Source: Bdellovibrionota bacterium
Lineage (GTDB): Bacteria; Bdellovibrionota; FAC87; UBA2466; JACKAF01
NCBI GenBank assembly: GCA_041751875.1
Contig: JBGSIC010000018.1
Span: forward strand, 32,723-96,722
Length of the DNA: 64,000 nt
Reading direction: 5' to 3'
The notes under the pieces are model-generated. The model was not told where the DNA came from and searched no databases. It saw only the letters and a list, made by a program, of their open reading frames with translations. Positions 1 to 64,000 of this stretch are shown here, piece by piece. Both the position numbers and the translations under genes were made by a program. Every line of letters begins with the position of its first letter. Within the stretch, counting starts at the first letter, position 1.

Positions 1-143
1 AAAAGCAGTCTATCAGCTTTTTGTTAGTCCTCATTTTTGGGAAAAAACGAAGCACGGGATAAGCCGAGTCGGAGTGGAGGAAAGGCAATCGATACTGAGA
101 AGCCTTAAATACCTTCGGCCTAAACTAAAGAAGAGTCTTCAGA

Positions 144-986
144 ATGGGGAAAGCAAACCAACTGATGACCTACCAACGGAGAAAAAGGTTGGCTAAACAT
201 TTGGGCATGGTGGTGGTGTTATTTCTAGTAAGCCTTAATTCCTTTGCGTCTGCTTGGGCAAGAGGGAAGGGGCGTTTCCTTTTTGTTAATTCAGCTTCGC
301 GGGAGCAATCGTCCTTCAACTTTGATTCCGAAGGAGAAGTAGTTCCCACTAGGCGATTCGTAAAGTTTGATATCTCTTCATACGGAGAATTAGGACTTTC
401 CGATAAGGTCACCGCTGGTTATCGGTTAACCGTTCAGTCAAGTATCCTCAGCGTAAATGGAGTTGATCAAGTTAACACGCGTGTTACCGACGGCGATTTT
501 TTTGGGCGTTACACCCTATTTACGAATGAAGGGTCTTCGTTTTCCACACAGTTTCTTTCTCGCATTCCGATCAAGCCCGGCACAACGTTGCCTCCTGAAG
601 TGCAGGACAGTGAGCTGCACTTGGAGTGGCGGGTTCAGTACGGGAAAGATCTACGCGAGTGGGGACTTCCTGTGTTTGTCGAATTGGAACCAGGATACCG
701 AGCTAAGCTGGGTAACCTGACAGACCAGGTCGTGTTTGATGTTACGTTAGGTGTGTCCCTCCACAAGCGTTGGACCGTGTTGCTTAAGACGTTCAACAAT
801 ATTCCAGTGGGAGAGAGCTTGGTGACTAATGATTTCGGTCGTACCGACTTACAAGCTTCAGTAGTTTGGAATGTGGGAGAAACCGCATCGGTCCAGGTGG
901 GTTCTACGCGTCGATTGACTGGGCGAAACATCAACCAGGGACTGGGATTTTTTGTGGGGATATGGGGCAATGTTTCGGCATTCTAA
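144..986 (+). CDS. putative outer-membrane beta-barrel protein (hypothetical)
   Basis: ORF track, 280 aa. Basic N-region then hydrophobic segment VVVLFLVSLNSFASAWA. Alternating amphipathic pattern, and C-terminus ...GNVSAF ends in Phe as in OMP C-terminal signatures. True start may be Met at 165 or 207. Confidence 0.45.
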   Translation: MGKANQLMTYQRRKRLAKHLGMVVVLFLVSLNSFASAWARGKGRFLFVNSASREQSSFNFDSEGEVVPTRRFVKFDISSYGELGLSDKVTAGYRLTVQSSILSVNGVDQVNTRVTDGDFFGRYTLFTNEGSSFSTQFLSRIPIKPGTTLPPEVQDSELHLEWRVQYGKDLREWGLPVFVELEPGYRAKLGNLTDQVVFDVTLGVSLHKRWTVLLKTFNNIPVGESLVTNDFGRTDLQASVVWNVGETASVQVGSTRRLTGRNINQGLGFFVGIWGNVSAF

Positions 987-1017
987 AGTCATCATCCCAC
1001 TTTAAAAAGGGCTCAAC

Positions 1018-2493
1018 TTGAAGATTTGCCTTTCCATCATTCTGCTAGCTTGGTGCGTGATGCCCCAGCTTTGTTTCGCAGAACCATCGGGTTTTCTCGG
1101 AACGCCGGATGAATTCGTGGAGGGTGAAGACTCCGATCCGAATGATTCGATTGAAAACCGGCCATCTGAAAAGCTGTTTATGCTTCCCGCGCGCGAGTTC
1201 ATTGAATGGGCCACTTTGGATCCGGTGCCCAAAAGTATTTTTATATTGAGTAAAACAACAGCCCAGAAGCTTTTTTACAATTCGCAAGGAAGACTATTCA
1301 TTGTACTTCGGGGAAAGGTCCGAAAGGGTTACAAGGTTCTGTTCGGGATGACAAAGCTAAGCGGAGATGAAAACCAAAAGTTCGAAAAACAGTTCGATCT
1401 CCCTCCAAAGTCAGGTGCGATTGCCGTGACTGTGACAAGTCCCGCGGGACAAGTAAGCTCCTATCAGTATTGGTTCGCTTGGAAGAAAATTCCCAAGCAG
1501 GTCGGAGTTCGGGTAAGGGATGACTCGGGAGCTGTTACTGAGCTAAGTCGAGGTTCACGGATATCGGTAGCACCGCATAACTTTGTTCAGCTATACAGAG
1601 GGCGTAGGCCGACGCGGAAGCTTAAAGGAGAGAGTGCGCCGCTAACCTTTCGTATCTTATCTTCCAATGTGCCGGAGAACGCTCGATGGAAGCTTGTGAT
1701 ATCGGATGCAGAAAAAAAAGTCATCGGTGAGGTGAGCGGCGGCGGAGTTCCACCGAGCCAAATTGAGTGGGCCTCTTTAAACACTTCGATCGAAAAACAA
1801 GGAGAATACTTTTACACTCTCAAGATTGATACGGGAGATGCCACCTACGAGGGGTATCAAAGCAGCTTTGAGCTGATCGTACCCGAAAGAGGGAGAAAAA
1901 ATCCCGAGATGGCAGGTATCACTACGCGCTTTCTCGCTGGTTTGAGTCCCGTGTCGCTAGGTGGGCTTGACACTCAAATTAATGTCAGTGGGGCAACACT
2001 CGCCAAGTACTATGCACTGGAAACCTCTGTTTCTGCTTTCAGTCAGCTCAGTCTCTTGCTACGGATTGAATTTGTCTCTAATAGGCAATCTGTCAGTAAT
2101 CTCTTGGCTTCGGAAAATTACGGTCTTAGCTATTCCGCTCTTCCGGTCTCATTGGGTGCAACCTGGCACGTTCCGCTGTCAGGGAGTCGCCTGTTTTTAG
2201 ATTTTGATGCATTTGCCGGGGTCAGCTGGATGACTCAACTCTCGCTGACTCGAGAAATTCCTAGCCTAGCGACTGCGGAAGTAGCTCAGCATGCGTTCTT
2301 TTTTGGCGGGAAGGCTAAGTTGGGTTGCCGCGTTTCATCCTCTTTAAGCTTTTACCTTGAGGGTGGATTCCGTTTCATGAGTATTCGGGAAGAAGATCCT
2401 CAGGTCACTGGAGCACCTTTGCTCTTATCTTCGACAAAAATCAATCTAGGGGGACTGTTTATGGGATTGGGGGTAGGGATAGCTCTGTTCTAA
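1018..2493 (+). CDS. secreted / outer-membrane hypothetical protein (TTG start)
   Basis: 491 aa. N-terminal signal peptide MKICLSIILLAWCVMPQLCFA. C-terminal ...GVGIALF ends in Phe (beta-barrel signature). No recognizable catalytic motif. Confidence 0.45.
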   Translation: MKICLSIILLAWCVMPQLCFAEPSGFLGTPDEFVEGEDSDPNDSIENRPSEKLFMLPAREFIEWATLDPVPKSIFILSKTTAQKLFYNSQGRLFIVLRGKVRKGYKVLFGMTKLSGDENQKFEKQFDLPPKSGAIAVTVTSPAGQVSSYQYWFAWKKIPKQVGVRVRDDSGAVTELSRGSRISVAPHNFVQLYRGRRPTRKLKGESAPLTFRILSSNVPENARWKLVISDAEKKVIGEVSGGGVPPSQIEWASLNTSIEKQGEYFYTLKIDTGDATYEGYQSSFELIVPERGRKNPEMAGITTRFLAGLSPVSLGGLDTQINVSGATLAKYYALETSVSAFSQLSLLLRIEFVSNRQSVSNLLASENYGLSYSALPVSLGATWHVPLSGSRLFLDFDAFAGVSWMTQLSLTREIPSLATAEVAQHAFFFGGKAKLGCRVSSSLSFYLEGGFRFMSIREEDPQVTGAPLLLSSTKINLGGLFMGLGVGIALF

Positions 2494-2653
2494 ACCTGAC
2501 CTCTATATACGCGGCACCTCGCACTAACCAAATGACAATCGTCTTCCGCACACCCTTCGGCGGTCTTATCGACGAGGTGAATTTGTGGAAGCGAGCCCTT
2601 ACGCCCCGCGGAAACAGCGGAGATTTTCACCAGTCCGACAAATCTTCCCTAAC

Positions 2654-3376
2654 TCAGCTGCCCAAGTGGCGGTCAATCACGCGCGAAAACTCAGCCGCAG
2701 GATAAGCTCCTTTTAGAGGCACACCATTTACAATAAAAGAAGGAGTGCCGCGGAAATCAAACTTCGTGGCCTCTGCCATGTCTTTGGCGATCTTATCCTT
2801 CACCTTCGGTGACGCGAGGTCTTTTTGGACTTGATCCATTTTCGCGCCGACCTTCTGTGCTTCCTGCTTTAAAAAACTTTCTCCCTCGGCAGTCAGCTTC
2901 GTTTGGCCTTCGAAAACCGCATCATGGAACTTCATCGCCTTTTCTTTGCTCTGAAGCGCGATGGCTTCGAAGTATTGAGCCGCGATCATGGCATGGGGGT
3001 GAAATTCGAGTGGCAGATGCTTTACCGTAACACGCAACTTGTTGCCGTATTTATCCATGAGTTCTTTCATGGTTCTGGCCCCGTTGGAGCAATAGGGGCA
3101 CTGGAAATCAGTGTACTCCACAATGGTGACTTTCGCGTTCGCAGGACCGCGAAAGCTTTGTTCGCCGCTGAGATCGGGTTTTAAGGGGTTCTTGAAATAG
3201 GTTTCGCGCTCTTCTTCCATCGCGATTTGGCGGCGTCGTTCGAGCTCCTGTTGCGCCTTAAACTGTTCGAGCAAGTTGTTTTGGGCGTCCAACGCATTTT
3301 TCTTTTTGTCTCCCGTGCATCCGCTTAAGAGAGCGAGAAAAATTACCCATGCGACTGCGCTTCCAAAACTTTTCAT
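2654..3376 (-). CDS. DsbA-family thiol:disulfide oxidoreductase lipoprotein
   Basis: Thioredoxin-fold motif FQCPYC and lipobox LLSGC. ATG at 3376 is preceded by AGGGGA, whereas the track start at 3397 is TTG. Confidence 0.7.
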   Translation of the reverse strand: MKSFGSAVAWVIFLALLSGCTGDKKKNALDAQNNLLEQFKAQQELERRRQIAMEEERETYFKNPLKPDLSGEQSFRGPANAKVTIVEYTDFQCPYCSNGARTMKELMDKYGNKLRVTVKHLPLEFHPHAMIAAQYFEAIALQSKEKAMKFHDAVFEGQTKLTAEGESFLKQEAQKVGAKMDQVQKDLASPKVKDKIAKDMAEATKFDFRGTPSFIVNGVPLKGAYPAAEFSRVIDRHLGS

Positions 3377-3668
3377 GAATTCCCCTTGAAGGTTCAACCT
3401 ACGAACGATTCATCGTACCCAAGCCAGCAGGGCCAAGCAAGAAGCGCTCGTAATGCGAAGCGTTAGGCGCCTTCGGATTTCGCGGAAAAGTATGCTATAG
3501 TATCGCCTTTAGAGCTAAGTCATTGGTTTGCTTGTTGATCACATTCTGCGCTGCCGAGCCTCTACTCATAGAAGCTATTCCGGCTGTTGAAAATTCTGCT
3601 GACGGTGAACCTCCGTCTGCCCTGGCTACATCACCGCACCCAAATTGCTTTTCTTATACTGAGGCCCC

Positions 3669-4943
3669 ATGACCCCGATTGTCCTTTTTTCCATCGTGTG
3701 CATTTGTGTTTTGGTCGCTGCCTTTTTCTCCGCGGCAGAAACGGCGCTTCTTCGGCTTCGTTCCGATGAAATCGACTCGGACATCAAAACGGCCAGCGGT
3801 CCTGGTGCGGTTGCCGCCCGAAACCTACTGAGCTCCACGTCCCGCCTCTTGGTTACTATTCTCTTGGGAAACAATATTGTTAACAGCCTGGGGGCGGCCT
3901 GTGCGTCGGCTTTGGCTATCTACTATTTAGGCGAAACCAACGGCATCTTGGTCGCCACGGTTGTCATGACCCTGGTGATGTTTCTTTTTGCCGAAGTGTT
4001 ACCCAAAGCTGTTGCCGCAAGCAGCCCAAAGCCAGTGGCTTACATGGTTTCTTTACCCCTCTACCTTTTTCACCATTCCTTATTTTTCGTGCACATTCTG
4101 TTCGACAAGCTCGTGGATCCCATCGTGAAACGCTTGGTGGGAACGGGAAACCCGGCGATTGATTCCTCCGAAGAAGTGTTGCGCATGGCTCGTCGCTTGC
4201 GTGATGACGGAGCGGAAGGAACGCCGGCGGCGATCATTGCCGCCACTGCCGGAGCCGCGGATATGAACGTCGGCGAGATCATGATTCCGCGCACAGAAAT
4301 TGTGGCCTTTTCAGATAAAACGCCGGTCGATGAGCTTCTTGACCGTTTGGTCGAAGAAGCCCACACGCGCGCACCCATTTATGAGGATACACTCGACAAC
4401 ATTTTAGGCATTGTGCACATCAAGGATTTGATTGCGATGGTGCGCGCGAAGAAAACAGACCTACGACGGATTCTTAAACCTGTGCTCCGCGTTCCCGAAC
4501 GCAAACCTATTTTGCGCCTCCTTGAAGATATGCAGCATGCCTTTTGTCACATGGCTTTAGTGAAAGACGAGTTCGGCGTGACGTTGGGCTTGATCACCCA
4601 AGAAGATATTTTGGAAGAAATTGTCGGTGAAATTCGTGACGAGTTTGACAAAGAAGAACTCGAAACCATTCAGCAGCGGGAAGACGGCAGCTACGAAGTG
4701 CTCGGTCGCGTTTCTGTTTTGGATTTCAACCGCGAAACCGGGATGGAAATTGAAGCCGAAAAAGGCGACACCCTAAGTGGACTCGTTTTCAACCGTTTAG
4801 GCCGCGCTCCGCGACCGCGTGATGAAGTGAGAGTGGGCGATTACGTGCTCTCTGTTGCCCGCATGGCTGGTACCCGAATTGCCTGGGTGAAGGTAAGTAA
4901 GGATTCGCACGAGGGGCGCGACGAAACTAGCGAAACGGCCTAG
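3669..4943 (+). CDS. CNNM/TlyC/CorC-family membrane protein (DUF21 TM domain + CBS pair + CorC_HlyC)
   Basis: 424 aa. N-terminal multi-TM region, then a CBS pair (IMIPRTEIVAF...), then a C-terminal CorC/HlyC-type domain (TLSGLVFNRLGRAPRPRDEV). Confidence 0.8.
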   Translation: MTPIVLFSIVCICVLVAAFFSAAETALLRLRSDEIDSDIKTASGPGAVAARNLLSSTSRLLVTILLGNNIVNSLGAACASALAIYYLGETNGILVATVVMTLVMFLFAEVLPKAVAASSPKPVAYMVSLPLYLFHHSLFFVHILFDKLVDPIVKRLVGTGNPAIDSSEEVLRMARRLRDDGAEGTPAAIIAATAGAADMNVGEIMIPRTEIVAFSDKTPVDELLDRLVEEAHTRAPIYEDTLDNILGIVHIKDLIAMVRAKKTDLRRILKPVLRVPERKPILRLLEDMQHAFCHMALVKDEFGVTLGLITQEDILEEIVGEIRDEFDKEELETIQQREDGSYEVLGRVSVLDFNRETGMEIEAEKGDTLSGLVFNRLGRAPRPRDEVRVGDYVLSVARMAGTRIAWVKVSKDSHEGRDETSETA

Positions 4944-5941
4944 TTCGAAATGATTTTGGGCTGCTTTCGCAGCAAATACACAAAAGCCGGAACAATCAGA
5001 CAAGACCCTACCGCAAGCGCAATGAGCATTTGTTTTAGCGTCGCAGCAGGCGCGGCCAACTCGTAAAACGTGTAGGGCCTATCGGTCATAAACAACAAGA
5101 CCGGGAACTGCGCGCAAAACCAACCCGCTAAAATAAAAAAGATCTGCATTCCCGCCAGGACTCGCAAGTGCCAAGCGCGACGTTGTTTGAGAAAGAGCCA
5201 TAGCGGTACGAGGGTAAGAGACGCTAGCGCGAAGCAAACAATACTCCACGGTTCTGTGAAGAAACGATGGACCAAGACGATACCCGAGTACTCCCCGACC
5301 AGGAAAATAGCGCCACCGAGGACAATAGCCACTAGATTTGCGTAACGCGCTTGTTTTACACAGAGGCCTCTTAATTTCTCATTCTCTGTTTCGCCAACCA
5401 AGTAGACTGCTGCCAAGAAAGTAAAAAGCGCGCAAAGGAAAAAGCCCACCAAGAAAGAAAAGAGATTGAGCCAGTTTGCGATGTAGCCTTCAAAAAAAGA
5501 ACTCGGGCTGGGTTCAATTTGTCCACGAATGAGACCAGCTGCGACGACGCCCAAGAAAAAGGGGGTAAGTAAACTTGCCACTTCAAATGCCCGCCAATAG
5601 TAGCTGCCGTAATCCGGGAAAGCGTCGTAGTGCCGAAAAGTAAAAGAGCAACCCCGGAAAATAATGCCAAGAAGCATCAGCGTGAGTGGCACATGAAACG
5701 TGATACTCATCTGCGCGTAAGCTTTGGGAAAGGCGGTAAACAGGATGACGATGGCGAGGATGAGCCACACGTGATTGGCTTCCCAAACCGGCCCCATGAC
5801 TTTGGTGACGAGCTTTCGCTGGGCACTTTTGAGTTCAGACGGGGTGAAGAGGCTTAGAATGCCGGCACCGAAATCTGCCCCACCAAAAAGGCAGTACAAG
5901 CACAGCGCAAGGAGCAGAATGATCAAAATCGTTTCAACCAT
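4940..5941 (-). CDS. cydB: cytochrome bd ubiquinol oxidase subunit II
   Basis: 333-aa polytopic protein beginning MVETILIILLLALCLYCLFGGADFGAGIL (CydB signature). Overlaps cydA by 8 nt in operon arrangement. Confidence 0.85.
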   Translation of the reverse strand: MVETILIILLLALCLYCLFGGADFGAGILSLFTPSELKSAQRKLVTKVMGPVWEANHVWLILAIVILFTAFPKAYAQMSITFHVPLTLMLLGIIFRGCSFTFRHYDAFPDYGSYYWRAFEVASLLTPFFLGVVAAGLIRGQIEPSPSSFFEGYIANWLNLFSFLVGFFLCALFTFLAAVYLVGETENEKLRGLCVKQARYANLVAIVLGGAIFLVGEYSGIVLVHRFFTEPWSIVCFALASLTLVPLWLFLKQRRAWHLRVLAGMQIFFILAGWFCAQFPVLLFMTDRPYTFYELAAPAATLKQMLIALAVGSCLIVPAFVYLLRKQPKIISN

Positions 5942-7214
5942 GCTGCGGCTCTTTTTCTAGTGCTTGAATTTGGCGAACCAGGAGCCAGGAAACCAGCACC
6001 CAAAGAAACAGGTAGAGCAAAGTGAACAGTAAAAAAGGCACTTGAAGGCCGGGCATGGGAGTCAGAGCATCCTTGGTGCGCATGATGCCATAAATGATCC
6101 AAGGCTGTCTTCCGACTTCCGTCACGATCCAGCCCAGTTCTGTAGCGATAAAGCCCAGAGGAATGGACAAAACAAAAAGTTTTCGTAGAAACGTCTGTCG
6201 GGATAGGTCGAAATTGTTCCGGAACCGTAAGAAGAAATAGAGAAGGCCTAGAAAAGCCAGCCACATTCCCAACAGAATCATTCCCTGGAAACTAAAGTGC
6301 ACGATGCCAATGGGAGGCCGATTTTCCTTCGGAAAGGCCTCGTATCCTTTTACTTCGGCGTCAAATCGACCATAAGCGAGGAAACTCAAAAGTCCCGGTA
6401 TCTGAACGGGCCCCAGAGTGAGAGGTGCATGCGTTTGGGTTTGCGCGAGTCCCTCCATTGCTGCGAGTTTGAGCGGCTGATATCGGGCCACTTCTTTGGC
6501 CGCAAAATCCCCGGTAAGAGGCTGAATCAAAGCGGCTACGCCACCGAACACGAGAGCAATGCGTACCGCCTTTTCATGAAAGCTCTTTAGGTGCGGTTGC
6601 TTAATAAGAAGCCACGCATGAATCCCCGCGACGGCGAAACCGGTGGCCTCAAAGGCGGCTACGACCATATGAATTCCCTGATGAAGCGCGGAGGGATTAA
6701 ACATCGCTTTAATGGGATCAATTTCAGTGAATTGACCGTTCGCCCAAACAAACCCGGTAGGGGTGTTCATCCAGCCGTTTGCGCAAATGACAAAGAATGC
6801 CGACATGACGCCGGAAATACCGACGACAAGCCCGCATACCCAGTGTGCTTTCTCTGGCAAGCGATCCCAGCCGTAGAGAAAAAGCCCCAGCGCAATGGCC
6901 TCCAGAAAAAAGGCCGTTCCTTCCCAGGAGAAGGGCATACCAATCAAGGGGCCGGCGTGTTCCATAAAGGTAGGCCAGAGAAGGCCTAGTTCGAAGGAAA
7001 GGGCCGTTCCGGAAACCGCTCCGGTGGCAAAAAAGATAGCGACACCTTTTGCCCAGCTCTGAGTGAGTTTTTTGTACTGCGGATCGCGCGTTTTAAGCCA
7101 GCGGGCGTGCGCTACGGCCATCAGAAAGGGCATCGCAATACCGATCGAAGCAAAGATGATGTGGAAGCCCAAAGAGACTGCCATTTGCGTTCGGGCGGCG
7201 AGAAGGTCCGTCAT
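5934..7214 (-). CDS. cydA: cytochrome bd ubiquinol oxidase subunit I
   Basis: N-terminus MTDLLAARTQMAVSLGFHIIFASIGIAMPFLMAV parallels E. coli CydA [28 protein letters not shown]. Contains the conserved GRQPW Q-loop motif. ATG at 7214 is preferred over the upstream GTG at 7472 of the track ORF. Confidence 0.85.
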   Translation of the reverse strand: MTDLLAARTQMAVSLGFHIIFASIGIAMPFLMAVAHARWLKTRDPQYKKLTQSWAKGVAIFFATGAVSGTALSFELGLLWPTFMEHAGPLIGMPFSWEGTAFFLEAIALGLFLYGWDRLPEKAHWVCGLVVGISGVMSAFFVICANGWMNTPTGFVWANGQFTEIDPIKAMFNPSALHQGIHMVVAAFEATGFAVAGIHAWLLIKQPHLKSFHEKAVRIALVFGGVAALIQPLTGDFAAKEVARYQPLKLAAMEGLAQTQTHAPLTLGPVQIPGLLSFLAYGRFDAEVKGYEAFPKENRPPIGIVHFSFQGMILLGMWLAFLGLLYFFLRFRNNFDLSRQTFLRKLFVLSIPLGFIATELGWIVTEVGRQPWIIYGIMRTKDALTPMPGLQVPFLLFTLLYLFLWVLVSWLLVRQIQALEKEPQHG

Positions 7215-7437
7215 GCCCGCAGCATAGTACAAGCAAACTAATAGAGAAAGGAGAGAAAGGTGCCCATCTACTTCCCGGCCGGATAAGTTGCGTATACTTT
7301 TAGGACGCCCGCTACCTTTAGCCTGCGGCTCGTCTCGCTCTGACTGACCACGCCGATAAAGCGTAGTTGTTCGCGAGGTTCCGGCAGGGAAGTAGGTGGG
7401 TTCCCTTGCAGGGGGATTTGGCATTTTTGGAGATGAA

Positions 7438-7905
7438 ATGAAATATTGGTTAATGAAATCTGAGCCGACCACGTTTTCTTACGATGACCTTTTGAAAGCG
7501 CCGAAAAAGACTACTGCTTGGGAAGGCGTGAGAAACTACCAAGCCCGAAATCTCATGCGCGATGAACTGAAAAAGGGGGACCAGGTCCTTTTTTATCACA
7601 GCAACTGCGATGAGCCCTCCGTGATGGGAACGGCGGAAGTGGTGAAAGAAGCTTACCCGGATCCTTTCGCATGGGACGCAAAGAGCAAGTACTACGACTC
7701 AGACGCAAAAAAGAAAGGCACCAATCCCTGGGTGCTCGTTGAAATAAAGGCGAAAACAAAGTTCGAGCGACCGGTCACCCGCCATATGCTCAAAGCGGAA
7801 AAGGCATTGGCGAAAATGATGGTGCTTAAAAAGGGATCGCGTCTTTCGGTACAGCCAGTGACCGAGGCGGAATTCGAGGCTGTTTTGAAGCTAGGAAGGG
7901 CCTGA
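7438..7905 (+). CDS. EVE (PUA-like) domain protein
   Basis: MKYWLMKSEPTTFSYDDL...VLFYHSN matches the EVE/thymocyte-nuclear-protein-like family pattern. ATG at 7438 is in frame within track ORF 7396..7905. Confidence 0.7.
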   Translation: MKYWLMKSEPTTFSYDDLLKAPKKTTAWEGVRNYQARNLMRDELKKGDQVLFYHSNCDEPSVMGTAEVVKEAYPDPFAWDAKSKYYDSDAKKKGTNPWVLVEIKAKTKFERPVTRHMLKAEKALAKMMVLKKGSRLSVQPVTEAEFEAVLKLGRA

Positions 7906-8022
7906 GTGCCCTCATTGTAAGTCATTGAAATAATAATGTATTACAAGTCGAGCGTGCTGCGATTTTGTGTTTAGAGCGCGTCGTGTTAAAACGTAGCCCG
8001 ATTTATTAACCCAAGAAAACAA

Positions 8023-9264
8023 ATGTCACCTTTTGAAATTCGAAACAACGAATACCACTGCGAAGGCGTGCCTCTTTCCAAAATTGCTCGCGAGCAGGGA
8101 ACCCCTGTTTATGTCTACTCGCGCACGGCACTGGCGGAACGCTGCAACCTGATAAAAGAAGCTTTTAAGGGGCGCGACTTTTTGCCTTGTTACGCTGTTA
8201 AAGCGAACTGCAACTTATCTGTTTTGCGCGAAATTGCTTTGCACGGTTTTGGGGCGGATGTCGTCTCCGTGGGGGAAATGGAACGCGCACTGAACGCGGG
8301 TATTCCCGCTTCCCAGGTTGTGTTTTCTGGAGTGGGGAAAACCGCGAGTGAAATTGAACGCGCTCTACACGCGGGTATTTTGTCTTTCAATGTCGAGTCG
8401 GTGGAAGAACTAAAGCAAATTGGCAAGCTTGCTCAAAAGTTAAAAAAACGCGCGCCCATAGCGTTTCGGGTAAACCCCAATGTTGATGCGCAGACCAATC
8501 CTTACATTGCCACCGGGCTCTACTCCACAAAGTTTGGGATTGCGGTCGAGGATGTGGACGCTTTTCTCGACGTCATTAGAAGCTATGAGGAACTCGAGCT
8601 GGTGGGGCTTTCTTGTCACATCGGCAGTCAAATCACCGGTCTGGGGCCCTTCCGTGAAGCGGCGGCAAGTATGCGCGAGCTTTGCGAACAAGTTCAGGCC
8701 AAAGGTTTTAAGTTGAAGTTTTTGGATATGGGAGGCGGCCTGGGCATTCGTTACGACCAAGAAGAGCCACCCAGCATGGCGGCCTACGCTGAAGCGCTTC
8801 TCTCCGAAGTGGGTGACTTGGGTTTAAAGATTCTCATCGAACCCGGTCGTTCTATCGTCGGTAATATCGGTGTGTTGGTGACAGAAGTGCAGTACATTAA
8901 AACGACTCCGGCCAAAACCTTTGTGATCGTGGACGCGGCGATGAATGATTTGTTGCGCCCCAGTCTATATAAGTCCTTTCACGGAATTGAACCGGTGAAA
9001 GCTGTGAAAAATGCGGCCACCGAGACAGTCGATGTCGTGGGTCCTATTTGCGAGAGCAGTGATTTCTTGGCCAAGGATCGCCCGCTTCCTGCCGTAGTTT
9101 CCGGAGACCTTTTGATGGTCCGTTCTTGCGGTGCTTACGCCTCTTCGATGGCGTCAAATTACAACTCCCGGCCTCGCGCTCCCGAAGTGCTCGTGACCGG
9201 GGAGGACTACCGAGTCGTCCGCACACGCGAACATATTTCTGATCTGTGGAAGCGGGAGATCTAG
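8023..9264 (+). CDS. lysA: diaminopimelate decarboxylase
   Basis: 413 aa, fold-type III PLP decarboxylase. The YAVKAN motif and EPGRSIVGN match LysA signatures. Confidence 0.9.
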   Translation: MSPFEIRNNEYHCEGVPLSKIAREQGTPVYVYSRTALAERCNLIKEAFKGRDFLPCYAVKANCNLSVLREIALHGFGADVVSVGEMERALNAGIPASQVVFSGVGKTASEIERALHAGILSFNVESVEELKQIGKLAQKLKKRAPIAFRVNPNVDAQTNPYIATGLYSTKFGIAVEDVDAFLDVIRSYEELELVGLSCHIGSQITGLGPFREAAASMRELCEQVQAKGFKLKFLDMGGGLGIRYDQEEPPSMAAYAEALLSEVGDLGLKILIEPGRSIVGNIGVLVTEVQYIKTTPAKTFVIVDAAMNDLLRPSLYKSFHGIEPVKAVKNAATETVDVVGPICESSDFLAKDRPLPAVVSGDLLMVRSCGAYASSMASNYNSRPRAPEVLVTGEDYRVVRTREHISDLWKREI

Positions 9265-9275
9265 TGTTTCCGGGA

Positions 9276-10526
9276 ATGACAAAAGAATCTGTTGTGGTGC
9301 AGAAATATGGCGGGACTTCCGTGGGGAGTGTCGAGCGTATCCAGAAAATCGCCAAACGCGTCGCTGAACAACACAGAGAAGGGTTTACGAAGATTGCTGT
9401 CGTGGTAAGCGCGATGGCGGGAGAAACCAACCGCGTCGTGGAACTTGTGCATCAGGTAAATCCGCGCGCCTCGGCGACACACTACGATTTGGCGGTAGCA
9501 ACCGGTGAGCAAGTTAGTAGCGCGCTCATGGCTGCTGCCTTGGAAGCCGAGGGTGTCGGCGCGCAAGCTTTTTTGCCTTATCAAATTGGACTTTTGACAG
9601 ATGGCTTACACGCTCAAGCCCGCGTCCGCTCGATTGAAACGGAAAAGATTGAGGCCTGCTGGCGCGACGGAAAGATTCCGGTTGTTCCCGGTTTTCAGGG
9701 GATTAACGAGGAGAATGAGGTCACAACTCTCGGACGGGGAGGAAGTGACATAAGCGCGGTCGCCCTTGCTGTGGTTCTCAAGGCCCATTTTTGCGAGATC
9801 AATACCGATGTGGATGGCGTGTACACCGCCGATCCTCGGGTGGTGAAAACCGCTCGTTTAGTTGAAGTTTTGGATTACGAGACGGCTCTGGAGATGGCGG
9901 CACTGGGAAGTAAGGTGCTCCACAGCCGCTGTGTGGAGCTCGGAGCGAAATATCAGATGCCCATCGTAGTGCGAAACAGCCATGGTGGGGACGAAGGTGA
10001 AGAAAGGAAGACCGTGATTATGAATTACAGTGCGCAGTCTGCGTTGGAGGCTCCGGTAGTCTCGGCAGTCAGTTTGGATACCAACGTCGCGAAGATCTCA
10101 CTCACGGGCATGAGCAAGCACACGCGGGCTATCTCGGGCGTGTTTGAAGCGGTCGCCAAGGCCGGCATCAACGTGGATATTATCGTGCAAAATCTCCTCG
10201 CCAATAAGACCACGATGCGAGTGGGGTTCACCATTCTAGAAAATGACTTGAGCCGAGCGCTTGAAGTGATCGAATCGCTGCGCCAAAAGGAAGAATACAA
10301 AGGAATGCACGCCAGCAGCCGCACGGATTTAGCAAAAGTCTCGGTGGTAGGGTTAGCGATGCGATCGTACGCGGGTGTGGCGAGCCGTGTTTTTGAGACG
10401 CTTGCGCAAAAGGGGATTGATATCTTGATGATCTCCACTTCAGAGATCAAGATTTCGTGCGTAGTTCCGCAAGACATGGGGAAACTTGCCGCGCAAGCAC
10501 TCCACGAAGCCTTCTTAGAACAATAA
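9276..10526 (+). CDS. lysC: aspartate kinase
   Basis: VVVQKYGGTSVGSVERI amino-acid kinase N-terminus followed by tandem ACT-type C-terminal domains. ATG at 9276 lies just after the lysA stop. Confidence 0.9.
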   Translation: MTKESVVVQKYGGTSVGSVERIQKIAKRVAEQHREGFTKIAVVVSAMAGETNRVVELVHQVNPRASATHYDLAVATGEQVSSALMAAALEAEGVGAQAFLPYQIGLLTDGLHAQARVRSIETEKIEACWRDGKIPVVPGFQGINEENEVTTLGRGGSDISAVALAVVLKAHFCEINTDVDGVYTADPRVVKTARLVEVLDYETALEMAALGSKVLHSRCVELGAKYQMPIVVRNSHGGDEGEERKTVIMNYSAQSALEAPVVSAVSLDTNVAKISLTGMSKHTRAISGVFEAVAKAGINVDIIVQNLLANKTTMRVGFTILENDLSRALEVIESLRQKEEYKGMHASSRTDLAKVSVVGLAMRSYAGVASRVFETLAQKGIDILMISTSEIKISCVVPQDMGKLAAQALHEAFLEQ

Positions 10527-10534
10527 TTGTTAGA

Positions 10535-10885
10535 TTATTCGTTTACGAAATCAATGAGCGTAAGCTCTTCGAAGCCCTGATAGGCCTTGTTGTCCTTGAT
10601 GACCAACGGGCGCTTAATCAAATTGGGGTCTTTCAACATCAAACGAATCGCTTCGTTCTTCGTCGTACGACGTTTGCCTAAGCTATTGGAACGATACGTG
10701 GTGCTACGTTGATTCAAGCTCGAGTAAATGTTCTCGGCGCGGATAACTTTTTCTAAAAGGGAGCGCGGGGGTGGCTCATGAACGATATCTTTCAATTGAT
10801 AGTTCACACCTTTTTTATTGAGAAAAGCGATGGCCTTCTTGCATTGCTGACAGCTTTTCTTCGCATATACCACTAGTTCGCCCAT
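10535..10885 (-). CDS. ArsC/Spx/YffB-family redox protein (glutaredoxin-like)
   Basis: 116 aa with CQQC near the N-terminus and a KRPLVIKD motif typical of the ArsC/Spx family. Confidence 0.72.
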   Translation of the reverse strand: MGELVVYAKKSCQQCKKAIAFLNKKGVNYQLKDIVHEPPPRSLLEKVIRAENIYSSLNQRSTTYRSNSLGKRRTTKNEAIRLMLKDPNLIKRPLVIKDNKAYQGFEELTLIDFVNE

Positions 10886-11029
10886 TCAGGACCTCCGAGT
10901 TCTCAACGATAGGGTGTGTCTTAACATGAACCTCGATTTGCCACAAGACTGAATGCCAGAGAGCCATTGAGGAGATAGCGCGGCAACTTGCGCATTGAGA
11001 TTTATGTAAATATTTGGGACAACGAGCCC

Positions 11030-11584
11030 ATGCAAGGTCCTATTTCCGATCAAGGCGTTCGTTCTACTTCGACTCAGCTCGAGGGTAAGCAGCTCGCTTT
11101 AGCGATTTGTGGCGGGATCGCGTCGGTCGAAGTCGTTAAAATAATTCGGGAATTGCGACGGCGTGGGGCGAGCGTGCAGCCGTATATGAGTCCCTCGGCA
11201 GAAAAGTTCATTACGCCCTTAAGCGTAGGGTGGGCAGCGGATAAGGAAGCTGTGCGCGACTCAAGTGAAGGGGCAAATCATTTGGCGCAATTTGATTTAG
11301 TGGTGGTTGCTCCACTCACTTTAAATACGTTGTCGAAGGCGGCTCAAGGAGTGTGCGATAACGTCGTGACTCTTTTGATTGCCGCGCAGCTTGGACGATC
11401 GCTTCCCGTTATGATGGTGCCTACGATGAACGACGCGCTTTGGAAGCATCCGATGACGTCCCAGCACTGTGGCCGTTTAAAAGAGTGGGGCGTGAGGTTT
11501 TTTGATTCCCCCCATGAGGAAGATCGTTTAAAGATGCCCGCACCCGAGAAACTTGCGGATTTCGCCGTCGAAGTGCTGGGATGA
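11030..11584 (+). CDS. flavoprotein, phosphopantothenoylcysteine decarboxylase-like (standalone CoaC/HFCD family)
   Basis: LALAICGGIASVEVVKIIREL...ITPLS...DLVVVAPLTLNTLSKAAQGVCDNVV...MVPTMN parallels the CoaC half of Dfp. There is no CoaB domain. ATG at 11030 is preferred over TTG at 10988. Confidence 0.65.
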   Translation: MQGPISDQGVRSTSTQLEGKQLALAICGGIASVEVVKIIRELRRRGASVQPYMSPSAEKFITPLSVGWAADKEAVRDSSEGANHLAQFDLVVVAPLTLNTLSKAAQGVCDNVVTLLIAAQLGRSLPVMMVPTMNDALWKHPMTSQHCGRLKEWGVRFFDSPHEEDRLKMPAPEKLADFAVEVLG

Positions 11585-11598
11585 AGAGGTTTTAAGAA

Positions 11599-12720
11599 AT
11601 GGAAACGCAATTAGAAATTCTCCGCACGGGGCTCGAAGGGCAGGGCGTGGCGAACGATGAGGAAGGCAACGTCTACTTCGTAGAACGGGCGCTGCCTGGA
11701 GATGTCATCGTTGCTGAAGTTCCCGATACGCGTAAACGGTACCGCGACGCGAATTTGGTAAGCATCATCACCCCTTCTTCGGAGCGACGGGAATCACCTT
11801 GTGCATACTTTCAAAAATGTGGCGGATGCGATTGGTTGGACTGGAACTACGCTTCTCAGCTAGAAGCCAAAGAAAGCACCATTCGGCACACCTTTGATCG
11901 GCTGAAACTTCAGCCCAAAGAATTTTTACCTATTATTCCAGCGCAAGAGCAGTTGTCCTATCGCCACCGCATTCAGTTGCACCAACAAGGTACGATGCTC
12001 GGATTTTTTAAGCGACGCAGCCATGATGTGGTGGATGTTGAGAAGTGCGTGGTCGCCCATCCCAAGATTAATGAACACCTTACAGAACTACGCTCGCGTT
12101 TAACCTTGGCCTCGGAGACCCAAAAAGTAGAGTTGAGTCTTTCGACTTCAGGTGCTGTTGAGGAAACCTGGAATTCGGCGCACGCTTCGAAGGGATTTGT
12201 TCAAAGTCATGGCGCACAAAACGCCCACCTCCGTCGCGAAGTGGGAGAGATGATTGCGCGCGCGGCATCGGAACACGTTCTTGAGCTTTACAGCGGCAAC
12301 GGAAATCTGACTTTTGAATACGCTTCAAAGGTGAAATCTGTGGTGGGAGTCGAAGAGAACCGCTATTCCATCGAGCAAGCAGAGAAGTCGCGTAATGCAA
12401 GCCAATTGGAGAACGTCCGCTTTCAAGCCGGCCGCGTCAGCGAAGTTTTGGCAGCCAAAGTCGGGGAGAACTTTGTACAACCCTATGATACACTGCTAGT
12501 AAATCCGCCCCGTAAAGGGATGGGAGGCTTGCTGGACGAATTCGTTCACCGAGACGTAAAAGCGATTCTTTATGTCTCTTGCTCCCCTCCAGCGTTTTCA
12601 AAAGACGTGAGCGGTCTTCAACGTAAGGGATTTCAACTCGAGTGCGTCAGACCTATCGACATGTTTCCGCAAACGCATCACATAGAGTTTGTTTCTCTCT
12701 TCTTGCGTTACTTACACTAG
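11599..12720 (+). CDS. TRAM-domain 23S rRNA (uracil-C5)-methyltransferase, RlmD/RumA family
   Basis: N-terminal TRAM-like beta domain, Cys cluster CAYFQKCGGCDW, and a C-terminal class I SAM methyltransferase fold. Confidence 0.75.
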   Translation: METQLEILRTGLEGQGVANDEEGNVYFVERALPGDVIVAEVPDTRKRYRDANLVSIITPSSERRESPCAYFQKCGGCDWLDWNYASQLEAKESTIRHTFDRLKLQPKEFLPIIPAQEQLSYRHRIQLHQQGTMLGFFKRRSHDVVDVEKCVVAHPKINEHLTELRSRLTLASETQKVELSLSTSGAVEETWNSAHASKGFVQSHGAQNAHLRREVGEMIARAASEHVLELYSGNGNLTFEYASKVKSVVGVEENRYSIEQAEKSRNASQLENVRFQAGRVSEVLAAKVGENFVQPYDTLLVNPPRKGMGGLLDEFVHRDVKAILYVSCSPPAFSKDVSGLQRKGFQLECVRPIDMFPQTHHIEFVSLFLRYLH

Positions 12721-13577
12721 CAATTCTCACCTCATCGCCAGAAGCTCAGGCAGAAATTGTTTGGAAGCCCGACATGGAAGGGCGAGTTCTCTTTGAAACT
12801 GAGCTGAAGAAACAAGGTAAAGCGAACGCGCCCGCAAAAGGACGTCTGCCCGAAGGTTCTCTGGTCACCATCATCGGTTCGCAGAAAGCGGACTTCATTT
12901 TAGTTGAAGTCGAACTGGAAAATGGAAAACCCATTACGGGATGGGTAAATCAAAATACCTTGGCTCCCGTGGATCCCGACGAAATCGCTCCCAAGATTCG
13001 ACCCAAGCAACGCGTGCGGATACCGGATGATGAAGCGATACTCCTTCGCCGAAAGCCCTCTCTGTTCTTTGGTGCGGCTTTGGGCGGCAACTACGCCATC
13101 ATTTTGCCTAGTCAGCTACCAGGCAGCGAGCTGACCTACACGGGAGTTGGCTTCTTGGCTGGTGCGTATGTGGGATTTTATTTAAAGGACAACATGCCCT
13201 TACGTTTTGAACTGAATTACACCCAGTTCAATGGGGTTGCCCCCGTGGGGAGTAGCGCAACCGAGGACCTAGGTTACGGGTTTATGGAAATTGGAGTTAC
13301 ACCGGGCTTGATCGTCGGCAAATTCGAACTCTTTGCGGGCTTTCAGTACGCCATGGGTTTGAGTATCGCAAACGATCCGAGCAACTATGCGGGCGACCCA
13401 ATAGATACCCCCTTTGCGCTATCGACCCTGGCCGGGCAGTTAGGGGTGGGCTACACCTACGAACTCAACTCAGAAACCAATCTGGGCGTGCGGCTTCGGT
13501 ATGTGCTGCACTTTCAGTCATCCTCTATTCTTCGCCATGGCATAGGCCTAATAGCGACGCTGGGGCTTCAAGGCTAG
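12642..13577 (+). CDS. outer-membrane beta-barrel protein with N-terminal SH3b-like domain
   Basis: GTG start. Signal peptide ...LLALLTLAILTSSPEAQA, then a bacterial SH3-like segment (GRLPEGSLVTIIGSQ...GWVNQNTL), then a C-terminal alternating beta-strand region. Overlaps the rlmD-like 3' end by 79 nt. Confidence 0.45.
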   Translation: MRQTYRHVSANASHRVCFSLLALLTLAILTSSPEAQAEIVWKPDMEGRVLFETELKKQGKANAPAKGRLPEGSLVTIIGSQKADFILVEVELENGKPITGWVNQNTLAPVDPDEIAPKIRPKQRVRIPDDEAILLRRKPSLFFGAALGGNYAIILPSQLPGSELTYTGVGFLAGAYVGFYLKDNMPLRFELNYTQFNGVAPVGSSATEDLGYGFMEIGVTPGLIVGKFELFAGFQYAMGLSIANDPSNYAGDPIDTPFALSTLAGQLGVGYTYELNSETNLGVRLRYVLHFQSSSILRHGIGLIATLGLQG

Positions 13578-13774
13578 CTCTTCTCCCCCTCCCCACCAGT
13601 GTCTAGTGTAGTCCGACTGTATGCGGGCCATAGTACCTGTCTGTCAGATGGCATCACAGCTTAAGCTATTAGAATTATAAAGGAAAAATGGAGGTGTCGA
13701 ACTCCATGCCTGTACCGTACACTTTCTTGACTATTTCCCCTATCGAAATCGTCAATGATCCCAAGGGGGTAACT

Positions 13775-13790
13775 TGGCACACGCCCTGCA
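13775..13790 (+). promoter_or_regulatory. candidate sigma-54 (-24/-12) promoter TTGGCAC-N5-CTGCA
   Basis: TGGCACacgccCTGCA has GG and GC spaced 10 nt apart, matching TGGCAC-N5-TTGCA. It points into a non-coding A/C-rich region. Confidence 0.4.
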
Positions 13791-13797
13791 ATCTAGA

Positions 13798-14027
13798 ATG
13801 AGTGCACACAGACAAGGACACGGCTCGAAGCTTAACGGCATCGAACAGCAACTAGAACGGCAACGAAGACAACAACACGATAGCAACTAGTAACGGCACC
13901 TGAGAAGACAACTTAGAACACAAAACGGATCGCAACTTGACTCGACTTGACTACACAACCGCTGTTTAAGTTTCCATAGCCGATTTTGAAAAGGGCTCCC
14001 AAACTCCAGGGAGCCCTTTTCTTTTTT
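13798..14027 (+). ncRNA. candidate small RNA (about 225 nt) with CAACTWG / AACGGCA repeat modules, ending in intrinsic terminator
   Basis: No ORF of 60 aa or more. Extreme A+C strand bias on the + strand across 13800-13960. Iterated motifs. Strong terminator hairpin at 13993-14016 plus a T-run. Confidence 0.3.
13990..14027 (+). terminator. rho-independent terminator (GGGCTCCC-N8-GGGAGCCC + TTTTCTTTTTT)
   Basis: Perfect 8-bp GC stem flanked by an A-run upstream and a T-run downstream. Could act bidirectionally. Confidence 0.7.
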
Positions 14028-14128
14028 CCCCTACCTTTTTCCAACCTGGTCAAAGCTAAAAACATGTCTAATATAGTGGTATTGAAAACGGGGGCATTGA
14101 TCCGCGTTGCTATTCATTAGGTGGCCCT

Positions 14129-15052
14129 TTGGACAAAGATCTCTATGAAATTTTGGGTGTGAGCCGCACGGCCACACCGAATGATATTAAAAAGCAGTTT
14201 CACAAACTCGCTAAGCAGTACCATCCCGACCGAAATCCTAACGACAAAGCCTCGGAAACTAAGTTTAAGGAAGTTAATCTTGCTTACGAAGTCCTAAAAG
14301 ATAAGAAGAAAAAAGAGCAGTACGATCAACTACGAGCAGCGGGACGAAATCCCTTTGCGGGAAGAGAACCGGGTGGCGGCGGATTTGAGTACAGTGCAGG
14401 CGGAGCCAGCGATTTCGGGCTTGGCGACCTATTCGAGGAAATTTTTGGCGGCGGTGGTGGTGGCGGCGGATTTGGTGGCCCGTTCGCCGGGCGACGACGT
14501 TCCGGCGGCGGATCGTATTCGCAGATGCCTGTACGCGGCGTGAGTCGTGAAGCGGAAATCTCGATCAGTTTCAACGAAGCCGCGCGCGGCGGGGAAAAGC
14601 AGCTCGAGCTTGTGGGCGGAAAGAAAATCACCGTAAAGATTCCAGCGGGAGTTGAGACAGGTTCGAAGATTAAGCTGCGCGGGCAGGGAGATCCCGGCAC
14701 CGGAGGAGCGCCCAGCGGTGATCTTATTTTGACTTTGAAAGTGATGGCGCACCCGCAGTTCACGCGCCAGGAAAACAATATCTTGTATCAACTTCCTGTT
14801 ACCTTTGCTGAAGCTGTGTTGGGAGGAGAGGTCGCGGTACCGACCTTGGATGGCCCAGTTCGCATGACATTGCCACAGGGAATCTCGAGCGGGCAGCAAT
14901 TGCGGCTCAAAGGTAAAGGCGTGGGCGAGGCTAATGGTACGCGGGGCGATCAACTCGTTGAGATTCAAATTAAGGTTCCCCGTCCCCCTTCAGATAAATA
15001 CAAAGAAGCCGCGAAGCTTTTAGAGCAGGAAGACTTCAACCCGCGTCGCTAG
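14129..15052 (+). CDS. cbpA: DnaJ-class co-chaperone lacking zinc finger (CbpA-like curved-DNA-binding protein)
   Basis: TTG start preceded by AGGTGG. J-domain DLYEILGVSRTATPNDIKKQFHKLAKQYHPDRNP. G/F-rich linker and C-terminal DnaJ_C domains. No CxxCxGxG repeats. Confidence 0.75.
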   Translation: MDKDLYEILGVSRTATPNDIKKQFHKLAKQYHPDRNPNDKASETKFKEVNLAYEVLKDKKKKEQYDQLRAAGRNPFAGREPGGGGFEYSAGGASDFGLGDLFEEIFGGGGGGGGFGGPFAGRRRSGGGSYSQMPVRGVSREAEISISFNEAARGGEKQLELVGGKKITVKIPAGVETGSKIKLRGQGDPGTGGAPSGDLILTLKVMAHPQFTRQENNILYQLPVTFAEAVLGGEVAVPTLDGPVRMTLPQGISSGQQLRLKGKGVGEANGTRGDQLVEIQIKVPRPPSDKYKEAAKLLEQEDFNPRR

Positions 15053-15064
15053 TTATCTTGACGG

Positions 15065-15976
15065 CTACACTGCCGGACTAAGCACGCTCTGGGCAATGGC
15101 ATTGATGGTATGAGGCGCGCATCCTTCGAAGCGGTTATTCACTAAGACGTACACCGAGACTTTCTCTTTCATCGCTCTGCGAATGAGGGCCCCCGCATCG
15201 GTTCGCCCTTCCACTTGTTCTTCTTGGACTTCCCGGTAGGGCGCAAATCGTTCAACGGCATCCTCATATTGTGTTCCGGGACGCAGCAGGAGGCGGGACA
15301 CATAAAAAGGGAGAGCGTAATTGTCGCTGGAATGCAGCTGGTCCTTTATCGAGGGCATTTTTGTCCAACTGTTGTAAACATGTCCAATTTGAAACTTTTT
15401 TAAGAATGTGAAGTAGGCGGGTTGTAGCCAGTTCGCGTTTCTCAGCTCAATCGCAAAGCGGAAGTTGGCGGTGTCTCCCAGTCCTGTGAAGAACTGGTCT
15501 AGTCGGTCCAAAAACTCTCTCCCGTTCTCCAGCATGCCAGCGTGAAATTGGGAAAACTCCAGCATGATCGGTCCCAAGCGATCTTGAAAAGGCGCGAGCG
15601 GGCCCAAAAAATGCTGCTTGAAATCAGTGGGGTTAAGAAAACCCGCATTCGCTTTACCCGCGACTTTTCCGTAGCGAGGCAGGCGCGGGTATTTAAAAAC
15701 AGTGGTGTGCTCAGTGGCTTTTAAGACAAATTTAAAGTTCGCAGGCGTTTGTTCAACATATTTTTCGAACGCTTTTTCTTGGGGCCAGTTATAGTAAGTG
15801 TGGTCAACACCGACGACAGGGTATTGCTGAGCGTACTCCTCGAGGCACGTATCGTTGAACTGCTTTTTACTCGTATAGGGCTTTTTATAAATAAGTCCCT
15901 GCCAGCCCTCATACTTCCAGCTAGAGGTCCCAAAGTAGACTTGTTTTTTAGCGAGCTCACTGAGTGCTGCGTCCAT
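15065..15976 (-). CDS. DUF72 (YecE-like) family protein
   Basis: 303 aa. FGTSSWKYEGW N-terminus and overall pattern match UPF0759/DUF72. Confidence 0.7.
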   Translation of the reverse strand: MDAALSELAKKQVYFGTSSWKYEGWQGLIYKKPYTSKKQFNDTCLEEYAQQYPVVGVDHTYYNWPQEKAFEKYVEQTPANFKFVLKATEHTTVFKYPRLPRYGKVAGKANAGFLNPTDFKQHFLGPLAPFQDRLGPIMLEFSQFHAGMLENGREFLDRLDQFFTGLGDTANFRFAIELRNANWLQPAYFTFLKKFQIGHVYNSWTKMPSIKDQLHSSDNYALPFYVSRLLLRPGTQYEDAVERFAPYREVQEEQVEGRTDAGALIRRAMKEKVSVYVLVNNRFEGCAPHTINAIAQSVLSPAV

Positions 15977-16015
15977 AGGGACATGAAAATCGAAGGAAAC
16001 CGGGAAGGCAAGTGG

Positions 16016-16966
16016 CTAGCGCTGGGAGGATACTTTGCGCTGAATTTGGAGTTTTTTGAAGATGCTCGATTTGGAATCGAGAAAACCGCGGTGCTTTTCA
16101 AAGTAGCGTTCAAACACGATTCGAAGCGCTTCCCCTTCTTCCCAAAGAGTCGGTTGGCCCTCGGGGTTTTCGAGCGCGAGAAAGCGCGGAATACTTTCGT
16201 GAGAATAGTTTTTCGGATGAGGAAAAAGTTCCTTTAGAATCTCTCCGTCAAAGAGCTGTTGCTTGGGATCGTCTATCATGATCGAATGAAGGGTGAAATT
16301 GTTGTCGGGGTACTGTTTGACGTAAGTCTCCAAAAGCGCTCGGTACTCTAGGCAGCTTTCACACCAGCTTGCCGATATAATAAAAAAATGAAACGTGCGT
16401 TTGTTGTCTTTGGGAATAAAGGATTTCACAAAGCGGAGTTGTTTGAAGTTTTCCTGAATCTCTGTCGACTTGAGCTTTAAAATCTCATTAATTTTGATTC
16501 TGTCGGTGAGAGAAATTCCGTCGAATGCCCGACGCGAAATAGGTATCTTGTGTGAAATCAAGCTCGCGCTGATGACCTTCGTCTCGTTGAGAGGGGCTCC
16601 ACTGGTGAGAAAGAGAGAGCGCCGTTTCCAGGTCTCTCTAATTTGGTCCCACTCTTGGTTGATCGTTTCAATTTCTTGCGCCTCGACCAAACGTTTAGAA
16701 ATGCCTTTCTCATCTTTGTCTACGAAAGGAAGGATCTCGTTTACGTCATTTCCTTCCCGGAAGTACAAACTGAAAGGTAGATAATACAGTCGGAACATGT
16801 AGAGCAGTTTGTTCGTCGGAGGGGGAGCAGCCACGGGTTTCTGGGCTATGGCCGAACTTGCCAAAAAAAGGATTGCGAATGCAGTCCAGATCCTTGCCCA
16901 GGACGCAGCTTTGCGCTCAACGGTTAAAGTGGCGAAATGTTTGCCGAAGTGGCTTGAGCGAAACAT
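16016..16966 (-). CDS. thioredoxin-fold (TlpA/redoxin-like) periplasmic protein
   Basis: WCESC CxxC motif. Signal peptide from Met at 16966 (MFRSSHFGKHF...AILFLASSAIAQ). Same strand as, and upstream of, the DUF72 gene. Confidence 0.5.
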   Translation of the reverse strand: MFRSSHFGKHFATLTVERKAASWARIWTAFAILFLASSAIAQKPVAAPPPTNKLLYMFRLYYLPFSLYFREGNDVNEILPFVDKDEKGISKRLVEAQEIETINQEWDQIRETWKRRSLFLTSGAPLNETKVISASLISHKIPISRRAFDGISLTDRIKINEILKLKSTEIQENFKQLRFVKSFIPKDNKRTFHFFIISASWCESCLEYRALLETYVKQYPDNNFTLHSIMIDDPKQQLFDGEILKELFPHPKNYSHESIPRFLALENPEGQPTLWEEGEALRIVFERYFEKHRGFLDSKSSIFKKLQIQRKVSSQR

Positions 16967-17075
16967 GCGTGGTCCTTCACGTATATTTCGGCTGGATGCG
17001 TCAAAAAGTTTAAGAAAATCCGAAGCAAAGAGGCAGAGTTTTGCCATCCTCCAACCTGTCGGAGATACTGACTAG

Positions 17076-18131
17076 GTGCAGAGCCCAAGTGACGTCGCCG
17101 TAGTTCTTTCTCCTCGTTTTCTGGAACACCAGTCCCAGGAAACTCATCCTGAATGCCCGGAACGTATCCAGGCGGTATTGGACCTTTTTCAAGAACGTCC
17201 CGACTTGGCGGCTTTACCGCGCGTAGGGTTACGTCCGGCGAAATCTTCTGAAGTGACCCTCTTTCATTCTGCGGAAATGTTGAGCGAGCTAGAGAAAAAG
17301 AAAGGCCACAAAGGGTGGTTTGATTCGGATACCTTTTTCGGTAGCGAAAGTATCGACACCGCTTTTTTCGCAGCCGGTAGCACCGTCGAATTGGCTCAAC
17401 AAATTTGGAATAAACAATTTCGTCGCGGCTTTTCTCTCGTACGCCCTCCTGGGCATCATGCGGTGGCGGGACACCCGATGGGATTTTGTCTTTTGAATAA
17501 CGTAGCACTGGCGGCGAAAGCAATTCTACAGAACGCGCCTCAGGCCAGGCTGGCTATCGTCGACTATGATCTGCATCATGGCAACGGTACACAAGACGCA
17601 TTTTGGGAATCCGACCAAGTGCTCTTTGTTTCCTCGCATCGCTTTCCGTACTATCCGGGAACGGGGCGACTCGACGAAGTGGGGGGGCAAAAAGGGAAAG
17701 GGACCACCGTTAATTTTCCGCTGGCCCTTTCGTATGAGGATCCTCTTTTCAGAGCGCTCTACGAGCGGCTGGTTACTCCGATCGTACGCGCTTTTAAGCC
17801 CGATATGATTTTGGTTTCCGCGGGCTTTGATGGACACACACTTGATCCGATGCAGGGCATGAGAATGAGCACAGAGCTTTATGGGTGGTTTGCCGAAATG
17901 TTGATGAACCTCGCTGAGGAAACGGCAGAAGGTCGCATCCTTTTTTGTTTGGAGGGTGGCTATCATCCAGGGGTGCTGAAGAAAAGCGTGGAGGTAACCT
18001 TGGACCAAATGGTTCGCCAACCTCGCCAGAAAAATGAAATGGGTCTAGACGAGAAGAACGCTTTCGATTTACTGGATACATTTTACTGGGGCCTCAAGGC
18101 CTTCTATCCTGAACTCATCAGCCCAAACTAA
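17076..18131 (+). CDS. histone deacetylase-family (AcuC/arginase-deacetylase superfamily) protein
   Basis: Conserved HDAC motifs: PPGHHA, DYDLHHGNGTQ, and the GFDGH region. Confidence 0.8.
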   Translation: MQSPSDVAVVLSPRFLEHQSQETHPECPERIQAVLDLFQERPDLAALPRVGLRPAKSSEVTLFHSAEMLSELEKKKGHKGWFDSDTFFGSESIDTAFFAAGSTVELAQQIWNKQFRRGFSLVRPPGHHAVAGHPMGFCLLNNVALAAKAILQNAPQARLAIVDYDLHHGNGTQDAFWESDQVLFVSSHRFPYYPGTGRLDEVGGQKGKGTTVNFPLALSYEDPLFRALYERLVTPIVRAFKPDMILVSAGFDGHTLDPMQGMRMSTELYGWFAEMLMNLAEETAEGRILFCLEGGYHPGVLKKSVEVTLDQMVRQPRQKNEMGLDEKNAFDLLDTFYWGLKAFYPELISPN

Positions 18132-18147
18132 ACTTGTCATCAGAGTT

Positions 18148-19734
18148 CTACTCTGTGGGGGTCAAGAGTTCGCCCGCTTCTTGAAGATCGGCGGCTGCCT
18201 TTTCTCGACCGCGTTCCGCGGATTGACGGGCCAGAGTATCAATTAAACCTTGCGTGCCCGAACCATCTTCACCAAAGAACCGCTCTTCGAGAGCCGCATC
18301 GCGTGTGAAACCACCTGGTAATTCCTGTGCGGCTTTGAGTGCCTTGGCCCAAAACGCGCGATAGATATCGACGTCAAGACGACCTTTTTCCGTATAGCGG
18401 TCGGGGTGCTCGGCTGCCTGCGCGCGTATATCTTTTTCGGCATCGGCGTAAGCTTGACGGGCAAGTCGGCGGTGTTCGGGATTAAGGAAATCAAAAGGGA
18501 AGGGGGCGTTCATTTCGTCGCCATATTCATCTCGTAAACCCTGCCACTGCTGGACCATCATAAAAAGAAGGTCGTCGCCCGCTGAGGTGACCACTGGTAA
18601 CTGATTGCGAAGCGCGGCTTCCTGATCTTGGTCTATGAGCTCGTTCTGTTCTTGTTCGGCCCGTTCGCCCTGCGCCTGCATATTGAGCTGCTGCTGCATG
18701 AAATAAACGCCAAACGGGGTGCCGAAAAGCACGACGAGTAGACGCGCGGACTTCATGGTGCGCCCGGTGATACGTGATAAGTTCTTTAAGGGCAACCAGG
18801 CGCGGTTTAATAAACCCGGTTTTGTCCACGGGCCTAAGTCGTGAGGGACGGTAGCTCGGCGCAAGCGACGTCCCGCTGATTCCGGCATGTCGTCGATAGC
18901 TAGAGGACCGTTGATTAATGCGGCGGCTTGATCGCGTTCCGAATGCAAACTCTGTGAGTACCGCTCGGCTCGGCTTAAAAGTTGCTCCAAATTTTCTAGC
19001 TTGAGACTGCCGGAACTGGGATCGATAGCAAGGGACTGCAAAGCTTCCGCAGGCACGTGGGCTAAGCCCATTTGTTTAAGGGCTTGGGCGAGTTTCTCGG
19101 CCTTCGCATCGCGGTTGGTTACGTGAGTGCGAAGCTTGTTCTGCAAACCCTCAAGGTACTGATCTTTAACAAAGGGAATGCCGTTGCCGTCCTGGCGCGA
19201 ATGATCCAAAGCGTTGTCTGGAAGCGCGGGGGGAGTACCCGCTTTGCGTAATTTCTTGAGCTGCTTGGCGAACGCAGGAGCCTGCCCTTTTGCCCATTCC
19301 TTAAACTGTTCTTCGGGCATCGCTAAAATTGCTTTCTCGTGCTCACGTAACGTTTCTTCGAAATCCTTTACTTCCGCTTCGTAAGCCTTCATTTGGGGCA
19401 AGCGAGTGGCGGCATCCAGATGTTGATAACGTTGGGTGAGGGCCTTTTTATTGCCTCGTCCTAGTCGGTAGGCAAGATAAACACCGGCCGTAGAAACTGC
19501 CGTCACCGATCCATACAACAAGGGATCGTTCCAGTGGTCGGAACCGAAATTGGTTGTCTCCATCGCGGTCTTCGCGACTTCCCCGGCGGATTGAGCTTTT
19601 TCTCCCATCCAGGAAAGGGCTTGTCCGCAGAATTCCGTAAAGCCATTGGCGTGGGCGGGCGAAGGAAAGACGATTGAGAAAACTAGCAGAATCTGAACAA
19701 TCCAAAGATTCAATTTTGCAAAAATCGATTTCAC
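18148..19734 (-). CDS. secreted hypothetical protein (528 aa), no recognizable domain
   Basis: Signal peptide MKSIFAKLNLWIVQILLVFSIVFPSPAHA. Charged/coiled-coil-like central region and one internal hydrophobic segment (LLVVLFGTPFGVYF). Confidence 0.5.
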   Translation of the reverse strand: MKSIFAKLNLWIVQILLVFSIVFPSPAHANGFTEFCGQALSWMGEKAQSAGEVAKTAMETTNFGSDHWNDPLLYGSVTAVSTAGVYLAYRLGRGNKKALTQRYQHLDAATRLPQMKAYEAEVKDFEETLREHEKAILAMPEEQFKEWAKGQAPAFAKQLKKLRKAGTPPALPDNALDHSRQDGNGIPFVKDQYLEGLQNKLRTHVTNRDAKAEKLAQALKQMGLAHVPAEALQSLAIDPSSGSLKLENLEQLLSRAERYSQSLHSERDQAAALINGPLAIDDMPESAGRRLRRATVPHDLGPWTKPGLLNRAWLPLKNLSRITGRTMKSARLLVVLFGTPFGVYFMQQQLNMQAQGERAEQEQNELIDQDQEAALRNQLPVVTSAGDDLLFMMVQQWQGLRDEYGDEMNAPFPFDFLNPEHRRLARQAYADAEKDIRAQAAEHPDRYTEKGRLDVDIYRAFWAKALKAAQELPGGFTRDAALEERFFGEDGSGTQGLIDTLARQSAERGREKAAADLQEAGELLTPTE

Positions 19735-19750
19735 GCGCTCTCCGCCGGGC

Positions 19751-19774
19751 GCTCACTGTATACAAGCAGTGAGC
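19751..19774. promoter_or_regulatory. palindrome GCTCACTG-tatacaa-GCAGTGAGC in divergent control region
   Basis: 8-bp perfect inverted repeat immediately upstream of the 528-aa gene start (19734). Possible operator or leader hairpin. Confidence 0.3.
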
Positions 19775-20143
19775 AGGTCACACTATGCCCTCACTCCTAT
19801 AACCAACATTCGTGCCAGGGGGAACGGGAATATTCCACCGTGATGTTGAGCGTTTTCGCTTGTTTTTCGAACCGGCGGCGCATTTTTGTCGGGCAGCTGG
19901 AAAAAGGGTCGACGGGGGCGTATTCCGTAAAGATACTAAGCGCGCCTCTCCCAACCGCACCAAGCCCCGATTCCGCAATAGATTGGGCACCTTCTCGTCT
20001 TTGCGTAGCCATTGCGTCTACGTTGCTTACACCCTTCAAAAACTCCCTATTGCTCCACCGCTAAGGCCCGAAATTAATTGGTTTTACAGATGCGATTTAC
20101 CCTCTATCTTGGCGCAGAGCTTGCTCTGTAAAGAGGAACAGCT

Positions 20144-23100
20144 TTGAGCCAACGACCGGGGGGCGGTACGCATCTCTTAATAAAAAGCATTCTGGGTCTC
20201 GCTCTTGTCAGCGCGTTTGCGGTTTTCGCGGACGAAGAGGGGTCCACTTTTCCCATCCAAAATGGGTACATGCGCCTTCAAGCGCATGCGCAAGCGGGTC
20301 GACTTCCTCCGAGCGAACTATTGCGCTATCTGAACTGGGGAGGAACTTCCACTTTCAACCGCCTTTTCGAAATCTACCAGTCGGAATTCTTTCGCCCATG
20401 GAGCAACAAGGAGGAGCGCAAGCGCCTTGAGGCTTTCTTGACCGAACAAGCCATTGCGTGGAGAGCTAGCGGTAGTGATGCTGCGGAACTCGGTTTCAAT
20501 CCGCTGGAGAGGCTCTCCGCTGATATTAGACGTTTTGTTCGCGAACAGTCTGTCGATCTCGATAAGCCGATGGGGTTTCACCGCGCAGAAGCACTAGCCC
20601 GCTCAACTGTCTCGACACGACTCTTGCGGTCCGAACGAGACAAACAGATTCGAAAACTCGCTCTGCAATTAGAAGATGAAGTCGATCCCCTGGCCCGCCA
20701 ACAACTAGCGGTTCCCCTAACGGATCGCTTTGGGCCATGGATCAAGGAAACGATGGGTGAAATTGCAGAAGAGAGTATGCGCCACCATCTGCGCTTGCGT
20801 CGCGCGGCCGCACAGGTCGATCCCGATTTAAAGTTCATGTTAGTCCCGGCTGCCGCTGATCTGAATTCGTTGGAAGGAGGGATAGAAATCTCTCCGGACG
20901 AACTCTTGCGGCTAGCCCCGGTCTATAGTCGCGAGGAGAAGTTTCCCATCGGATTAGCCATGCGATTTCGCGATCCCGCTAGAGACGGGGATTTTCGTTT
21001 GGTGGCGAGTCACCCGCGTTTGCAACCGCAGATGGTAAGCCATTTCAATGTAGCTGCTGATGAAACCCTTGCGGCGCTGATGCGTCTTCACACCTTTACA
21101 GACCCAGAAAAAGCCAAGGCGCTTTTTGCGATTCGTACGCAAGCGGATCACGCGAGCGGTCTTTTGTCGGGGACTTTTTCAGCGTGGGGGAGAGGGAGTT
21201 CGCCTGCCGAAGTATTAAAACACTTAGAGGCGAAAAAGTTTTCGTACGAGTCCATGATTTCCTATTTCGGAGATCGCGAGCGCGTACACGATCTGGTGCT
21301 TGCGCAAGTACTGCACGAGCCGCAAAAATGGCAGAAGCGGTATGAATTTTTAAAGCGTTACGGCGCGCTGGGCTCATCTGCGTTGAAGGGACTTAAGGCT
21401 GCAGCCAGCTCCGGAATGGCAGTCGTTCACTACTCTCACGCTCTGGTCGATGAAATGCGGAATTGGCCGGCCGATCTCAAGAGTTTCGCCCACTCGATAA
21501 AAAACAATGTTGATGTTCAGGCGATAAAATTTGGCGATGTACGGGCGAATAACTCTGGGTATTTGGCCAATTTCTTTCGCCGTTTATTTGGGCGCGTGCC
21601 GGCCGGTGTGGCCGCGCAGCCGGCGGTTCAGTCCAGAGGGGAAAGAGTCCAAAGTCCCAATGGAATGGTAGAAGGGGCAAAGCGTGTGGCGAGAGACGTT
21701 GCGATGGCGGTGGCCGGTGCGGGCGTTCTTTCTGGGGTGGCCATCGGCGCTCATGAGCTCGGTCTTCTCGACGACATCAGTTGGGATTTCTTTAAGGGCG
21801 CCGTAGAGGAATCATTTCGTACGCGTTCGCTTGCTTCCGATATGGGGGACCGTTTGGTTGAGCCCAGTAAGGGGTTTTTGGCCTCAGCGATGAAATGGCC
21901 AGCCTTCGCTGGCGTCGCTCTTGTTGCGGCGGCAACACCCGCGCTCTTGAAAAAAATGGGTAAAAGCGCCCGCGCGCAAGTGGAAGAATCAGACCGGCCG
22001 GTCGATGCACTTTTTACCTACCGACCGGCCGAAGGAGGTCAGATGCCCGCGGGTTTGGAAATTCCCATGAGGACGGATTTGACCTTTGGCGACAGCGAAG
22101 TACGCACGATACCGACTGAGGCGGCGGACGAAAACGTGGGTTTAGTCCATTCTCGGCGTCCGGTTGTGTCGCTGGCAGACGGGATGGTCCCCATTGCGCG
22201 TCCGCTGGGCCAAGCTCTTATCGGGCTTAGAGTCACAGATGCCAATCACCGAAGCCTTAAGCAAGGAAGCGATTTCGAAGTGGTTTATCGCCCCGAGAGA
22301 GATGCTTATTTTATTCGTTTGCTAAACCCAGAAATCGGCTCGGTTCATTATCGTGCGGAAGTGGAAGAAACTCCGAGTGGCTCCCATCGTTTAGACGTAC
22401 GCGGCACTTTGGCCTTAGATGATGTAGACGCGCAGAAAGCTTTGAAGGAGGCAATCGAAAGCTCGGGCTTTGACCGTTTGGGGCGACAAATGGGCCAGCG
22501 CATGACAAGGGGAGCTCTCGCCACAACAGGCGACTTGGAAGCCCTTTTATCGCAGAGTAACTCGTATCCGCTCATGAAAGGGGAAAGTCTTCCCGATTTA
22601 CCGACGGATGATGTCGGTAAGTATGAAAAGTTTCAAGTAGGCGGTTGCCTGAATGGTAATTGCACCGTGAGTAACGGCTTTGGTGCCTCCGCGCTAAACG
22701 CGCTTTTACAAGCGCAGGATCCGGAACTGCGTGCTGAAGTGCGAACGACTCTTCCCCTTCACCAGGATGGACGAGCCTTGGAAGGGCACGTGCGCACCTA
22801 TGTATACCGAGGAGACCAACTCGTAGACGTGCTGGACTTTACTTCCAGCAACATCCGGTACGGGGATATTTTCCGTCACATCATGCGCCGGATCACAGGA
22901 CGTCTTCCCAAGCCCCAGGAAAAAGCGAGCGCACCACCGGCGGACAAGAATGCGGTATTTTTCAACTGGGCGCGCACAGAAGGCAAATCTCTCTTAAAAG
23001 CGTTAGCCGATGATCGAAAGTTTTTGGAGGACCAACTTAAACGCCATCGCGTGAGCGATCAGTCTGATCCGTCCAAGCGTCTCTATGCGCTTCATAATTT

Positions 23101-23443
23101 AATGGAGGCCGTACTCGATCCCCACCAGAAGATCGAAGAAGTCGTTGAGCGTGTGGGAAGGCACGTTTCGTTGCCGGATGGGGAAACCGATCGCTACGCT
23201 TTATTCGACGCTATTTCGGCAGCCATTGAAAGGGAAGGTAAGCAAATTGACAAACTTTACGTTGAAAATCCCGGCAGAAATGATTTTGGTACACGTCGCC
23301 GGCACTTTAACCGTGTGAGCTTAGATCCAGTCGAGAAAGTAGCCCCGATGCAAGATGTGGCCCGCGCGATGGCGAGCACAAACGGACAACTCAGCCGAGG
23401 CGTGAAACGCTGCCGAGAAGCCCTAGCGAGTGTCGCTGATTAA
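20144..23443 (+). CDS. large secreted/membrane-associated hypothetical protein (1099 aa) with possible C-terminal transglutaminase-like Cys-His-Asp core
   Basis: TTG start with an AAGAGGAA SD. Signal peptide. Two central hydrophobic helices. C-terminal segment ...GNCTVSNGFGASALNALL...(about 45 aa)...GHVRTYVYRGDQLVDVLDFT resembles the C / HxW-EVY / D-x-T spacing of the transglutaminase-like cysteine-peptidase core. Confidence 0.5.
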   Translation: MSQRPGGGTHLLIKSILGLALVSAFAVFADEEGSTFPIQNGYMRLQAHAQAGRLPPSELLRYLNWGGTSTFNRLFEIYQSEFFRPWSNKEERKRLEAFLTEQAIAWRASGSDAAELGFNPLERLSADIRRFVREQSVDLDKPMGFHRAEALARSTVSTRLLRSERDKQIRKLALQLEDEVDPLARQQLAVPLTDRFGPWIKETMGEIAEESMRHHLRLRRAAAQVDPDLKFMLVPAAADLNSLEGGIEISPDELLRLAPVYSREEKFPIGLAMRFRDPARDGDFRLVASHPRLQPQMVSHFNVAADETLAALMRLHTFTDPEKAKALFAIRTQADHASGLLSGTFSAWGRGSSPAEVLKHLEAKKFSYESMISYFGDRERVHDLVLAQVLHEPQKWQKRYEFLKRYGALGSSALKGLKAAASSGMAVVHYSHALVDEMRNWPADLKSFAHSIKNNVDVQAIKFGDVRANNSGYLANFFRRLFGRVPAGVAAQPAVQSRGERVQSPNGMVEGAKRVARDVAMAVAGAGVLSGVAIGAHELGLLDDISWDFFKGAVEESFRTRSLASDMGDRLVEPSKGFLASAMKWPAFAGVALVAAATPALLKKMGKSARAQVEESDRPVDALFTYRPAEGGQMPAGLEIPMRTDLTFGDSEVRTIPTEAADENVGLVHSRRPVVSLADGMVPIARPLGQALIGLRVTDANHRSLKQGSDFEVVYRPERDAYFIRLLNPEIGSVHYRAEVEETPSGSHRLDVRGTLALDDVDAQKALKEAIESSGFDRLGRQMGQRMTRGALATTGDLEALLSQSNSYPLMKGESLPDLPTDDVGKYEKFQVGGCLNGNCTVSNGFGASALNALLQAQDPELRAEVRTTLPLHQDGRALEGHVRTYVYRGDQLVDVLDFTSSNIRYGDIFRHIMRRITGRLPKPQEKASAPPADKNAVFFNWARTEGKSLLKALADDRKFLEDQLKRHRVSDQSDPSKRLYALHNLMEAVLDPHQKIEEVVERVGRHVSLPDGETDRYALFDAISAAIEREGKQIDKLYVENPGRNDFGTRRRHFNRVSLDPVEKVAPMQDVARAMASTNGQLSRGVKRCREALASVAD

Positions 23444-26079
23444 GCAGCCCCTGAAGCTTCGAGATCCTGTTGCGGGCGCGATTGAGACCGTTTCGCGTTG
23501 CCTGTCCATGCTGAGTAAATGGCTTCCTCAGAAATCTGTTCCGGATGCACCAAAGAAATGACAGCCTGCTGAGGTTGCAGATATTTTTGGGCGACTCGCA
23601 GAATGGTTTCCGCGGTGACTTCCTGGATTTTCTTCGGGTATTCAAGAGAGTGTAAATGTCCGTAACCGTAAGTCTCATCCAAACCATAGAGCATAGCTTG
23701 GGAAGAATTGCGCTGCAGGTCTAGTTCGAAACGTCCCACGAGGTATTGCTTAGCGCGCGCGAGTTCTTTGGCACTCATCGGCTTATTTAGCACCTTGTCT
23801 AGTTCAGCGCGTATACCCGTAATGGATCGCTGCCATTTTTCGGGCGAAGTCCCAATATAAAATGCAAAGGTCCCCCGTTCGATGCTTTCGCTTTCCATGG
23901 GCGCTACCGTGTAGGCGAGACTCTGCTTGTCGCGCAACTCGAGGAACAGTCGTCCCCCTTGGCCCGACAAACAAGAAGACAACACCCGCAGAGCAAAACG
24001 GTCTTCATCATTTAACGTCGTGCCCAAAAAACCAATCAGCGCGTGCGCCTGAAAGAGGGGCGTTTTCACGGCCGAGCGGATACGAATTTGAGAAGGCGCA
24101 GAAATGTCCGCTGCTGGTAGGCTGGCTTTTCCCCGAGGACGCAAGGGCGCGACCAGGGACTGCAATTCTTCCATCCAGTCCTGGGGAGCAAAAGCCCCTA
24201 CCGTCGAAATCACGAGGCGTTCCTTATGAATGTAGTCGCGGTACCACTGTTTGAGCACGTCGGTGCTTAGTCCACCCACGGCTTCTTTCGTTCCAATCGA
24301 CGGGAAACCAAAACGATGGTTTTCGTACATAGCCGAAAGGAAATTGAGCTGGCACATCTGGCCGGGAGAGTCATTGATCGACTCAATCTCGCGCAGCGTG
24401 ATGTCCCTTTGGGTCTTAAATTCTTCTTCCGGAAAGGTCGGATTATAAAGGATATCCGACAAGATGGGCTTAATCCGGTTCCAGTGGTGAGAAACAAAAT
24501 CCACGCTGAGTCCGCAGGTGTTTTTTCCCGCAAACGCGCCGACCGAAGCGCCGAGAGATTCCAAAATTTTGGCCATCGCTAGCGAGGTATAATTCTGTGT
24601 GCCGGAAGTCCACAAAGTAGAGAACAGACTGGAAATCCCCAGATTGTGAGTTTGCTCTTCACGCGACCCGCCGCCTAAAAAGATAAAACGAAGCGAGGTG
24701 AGTGGCAGAGTGTTGTTACGTTTCCAGATAAACGAGCATTTCTCGACCACCTTTTTCTGAGGGGGATCCAAAGTGACACGGCTCTTGGTGACCTGAACCT
24801 TGGGAAGCTTGATGGCACCCCACAGTTGTTTCTTATCCAACTCGAATTTTTGTGGGTGCACAATGGATACAACGGGCTTGGCTTTCATGAGTGCCTGAAA
24901 AGCTAGCTGTACATCTGCGCCTGTGCACTCTGAAATCATTTCAAGGTAAGTTTTCTCAAATTCTGGGTCCTTGAAGTGCAGGTTGTAGTATCCGAGACGG
25001 CGAGCATAGCCCTCGACAGTTTGCTTGCCGTAAAAAATTTCTGATTCCATGCCGCTTTTCACTCTGTCGAGTTCTTCGGCATGTAAGCCCTCGGCTGCCA
25101 CTTCCGCGAGAATTTTCATCATCTCTGCGACAGCTTCATAAAGTTTATCGGGAGCGGTGAGTAGGCTAAGGGTCGCAACGCCGCAACGATCGGTGGCAAC
25201 GATCCCCATATCGGCGTCCATGGCGAGGCGCGTTTCTTTCACCAGTCGTTGATAAAAACGGCTGCTTTCCCCTTGTCCAACCGCGGTGGCCAGAAGGTCC
25301 AGAGCGGCGACGCTGGGGTCACGGAGCGCAGGACTGCGAAAGCCAATTTGCAAATGGCACTCTTGTACGTCACGGGCAAGGGTGGCCATCGGCTGCCCAC
25401 TGAGAGAGGCAAGGCTGAGAGGCTTTTCTTTAGCTTTCGACTTAGGCGCCTTCCTTACCTTTGCAAACTTCTTTTCCGCAAGTTCGTAGGCTTCTTGCGG
25501 GTCAATGTCGCCTACCAAAAAGAGAGAAAAGGTTCCCGCGTGGTAATTTTCTTGGAAATACTTTTTGAGTGTCGCAGCCGAAAAGCCGCCGACTGTTTTT
25601 TCAAAGCCGAGCACCGGGCGGCCGTAGGGGGTTCCCGGAAAGGTCTTTGCCCATAGGTTGGTGAAAACCATTTTGGACGGAGAATCATAGGCACGCTTGA
25701 TTTCTTCCAAAATCACTTCGCGTTCCCGATCCATTTCCACGCGATCAAAGGTGGCGTTCTGAACGGCGTCGGCGATTACGTCTAGACCGTTCTCAAAAAA
25801 GCGACTTGCGAGCGTGGTGTAGTACACGGTTTCTTCGAATGAGGTGTAGGCGTTGACTTCGCCTCCCCAGGTTTCGATATCCAGAGCAATCTGGCCGACT
25901 TTGCGTTTCTTGGTGCCCTTGAAAAGGGCGTGTTCAATAAAATGGGAAATCCCGGCCAAAGGGGCGGGCTCATGCGCACTTCCGCGGGCGACCCAGGCCT
26001 GGATGCTCACCACCGGAGCGTTGTGCATCTCCACAACAAAAAGTGGTATTCCGCTCTTGAGAGTGTATGTTTTGACCAT
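23440..26079 (-). CDS. M16-family zinc metallopeptidase (tandem insulinase/pitrilysin-like halves)
   Basis: Inverted zinc motif HFIEHALF in the N-terminal half. 879 aa consistent with two M16 domains. Confidence 0.85.
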   Translation of the reverse strand: MVKTYTLKSGIPLFVVEMHNAPVVSIQAWVARGSAHEPAPLAGISHFIEHALFKGTKKRKVGQIALDIETWGGEVNAYTSFEETVYYTTLASRFFENGLDVIADAVQNATFDRVEMDREREVILEEIKRAYDSPSKMVFTNLWAKTFPGTPYGRPVLGFEKTVGGFSAATLKKYFQENYHAGTFSLFLVGDIDPQEAYELAEKKFAKVRKAPKSKAKEKPLSLASLSGQPMATLARDVQECHLQIGFRSPALRDPSVAALDLLATAVGQGESSRFYQRLVKETRLAMDADMGIVATDRCGVATLSLLTAPDKLYEAVAEMMKILAEVAAEGLHAEELDRVKSGMESEIFYGKQTVEGYARRLGYYNLHFKDPEFEKTYLEMISECTGADVQLAFQALMKAKPVVSIVHPQKFELDKKQLWGAIKLPKVQVTKSRVTLDPPQKKVVEKCSFIWKRNNTLPLTSLRFIFLGGGSREEQTHNLGISSLFSTLWTSGTQNYTSLAMAKILESLGASVGAFAGKNTCGLSVDFVSHHWNRIKPILSDILYNPTFPEEEFKTQRDITLREIESINDSPGQMCQLNFLSAMYENHRFGFPSIGTKEAVGGLSTDVLKQWYRDYIHKERLVISTVGAFAPQDWMEELQSLVAPLRPRGKASLPAADISAPSQIRIRSAVKTPLFQAHALIGFLGTTLNDEDRFALRVLSSCLSGQGGRLFLELRDKQSLAYTVAPMESESIERGTFAFYIGTSPEKWQRSITGIRAELDKVLNKPMSAKELARAKQYLVGRFELDLQRNSSQAMLYGLDETYGYGHLHSLEYPKKIQEVTAETILRVAQKYLQPQQAVISLVHPEQISEEAIYSAWTGNAKRSQSRPQQDLEASGAA

Positions 26080-26128
26080 TGTGAGCCCTTTATTGGAAAA
26101 ATCTCAGTCTACCTGCAAGAACCTACCG

Positions 26129-27268
26129 GTGACAATTCCCTTCGGTATTTACGTTCACATCCCGTTTTGCGTGCATAAGTGTTCTTACTGTGACTTCTAC
26201 TCTTTTACTCAGTATGGCCGGAACGACTTTGAGCGTCTTGAGGCGCAGCTCGTAAACGAGGTGCGTCAGATGGCCGCTTATATAAAAGAACGCCAGGGTA
26301 ACCTATCGCCGGTCACCAGTGTTTTTTTTGGTGGGGGCACTCCTTCCTTGATGCCCACCTCGTCGATTCAAAAAATTTGCGATACCTTGGCAGAAGAATT
26401 TCCTTTTGCAAAAGAGGTTGAGATCACACTAGAGGCGAATCCGGAAACCGTGGATGCGAGGTTTGCCGCCTCCCTTTTTGCGACACCGGTGAATCGGGTG
26501 AGCTTGGGAGCCCAAAGTTTTCAGGCCAAACATCTAAAATCTTTAGAACGGTTGGGTAGCGCGGAAAGTATTGTTTCTGCGGTCGGCTTTCTGAAAGAAG
26601 CGGGCTTTACGAATTTCAATCTTGATCTCATCACGGGAATCCCCGGACAAAGCGAAGAGGAGTTTCTGGAGGACATTGAAAAAGCGGTAAGCTTGGGGCC
26701 CACCCATCTGAGCTTTTACACCCTTACTTTAAAGAGCAAGCACCCGCTGGCCACTCAACTCCCCAGTGAAGACAAGGCTGCGGATCTGTATGAGGCAGGT
26801 ATCCGACGTTTGCAGATTTTGGGTTTTGATCAGTACGAGATTTCTAATTTCGCGCGTCCTGGTTTAGGTTGCCGACACAACCTTCTCTATTGGAGTGGGG
26901 GCGATTTCCTAGGCATTGGGCCATCGGCGTCGAGCCGCTTTTTCTGGGAGAGGGTGTTTCACCACCGAAAGCAAAAGGCCCACTTCGAAACTTACTTGGA
27001 GCTAAACGAATTTAGAAGTCTGCCATTTGAAACGACCACCAAAGCCCAAACTGTCCTCGAAGCGAGCTTTCTGGAACTGAGAACAAACGATGGTGTGGAT
27101 TTGGATCAGTTTCAAGCCCGATACGGGTACGACTTTAGAAAAGCAAAAAAGTATGAGCTTTTTGCAAAAAACGCGCTGATCCAGGAAAAGGACAACCGCC
27201 TTGTCTTAAGCCACCGCGGCCGCCTTCTTGCTGATTCTGTTACCGAGCAGTTGGTCGACTGGATCTGA
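26129..27268 (+). CDS. hemW: radical SAM heme chaperone HemW / HemN-like coproporphyrinogen III oxidase family
   Basis: GTG start gives MTIPFGIYVHIPFCVHKCSYCDF (CxxxCxxC) plus the HemN_C region. The upstream track extension would overlap the M16 gene start. Confidence 0.8.
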   Translation: MTIPFGIYVHIPFCVHKCSYCDFYSFTQYGRNDFERLEAQLVNEVRQMAAYIKERQGNLSPVTSVFFGGGTPSLMPTSSIQKICDTLAEEFPFAKEVEITLEANPETVDARFAASLFATPVNRVSLGAQSFQAKHLKSLERLGSAESIVSAVGFLKEAGFTNFNLDLITGIPGQSEEEFLEDIEKAVSLGPTHLSFYTLTLKSKHPLATQLPSEDKAADLYEAGIRRLQILGFDQYEISNFARPGLGCRHNLLYWSGGDFLGIGPSASSRFFWERVFHHRKQKAHFETYLELNEFRSLPFETTTKAQTVLEASFLELRTNDGVDLDQFQARYGYDFRKAKKYELFAKNALIQEKDNRLVLSHRGRLLADSVTEQLVDWI

Positions 27269-27274
27269 CTCCCG

Positions 27275-28420
27275 TTATTTCCTCACTGTTTTTATTGGAG
27301 CTTCGAGCGTATCGGGGTGCGGTAAAGCTATTGTCCTTTCGGAAATGGCGAGAAAAGTCGGAACCATTTTGCTGGCCAGACGATTGTGAATTTGGATGCT
27401 TGCATGCATATCTTTGCGACTTATGACTCGTTGTTCTGCTGGCCAATCGGTTACCCAGGTCGAGACATCGTGGACATCAACGTTGTGTTCCGCAGCAACA
27501 CGTTGGAGTGGCTCTCGGTAAGCGAGGCTTTCGTCAATCTGATTAAGAAAAGGGAAAATAACTAGCTGAGTCCTAATCCCTTTCCCGTTTGCCCATTTAA
27601 AAATCCGTTTTACGTCTTCGAGGTGCTTTTCCAGAATTTGTGGCGAGCGATACAGCGTAATCAGTTTGTTGCCTATATTCGAGGGATTCGGGAGAAACTT
27701 CCAGAATAGGAAATCGGCTAGGTACGAGTTTTTTACGAGGTATCTGAGCCAGCTGGAACGGCCTTCGAAGGGTGAGAAGGACAAGTCGACGCCCGCTTCG
27801 GCGGCCAGATAGTCGATGTCATTCCCAAAATAGACGTACAGCAAATGGTGCGGAATGAGGGGGTAATTGTGCAGAGCCCTTAATTGATCTCTGGTATTCC
27901 ATCCGTTTTGGGCAACGGTGTAGAAACGGTATTGCTTGCCCAGAGAGCGTTCTAATTGGTTTTGGAAGCGGTCTGACACATCATTTATTCCATGACCCGC
28001 GACAAAGGAGTCCCCTAGAACTACGACGTTCGTGGGATTGAACCCCGGATCGTGAGGCTCATTCAGGTCACGAAATCCAATCGAGTTAATGGGATTCCAA
28101 TAGACTCGAGCCCAATTGTGAGCGGCTTTAGCAAAGTTGAGACCGTGAGTCTCGGGGTAGTAGACGAAAAATCTCTCCAGGCCGCAGAGGACGGTTAAAA
28201 CAATCGTTGCTGTACACCAGAAGGAAGTCCAGTTCCGATTGAGATGGTGCCGCTTTTCAAGACGCAGGAGAAAAACGAGTGCTGTTGTCGCTAGTAGTAC
28301 CGGGACAAGCAGAAACCAATTCTTCAAAAAGCCGAAAAGACGGGTATAGAGGAATAGGCATACCAAGCTACAAAGGCCGACTGACATTACTGTGCAAAGG
28401 GCGTAAAGGCGGACTCTCAT
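27275..28420 (-). CDS. membrane-anchored SGNH/GDSL-family hydrolase
   Basis: N-terminal TM helices, then VVVLGDSFVAG (GDS(L) block I). ATG at 28420 versus GTG at 28459. Confidence 0.6.
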   Translation of the reverse strand: MRVRLYALCTVMSVGLCSLVCLFLYTRLFGFLKNWFLLVPVLLATTALVFLLRLEKRHHLNRNWTSFWCTATIVLTVLCGLERFFVYYPETHGLNFAKAAHNWARVYWNPINSIGFRDLNEPHDPGFNPTNVVVLGDSFVAGHGINDVSDRFQNQLERSLGKQYRFYTVAQNGWNTRDQLRALHNYPLIPHHLLYVYFGNDIDYLAAEAGVDLSFSPFEGRSSWLRYLVKNSYLADFLFWKFLPNPSNIGNKLITLYRSPQILEKHLEDVKRIFKWANGKGIRTQLVIFPFLNQIDESLAYREPLQRVAAEHNVDVHDVSTWVTDWPAEQRVISRKDMHASIQIHNRLASKMVPTFLAISERTIALPHPDTLEAPIKTVRK

Positions 28421-36810: not shown

Positions 36811-38465
36811 TTTATTTCCTTCTTGAGAGAGTAGATCGAGTAGTCTTCTCTGTTCCGCACTTCCTGGTGATATCTCTGTACGAAAGAATCGAGCTCTCTG
36901 TCCTCAGTGGGTTCATGCTTCATTTTCACAACCACATTGGAACCGGCGAGTTTCCCCTGATAGTAGCGCAGGCATTGGTTGCGTTCAGTTTGTGAGAACT
37001 GGATGCAGTTCCAAACGGTCGGTGTAGCCGGACGCATGCTGGTCATCAGGTAGCCCGCCGGGAAAGCATCATAGAAAAGAATGTGGCTTCCGGCATTTTC
37101 CAGTGTGCTGAGGTCAGCGGAAAGCTCCCCTAAAAAACGCGCGCGTGCGGGGGTGGTGTAAAGACCCGAGTAAACACCGGTTTTCATTTTGGCAGTGAGG
37201 GTAGGGACACTTCCATCTCCGTAAACCATCAGCAAAAAGTGGGAAAGAAAAAGAAGAACAAGAAGGACCGGAGCGGTGGCACGAATCCATCCTAGACTTG
37301 GTCGACCTGCTTCCTTGATCAGTCGCGATTGAATTAAATACAAAAGAAATAAGGAAACCAAAGCGGCAGGCAACATCCCCAAACCCGCCATCGTCGTGTG
37401 ATTGGTGCTACTCATCCCTGTGGCGATGCCAGCTGCAAGCGAGGGAATCCAGACGAGAAAGAATAAATGGCGGGCGACTGCGGTCTGAGCAGTAAAGACA
37501 AAGAAAAAAGGGCCCAGCAAAGCAAAGTACAGACTGATTTGGAGCGCGCCCAAGGAGGTTTGTACGGGAGCAACCCAGCAGAGTAGCGGTGTGAAACAAA
37601 GTAGTATCGCGGCGGCCGAGGGGCGATAGCGGGCGGTCGCGAAGGTGAGGAGTGAGAGAAAAAACACCCACGGTTTAGAGGGGCCCCAGTAGTAGAAATC
37701 ACGAACGAGAGAAAAAAGCTTCGGCCATGCGAGGCGGTTATTGTTTTCAGAAAAACTAAATTCTTTGGCGCGCTCAAGATCGGAAAGGGAAACTTGCGTA
37801 AACAACCATGCCGCCGTAAGGGCCCCACCTAGAACATAGGCAAGGAAAAGGCTCTTGTTTCGCCGCCAGGTCAGTAAAAGAAAAAATAGCGCGTAGGTCC
37901 CGACTCCAGGGACAAAGGAGGGATGCGCGATGACCGATATTCCTTGTGCCAGCCCCGCGAGCAACGCTAACCAGCTTGCCTTGCTCTTACTTTGTAGTGC
38001 GCTCCACCCGAGAAAGACGCCTGCGGTCCAGAAACCTATCGCCCAGGTGTTGTACGAGAGATTGGCAATCGAAAAGGGTACGAAAGCGATCGGGACGAGG
38101 GCAAACAAAAGGGCATAGTTTTTTCCAAGGCGTTTTCGCAAGAGAAAATAAAGCACGCCGGCAACACTGATGGAAAACAGGAGTGATAGTACACGCATAA
38201 AAAGCATCAGACCCGTTACACCAAACAAAGCATGATAGCCACGGACGAAAGGGAGCGAAATGAGGGAAAAAGTTTGGGCGAGCATCAAATCGTCTTTGAA
38301 GATCTGATCGCCCAAGACATAGCGGTAAGGCAGAGCAACGTAAAAACTCTCATCCCAGAAACTGATGCCATAGGGTAAGCGCCAAGCCATCGCGGCCACC
38401 ACAACCAACGCAAAGCATAGTGCTGCGTGTTGAAAAGTTAGGATTCGTTGGTTGGAGGGGTTCAC
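36783..38465 (-). CDS. GT-C family glycosyltransferase (ArnT/PMT-like, GT39/GT83-type)
   Basis: 560 aa with more than 10 TM helices. DE-containing first periplasmic loop (ISFWDESFYV) and a C-terminal soluble domain. Overlaps the methyltransferase 3' end by 28 nt. Confidence 0.7.
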   Translation of the reverse strand: MNPSNQRILTFQHAALCFALVVVAAMAWRLPYGISFWDESFYVALPYRYVLGDQIFKDDLMLAQTFSLISLPFVRGYHALFGVTGLMLFMRVLSLLFSISVAGVLYFLLRKRLGKNYALLFALVPIAFVPFSIANLSYNTWAIGFWTAGVFLGWSALQSKSKASWLALLAGLAQGISVIAHPSFVPGVGTYALFFLLLTWRRNKSLFLAYVLGGALTAAWLFTQVSLSDLERAKEFSFSENNNRLAWPKLFSLVRDFYYWGPSKPWVFFLSLLTFATARYRPSAAAILLCFTPLLCWVAPVQTSLGALQISLYFALLGPFFFVFTAQTAVARHLFFLVWIPSLAAGIATGMSSTNHTTMAGLGMLPAALVSLFLLYLIQSRLIKEAGRPSLGWIRATAPVLLVLLFLSHFLLMVYGDGSVPTLTAKMKTGVYSGLYTTPARARFLGELSADLSTLENAGSHILFYDAFPAGYLMTSMRPATPTVWNCIQFSQTERNQCLRYYQGKLAGSNVVVKMKHEPTEDRELDSFVQRYHQEVRNREDYSIYSLKKEINQIDEDRRG

Positions 38466-38652
38466 AGATTAATCAGTATAGCACGCGTCACAGCGCGCCA
38501 AGGTGGGACTACGCGTCTGCCCCAGCCTTTAAAAAAGGCATCATAATATGGTAAAATAAAAAGGTCTTTTAGCTGCAGATCTTTGTTCCTTAAGGCCGTT
38601 CCGGCCTCTTCAAATCAAGCCTTTGCCTTCGGATTCGAAAGGATTTCCCACG

Positions 38653-39681
38653 ATGAAAACCGTTTTAGTGACTGGTGCCGGCGGATATATCGGCACGATG
38701 ATAGTCGAGCGTCTGTTGGAAGAAAATTATAAAGTTATTGGCGTCGACAGATACTTCTTTGGGAAAGAGTTGTTAGGGGAATCACGGCAACACGAAAATT
38801 TCAGTCTTCTTCAGAAAGACAACCGCAAGCTGACGGTTGAGGATTTCAAGGATGTCGATGCGGTGATTGATCTTGCTGGGTTGTCGAACGATCCCACCGC
38901 TGAATTGTCTCCGACACTTGCTTGGAGCATCAACTATGAGGGCGGGGTTCACACCGCAAAAATGGCGAAGGCCGCCGGAGTGAAACGCTTTCTCTACTCT
39001 TCGTCGTGTTCGGTTTACGGAACAGGACAAGCACTTTGTCTGGACGAGAGTTCCGAACCCAATCCCGCTACCGTTTATGCAGAAACCAAAGTTCAGGTGG
39101 AAAAGGAACTCGCGAAAATCCAGTCTTCGGACTTTGAAGTGGTTGTGCTGCGCAATGCGACAGTTTATGGCTTGTCCAAACGCATGCGTTTTGACCTGGT
39201 GATCAATCTGATGTCACTCACCGCGTGGCGTGATGGAAAGATTGTGATCATGGGAGGCGGAAAACAGTGGCGCCCCGTCGTGCATATTCGCGATGTGGCG
39301 GAAGCCTTTCTTATTTGTTTGGAAGCCGCAAGCGAAAAAGTCGCGGGACAAGTGTTTAATGTTGGCTCCGACGATCAGAACTATCAAATTTTTCAGCTCG
39401 CCTACATGATAAAGTCGGTGTTCCCAGGCTGTGAAATCATCACAGCGCCTGATGACGCCGACAAGCGAACTTACAATGTCAGCTTCAAGAAAATTCAGAA
39501 AGAGCTGAATTTCATTGCGACGATGACTCCGCTGGCGAGTGCCAATGAACTTAAAGTGGCGCTCACGATGGGGCGGATCGATATTTCTGATTCTCGCCTA
39601 AACACTTTGAAGTACTACCAACACCTCCTGAAGGTGCAGGAACTTTTTAAGGAACTCGCCGAAGATGGAAAAATTATCTAA
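38653..39681 (+). CDS. NAD-dependent epimerase/dehydratase (extended SDR)
   Basis: TGAGGYIG Rossmann motif. The YxxxK catalytic pair is expected. ATG at 38653. Confidence 0.8.
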   Translation: MKTVLVTGAGGYIGTMIVERLLEENYKVIGVDRYFFGKELLGESRQHENFSLLQKDNRKLTVEDFKDVDAVIDLAGLSNDPTAELSPTLAWSINYEGGVHTAKMAKAAGVKRFLYSSSCSVYGTGQALCLDESSEPNPATVYAETKVQVEKELAKIQSSDFEVVVLRNATVYGLSKRMRFDLVINLMSLTAWRDGKIVIMGGGKQWRPVVHIRDVAEAFLICLEAASEKVAGQVFNVGSDDQNYQIFQLAYMIKSVFPGCEIITAPDDADKRTYNVSFKKIQKELNFIATMTPLASANELKVALTMGRIDISDSRLNTLKYYQHLLKVQELFKELAEDGKII

Positions 39682-40852
39682 AAGATCCGTCCCCTTTTTT
39701 AAGCATAATCTCCAGGAAGAAGATTTTCTGGAGCTGCAAGATACTCTTAAAAGCGTCTTTCTCACCACGGGTCCAAAGACCAAACGTTTTGAAGAACAGC
39801 TTGCCTCCTATTTAGGAGCAAAACATGGCATCGCCTGTACCAGTTGGACCACCGCTGCTTTTTTGGTGCTAAAGGCCTGGGGGATTGGGCCCGGTGACGA
39901 AGTCATTGTACCGGCGCTAACCTTTATAGCGACTCCCAACATTGTTCTTCACTGTGGCGCCAAGCCGGTCTTTGTCGATTCGGAAGCCCTCACAGGCAAC
40001 ATTGACGTGGAACAGATTGAGAAAGCGATTACTCCGGATACCAAGGCCATCATTCCCGTTCATCTTTATGGACAAATGGTGGACATGGAGAAACTTTCGG
40101 CGATTGCGAAAAAACACAAACTTAAAGTGTTGGAAGACTGTGCGCATTGTATTGAAGGTACGCGGGATGGCTATCGCCCAGGGCAAAAAAGCGACGCTGC
40201 TTGTTTTAGTTTCTACGCCACCAAAAACATTACCTGTGGTGAAGGTGGGGCGATTGTGACGTCTGACTCCGAGCTCAATGAAAAGGTGCGCCTGCTTAGA
40301 CTTCACGGAATGAGTCTGTCGGCAAGCGATCGTTATACAAGCACCTACAAACACTGGGACATGCTCGCTCTGGGATACAAAGCGAATCTCTCTGATATCC
40401 AATCAGCGCTCTTGATTCATCAGCTCGAGCGCATCGACACGGTATTGAAGAAAAAGGAAGAGCTCTGCCAGTTTTATGAAAAGAAACTTTCTGCCGCGGG
40501 TGTTCCGTTCCCGAAGGTGCTACCGGGTAGCCAGTCGGCACGGCATCTATTTACTTTCTGGGCACCACGGGGAAAAAGAGACGAAATGCTTACCGGCTTG
40601 CAAGAAGCGGGCATTGGTGTGGCGGTGAACTTTCGTTCGGTGCCCACCCTGAAGTTTTATCGAGAACGTTACGGTTACGGGCCGGGCAAATTTCCTGTAG
40701 CGGAGAAAATAGGGGAGCAAACCATTACGGTTCCGATGTATGTTTCTTTGAGTCAGGAAGACGCCAGCTACGTGGCGGATCAAATCATTGCGCTGTACAA
40801 GCGCCTTCAGCCTCAGCCTGCCTCAAGCGGAGAATTAACCGCTTCACTCTAG
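39665..40852 (+). CDS. DegT/DnrJ/EryC1/StrS-family PLP-dependent sugar aminotransferase (ArnB/GnnB/WbpE-like)
   Basis: Family pattern ...SFYATKNITCGEGG... with PLP-Lys in ATKN. Confidence 0.85.
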   Translation: MEKLSKRSVPFFKHNLQEEDFLELQDTLKSVFLTTGPKTKRFEEQLASYLGAKHGIACTSWTTAAFLVLKAWGIGPGDEVIVPALTFIATPNIVLHCGAKPVFVDSEALTGNIDVEQIEKAITPDTKAIIPVHLYGQMVDMEKLSAIAKKHKLKVLEDCAHCIEGTRDGYRPGQKSDAACFSFYATKNITCGEGGAIVTSDSELNEKVRLLRLHGMSLSASDRYTSTYKHWDMLALGYKANLSDIQSALLIHQLERIDTVLKKKEELCQFYEKKLSAAGVPFPKVLPGSQSARHLFTFWAPRGKRDEMLTGLQEAGIGVAVNFRSVPTLKFYRERYGYGPGKFPVAEKIGEQTITVPMYVSLSQEDASYVADQIIALYKRLQPQPASSGELTASL

Positions 40853-40856
40853 GTTC

Positions 40857-40878
40857 TAAAACGTGCCAGGCACCTTTT
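40857..40878. terminator. weak bidirectional terminator hairpin AAAA-CGTGCC-A-GGCACC-TTTT between convergent genes
   Basis: 5-bp GC stem flanked by an A-run and a T-run. The sequence is related to the intergenic repeat family. Confidence 0.3.
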
Positions 40879-40882
40879 GGAA

Positions 40883-41971
40883 CTAGCTGGCTAGTTTGGT
40901 TTGGGTGGGATCCGTTTTGGGATCGTTGATGGTCGGGTGACCGCCCAAGGGTTCGAGCGGTAAGGGCACCCAACATTGCTGGGTGTGTGCGAGCTTATCT
41001 GCTTGCTCCAAAATTCTCACCACACGTAAGCCCTGATAGCCATCCGTGCGCGGGGCAACCCCTTTTTGCAAGCAAGATACCATGTGGTTCACTTCGATTC
41101 GAAGAGCCTCAGTTTGATCTATCGCCGGTGAGTAGACATCGCCGTGGCGGTACTTAATGTAGTCCACGTAGCTTTTCTCTTTGTCAGCGGTTTCCAGCGC
41201 GTCCACACCTTTGTCGAATACCTTTATTTTCTGCACGACATCCACATCGTCGTACACAACCATCTTTTTCCGACCAGTCAAAACCGTGCGACGGATTTTC
41301 GAGGGCGACAACCAACTTGCGTGAATCGAAGCAATGAAGTTGTTTTGGTAGTTTAGGTGCATAAAGCCGATATCGGGTTGCGGCAAGCGAGCTGCGTTTT
41401 TCGCCGAAACTGAGATCTCAATCGGATCGTAGGGAATGAGTTCATTGAGAATGGAAAGATCATGCGCCATGAGATCAAAAATAACACTGATGTCCGGTTG
41501 ATAGAGGCCTAGGTTCATGCGCTCCGATTCGTAATAAAGGAGGTCGCCCAAGTCTTTCTTCTTCACCATCTCCTTCATGTAGGCAACAGCGGGGTGGTAC
41601 ACGTAGGTGTGGTCCACCATGAGCATCTTTTTTCGACGCTGGGCTTCTTCAATCAGATAAAGACTTTCCTTTTCCGTCGCCGTCATCGGCTTGGTAATCA
41701 AAAGATGTTTGTCGGCCTTAAGCGCTTTCATACCCAACGCGAAATGACTATGGACGGGAGTGGCGATGACAATCAGGTCGAGATGCGTGTCTTCAAAAAG
41801 ATCGTCGGCGCGCGTCGTGGTACGCACGGAAGGGTAACGTTGGCCTAGCTTTGCCAAACGTTTGGTGTCGAGGTCACACATCCACAAAACTTTCATGTCC
41901 TCGTTCTCGAAGAGGTTTCTAAGTAAGTTGGGACCCCAGTAGCCTATACCGATGATGCCGGCGCGTATCAT
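40883..41971 (-). CDS. Gfo/Idh/MocA-family NAD(P) oxidoreductase (GnnA/WbpB-like sugar dehydrogenase candidate)
   Basis: GIIGIGYWGPNLLRNL Rossmann N-terminus. 362 aa. Confidence 0.8.
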   Translation of the reverse strand: MIRAGIIGIGYWGPNLLRNLFENEDMKVLWMCDLDTKRLAKLGQRYPSVRTTTRADDLFEDTHLDLIVIATPVHSHFALGMKALKADKHLLITKPMTATEKESLYLIEEAQRRKKMLMVDHTYVYHPAVAYMKEMVKKKDLGDLLYYESERMNLGLYQPDISVIFDLMAHDLSILNELIPYDPIEISVSAKNAARLPQPDIGFMHLNYQNNFIASIHASWLSPSKIRRTVLTGRKKMVVYDDVDVVQKIKVFDKGVDALETADKEKSYVDYIKYRHGDVYSPAIDQTEALRIEVNHMVSCLQKGVAPRTDGYQGLRVVRILEQADKLAHTQQCWVPLPLEPLGGHPTINDPKTDPTQTKLAS

Positions 41972-42131
41972 GCCTGCTCCTATTTAGTTTGTGAGGGGGA
42001 AAAAGAAGGTGAGAGGTGAAGCTATAAAGATCATCGGTGAGTTAAAGAATTTCCTTAAGAAAAAAGAATAACGCACACGGTTAACAGTCACGGTGCGTTG
42101 TCGCCGACAGACAGCCCGCCGCGCTGTTTTA

Positions 42132-42140
42132 TGCTACAAT
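42132..42140 (+). promoter_or_regulatory. extended -10 element TGCTACAAT upstream of pilM
   Basis: TGn plus TACAAT lies 110 nt upstream of the pilM GTG start. Confidence 0.3.
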
Positions 42141-42249
42141 GTTATTGTTATCTACGGAGCATCCGTTTTTCCACCCGCTCCACAAGTTATTCAGCCATTG
42201 CGTAGAAAAGGGCGTTTGCCCGTCGCGTATTCTCTTTCATGGGAGTCTT

Positions 42250-43314
42250 GTGGGGTTTTGGGATCAGTGGAAAAAAAGACGTCTGGTGGGAATTGACGTA
42301 GGCATGTCCGGAATAAAAGCGGTGGAGCTTCAGATGGGCAAGAGGCCGCGTTTGATTTCCTACAATCGCGTGAATCTCCCATGGGAAGCCATCGGTAGTG
42401 ATGGGGCGATATCCGATCCCCAAGCCGTCTCTGAGGCTTTGCGATCGTTGTTTGAGTCGTCCACTTTTTCTTCTCGCAAAGTGGCGGTAGGTGCATCAGG
42501 CGCGTCGGTTTTTACAAAGCGTGTGCGCATGCCGCGCATGAAAGAGGTTGAATTGCGTGAGCAGATTAGTTTTGAAGCCGAGCAGTATCTGCCGTTTTCA
42601 GCGGACGAAGTGAACCTTGATTTTGCGATTCTCGGACCGGTTCCTCAGACCAATCAAATGGAAGTGCTGTTGGTTGCCATAAAGAAAGATTTTGCGAGGA
42701 ACTGGGAAACAATTGCCAAGCAGGCCGGGCTTGAACTGGCCGTGCTCGATATCCAACCCTTCGCTTTGGGAAATGTTTTTGAGTTTAACTACGCCGAGAA
42801 CAAAGAGCTGCCGGTGGGTGTGGTTACCCTTTTGTTAGATTTTGGAGCTGGAGCGATCAAGCTGTCCGCTGTGGAGAAAGATAAAACCACTTTCACCCGA
42901 GAAATTCTCGCGGGGGGAATGGTCTGTAGTCAGTTGATCGCCGAAGCGATGGAAATTCCGCTCGACGAGGCGGAGTACCACAAAATTCATCATCCATCGG
43001 CTGACGGCGTTAAGGCGGCGGTTGCCGCCTATGTGCAACACGCCACGGATCAAGTCGCTCGTGCTATTGAAGTTTATCTAAGTGGCGAGGGCGATGTCGT
43101 GATCGACGGCCTCTATATATGTGGTGGCGCTTCACAGACGCCGGGTTTGAAGGACAGTTTGGAAAAGCAGTTGGGTTATTCGGTTCACACCCTCAATGCG
43201 GTACGCAATATCGCAGGCTCTGGGGCAAAGATGAATCCGGAAGCCATTGAGGAACTGAGTTACTTAGGTGCCGTAGCCATGGGATTGTCGCTCCGTTCTG
43301 AGGGCGATTCTTAA
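42250..43314 (+). CDS. pilM: type IV pilus assembly protein PilM (actin-like ATPase fold)
   Basis: GTG start after GGGAG. RRLVGIDVGMSGIKAVEL N-terminus and overall PilM pattern. Confidence 0.8.
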   Translation: MGFWDQWKKRRLVGIDVGMSGIKAVELQMGKRPRLISYNRVNLPWEAIGSDGAISDPQAVSEALRSLFESSTFSSRKVAVGASGASVFTKRVRMPRMKEVELREQISFEAEQYLPFSADEVNLDFAILGPVPQTNQMEVLLVAIKKDFARNWETIAKQAGLELAVLDIQPFALGNVFEFNYAENKELPVGVVTLLLDFGAGAIKLSAVEKDKTTFTREILAGGMVCSQLIAEAMEIPLDEAEYHKIHHPSADGVKAAVAAYVQHATDQVARAIEVYLSGEGDVVIDGLYICGGASQTPGLKDSLEKQLGYSVHTLNAVRNIAGSGAKMNPEAIEELSYLGAVAMGLSLRSEGDS

Positions 43315-43353
43315 ACGGTTGAATTGCGAAGTTTGCCTTAAAGGAGGCATTAG

Positions 43354-43779
43354 ATGGAAGCACTCATTGGATTGCAAGCGGGTTTGAATCTGCTGTTTTT
43401 GAGTTTAGGCCTCTATTTATATAAGAAGAGATCTAACGCGTTTGACGGGGAAGCCCAAGCTCAAGCGAAGGCCTACCTGACCGTTCTCGAAAGTCGAGTC
43501 GAAGAGGCCGAGGGGAGAACGCGCAAAGTGATTAATGAGAGCGAGCGCCAACTAAAAATTCTTTTGCAAATTTGTGATCGCGCCGCGGCAGTAATGGATC
43601 AAGCGCAGGTGCCTTCTATCACTTTGTCCTCTTCAGAAGAACAAAAAGAACTCCTCGAAGCGCGTCCCAAGGGCGCGGAATCGATTCCCACCGTAGCGGA
43701 TGTCCAAAAAATGCGACAAAAGATCACAGCAGACAGCGCGGTGGATCTTCCTCAGCTTCTCAACGAGCAACTCGCCTAA
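43354..43779 (+). CDS. small single-TM hypothetical protein
   Basis: 141 aa. N-terminal TM helix (LNLLFLSLGLYLY) then a coiled/charged region. Does not match PilN. Confidence 0.4.
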   Translation: MEALIGLQAGLNLLFLSLGLYLYKKRSNAFDGEAQAQAKAYLTVLESRVEEAEGRTRKVINESERQLKILLQICDRAAAVMDQAQVPSITLSSSEEQKELLEARPKGAESIPTVADVQKMRQKITADSAVDLPQLLNEQLA

Positions 43780-43894
43780 AGCGCCGTTATCCCCCCTTTC
43801 TGTCCACTTTTGAGCCGATCACGGATCGGCCGCGTGCGGCAATTTTCCCTTTTATCTCAACGGAATACGATGACACACCGGGGAAAAAATTCCC

Positions 43895-43923
43895 TTGACA
43901 GAGGGGGTCACTCATCCAAGAAT
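43895..43923 (+). promoter_or_regulatory. candidate sigma-70 promoter TTGACA-N17-AAGAAT
   Basis: Perfect -35 hexamer and 17-bp spacer. Located about 350 nt upstream of phaR. Confidence 0.3.
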
Positions 43924-44040
43924 ACCAACTGGATCATCGGTAGCCTCTTGCGTCCAAGTGGTACTTACCTCTAGGTGGGGCTTGGTAGCAAGGAGCCGGG
44001 TTTGGGGTTGAGAGAGGGCCAGTTTTCTTTTACCGGGATT

Positions 44041-44072
44041 CTGTTCAGATAGCGCGACGCGCTGTTAAACAG
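44041..44072. promoter_or_regulatory. nested palindrome CTGTT-cagat-AGCGCGaCGCGCT-gttaa-AACAG in phaR leader
   Basis: 13-bp perfect palindrome AGCGCGACGCGCT flanked by a CTGTT/AACAG pair. Confidence 0.3.
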
Positions 44073-44273
44073 GTTATCAGTCGTCACGTGGCTTGCAATT
44101 ATCATTGGTGGGAGGAGGGTGCTTTAACTAGCGCCTACTAATAGATAAGTTTTATGCGTTGTATACAAAGGCCTTGTGATGATTTCTCGGCAAAAAGAAG
44201 ATGAAGGCTCTGGATTCGGTTCCAAGCTCAAAATTGAAACTGAAACAGTCCTTTCAGGTTGGGGGTAAAAAAC

Positions 44274-44693
44274 ATGGAGAAGGCTAAAATTATTAAACGG
44301 TATCAGAATCGTAAATTGTACGACACTGATGCAAGCTGCTACGTGACGCTTGATGAGATCGCAGACATGATTCAGCAAGGCGAGCAAATCACGGTCGTCG
44401 ACAATCGGAACCAAAAGGACATCACAGCAGCTACGCTTACTCAGATCATTTTTGAGAAGCAGAGACGCTCTGAATCTCCGATTCCGATCTCGACTCTGCG
44501 CCACATCATCCAACAGGGTGATGGTTCGTTCAGTTCTTTTCTCGCTAAATCGGGTGATGGGAATCAGCTCGATTTGATCGATACCCTCGAAGCTCAGATT
44601 AAGAGTCTGAACGCTAAGGTGGGTGAGCTTGAACAGAAAGCCGGAATGTCCCCGAATGCGGGTCAATCCCACTCTGTCGAAGCGGAAGTCTAA
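44274..44693 (+). CDS. phaR: polyhydroxyalkanoate synthesis repressor PhaR-family DNA-binding protein
   Basis: KIIKRYQNRKLYDTDASCYVTLDEIADMI matches the PHB/PHA accumulation regulator DNA-binding domain signature. Confidence 0.8.
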   Translation: MEKAKIIKRYQNRKLYDTDASCYVTLDEIADMIQQGEQITVVDNRNQKDITAATLTQIIFEKQRRSESPIPISTLRHIIQQGDGSFSSFLAKSGDGNQLDLIDTLEAQIKSLNAKVGELEQKAGMSPNAGQSHSVEAEV

Positions 44694-44696
44694 TTA

Positions 44697-44760
44697 AATC
44701 CCGCTCCGGGGCTTTAAGTTCCTTTTTGGGGGAATTTGAATCTGGAGCGGGTTTTTTTTC
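44697..44760 (+). terminator. rho-independent terminator (long-loop hairpin CCCGCTCCGG...CTGGAGCGGG + T8)
   Basis: About 10-bp GC-rich stem followed by TTTTTTTT, immediately after the phaR stop. Confidence 0.5.
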
Positions 44761-44965
44761 TTTTCGGGTAACTCTTAAGCTCCCCTGTCCGGTGCGTGGT
44801 TGGGAATAATTCTAACCTACGAGTATTTACTCGGGTGCTTTCCCTTATTGCTGTGCGCATACCTGCTTGCAGGGAGCCTAAGGTAATAACAGAGTGCCCC
44901 CCTATCTCTGATAGGGTTAAGAATTATCCCGCTACGGCCCATGATGGGGGAGCTTTAAACTCCGT

Positions 44966-45475
44966 ATGATGACAAGTGATAAAACGATCCGCTGGATCGA
45001 GAACCTCGCCGAACAAGAAGTTCTGATTAACTCAGGCGAAAAAACTTCTATCGATATAACAACCACAAAAGGCGAAGTCCTATCGGTTGAAACCGGAAAT
45101 TTTGTTCAAGATTTGCTCCAACAGTTTGAATACCTGGTGCGACTTTTTAATTCCCGAATCGAAAACCGGGATCTCCATATCATTTTGGTGAGTGGCACGG
45201 AAAGAGGGGCGGGTTTCTCCCTGGTGCGCAACCAGATGAAGCTCACGCTCAGCGCCCCCCTTGCGGGTCGCATTCAGCTCAGCTGCATGAAGATTGTCGA
45301 AGAGGACAAATCGATGCCTCCCAAGGTGAGTGTCATGTTTAGTGGACTCATCGAATCAAGTTTCGGTACCTTCCATGACGTGGAATGGTACTTTTTGGGC
45401 ACTCGGGTTGACGCTGAGCAGGTGGCGCGCCACTACTTGACCGAGTTTATCCAGGCGAGCCGCCGTCCGAGTTAG
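44966..45475 (+). CDS. hypothetical cytoplasmic protein (169 aa)
   Basis: ATG start. No TM, signal peptide or known motif. Upstream of the flp gene. Confidence 0.4.
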   Translation: MMTSDKTIRWIENLAEQEVLINSGEKTSIDITTTKGEVLSVETGNFVQDLLQQFEYLVRLFNSRIENRDLHIILVSGTERGAGFSLVRNQMKLTLSAPLAGRIQLSCMKIVEEDKSMPPKVSVMFSGLIESSFGTFHDVEWYFLGTRVDAEQVARHYLTEFIQASRRPS

Positions 45476-45541
45476 TTTTCCAACTCTCGTACTACAGACC
45501 ATAATTTCGACCCTTTAGTTTCCCGCTTGAGCCTATGTTTT

Positions 45542-45556
45542 TGGCATCCCGTTCGC
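45542..45556 (+). promoter_or_regulatory. candidate sigma-54 promoter TGGCAT-N5-TCGCA upstream of flp pilin gene
   Basis: GG and GC elements spaced 10 nt apart, about 30 nt upstream of the flp ATG. Confidence 0.4.
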
Positions 45557-45584
45557 ATTGCTTTGTTAGGAAAGCGAGGGGAAC

Positions 45585-45836
45585 ATGAAAAAACACCCTA
45601 GAAAAAATGTCGGGCAAGGATTGGTGGAATACCTCATCCTGACCTGTTTAGTGGCGGTATCCGCGATCGCCGTGGTGAGCGTCGTAGGACAAAACATCCG
45701 CGCCCGGTACGCGAATATTTCGGCAGCGATTCGCGGGACGCGGGGAGGAGAGAAACTGGAGGCGGCCGATGATTCCTCCGTTGAGATGCGAGGATTCCAT
45801 GATTTTGGGGAAGCGTCGTTCAATCAAGGGAACTAG
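45585..45836 (+). CDS. flp: Flp/Fap-family type IVb prepilin
   Basis: Leader MKKHPRKNVGQG followed by G/LVEYLILTCLVAVSAIAVV. The G-x4-EY processing motif and hydrophobic core are typical of Flp pilins. Confidence 0.75.
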   Translation: MKKHPRKNVGQGLVEYLILTCLVAVSAIAVVSVVGQNIRARYANISAAIRGTRGGEKLEAADDSSVEMRGFHDFGEASFNQGN

Positions 45837-46185
45837 CGGACAAGTCTTTTGCGAAGCCAGTATGATTTGTTTTTTGGTCGTTCTGGCACTTGTTCTCAAT
45901 ATTGAAATAGTTCGTCGAGCGGGTTGGGAAACTACGTTGCAATACGCCAGTTTCAGATTCGCCCGGAAGCGTGCGATGGGCAAAAGTGATCGGAGAGCTA
46001 GAGACGAAGTGAGATCCTTTCTGCTTCTCACCGGAGCTCATGGCAGGGGAGGGCCTCGGTTAAAGTGGACGAGTCACATTTCCTGGGACGACAAAATGGT
46101 GGGAAAAATCTCCACGCGCTTTCCTTCGCTTCTGGCTCTTCCAGATAAACATCACTACGAAATGACCAAAGCATGCAGGTTTTAG
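45799..46185 (+). CDS. TadE-like pseudopilin
   Basis: MILGKRRSIKGTSGQ-VFCEASMICFLVVLALVLNIEIVRR parallels the TadE N-terminal domain (basic leader, hydrophobic helix, IEFGR-like end). Start is uncertain (45769, 45799 or 45862). Overlaps the flp 3' end. Confidence 0.45.
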   Translation: MILGKRRSIKGTSGQVFCEASMICFLVVLALVLNIEIVRRAGWETTLQYASFRFARKRAMGKSDRRARDEVRSFLLLTGAHGRGGPRLKWTSHISWDDKMVGKISTRFPSLLALPDKHHYEMTKACRF

Positions 46186-46760
46186 TGCTCCTTTCCCTTC
46201 CCGTCTTTGTGGCAAGTCTTGCTGCTTCGCTCGATTTGTACAAAGAGGTGTACCGATTGGAAGAACGCACCATCGGTGTGGATAACGCGGGAATAAGCTT
46301 AGCCAGCGCAGACGCCCATCTGTTCAACCATTTTGAGAAAAGTAAGAGAACCTTTGACCGTCTCGAAACGGCTCATCATATCGTGCATCTTTGTGCGCGC
46401 TCCGCTGTCGCGACAGCGGCTTGCCTTAAGCAGGATGTGGCGCTGGAGAAAGCCCTTACTGTTTCGGCGAACTTGCTATGGAAGAGTCTGCAAATCAAAT
46501 GGACTAAAAATCTGATCGCCGCCCAAAGCGAGGCGATAAAAAGGCGCACCACAGTTTGCATAAAACACCGGCCCCGTCTTCCCCCGTTTGAAAGAGGCGT
46601 TTGCGAAACATGCAGCCTCCCTGTGAAATGGAAGCAAACGGTTCGGCGTCCGCTTTGGGAAGTTTCCGAATGTCCACAAAGAAACGCCCCTCTCGTTATT
46701 CAAACACTATTGGAAAAAAGTCCCTCTGGAAAATGGTGGAGCCGCTTGAGGGAAGGGTGA
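46173..46760 (+). CDS. hypothetical protein with N-terminal hydrophobic helix (possible TadF/TadG-like)
   Basis: MQVLVLLSLPVFVASLAASLDLYKEV N-terminus. The Cys-rich C-terminal half is of doubtful coding quality. Confidence 0.3.
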   Translation: MQVLVLLSLPVFVASLAASLDLYKEVYRLEERTIGVDNAGISLASADAHLFNHFEKSKRTFDRLETAHHIVHLCARSAVATAACLKQDVALEKALTVSANLLWKSLQIKWTKNLIAAQSEAIKRRTTVCIKHRPRLPPFERGVCETCSLPVKWKQTVRRPLWEVSECPQRNAPLVIQTLLEKSPSGKWWSRLREG

Positions 46761-46918
46761 AAACAAAAGGCACTTTTCTCATCGAGGGGTTTCTGGTGAT
46801 TTGGCTTTTAGTCGCTGTGATAGGCACGGTTCATCTTTCGCTTCTTTGTAAAACCCAACGTGAACTTAAGGTTCTTCAAGAAAAGCGGCTGCACTATAGT
46901 AGAGAGAGCCCGCCATGA
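46733..46918 (+). CDS. small prepilin-type N-terminal cleavage/methylation-motif protein
   Basis: MVEPLEGRVKTKG/TFLIEGFLVIWLLVAVIG has Glu at +5 after Gly, then a hydrophobic helix. Its stop overlaps the cpaB ATG (ATGA). Confidence 0.35.
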   Translation: MVEPLEGRVKTKGTFLIEGFLVIWLLVAVIGTVHLSLLCKTQRELKVLQEKRLHYSRESPP

Positions 46919-47604
46919 AGGGGGCTCAGTTTCCGAAATGTTCCCGCCGAAGGGCGCAACTACTTTTCTCTCTTTTTGTATCTTGCTGCGTAGGAATGGT
47001 GGTCGTGTGGGAAGTTTTTCGGTTCACAAATCGCTCCCTTGATCAGGTGGAAGATTACCTTCTCGTGGCTCGCCGAGATTTGAAGGGGGGGCACCGCGTG
47101 ACGCTTCAAGATCTTTCTCTCGTTCCGGAATCAAACTGGCATGTGGAAAGAAGCGCGGATGCTCTCACGGATGCCGATCTTGAGTTTGTAGGAAGAAGGT
47201 TGATAGCTGACATCAGCGGCGGAACCCTCTTTACGCGTTCCCTCTTTAAGCCCCCCGAGTCCAAGGCTACGTGGGGTGCGAAGGTTCCGAAGGGCTTTAG
47301 AGCGTATGCGCTTTGCGTGGAAACAGTCCTTCCCGTTCAAGCCAAAGACAGGGTGGACCTGGTTCATTCAGAGAAGCGGAGCGCTGCTCAGGTAGCGGAG
47401 GATCTTTTGGTGTTGGGGGTGCGGCCTTGTGAAGGGGGAAGGGAGGTAATTCTTGCGGCGCGTCCTAAAGACGTTGAGTTGGTGGAAAAGGCGCGCCAAA
47501 CAGGTAAACTAACAATAGTCATTCGAAACCCCGCCGATAAAAAACGAAACCGGCACCGAAAGAAAACCAACCCAGCTAAGGTGATTATTTGGAACGAAGA
47601 GTAA
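46915..47604 (+). CDS. cpaB: Flp pilus assembly protein CpaB/RcpC-like
   Basis: N-terminal TM, SAF-like segment (LLVARRDLKGGHRVTLQDL), then a C-terminal RcpC-like region. Confidence 0.6.
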   Translation: MKGAQFPKCSRRRAQLLFSLFVSCCVGMVVVWEVFRFTNRSLDQVEDYLLVARRDLKGGHRVTLQDLSLVPESNWHVERSADALTDADLEFVGRRLIADISGGTLFTRSLFKPPESKATWGAKVPKGFRAYALCVETVLPVQAKDRVDLVHSEKRSAAQVAEDLLVLGVRPCEGGREVILAARPKDVELVEKARQTGKLTIVIRNPADKKRNRHRKKTNPAKVIIWNEE

Positions 47605-48881
47605 AAAGTGGGGTTTTGAGAACTTTACGAAAGACGCTAGGGGGGCATCCTCTTGTATGGGGCCTAATCTTTTCCTACGGCATTGCCCAGGCCGTACCCA
47701 TTCCAACTCGTGAGCGGGTGCTCGGCATCGCCCAGTTGGGAGTTCCGGCAGATATCTCCCATTCGCGCGCGTATCCCCTGCTGGAAAAGAAACTCGAAAA
47801 CTTTTTGGAAAAACTGGGTCGCACACCCGTCAAACGTTCCCCAATCACTCTTCCCAAAAGTCAGGTGCAGATGTTGACCGCCAGCACTCAGGTACAAAAA
47901 CAAACCGAAAGTCTGACGGTAGCGCTTAGCGAAGATGCTTCCTCTTTGAAGTCTGTTCATGCAGCGCTCGACCAAACCCTGAGCGCTTATCCCATTCATT
48001 TTCCTTCAGCGGGAATCTGGCAGCGCGCCTATGTGGCACAAGCGGCGTATTGGTGGCAACGGCAGAATAAAGAAAAGGCGCTGGAATGGTTGAGCCGTGC
48101 GGCGTTGCTGCATCCGGATCAAAAGATCCAGGATAGCAGTTCGTTTGCCTTTGAGGCACAGGCGCAACCTAAACTTTGGCTGGCGTTTGATTCCCAGTTG
48201 GAAAATCAGCCCTCTTTACTCAACTATTGCGCGGTGGAAGTGGTTGTTCCGAAAATGCCTCACTCAGGAAACATAAGGGTGAACGGTTTTTCGTTTGGAA
48301 CTCGCCGGGCTTTTCGCCTTCCTTTGGGAGGGACCTATCTTTTCGACTTCAGTCATGAAAAGTGGAGCTCCACGCGGGAAATGGTTCGTTGTCAGAAGGT
48401 GAGCAAAATCCGAGTGGAGTTAGCTCTGGTTCCCAAGAAAGAAGATTTCTTGGCCCTTGATTCCCGTAACGTGTCAGAGGAAAGCTCATCGGTTGTTTTG
48501 ATCGAATCACTCCAAGATCGCTTTCGTTTTTTTCTCTATACACCGGGCGAGGCCTTGGACGAGATCCCTCTCGAAAAGCCAGTGCGAATCGCAGAACTTC
48601 TAGAAGATCCTCTTTCCGCCACAGTTCCTATTCAAAGCGATGCGCTTAAGCACTTGCTTGAAAAGCACGAGGGAAGCCCTTTGAGTCTGGCAACGCTCTC
48701 GCTGGATTCTCCGTCATTTGCAGGTCAGGAAGAGCACGGTGTCACGACGCCTTGGTACAGGGACTGGAAAGTTTGGGCGGTAGCCGGCGGCATCGTGGGC
48801 GGTGTGATCGCGGTTCACTTAGCGACGAAAAAATCAGAGGTAACAGGCCAGGCCCACGGCCTGAGAATCGAGATTAAATAA
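47589..48881 (+). CDS. secreted hypothetical protein with TPR-like motif and C-terminal TM anchor
   Basis: Signal peptide ...PLVWGLIFSYGIAQA. TPR-like AYVAQAAYWWQRQNKEKALEWLSRAALLHPD. C-terminal helix WAVAGGIVGGVIAVHLA. Not a secretin. Confidence 0.4.
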   Translation: MERRVKSGVLRTLRKTLGGHPLVWGLIFSYGIAQAVPIPTRERVLGIAQLGVPADISHSRAYPLLEKKLENFLEKLGRTPVKRSPITLPKSQVQMLTASTQVQKQTESLTVALSEDASSLKSVHAALDQTLSAYPIHFPSAGIWQRAYVAQAAYWWQRQNKEKALEWLSRAALLHPDQKIQDSSSFAFEAQAQPKLWLAFDSQLENQPSLLNYCAVEVVVPKMPHSGNIRVNGFSFGTRRAFRLPLGGTYLFDFSHEKWSSTREMVRCQKVSKIRVELALVPKKEDFLALDSRNVSEESSSVVLIESLQDRFRFFLYTPGEALDEIPLEKPVRIAELLEDPLSATVPIQSDALKHLLEKHEGSPLSLATLSLDSPSFAGQEEHGVTTPWYRDWKVWAVAGGIVGGVIAVHLATKKSEVTGQAHGLRIEIK

Positions 48882-49129
48882 TGGATGAGAGCCAGAGTAA
48901 GTTCTTGGTTAACTTCTTTTCCCAGTTTTCTCGTGAGCAGTTGTTTATTGGTTTTTGGTTGATGATTCTGGGGTTGTTTCTACTCTCGGCGACACGCTTT
49001 TTGGGTGGGCGAAGTCAACGCAACTTCAGAAACGGGCCCTCAACTCCACAGAAACCTCCGACGCCTTCCTCGAGTAAAGCGGTGAGTGTCCCACGTAAAG
49101 ACCTCACGAAGGGGCCACGATCGCGCTAA
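48881..49129 (+). CDS. small membrane protein (hypothetical)
   Basis: One TM (LFIGFWLMILGLFLLSA) then a Pro/Ser-rich tail. Start overlaps the previous stop. Confidence 0.3.
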   Translation: MDESQSKFLVNFFSQFSREQLFIGFWLMILGLFLLSATRFLGGRSQRNFRNGPSTPQKPPTPSSSKAVSVPRKDLTKGPRSR

Positions 49130-49141
49130 GCGCACTCTAAG

Positions 49142-49921
49142 TTAGGGAAGATTTTTGAGGCCTTCAAAAGGCACGCGCACTTCATCTAGGTACCGTTGAA
49201 AGACTAGTGGATTCTGCTCGAGCACGCCTTCCATTTGTTTAAGGCTTTCCTCAAAAGAACTTCCATTGAACCTTTGCCCAATCACTGAATTAATCTGTTT
49301 AGCCCCTTTCATATCGGTGCTCTCCAGCCATGTGCGCGTGGCTAGAATAAGGGCTTGTGCGCGACTGAGGTCCCCCTTGGGCGAGGGCCGATTTACTAAG
49401 TTTCCTCGAATCCGGCTTTGTTTTTCCTTTAACTCCGAATCCGTTAGCTTCCTTGGTGTCCAGATTTGCGTTTTGCCGTTGGTCTCAGATTTCTCTTTTG
49501 GCGGAATACATTCGAGAGTTCCCTTCTTGTTAGGAAGTTCGATTTTTCCCGCAGCACCCTCGGGTATGGCCGCGACCAAAACAGTTTTACCTTGGCTATC
49601 TTTTGCATCCACTCGAAAGTTGTTACCGTAGCGAGAAAACTCCCAATTCAAGCCGCCGCGTTCCACCACACTCGGTTTTGCCAATGGTTGTCTATAAGCG
49701 GGACGTGTTTTGCTGATCATCAAGGGGGGATCGGTCACTCCACCCAAAGTAAAAGCACAGGAGTACTTTCCTATTTCATCCACGTAGACCCACGGCCTAT
49801 CAGAACTGGGGGATGGTGTGCTTGGGGAATCTCCATGATCACTTGCGGCGACTTGTTCACGTGCGAGCGCCGGCAACCACAAGCAAGAAAATAAAACGAT
49901 GAACTTAAGAAAGTGAGTCAT
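49142..49921 (-). CDS. secreted hypothetical protein (259 aa)
   Basis: Signal peptide MTHFLKFIVLFSCLWLPALA. No known motif. Confidence 0.45.
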   Translation of the reverse strand: MTHFLKFIVLFSCLWLPALAREQVAASDHGDSPSTPSPSSDRPWVYVDEIGKYSCAFTLGGVTDPPLMISKTRPAYRQPLAKPSVVERGGLNWEFSRYGNNFRVDAKDSQGKTVLVAAIPEGAAGKIELPNKKGTLECIPPKEKSETNGKTQIWTPRKLTDSELKEKQSRIRGNLVNRPSPKGDLSRAQALILATRTWLESTDMKGAKQINSVIGQRFNGSSFEESLKQMEGVLEQNPLVFQRYLDEVRVPFEGLKNLP

Positions 49922-49992
49922 CGAAGGGGTCCTTTGATTGATAAGAAGTTAAATAATATCACCCATTCTAAGCCCCGAGCTATGTAAAAAGT

Positions 49993-51060
49993 TCACCACA
50001 CTCCGGGAAGCGGATGGTCGCAGTCCGGGCACTTGCCATTCTCAAGTTCCATGCCGATTACCATAAAGCCGTGGCGTTCGATGAGAGTTTTCTCACACTG
50101 AGAACAGCGCGTGTTCTCCCATTCTCCCACTTTGCCCGGAAGGTTTCCGGCGTACACATACCGCAAGCCAGCGTTTTTACCCTGCTCAGCCGCGCGCAGG
50201 AGGTCTTCGGGAGTCGTAGCACGGGGGCCTTGCATTTTATAGTCAGGATGAAACGCGGTCACGTGCCATGGAATATCCCTTGAAACCCCTGCGATAAAGC
50301 TAGTGAGTTCCTTAATTTCCTCAGGAGAATCATTAAAGTCTGGAATGAGTAGTGTAACGATTTCTAAGTAAAACCCCATTCGGTGTATGGTTTCGATGCT
50401 CGAAAGCACGTTGGCGAGTACGCCACCGAGCTCGCGGTAGTGTTTGTCCTGAAAACTTTTCAAATCAACTTTGTACAGATCCACATACGGTCGAATGAAC
50501 TGCAAGACTTCCGGCGTGGCATTTCCGTTTGAAACAAAGGCACACAGTAAGTTTCGTTTTTTTGCTTCAGAAAAAATTTCTACAGCCCATTCTGCAGTAA
50601 TGAGTGGTTCGTTGTAGGTGCTAGCGATGATACGGGCATTACTTTGCATAGCCTTTGCGACAAGGTTAGTCGCTCGCATATCATAAGGGTGGGATTGTGC
50701 GTTGCTATCTCGCAGACTTTGAGACGTAACCCAGTTTTGGCAATAGGCGCAGTGCAGATCGCAGCCCAGCATGCCGAAACTCAGCGCAAGGCTGCCAGGT
50801 AGAACGTGAAAGAACGGTTTTTTTTCGATGGGATCAACATGGATACCTCCCACGTAACCCCAGGGAACGCGCAACTCTCCTGCTTTGTTGTAACGAACCT
50901 TGCAGACCCCTTCCAATCCTTCGGGAATAAAACAACGGTGGCCGCACGCGAAACAACGGATTCCTTTTTTGCCGGAAGCGTTGGTTTCATTGATTCCCAG
51001 GGTGCCAATTGTGGTCCGTTCTTGGAGAGAGGCTCGCAGAGTTCCGGGTTGCGCTTTCAT
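49993..51060 (-). CDS. AmmeMemoRadiSam-system radical SAM enzyme (PFL-activase-like)
   Basis: N-terminal CFACGHRCFIPEG...VCKVR Cys cluster. HVDPIEKKPFFHVLPGS...GCDLHCAYCQNW radical-SAM CxxxCxxC. Length and C-terminus fit this family. Confidence 0.65.
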   Translation of the reverse strand: MKAQPGTLRASLQERTTIGTLGINETNASGKKGIRCFACGHRCFIPEGLEGVCKVRYNKAGELRVPWGYVGGIHVDPIEKKPFFHVLPGSLALSFGMLGCDLHCAYCQNWVTSQSLRDSNAQSHPYDMRATNLVAKAMQSNARIIASTYNEPLITAEWAVEIFSEAKKRNLLCAFVSNGNATPEVLQFIRPYVDLYKVDLKSFQDKHYRELGGVLANVLSSIETIHRMGFYLEIVTLLIPDFNDSPEEIKELTSFIAGVSRDIPWHVTAFHPDYKMQGPRATTPEDLLRAAEQGKNAGLRYVYAGNLPGKVGEWENTRCSQCEKTLIERHGFMVIGMELENGKCPDCDHPLPGVW

Positions 51061-51214
51061 TTCACCACCCTAGCAAACGCATGAACTTCTCGCCAGATGG
51101 CCCAAAACCGAAAAAGCCTCTAAAAATAGGCTGCAAGTATTTGATAATACACATGTTTTGAAACTCATCCGATAGACTTTTCCTTCCGAAACGTATGATG
51201 GAGGACTGTTCGAC

Positions 51215-52081
51215 TTGAGCAAAGACGAAAAATCTAAAAGCGGCGTTACGAAGAAGCCCAGCGGGCGGCGCGAGCCCGACCGCCTTTCGGAAAGCTCCAT
51301 TTCTTTCGATCCTGAAGCGATTGAGTCGATGGAATCAAGCGAAAAGGCCGGCTTCGTAAAGCAACAACTCGGCCGCATGCAGTCTCAGATCGATGACATC
51401 GCACGTGTGCCCCGAAAAGAACGCCTCAGTGACAACCAAGTTGATACCCTACGCAAGTATATTGAGGTGAAAGAACTCGAAGTACGCGATCTTAAGGATC
51501 AAAAAACGCAGTACAAGAGTTATCTGGACAAGTTGACGACTGAGATCACTCAGCTTTCGCAAAAGAATAAAGAACTTTCGGAATCGGTAAGAGAACTTTC
51601 CCGTCAACGTGACCATCTGAAAAGTGAGCTAGATAAAATCAACAGCCACTATGAAAATAAACTCGCTTCGATGCGCGAAGAAAGCGATGACAAGCTACGT
51701 TCGTTTGGTGGCTACGAGAGCAAGCTTAAAGAATTGAAGCAAGAGAAAGAAGAGTGGAAAGAAAAAGTTCGCACCGATCTCAAGAAGATTAAGCTCAAAG
51801 AAAAAGAAATTGAAAACAAGTACGAGCTTCTCAAACGCGATGCCCAGACCTTGTTAGATGCCAAAGACCGCCATGCTCTTGAGCTGAAGAAAAAAGGCGA
51901 CGCGCTTGAAATGGAACTAGAAGCTTCCGAAGAGCGTTTGCGCCAAAATGCGATGATTTTGGGTTCGATTGATTCCAAGAAACGCCGCTTAATCGAAACG
52001 ATGAAATTGGCGGTATCGTTGTTGGAAGAAATCGACAAAGAAACAGATTCTTCAAGCGCCCCTAAGAAAAAAGCGGGCTAA
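51215..52081 (+). CDS. coiled-coil hypothetical protein
   Basis: Highly charged heptad-like K/E-rich sequence. Alternative start codon. Confidence 0.45.
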   Translation: MSKDEKSKSGVTKKPSGRREPDRLSESSISFDPEAIESMESSEKAGFVKQQLGRMQSQIDDIARVPRKERLSDNQVDTLRKYIEVKELEVRDLKDQKTQYKSYLDKLTTEITQLSQKNKELSESVRELSRQRDHLKSELDKINSHYENKLASMREESDDKLRSFGGYESKLKELKQEKEEWKEKVRTDLKKIKLKEKEIENKYELLKRDAQTLLDAKDRHALELKKKGDALEMELEASEERLRQNAMILGSIDSKKRRLIETMKLAVSLLEEIDKETDSSSAPKKKAG

Positions 52082-52087
52082 CCTGAC

Positions 52088-53182
52088 ATGGCGGCACCTC
52101 GAAAGTTAAAGCTCATTGTCTCCGACTTTCATCTGGGACGGGGCCAGCACCTACCCGATGGGTCTTTCAATCCGATGGAAGATTTCCATTGGGGACACAA
52201 GTTCCGCGAGTTTCTGCAGTACTACTCCAAACCGCCTTACGACGACACCGAGATTGAGCTCATCTTCAACGGTGACATGCTCAACCTGATTCTCACGGAT
52301 TATCATGGCCACTACACCGTGATTCTCACTGAGGCGGTCTCGACACATAAACTCAAAGGGATCATCGAAGGGCATCCCATCTTTTTTAATGCATTAAAAG
52401 CGTTTCTAAAGAAAGGTAAGCACTCTTTGTCCTATGTGATCGGCAACCATGATCAGGAAATGTTCTGGGACGAAACGAGAAAGATGTTCGAGAAGGCCGT
52501 TGGTGCCAAGGTGAACTGGAAGAATATTCACTACCAAGTGGATGGTATTCACATCGAGCATGGACATCAATTTGAAGCGGTAAACCGGATGGATCCTACC
52601 CAACCTTTTTTGTCGCAAAGTCTTCCGGAACCTATCATCAACCTACCGTGGGGCTCGCTTTTCGCGGTGCAGTTCATTGTGAAACTAAAAAAACTGCGCC
52701 CAGCGATCGACAAAGTTCGCCCATTTCGCCAGCTCATCTGGTGGAGCCTGGTGCACGACACCTGGTTCGCACTCACCAATATTCTCAACTTGGCATTTTA
52801 CTTCATCAATACTCGCTTTAGTAAGAATCGCTATCGCCAGTCGAGCTTGAAAACAACGTTGAAGATTCTCCGGGAAGCGTCCGTGTACCCAGACCTAAGC
52901 GACGCGGCTAAACGTATTTTGCGCACACCGGAAGTTCACACGGTCATTTTCGGTCATACCCATGTCCCGCTCTTTCAACAGGTGGGAGGGGGTAAATTCT
53001 ATATCAACCTGGGAACTTGGAATGAGATCACCTCGTTGGACTTGATCTCCTATGGCCGACGAACGCAACTCACCTACGCGCGCGTAGAGTACCGCGAAGG
53101 TCAGTCCCACCCCACCACCGTCCTCCGTCACTGGATCGGCGCCGTTCCCGTAGAAGACGACGCCGTCAATTTCCACTTATAA
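52088..53182 (+). CDS. calcineurin-like metallophosphoesterase
   Basis: DFHLG, GDM, GNHD, GH and GHTH motifs in canonical order. Confidence 0.7.
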   Translation: MAAPRKLKLIVSDFHLGRGQHLPDGSFNPMEDFHWGHKFREFLQYYSKPPYDDTEIELIFNGDMLNLILTDYHGHYTVILTEAVSTHKLKGIIEGHPIFFNALKAFLKKGKHSLSYVIGNHDQEMFWDETRKMFEKAVGAKVNWKNIHYQVDGIHIEHGHQFEAVNRMDPTQPFLSQSLPEPIINLPWGSLFAVQFIVKLKKLRPAIDKVRPFRQLIWWSLVHDTWFALTNILNLAFYFINTRFSKNRYRQSSLKTTLKILREASVYPDLSDAAKRILRTPEVHTVIFGHTHVPLFQQVGGGKFYINLGTWNEITSLDLISYGRRTQLTYARVEYREGQSHPTTVLRHWIGAVPVEDDAVNFHL

Positions 53183-53242
53183 TCCGCCGCTTCCGGAAGC
53201 TTCTTTTCTTATGCCTGGCGGGCGTGCTACGTTTTTCGCTCT

Positions 53243-53944
53243 ATGCAGCGACTGTTCGTGTGGCTTTGTTTTCTATTGGGATTGGTGTGGACGTTGATTA
53301 TTTCAGCGGTTTCCGTGCCTATCATGTTGGTCAGCGAGAAAACAGGTCACCGTTGTTTCCGCCTTTTTGGAAGGGTGTGGTGCCTCCTACTTGGGGTAAA
53401 GATCAAGTTTGAAGGAGAAGAGAAGCTGCGTCACGCCGGCCCCATGGTGTTGACTCCCAATCATGCCAGTATCTTCGACATCTTTGTGGCGGCCGTCTTG
53501 CCCGTCGACTTTAAGTGGATTTTAAAGCGCGAACTGATGTGGATTCCCTTTTTAGGGTGGTCTATTTGGGCGATGAAAAACTACAGCGTCCGTAGGGATG
53601 GATCGGGCAAGGACTTACGCGCGATGAAAGACGTAGAAAAAGGACTCAGAGCGGGCAAATCAGTTTTGATGTTCCCCGAGGGCACTCGGACGCGCACAGG
53701 TGAGCTGCTCCCCTTTAAGAAAGGGGCTTTTAGGGTGGCGGAAAACGCTGGGGTTCCGCTTTGCCCGATGGTTTTTGTAGGAACGTACGAAATCTCGCCT
53801 CCGGGCCAAGTTCCCAGCCGATGGGGGCATGATGTCACAGTCCGTGTGGGGACCCCCTTTACGGTGTCGGAAGTGGGAGGTTCGATTGCTGCCAACCAAG
53901 AGCTTCGTCGGCAGTTAACAGGCCTTCTTTCAGCTGGAAAGTGA
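53243..53944 (+). CDS. plsC: 1-acyl-sn-glycerol-3-phosphate acyltransferase
   Basis: NHASIFD (HX4D) and FPEGTRT motifs after an N-terminal TM helix. Confidence 0.8.
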   Translation: MQRLFVWLCFLLGLVWTLIISAVSVPIMLVSEKTGHRCFRLFGRVWCLLLGVKIKFEGEEKLRHAGPMVLTPNHASIFDIFVAAVLPVDFKWILKRELMWIPFLGWSIWAMKNYSVRRDGSGKDLRAMKDVEKGLRAGKSVLMFPEGTRTRTGELLPFKKGAFRVAENAGVPLCPMVFVGTYEISPPGQVPSRWGHDVTVRVGTPFTVSEVGGSIAANQELRRQLTGLLSAGK

Positions 53945-54000
53945 TATGAAATTAATGGCTTGCCGGGGGACTGCTCCCGCATCTATGTTATGATCCGAAC

Positions 54001-56523
54001 ATGATCCAGACTCTCGCTAAAAAAGTTTTTGGCAGCGCCAATGAGCGCTACGTAAAGCGCCTGCGTCCCTTGCTTGAACAGATCGCAGGCTATGAAAGCC
54101 AACTGCAAACCCTTTCCTCGGAGCAACTCGCCGCAAAAACGGTGAGCTTTCGTGAAAAGTTGCAGAGTGGTGCTACGCTCAACGATATTTTGCCTGAGGC
54201 ATTTGCGGTAGTACGTGAAACCTCTCAACGCGTTCTGGGAATGCGTCATTTCGACGTTCAGCTTATTGGCGGGATTGTGCTTCACGAAGGCAAAGTTGCC
54301 GAAATGAAGACCGGTGAAGGCAAGACTCTCATGGCCACCCTCCCGGTTTACCTCAACGCGCTCGCCGGGCTCGGTGTGCACGTGGTCACCGTCAACGATT
54401 ATCTCGCTAAACGTGACAGCGAATGGATGGGCCAGGTTTATCAGGCTCTGGGTTTGACGGTCGGTTGCATTGTTCATGGCCTTAACGATCGGCAGCGCCG
54501 TGAGAGTTATGCGGCTGACGTTACCTATGGCACGAATAACGAATTTGGTTTTGATTATCTGCGCGACAACATGAAGTTTCGCTTGGAAGACTACGTCCAG
54601 CGCGAACTCAACTACTGCATTGTCGATGAAGTGGATTCCATTTTAATTGATGAGGCGCGCACGCCCTTGATCATTAGTGGGCCTACGGAAGATTCCACCG
54701 ACAAGTACTACATCATCAACGCGATTTTACCGGGCCTGAAGAAAGAAGAAGATTTTACGATTGAAGAGAAGTCGCGAACAAGCGCTCTGACCGAAGCGGG
54801 TGTCGGCAAAGTGGAAAAAGCCCTTCGCGTGGATAACTTGTACGCGCCGGAAAATATTGAGTTAGTTCATCACGTTCACCAAGCCTTAAAGGCCCATGCC
54901 ATTTTCAAGCGCGATGTGGATTACGTAGTGAAAGATGGCCAGGTAATCATCGTTGATGAATTTACCGGTCGTCTTATGCCGGGCCGTCGCTATAGTGATG
55001 GACTCCACCAGGCGCTCGAAGCCAAAGAGAACGTCAAAATTGAGAACGAGAACCAGACACTCGCAACGATAACGTTCCAGAACTATTTTCGCATGTACAA
55101 AAAGTTGTCTGGCATGACGGGTACCGCCGATACCGAAGCGGCTGAATTCCAGAAAATTTACAATCTAGAAGTGATGGTGATTCCCACCAACCGGCCCATG
55201 GTGCGCCAAGATCATGCGGATGTGGTGTACAAGAACGAAGCAGCGAAGTTGCGTGCCATAGCCAAAGAAATTCAGGAAATGCAGCAAAAAGGGCAACCGG
55301 TTTTGGTTGGTACCACTTCCATCGAGAAGTCTGAACGCTTAAGTGAAGTGCTGAAACGCACGGGCGTGCAGCACCACGTACTAAACGCGAAGCAACATGA
55401 GCGCGAAGCAGAAATTGTCGCGAACGCGGGACAGAAGGGCTCGGTAACGATTGCCACTGCGATGGCTGGTCGCGGAACGGACATTGTGCTTGGCGAGGGC
55501 GTGGCTCAGATGGGCGGCCTACATATTATCGGAAACGAACGACACGAATCGCGACGCATCGATAATCAGTTCCGAGGGCGATCGGGTCGTCAGGGAGACC
55601 CTGGCTCCAGCCGTTTTTACCTCTCATTGGAAGATGACCTTTTGCGTATTTTCCAGGGTGAAAAAATTAAAGGTTACATGGAACGCTTCAATATGGAGGA
55701 GGACGTCCCCATTGAGTCGAAGCTGATTTCACGCGCGATTGAAAACGCGCAAAAGAAAGTAGAATCTCACAACTTCGATATTCGTAAGCATCTCCTCGAA
55801 TATGACGATGTGCTCAATAAGCAGCGTGAGGTCGTATACGAGCTGCGAAAACTTATTCTTTCGGGACAAAACACACGCGCGCTTATTTTGGACATTATTC
55901 GGGAGCAGGTAGATGGCGTGGTCGGAACCTTCGCTTCTACGAAGCTCAAAGCGGAGTGGGATCTTAAGGGACTTACCGAGACACTGCAGTTTTTGTTCGA
56001 CAATGATCTGGGACTTGCTGCCGGAGCGCCGGACCAAGTAGAAAACTCGGATCAATTTGCGGATTGGATCTACGAGCAAGGAGTCAAAGCGTACGAAGCG
56101 CGAGAGCAGTCGATGACTCCCGACGTGATGCGCCAGCTCGAAGAGTGGGTTTATTTGGGTACGATTGACCAGTTGTGGAAGGATCACCTTCTCAACATGG
56201 ATCACCTCAAAGAAGGCGTGGGGCTTCGGGGCTACGGGCAAAAAGATCCTTTGGTCGAATACAAGAAAGAGGGGTTTGAGCTCTTTAAGCTGATGGACGA
56301 GCAGGTTAAAACTGACGTCCTTAGCAAACTGTTCCGTGTTCAGGTGAATCGGCAAGAACAGGTGGAAGACCTGCAGCCCAAAGAACAAAAAATGACCCTT
56401 TCTCGTGGCGAAGCTGCGGGTAGCGCTGAGGCGCCAACCCGTCGACAGGATGAAAAAGTGGGTCGCAATGATCCGTGTCCGTGCGGTAGCGGCAAAAAAT
56501 TTAAAAAGTGTCACGGGGCCTAA
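54001..56523 (+). CDS. secA: preprotein translocase ATPase SecA
   Basis: 840 aa. DEAD-like motor motifs ([27 protein letters not shown]). C-terminal zinc finger [14 protein letters not shown]. Confidence 0.95.
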
Positions 56524-56525
56524 CA

Positions 56526-57266
56526 GTGGATTCCATTTGCCCTAAATGCCTCAGCCAGTTGCAACACGAAGAAGGCATGAGCAATGTCACGTGTCAGGTC
56601 TGCGGGACGCAGTATGATCCGCGAGAGGAAACAGGTGATCTGCCTCCGTTGGATATGGCTTTCACCCGAGAAGAGAGCAGCGAGGAAGTTTCGCACGCGG
56701 CAGGCCTTCGCACCCCTCTGAACGAACTCCCCACCAATGAGGGCGATAGCGGCGATTTTGAGGAAGTAAAGCTACCTGCCATTGATAACGCGATGGACGA
56801 GATGGAGAGCGAGAACCTGCCTCCCGTAGATGAACTCGACCCGTTTAGTCAGGGCGACAAGGCTAAAGATTTTCAACAGAGCGAATCGGTGTTCGAAGAA
56901 CTTCGTAATTTTGGCGAATCTCTCCAAGAAGACGAAGAGGATATTGAGAAAACCAATCCGACGCAGGGGTCAGCAAAGTTGCCCCAATCCCCTGCTGCAC
57001 CGAAGGCAAGTGGTGGCGGACTCGCGATGACATCGGCCCCTGTTCTCCAGGGGTTTAAGATTGGCCATTATTTCACACCCGTTTCCCTTTCAGCCGCGGT
57101 GAAAAGGGATGCCGAAGAACCTCTCAAAGAGGCGTTTGGTAAATTCAATCAGAAAGTCTCAGAAACGGGCGCAAACGCCGTGGTCGATCTCAAATGGAAT
57201 TTATCGGGAGACGGCTCCAAGGTTTTGATTTGCGGAACGCCCGTGAAATGCGTTAAGGAGAGCTAG
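56526..57266 (+). CDS. zinc-ribbon plus UPF0145/YbjQ-like domain protein
   Basis: CPKC...CQVC ribbon, acidic linker, and C-terminal ...GANAVVDLKWNLSGDGSKVLICGTPVKC resembling the YbjQ fold. GTG starts at 56508 or 56526, abutting the secA stop. Confidence 0.55.
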   Translation: MDSICPKCLSQLQHEEGMSNVTCQVCGTQYDPREETGDLPPLDMAFTREESSEEVSHAAGLRTPLNELPTNEGDSGDFEEVKLPAIDNAMDEMESENLPPVDELDPFSQGDKAKDFQQSESVFEELRNFGESLQEDEEDIEKTNPTQGSAKLPQSPAAPKASGGGLAMTSAPVLQGFKIGHYFTPVSLSAAVKRDAEEPLKEAFGKFNQKVSETGANAVVDLKWNLSGDGSKVLICGTPVKCVKES

Positions 57267-57375
57267 GCCAGGTGCCTGCTGTCTGAAAAAGTGCCAGGTC
57301 ACTTTCCGTACTTCGTCCGGAAAGTGCACAGGCACCTTTTCCGAAACGGCTGGCACCTTTTCCCAAAGGTGTAGC
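57267..57375. repeat. palindromic intergenic repeat element, copy A (about 90 bp)
   Basis: About 85 % identical to the reverse complement of 60931..61025. Internal hairpin CACTTTCCG-N9-CGGAAAGTG and direct repeat GGCACCTTTTCC x2. Confidence 0.6.
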
Positions 57376-57430
57376 TCTGAAACCACGCACCCCCGATCTC
57401 CGTCCTCTTACTTCCCGAGCGCTTACCAGT

Positions 57431-57892
57431 GTGATGGATACCCTACGTGCCGAGTTTCCCGGCACTCATGTGCTCGACCTTTACAGCGGAAAAGGCCGAT
57501 TTGGTTTCGGGGCGCTTGAGGAGGGAGCCAAGCGTGTTAGCTTCGTGGAAAAAAGTCCCAACGAGGCAGAAACACTAAAAAAGGAAGGGAAGAAATGGGC
57601 TGAAGGGTGCCGTGTGTTTTCAAACGATGTGTTTGCGTACCTTCACCGCGCGAAGGAAGAAAACTCTGTTTTCGATATTGTATTTGCCGATCCGCCGTTC
57701 CGCTTGTGGGAAGGTAAGTATTCGGAAGAATTGGTGAATGCGGTTCTGCCGGTGCTAAAGAAGCCGGCAATTTTTCTTGTGAGACACCCTAAGAAGGTGG
57801 TAGTTTCCTTTGCGATTCCGGCCTTGGAGGAGTGGAAAACTTCGATTTTTGGGGACTCCAAGCTGATTTATTTTTCCCATGTAGGTGGTTAG
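57431..57892 (+). CDS. rsmD: 16S rRNA (guanine966-N2)-methyltransferase RsmD (apparently 5'-truncated)
   Basis: VLDLYSGKGRFGFGALEEGA...DIVFADPPF match RsmD motifs. The in-frame upstream sequence (57365-57430) encodes the RsmD-like KGVALKPRTPDLRPLTSR but has no start codon, and further upstream is the repeat element. Confidence 0.7.
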   Translation: MMDTLRAEFPGTHVLDLYSGKGRFGFGALEEGAKRVSFVEKSPNEAETLKKEGKKWAEGCRVFSNDVFAYLHRAKEENSVFDIVFADPPFRLWEGKYSEELVNAVLPVLKKPAIFLVRHPKKVVVSFAIPALEEWKTSIFGDSKLIYFSHVGG

Positions 57893-58371
57893 TGTCTCGC
57901 GTTGCGGTTTATCCAGGAACTTTTGATCCCATCACAAACGGTCACGTTGATCTCGTAAACCGGGCTCTGACCGTTTTTGATAAAGTCATCATTCTCGTCG
58001 CGCATTCTGGCAAAAAGACACCCCTCTTTGACCCCAAAACCCGTATGGAGCTCATTCGAGAGTGCTTTCCCGGCAACGGTCGTATCGAGGTCGATCAATA
58101 CGAAGGACTTTTGGTCGACTACGCCAAGAAAAAAAATATTCTTACTGTGTTACGCGGGCTTCGTGCCGTTTCAGATTTTGAGTACGAATTTCAAATGTCG
58201 ACGATCAATCGGCGCATGTACCCACAGATGCAAACCTTTCTTCTTATGGCATCGGAGAATTATTTTTTCGTCAATTCTACCTTGGTGAAGGAAGTTCTTT
58301 CTCACGGAGGGGATATTTCGGAAATGGTTCCCGCACACGTGAATCAGAAACTGAAGGAAAAATTATGTTGA
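57892..58371 (+). CDS. coaD: phosphopantetheine adenylyltransferase
   Basis: GTG start overlaps the rsmD TAG (TAGTG) after an AGGTGG SD. MSRVAVYPGTFDPITNGH matches the CoaD N-terminus. Confidence 0.9.
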   Translation: MSRVAVYPGTFDPITNGHVDLVNRALTVFDKVIILVAHSGKKTPLFDPKTRMELIRECFPGNGRIEVDQYEGLLVDYAKKKNILTVLRGLRAVSDFEYEFQMSTINRRMYPQMQTFLLMASENYFFVNSTLVKEVLSHGGDISEMVPAHVNQKLKEKLC

Positions 58372-59546
58372 AGTATTCGAATCGGACTCAGTCGCTTAAG
58401 CCGAGTTCGACCATGGAAATTACGGCGAAAGCGGCGCAGCTTCGCGCTGAGGGCGTCGACGTGATTAGCCTTGCGGCGGGAGAACCTGACTTTAATACGC
58501 CAGTTGAAATTCAGCAGGCCGCAACGGAAGCCATGGCGAAGGGCATTACGCGCTATACGCCGGCGGCGGGTTTCTTAGCCTTGAGGGAAGCGATCGCCCA
58601 GAAGGTAAGTGAAGAAAATAATTTCCCCGTAAAGCCCACGGAAGTGGTGGTGACTTCGGGTGCGAAGTACGCCCTTTACCTGGCGTTGCAGTGTTTGGTG
58701 GAAGAGGGAGAATGCGTGCTGGTTCCGACCCCGGCATGGGTGAGCTATCAAGCCATGATTGAGCTCGCCGGCGCCTCGATTGTGCCCTTGCCCCTATTTG
58801 AGGAAGACGGATTTCGGGCCAATGTGGATCGTTGGAAAGGGATGGCCATCCCCAAGAATGCGCGCGGGATCATTCTCAACTCTCCCAACAACCCCACCGG
58901 TGTGGTGTACAACAAAGAAGACCTGGTGAAGATCGTCAGCTGGGCGCTGCAGCGAGATTTGTGGGTGATGAGTGACGAGGTATACGAGAAAATTTTGTTC
59001 GACGGAGTCACTCACACTAGCGTGGCATCTCTCGGACCGGAAGTGAAAGATCACACCATCACCATCAGCAGCGTTTCCAAAACTTACGCCATGACGGGGT
59101 GGCGTGTGGGCTGGGCCATTGCGCAGACCCCTCTGGCGCAAAAAATGGCCGCGTTGCAGAGCCAGAGCACGAGCAACGTGACGAGCTTTGCCCAAATGGC
59201 GACCCTCGCCGCTTTTAATATGAAAAAAGAATCTGTCGACCAGATGCTTTCGGTTTTCGAAAAGCGCCGTGCCTACTGCGAGCAGCGACTAGACCGTTTA
59301 TCCCAGTACATCAGCTATGTTCGTCCTCAGGGAGCCTTTTATTTCTTTCTCAACCTCTCGCGCTGGCTAGATGATCGCAAGATGTCGGACTTAGACTTCT
59401 GCAAGGTACTGCTCGACAAAGCCCATGTGGGGATGGTTCCCGGTACCGCGTTTGGTAAGGAAAAGTTCGCGCGCATGAGCTACGCGACTTCCGATGCTAA
59501 TCTCGAGAAAGCCTTCGACCGTATTGAAAAGTTTCTTAAAGCCTAG
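58365..59546 (+). CDS. class I/II PLP-dependent aminotransferase (aspartate aminotransferase-like)
   Basis: 393 aa. The SKTYAMTGWRVGW region contains the PLP-Lys. Overall AspB/AspC-like pattern. Confidence 0.85.
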   Translation: MLKYSNRTQSLKPSSTMEITAKAAQLRAEGVDVISLAAGEPDFNTPVEIQQAATEAMAKGITRYTPAAGFLALREAIAQKVSEENNFPVKPTEVVVTSGAKYALYLALQCLVEEGECVLVPTPAWVSYQAMIELAGASIVPLPLFEEDGFRANVDRWKGMAIPKNARGIILNSPNNPTGVVYNKEDLVKIVSWALQRDLWVMSDEVYEKILFDGVTHTSVASLGPEVKDHTITISSVSKTYAMTGWRVGWAIAQTPLAQKMAALQSQSTSNVTSFAQMATLAAFNMKKESVDQMLSVFEKRRAYCEQRLDRLSQYISYVRPQGAFYFFLNLSRWLDDRKMSDLDFCKVLLDKAHVGMVPGTAFGKEKFARMSYATSDANLEKAFDRIEKFLKA

Positions 59547-59560
59547 GCCCTAAACCTGTT

Positions 59561-60904
59561 TTAGAACGCGTTGCCGAATTCCACGTTGAATGTGGTGCCT
59601 TCTCGCGAAAGACCAAAGTCGGCGCGCAAGACCATTCGGTAGTTCCAAATGGAACGAAGCCCCAGCCCCACCGCTCCATGAAAGGGGCCGAACGTGACAG
59701 GTTGGTTTTTGTTCCACACGCGGGCAATATCTAGAAACGGAACAAACCCCACTGTGACTCTTTGGCGTTTGAAATAAAAAGTAATCGGATCCCAACGCAT
59801 TTCAACACTCGTCGCAAACTTGATATCGCCGATATATTGGTTTTCATAAACACCGCGCAAAAAGCGCGAAAAGCCAAAGCCTTGCGAAGGGTCTTGACCC
59901 CCGGTAGACCCGAGTTCGTAAAAGGGCGTATTGCCTACCATGGCTTCGAAAAAAGTTCGGTGCGCCAAGGTAAGAGTGCGATCCAAAGGCCAGTACTTAC
60001 GAAACGTATAGGTTCCACGAAAGAAATTGTAGTCGCTGCCAATGACGTTGTTGTAAATCGTCAAGTAAAGCTCGTGTGACGTTCCCCGCGCCGGGTAAGG
60101 CTCGAAATCGGTGGTGTCATTGATGATGGCAACGCCTAGGTAATTGGTGCGCCCACCCGCGATCCCCACGGGTTTTTCGATGTCCATCAAACTTCCCGTC
60201 GGATAGCTAATCGTCGTAGTTGCCACACCAAAAACCGGTCCGATTGTCAGGTATTTTCCGAAGCGCTTTAAAACTTCCACATCCAGACGCGGTTGCAGGC
60301 GGGTGTTGAGATAAATGGGATTTTCATTTTCCACCCAGTCATCGTTCACGTCAGTCGTGTTCGAAATACCAAAATAGCGGCGCATGATATCGCGGTTGAG
60401 ACTGACGCGTCCTCTAATGCGAAACTGGCCATCGAAAGCGTGCGGTGAATCCACCAAAAGAAAGTGGCGCATTCGACCGCGATCGCTGGCGAGCACCTGC
60501 CCGGAGAGCTTAAGTTTGTGAGGATCCTGGCGGCGAATGTTGTAGAGAGAAACGTGCACACCGAGGTTACTACCCTGGTGTTTGGTAATAAAGAAAATGG
60601 GCAAACCTTGCACAGTCCAAGGATCACCCATGAGTTCAAATGATTTCTTTTTGATGAGTCGATCGAGACTCAATACCGCTTTTTCCCCCAGACTTGTGAC
60701 GGCCGGGGGAGGCGTGACGGCCTCTAGTACCGTGTTGAGTGGGCTGCGCGTGGGCGGTTTCGCAACGGCTTTGTACTTTTGGGATGAGGCCGGTCGGCGA
60801 ACAGGGGGTTGTTTTTTTAGGGCCTTTTTTTTGGCGGCTTCCCCCTGGGGACACACAGCCGCACACGCCAGAAAAAGGCAAAGCAATACAACGCGTCGCA
60901 ACAT
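59561..60904 (-). CDS. Omp85/Bac_surface_Ag-family outer-membrane beta-barrel protein with Lys/Pro-rich N-terminal extension
   Basis: C-terminal blocks LRGVYENQYIGD, PFLDIARVW and TFNVEFGNAF align with BamA/TamA barrel motifs. Signal peptide from Met at 60904. Confidence 0.65.
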   Translation of the reverse strand: MLRRVVLLCLFLACAAVCPQGEAAKKKALKKQPPVRRPASSQKYKAVAKPPTRSPLNTVLEAVTPPPAVTSLGEKAVLSLDRLIKKKSFELMGDPWTVQGLPIFFITKHQGSNLGVHVSLYNIRRQDPHKLKLSGQVLASDRGRMRHFLLVDSPHAFDGQFRIRGRVSLNRDIMRRYFGISNTTDVNDDWVENENPIYLNTRLQPRLDVEVLKRFGKYLTIGPVFGVATTTISYPTGSLMDIEKPVGIAGGRTNYLGVAIINDTTDFEPYPARGTSHELYLTIYNNVIGSDYNFFRGTYTFRKYWPLDRTLTLAHRTFFEAMVGNTPFYELGSTGGQDPSQGFGFSRFLRGVYENQYIGDIKFATSVEMRWDPITFYFKRQRVTVGFVPFLDIARVWNKNQPVTFGPFHGAVGLGLRSIWNYRMVLRADFGLSREGTTFNVEFGNAF

Positions 60905-60930
60905 GGCGGCCTGGATCTTCACGACCTGAC

Positions 60931-61025
60931 ATTGTCTTCGAAGCGAAGGTGCCTGTCTACTTTTGGAAGGTGTCTGTGCACTTTCGGGACGAAGTACCGA
61001 AAGTGACCTGACACCTTTCCGGTCT
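60931..61025. repeat. palindromic intergenic repeat element, copy B (inverted relative to copy A)
   Basis: Lies between two outer-membrane protein genes. Hairpin CACTTTCGGG-N8-CCGAAAGTG. Confidence 0.6.
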
Positions 61026-61660
61026 TAGAACTGAAAGGTAAGCGCCAGCCCACCGAAGAATCCCGACAGATCAAAATCCGCGGCGCCCGCGAGGTAGGGA
61101 GCGCCACCATTGTTCAGTGCGCCCAGATTGGCGAAGCGGTAGCCTGCGTAGAAAGCAAAAGAATGAAGACTACTAAAATGAATCCCCAGTTGGACGCGAG
61201 CGAAATACGCAAGCGGAGAGGTGACGGGAGAAAAAGTCCCCGTGGTGCTCTGAATTTCCGCATTGAGTGGATAATTTAGCCCCGCACTAAAGAGGAAATA
61301 CATGCGGTCCCGTTCTTTAAGAAAACCAATTTCCCCCCCCACGGTTTGGTAGTTCAGCGTGTCTTCTTGAACGGGTCCTCCTGTCATAAAGACCCGTTTG
61401 GCGAGCCAGTGATCAAAATTTAAGGTAAGGAGCCAATTGCGATAAAGCAAAACTCCGATGCCTCCACCGACCACAAAGCCTTCGCTAAATTTTGTCGTGT
61501 ACGTCGCTCCCGAATCGTTGTCCGCCGCCGACGAGGTGAGCGGGAACTCTCCCCGTAGCTGCACCACCCATTGGAAGTCCTTGGTCGGCTTCCTCCAACG
61601 GGCATGGGCCTCCCCGGGAACGAAAAGGAAAACCGCCATAATAAGGACAAAAAAGCGCAT
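61025..61660 (-). CDS. small outer-membrane beta-barrel protein (OmpA-like/OmpW-like, hypothetical)
   Basis: Signal peptide MRFFVLIMAVFLFVPGEAHA. Alternating strands. C-terminal ...LTFQF. Confidence 0.5.
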   Translation of the reverse strand: MRFFVLIMAVFLFVPGEAHARWRKPTKDFQWVVQLRGEFPLTSSAADNDSGATYTTKFSEGFVVGGGIGVLLYRNWLLTLNFDHWLAKRVFMTGGPVQEDTLNYQTVGGEIGFLKERDRMYFLFSAGLNYPLNAEIQSTTGTFSPVTSPLAYFARVQLGIHFSSLHSFAFYAGYRFANLGALNNGGAPYLAGAADFDLSGFFGGLALTFQF

Positions 61661-61740
61661 GTCCTTTCCTATCGGCAGAATTCGCTCTAAAGTAAAAGAG
61701 AAGCATTTAAAGGTGTTTACGCCATTTTGAGGGCCCCTAG

Positions 61741-62340
61741 ATGACGCCTAGAGCGCGGTACTCCGCTTTTTTAAACGTATTGTTTCCGGGTTTGGGACAC
61801 GTTTACATCGGCGAGTACTCTCGTGGTTTGGCCCTTTTTGTGGCCTTTGTGCTTCTGCTCTCGATGCCCTTTACGCGCTTTTGCATTCCGCTTTTGGGAA
61901 TTTACGCCGGCTGGGAAAGTTTCAAGCGGGCGGGCGGAAAGGACAGAGATTCCATCCTGAGTTCCAAAGCTGAGGAAGTGGCCTATCTCAAAGAGTCCTT
62001 CCCACGCGCACGACTGCCCCTCTATCTGCTGGTGGGAGCCTTAGGGGCAACGTGTTGGCTTTTGGCGCTCTATCCCTTTAGCGGCGACGCTGGGCGCTCT
62101 GGTCGGGCGGCGGAACAGGCTCGTGGCCTATCCCAGAAAATACGGGCGTGCGAGAATGAAACCGGTGTTCTTCCCCCCACCCTGGAAAACTGTATCCAGC
62201 CTGAAGAAGCAGCTCACCTGCGGACCGATCCGTGGGGCCAGGCCTATCTGTATGAACCTATCGACGGTGGCTTTGAAATTCGTTCCAAAGGCCCTGATCT
62301 GCGGTCTCGCACGGCAGACGATCTCATCTATATCTTTTAA
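61741..62340 (+). CDS. membrane protein with C-terminal T2SS GspG-like (pseudopilin globular) domain
   Basis: C-terminus DPWGQAYLYEPIDGGFEIRSKGPDLRSRTADDLIY matches the GspG C-domain pattern (DPWGxxYxY...G.DG...DDI). The N-terminus has TM helices but no prepilin cleavage motif. Confidence 0.5.
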   Translation: MTPRARYSAFLNVLFPGLGHVYIGEYSRGLALFVAFVLLLSMPFTRFCIPLLGIYAGWESFKRAGGKDRDSILSSKAEEVAYLKESFPRARLPLYLLVGALGATCWLLALYPFSGDAGRSGRAAEQARGLSQKIRACENETGVLPPTLENCIQPEEAAHLRTDPWGQAYLYEPIDGGFEIRSKGPDLRSRTADDLIYIF

Positions 62341-62415
62341 CTTATCGCACCTAGACCGCATGGGGTTCACTTGACCCAGGCAGGGGCGCGTGGTGGTGTG
62401 GAGTTAGGTTTGATT

Positions 62416-63174
62416 ATGCAGTCGATTGTTTTTACAAGCTGCTTGGGTGTAGCACTTCTTTTTCCCGGCTCCTCCGCAGCAAACATGGAGGAAAACTCCC
62501 ATCCTGTGGTTGAGCCTCTTGATCTGGAACAAGCACTTCCCGCTCTTTTGCAAAATTGGAATTCAGAAGAAGAGAAACAACGCCGCGAAGTGTTTGCGAT
62601 AGTCGATAAGTTATCGGAGCAAGCTCCACGGAGAGCACTCGATCTCATTTGGGAGCACCGAAAAGTTTCAAAGACAGAAGGCGACGAAGCGGCCCTAAGT
62701 CAGCTCTATGATCACCTGGCTCAACGAGTGGTGCGAGAGCAACTGCCCAGCAACTCAGCTCGTCAGCAGATTCCCGATACGCGTATTGAGAACACACTGG
62801 GTTCCGTAGACGTTTATTTTGTACCGAGCCTAAAGTTTGCTGCGGAATGGGAAGTTTACCTGCGACCCAAATCCTTTTTGGAAGGCCAAACCCAGATGCT
62901 CGTCAATTTTGGTGTGTTGGACCCGGCCACTTTTGAGGTCGTTTATCTGCGCAAGGAAGTCTTGATAGAAAAAGGGCGCCTTAGTTTTGTCGGGAGCTTT
63001 TCTCGCTTTTACTGGGCCAACGACGGCACGAGTTTCTTGGTGGAATCCTTCGATGAAGGGCGCGCCGACCAAGCCCACCGATTTGTGTTTTTTCGCCGGG
63101 CTACCCCCATAGCCCCTCCCAAAGCCCAATCTCCCGTTCCCCAGGTTCTCCAGAGTGTTGATACGGTTGAATAA
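62416..63174 (+). CDS. secreted hypothetical protein
   Basis: Signal peptide MQSIVFTSCLGVALLFPGSSAA from the internal Met. No known motif. Confidence 0.4.
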   Translation: MQSIVFTSCLGVALLFPGSSAANMEENSHPVVEPLDLEQALPALLQNWNSEEEKQRREVFAIVDKLSEQAPRRALDLIWEHRKVSKTEGDEAALSQLYDHLAQRVVREQLPSNSARQQIPDTRIENTLGSVDVYFVPSLKFAAEWEVYLRPKSFLEGQTQMLVNFGVLDPATFEVVYLRKEVLIEKGRLSFVGSFSRFYWANDGTSFLVESFDEGRADQAHRFVFFRRATPIAPPKAQSPVPQVLQSVDTVE

Positions 63175-63249
63175 ATTCGGCTCCTGTGGTGCCGAGGAAT
63201 GTCACTTGAGAGTAGGGTGCCAGATTCTGTACAATGCGCCTTCTTAACA

Positions 63250-64000
63250 ATGAAACTCACCCTTTACATCGCTTTTGGGTTCGCCCTTTTTAGTGCAAGT
63301 CACGCGCAAGCCAAACCGTGGACACGCGTTTCGACCCTGCTTGAACTAGAACCAGGCCTTTCGTGTCGCGCATACTTATGGCTCCCGGATGGCGAAGTGG
63401 ATCGCCCTCTCATTTTCTACGCCTACGGAACCGGAATATACAGTGCGGCTGAAAATATTCACCCCGCTGCAAAGTCTTTTCTAGAAAAAGGGCGAGCCGC
63501 CGTTTTGACTTTCGACAAACCGGGAATTGAAAACACATTGGACAAGGGGAGCGTTTACGAGCGCGACGTGTTTGCGCGTCACCGACAGGGACATTTAGTC
63601 GCTTGCGCAAAAGCTGCGGTCGCATGGGCCAGTGAAAAAGCGGAAGTCGGGGCGGATTCTTCGATTTTGCTTTTGGGACACAGCGAGGGCGCGCAGGTGC
63701 TGACACGTCTCTACGCAGAGTGGATGGAACAAAGTGATCCCGAAACAGAACGGGTGGAACTGTTGCAGCTCTCCGGTGCTCCTTTAGATGACTGGAAAAA
63801 ATTCATCGGCTGTCAGATGGCCGGAGATGCGGAGTTTGAAAAGAGATTCGAAAAAGCTCTCAAGGAAAATGACGAAGAGTTTTTTCTGGCCGCTGAGAAC
63901 GCCGGCGTGCCTTTAGAATATTTGAAAGAGATGTTTGAGACGCCCGCTTTGTATGAAATGTTGCAAACGCTACTCAGTGAACGGCCTGAGTTAAATGTGG
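63250..64000 (+). CDS. secreted alpha/beta-hydrolase-fold protein (partial, runs off window)
   Basis: ATG at 63250 (not in the ORF track because it is open-ended). Signal peptide MKLTLYIAFGFALFSASHAQA. GHSEG nucleophile-elbow motif. Confidence 0.5.
   Translation, partial: MKLTLYIAFGFALFSASHAQAKPWTRVSTLLELEPGLSCRAYLWLPDGEVDRPLIFYAYGTGIYSAAENIHPAAKSFLEKGRAAVLTFDKPGIENTLDKGSVYERDVFARHRQGHLVACAKAAVAWASEKAEVGADSSILLLGHSEGAQVLTRLYAEWMEQSDPETERVELLQLSGAPLDDWKKFIGCQMAGDAEFEKRFEKALKENDEEFFLAAENAGVPLEYLKEMFETPALYEMLQTLLSERPELNV

Follow-up and report, generated by a model that had tools for sequence, protein, structure and literature searches.

Insertions of the REP/REPIN or MITE kind at gene boundaries, where they alter translation signals, are well known, and the bacterial MITEs that alter neighboring genes include the Neisseria Correia elements, ERIC/IRU, RUP/BOX, and the Rickettsia palindromic elements. 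REP and REPIN sequences are repetitive extragenic palindromes; REP doublets form hairpins and are mobilized by RAYT transposases (PMC3116915; PMC3337134). Termination-reinitiation coupling of adjacent genes occurs at 4-nt or 1-nt stop/start overlaps (PMC6728339; PMC10666635), and an intergenic distance of ~20 nt almost abolishes it (PMC10666635). Initiation at the near-cognate codon CUG has been quantified in Escherichia coli, at roughly 1–2% of AUG (range 0.02–3%) (bioRxiv 10.1101/063800). The RsmD family of methyltransferases is recognized by a SAM-binding motif (DxFxGxG) and a catalytic motif (DPPF/Y), and losing RsmD costs E. coli almost nothing, deletion of the gene (yhhF) having hardly any phenotype (PMC1874633).

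In the locus described here, a palindromic repeat of about 93–111 nt sits at a formerly coupled stop/start junction between a conserved upstream gene and a short-form gene of the rsmD family. The analysis covered a 64-kb stretch of DNA, referred to below as the window.

Genes and Reading Frames at the Junction

The genes around the junction, and the sites within them that bear on the start of rsmD, are as follows (all on the + strand):

56508..57266, +: conserved uncharacterized gene, with a CxxC...CxxC N-terminus and the C-terminus GTPVKCVKES, ending in TAG 57264–57266
57255..57260, +: AAGGAG in the last codons (K-E) of the upstream gene, read directly
57377..57892, +: RsmD-family reading frame of 171 codons and a TAG, counted from the probable CUG start (PF03602, motifs, structural model)
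57431..57436, +: first canonical starts, GTG 57431 and ATG 57434, the latter being the start in the public annotation (P0001, 152 aa)
57892..58371, +: coaD, phosphopantetheine adenylyltransferase (PF01467 at 77.6 bits), with a GTG start that overlaps the rsmD TAG

The upstream gene has no Pfam match, and its protein is 39% identical (E = 3e-50) to a syntenic 264-aa protein of the relative L001; its true start may lie a few codons downstream of 56508. Compared with 10 relatives, its C-terminus is intact (GTPVKCVKES-stop vs. GTPVQCAKAE-stop, GTPVRCTKEGL-stop, and similar). At the other end of rsmD, the stop codon and the coaD start overlap as TAGTG (57890–57894); the overlap was read directly, and it bears out the claim in the initial annotation that the coaD start is coupled to the rsmD stop. 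The Shine-Dalgarno (SD) energy for coaD is −10 kcal/mol, computed on 57874–57893, a span offset by two bases from the GTG. Since coaD has this strong SD of its own, and since the repeat lacks a terminator U-tract, coaD should still be expressed.

By direct reading and translation, the stop that bounds the rsmD frame is TGA 57284–57286, which is followed by 48 sense codons and then by GTG 57431 and ATG 57434. The codons at 57365–57430 encode KGVALKPRTPDLRPLTSRALTS. A codon scan of this frame from 57287 to the RP codon (57401) found no ATG, GTG, or TTG, nor any ATT, ATC, or ATA; its only near-cognate start codons are CTG 57350 and CTG 57377, and the codons for RPLTSRALTS (57401–57430) are likewise without any start codon. 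Reading and scan therefore agree with the initial annotation, which had described a frame open back to TGA 57284 in which CTG 57350 and CTG 57377 were the only candidates. Its further claim, that initiation can only be non-canonical (CTG) or truncated, is upheld as well, since no canonical start precedes the N-terminal motif.

Several other routes into the frame were rejected. GTG 57369 is out of frame and directly followed by TAG; GTG 57272 is in frame but meets TGA after three codons, and TGA is a genuine stop in this genome, as coaD ends in TGA. Read-through of the upstream TAG into rsmD fails because the frames differ and TGA 57284 blocks the rsmD frame. A bypass in the style of T4 gene 60, from AGC-UAG (57261–66) to AGC (57373–75), would resume in the wrong frame.

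RsmD-Family Identity

The codons upstream of the annotated start are a significant match to the RsmD N-terminus (TPDLRPLTSRALTSV). When they are included, the score against Pfam PF03602 (Cons_hypoth95; cut-off 24) is 83.8 bits vs. 73.9 bits without them, the start of the match moves from profile position 34 to 16, and the TIGR00095 score rises from 68.6 to 78.1 bits. In BLASTP, the 23 upstream codons align with the ortholog P0006 at 14/16 identities (E = 3e-8), and alignments to solved RsmD-family structures (1WS6, 3P9N, 2IFT, 2FHP, 2FPO) start at the LRP motif. Judged by these alignments, the resemblance to RsmD is beyond chance from about codon 57386 on. The initial annotation had assigned the whole of 57365–57430 to the RsmD N-terminal block; the profile and BLASTP matches support this from ~57386, but not for the "KGVAL" part that precedes it.

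The gene product has both the SAM-binding motif (DLYSGKG) and the catalytic motif (ADPPF), and the alignment columns concerned do not vary in sets of 25 and 32 sequences. Every invariant motif is kept in the remainder of the gene, which has no frameshift or stop. Between CTG 57377 and the annotated start, a segment of 18 codons, all clade consensus positions are matched (PDLRPxTxRALxS), and conservation of the R and P in this N-terminal motif is 90% or more in a set of 32 family members that includes canonical RsmDs.

The AlphaFold2 model of the CUG-started protein has a pLDDT of 92.7 and shows the Rossmann-type fold of RsmD. Its top Foldseek matches are 6m1c, 2esr, 2fhp, 2fpo, and 3p9n (E down to 6e-14, TM up to 0.84), and the best structural matches are the RsmD structures 6m1c, 2fpo, and 3p9n (TM 0.82–0.84). 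Helix α1 is predicted at residues 13–26, which places the annotated Val and Met (residues 19 and 20) in mid-helix. The TIGR00095 score of 78.1 bits is below the equivalog cut-off of 117.5 bits; on these profile matches, the label "RsmD family" is justified, and assignment of the exact m2G966 specificity is not.

The Junction in Syntenic Relatives

Eleven syntenic loci were recovered (L001, L005, L006, L008, L010, and L091–L096). Wherever the contig reaches, they have the gene order secA, unknown gene, rsmD, coaD, class I/II aminotransferase; the unknown gene between secA and rsmD encodes about 195–264 aa. Several of the loci also have an opposite-strand Omp85 gene farther on. In all 11 relatives, rsmD has a canonical start (TTG, GTG, or ATG) that either overlaps the upstream stop or lies next to it, in these arrangements:

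L001: TAATG
L006, L094: TTGA overlap
L091, L096: GTGA overlap
L005, L010, L093, L095: TTG within the last codons of the upstream gene
L092: TTG 5 nt after the stop
L008: ATG deeper inside the upstream gene

Overlaps other than the 4-nt and 1-nt forms span 16–46 nt. According to gene calls or in-frame codon scans, TTG is the start in 7 of the 11 relatives and CTG in none. From the upstream stop to the RP codon, the distance is 11–50 nt in all 11, vs. 134 nt in the window, and the excess (84–123 nt) agrees with the size of the palindromic element. The alignment with related rsmD loci that had been proposed earlier as a check thus extends to 11 syntenic loci, with no spacer at the junction in any of them. 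Upstream of the annotated ATG starts of P0022, P0020, and P0013 lie overlapped TTG or GTG codons that the annotation seems to pass over, and these products are probably mis-started in public data.

A Clade of Short-Form RsmD Proteins

The nearest relatives of the window gene are 41–55% identical and come from Bdellovibrionales/Bdellovibrionaceae-type MAGs; no protein relative was found above 55% identity. A DPPF-pattern search of genome contigs returned mostly distant RsmDs, the pattern being too general. All RsmD-family proteins of the clade lack the MRIIGG..KG..L hairpin, and their starts lie 7–23 codons ahead of the RP in PDLRPxTxRAL. In canonical genes of Bdellovibrio and Fluviispira, MRIIGGKYKG is found 21–22 codons before RP. 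In a neighbor-joining tree, the window gene falls inside the short-form clade, beside P0002–P0004, P0005, P0006, and P0009, so that the short N-terminus is ancestral here. As no member of the clade has the hairpin block, lacking it is the normal state of this lineage and not an effect of the element. The proposal in the initial annotation that an MRIIGG...KG 5′ end had been removed and its place taken by the repeat is not supported. The same annotation had considered that orthologs might be short and also without the RPT motif; the orthologs are indeed short at the N-terminus, yet the RP(T) motif is retained in them.

The window's "KGVAL" is identical to the KGVAL of the actinobacterial P0034, at the same spacing, and this segment lies outside the HMM alignments (PF03602, TIGR00095). 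Its reading as a relic of the canonical KGxxL strand is ruled out, since the gene nests in a clade without that block, and the likeness of "KGVAL" to "KGRxL" is a coincidence.

The Ancestral Start Position and Its Translation Signals

Two further sites lie immediately ahead of the conserved N-terminal segment:

57377..57380, +: CTGA, in which CTG occupies the ancestral start position in frame with rsmD and TGA is in the frame of the upstream gene (mod 3)
57365..57371, +: SD-like AAAGGTG, of which the AGGTG core ends 5 nt before CTG 57377

After CTG 57377 comes AAA, which also follows the TTG and GTG starts of L006, L094, and L096, and 8 codons precede RP both from this CTG and from the Met of P0006 (LKPRTPDLRP vs. 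MIKKTPDLRP). The shared next codon, the spacing to RP, and the CTGA with its TGA in the upstream frame identify CTG 57377 as the ancestral start position. From its form, CTGA 57377–57380 looks like the relic of an NTGA or TAGTG start/stop overlap. By this alignment, no rsmD coding sequence is missing; at most, the start codon was lost. The claim that rsmD had lost its 5′ coding end to the repeat is therefore only partly sustained: no canonical start is left, but the coding end is complete, as CTG 57377 aligns with the starts of the relatives.

Just before the overlapped starts of the relatives are purine-rich sequences (AAGAAGG or AAAGG), in the same place as AAGGAG in the window. By its position, AAGGAG 57255–57260 was probably the ancestral rsmD SD, and it now lies ~116 nt from the start position.

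With a generic anti-SD, the duplex energy is −6.5 kcal/mol for CTG 57377 vs. −2.2 kcal/mol for GTG 57431/ATG 57434; the SD energies of neighboring genes range from −4.8 to −10 kcal/mol, and about 20% of random positions reach the SD score of CTG 57377. The predicted probability of being unpaired in free RNA is 0.40 for the SD and 0.34 for the CUG, and with a ribosome on the upstream stop the value for the SD is 0.00. The SD-like heptamer AAAGGTG occurs 20 times in the window.

The Palindromic Repeat Element

Two copies of the element, together with a possible arm-only remnant at 40858–40880, were found in the 64-kb window:

57267..57359, +: copy A, with nested inverted AGGTGCC/GGCACCT arms and a core hairpin at 57295–57338
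57259..57378, +: full palindrome of copy A, from a ViennaRNA fold of 57230–57420
60946..61018, −: copy B, 3.6 kb from copy A

The arms take the forms AAAGGTGYCAGGTCACTTTC and GAAAGTGCACAGRCACCTT. As an RNA hairpin, copy A has a folding energy of −57.2 kcal/mol (z = −6.2 vs. shuffles). Its right limit, 57359, is the last base in common with copy B, which diverges after GGCACCTT so that the shared sequence ends at the equivalent of 57359; the segment 57360–57376, which lies ahead of CTG 57377 and includes the SD-like AAAGGTG, is thus outside the shared part, and the insertion may extend to 57374–57377. The flanks of copy A, AGAGCTA (57259–65) and TAGCTCT (57372–78), are perfectly complementary and are not present in copy B. 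With these flanks paired, the predicted stem extends across the stop codon of the upstream gene and reaches the second base of CTG 57377. Within the upstream gene's frame the element is open, with TAG codons on both sides.

The copies are 90% identical over a 52-nt core (60967–61018) and 83% identical over 75 nt. Copy B, upstream of an Omp85-family gene, begins 6 nt past the TAA (61025–61027) of a co-directional gene for 211 aa. Each copy follows a stop codon by 0–6 nt and precedes a co-directional gene, and both are oriented alike with respect to transcription. Three of the stem differences between copies A and B are pairs changed on both sides and one is a GU/GC change, with none broken; as every difference keeps pairing, the hairpin has been maintained. 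Together, the hairpin, the second copy, and the lack of such a spacer in the 11 relatives confirm the repeat element at the 5′ junction of rsmD that the initial annotation had reported.

Matches to the element were absent from the 96 relative loci fetched. The core pattern likewise had none in the public collections of genomes and metagenomes, nor did a looser pattern of the arms, with the loop left variable, in the metagenome collection; these collections do not contain the source genome. Searches of Rfam 15 gave only sub-threshold matches to eukaryotic miRNA hairpins (21.7 and 17.3 bits vs. gathering thresholds of 84 and 98). A scan for promoter and terminator consensus sequences found neither kind of site at the element, and the intrinsic-terminator U-tract is lacking: the arms of copy A are followed by only four Ts, those of copy B by none. 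A sigma-54 −24/−12 reading of CTGGCACC was rejected by eye, as no TTGC stands at the right spacing. In the 64-kb window, tblastn gave no match for a RAYT (Y1 transposase) gene with a crude query, a partial Y1_Tnp fragment from the relative L094. Short direct repeats (AGCT and TAG) at copy A are possible target-site duplications that copy B does not have. No terminal inverted repeats common to both copies were demonstrable, and a target-site duplication is not unambiguous.

Loss of the Canonical Start

Three histories could account for the present junction. In the first, an ancestral TAGTG overlap, with AAGGAG (57255–60) as its SD 5 nt upstream, would have received a 111-nt insertion between G and TG, and insertion at TAG|TG would turn GTG into CTG. 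This history needs one event and is the most parsimonious. TAGTG is an arrangement still present in this genome between rsmD and coaD. In the second, the 111 nt would have entered the final codons of an upstream gene that ended in ...KESL-stop with an NTGA overlap, and a separate change, such as a point mutation of a TTG or GTG start, would have given CTG. In the third, the insertion would be 108 nt with a TAG duplication, or 93 nt just after the stop, and the CTG would have arisen by a separate point change or be ancestral. Before the insertion, the junction would have read AAGGAGAGCTAGTGAAACC if a GTG start was destroyed by the element, TTGAAACC if a T-to-C change came later, and CTGAAACC if the CTG start is ancestral.

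Present-Day Translation of rsmD

The weak TTG starts of the relatives presumably rely on termination-reinitiation coupling. In the window, the upstream stop is 110 nt from CTG 57377, and because coupling is almost abolished at gaps of ~20 nt, a 110-nt insert should break it; the coupling of rsmD to the upstream gene would then be lost. For what is translated now, we give about an even chance to low-level initiation at CUG 57377 from the AGGUG SD 5 nt upstream, which would yield the complete 171-aa protein and keep the conserved PDLRPxTxRAL segment. CUG starts are rare in bacteria, which counts against this reading, as does the partial burial of the SD and the CUG in the predicted RNA structure. 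In addition, the intact N-terminal segment could instead reflect a very recent insertion and not continued translation. The cell probably makes either little of the enzyme or only a crippled, short version of it, and a hypomorphic rsmD allele should be tolerable, given how little RsmD loss affects E. coli (PMC1874633).

The alternative that survives best, although we regard it as rather unlikely, is that rsmD has been effectively inactivated, as a young pseudogene or a severe hypomorph. Translation, if any, would then start at GTG 57431 or ATG 57434 and give a product of 152–153 aa without the RP...R segment and the first half of helix α1, and the intact upstream codons would mark a recent insertion. 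These are the only canonical start codons, and ATG 57434 is used in the public annotation; CUG is inefficient as a start, its region is partly structured, and the near absence of phenotype upon RsmD loss in E. coli (PMC1874633) would permit such an outcome. The annotation carries little weight, however, given that the ATG starts of P0013, P0020, and P0022 probably overlook GTG or TTG codons. There is also no SD before 57431/57434 (−2.2 kcal/mol), and the remainder of the gene has all its invariant motifs, with no frameshift or stop. Moreover, the 18 upstream codons keep all clade-consensus residues though the element copies have diverged by 10–17%, a divergence that itself argues weakly against a very recent insertion.

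It is improbable that the CTG stems from an error of sequencing or assembly, or represents a minority variant, with the genome having TTG, GTG, or ATG at 57377 and the element in the 5′ leader of rsmD. A single base separates CTG from TTG, the start indicated for 7 of the 11 relatives, and the source is apparently a draft assembly with a 187-kb contig; nothing in the sequence suggests an error, though, as the surrounding frame is clean, and substitution errors in an assembled consensus are generally rare.

Still more improbable is a CTG start older than the element and sustained by termination-reinitiation at a CTGA overlap, in which case the element would have had no part in the loss of the start and would have landed either among the final codons of the upstream gene or directly behind its stop. 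Deletion of 57264–57374 (111 nt) does restore ...K E S L-stop with a CTGA overlap, at the same C-terminal length as KEGL-stop in L006 and KEGT-stop in L094. The TGA at 57378 is in the frame of the upstream gene, and the clade habitually uses weak TTG starts at overlaps. Against this stands the absence of a CTG start in all 11 relatives.

Finally, we regard as highly improbable, at the far end of the readings considered, a role of the hairpin as a loop-out device, in which the predicted basal 7-bp helix (AGAGCUA/UAGCUCU) would put the upstream UAG beside CUG 57377, so that a ribosome ending the upstream gene could reinitiate at the CUG across the ~110-nt structured insert; if true, this would be a structure-mediated, long-range termination-reinitiation, akin to shunting or bypassing, that restores the coupling broken in the linear sequence.

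Comparison With Known Systems

The main value of these observations is a correction of annotation, as the public 152-aa rsmD product is probably mis-started. The gene has the fold of RsmD (YhhF), the 16S rRNA m2G966 methyltransferase (PDB 2FPO, 3P9N/6M1C), and in common with it the DxYxGxG, DPPF, and N-terminal RPxxxR motifs; the operon with coaD also occurs in all syntenic relatives examined. RsmD differs in having the N-terminal β-hairpin MRIIGG..KG, which the whole clade of the window gene lacks, and in the TIGR00095 score (78 vs. 117.5 bits). The locus thereby flags a Bdellovibrionota clade of RsmD-family enzymes without the N-terminal hairpin, of putative target specificity.

As in described cases of termination-reinitiation, several relatives have TTGA, GTGA, or TAATG at the junction, and the window has TAGTG between rsmD and coaD and the CTGA relic at the start of rsmD; in contrast to those cases, the overlap in the window is broken by ~110 nt, far beyond ~20 nt. 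The locus presents a small palindromic repeat on an overlapping stop/start junction, where it can uncouple two genes and leave the downstream one without a canonical start. Near-cognate CUG initiation has its counterpart here in the CUG that stands in frame where the ancestral start was, preceded by an optimally spaced SD, although in E. coli reporters it was measured at 0.02–3% of AUG (bioRxiv 10.1101/063800), whereas the CUG start in the window is predicted from sequence. If confirmed, it would be a naturally occurring CUG start in a bacterium, one that a repeat insertion had created or exposed.

Like bacterial MITEs, the element is small, non-coding, and palindromic, and it has inserted at the boundary of a gene whose translation signals it would change; unlike them, its copies have no demonstrable common terminal inverted repeats, and a duplication (AGCT or TAG) is possible for copy A only. 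With REP/REPIN sequences it shares two units of ~22 nt, inverted and with a short spacer, that form a long imperfect hairpin, as well as an extragenic position between co-directional genes directly after a stop, more than one copy, and compensatory stem changes. It differs from them in its number (two copies and a possible remnant in 64 kb), in the lack of a RAYT match in the window by crude tblastn, in having no established conserved GTAG end, and in the extra outer arm of copy A that is absent from copy B. On balance, the architecture of the element appears closest to REPIN/REP doublets or a small MITE, and the event is an ordinary case of a repeat disturbing a gene start, one that would not strongly surprise a specialist.

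Repeat element copies and a similar palindrome

The first copy of the palindromic hairpin repeat element, copy A, lies at the junction between rsmD and the gene upstream of it. Read in the frame of the upstream gene, the copy A region (57264-57380) is open over 35 sense codons. This open stretch is bracketed by a TAG at 57264 and a TAG at 57372, the latter followed by CTC TGA; the length of the insert, 108 or 111 nt, is thus divisible by three. On either side of copy A, AGAGCTA and TAGCTCT make up a perfect 7-bp inverted repeat, which is missing from copy B. The surroundings of copy B are as follows:

60946-61027, copy B site, starting 6 nt past the stop of a 211-aa gene and upstream of an Omp85-family gene
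61025-61660, minus strand, the 211-aa gene, ending in TAA and without a Pfam match

For the Omp85-family gene, ATG 60905 is a more likely start than the listed ORF start, GTG 60922; the ATG opens a signal-peptide-like MLRRVV... N-terminus.

A further palindrome resembles both arms of the repeat element fused without the central hairpin. It could represent a leftover of the element or a minimal version of it, or else a palindromic site for protein binding:

40858-40880, AAAACGTGCCAGGCACCTTTTGG, inside the 30-nt gap of a convergent gene pair
39665-40852 (plus strand) and 40883-41971 (minus strand), the genes of this pair

Y1_Tnp (PF01797) is the transposase family that includes the RAYTs, which mobilize REP/REPIN elements. 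In one relative, L094, a Y1_Tnp gene (4172-4486) adjoins the conserved secA-rsmD-coaD-aminotransferase block directly downstream; no counterpart of it was seen within the window.

The gene between secA and rsmD

In the window and at the orthologous loci, the secA-rsmD interval always holds the same uncharacterized gene (window 56508-57266; for example, L001 2207-3001), for which Pfam gave no match. The N-terminus of its protein carries CxxC...CxxC; an acidic central part of low complexity follows, and the C-terminal domain, which is conserved, finishes with GTPVxC. In the orthologs, the rsmD start either overlaps the stop codon of this gene or adjoins it, a conserved arrangement that may point to a functional link between the two genes.

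RsmD start calls and the short-form clade

For three annotated products of relatives (P0022, P0020, and P0013), the public start is a downstream ATG. The real starts are probably the overlapped TTG or GTG, 9-10 codons ahead of the conserved RP motif, which would make these the same type of mis-call as the window's annotation. The start regions are:

L094, 1965-2001
L095, 494-557
L096, 682-706

Throughout a Bdellovibrionota clade of RsmD-family proteins of 166-186 aa (window 57377-57892; proteins P0002-P0025; syntenic loci L001, L005, L006, L008, L010, and L091-L096), the N-terminal MRIIGG..KG hairpin is missing, and the window's own protein falls below the TIGR00095 equivalog cut-off. Canonical RsmDs, in contrast to this short-form clade, carry the hairpin, including those of Bdellovibrio.
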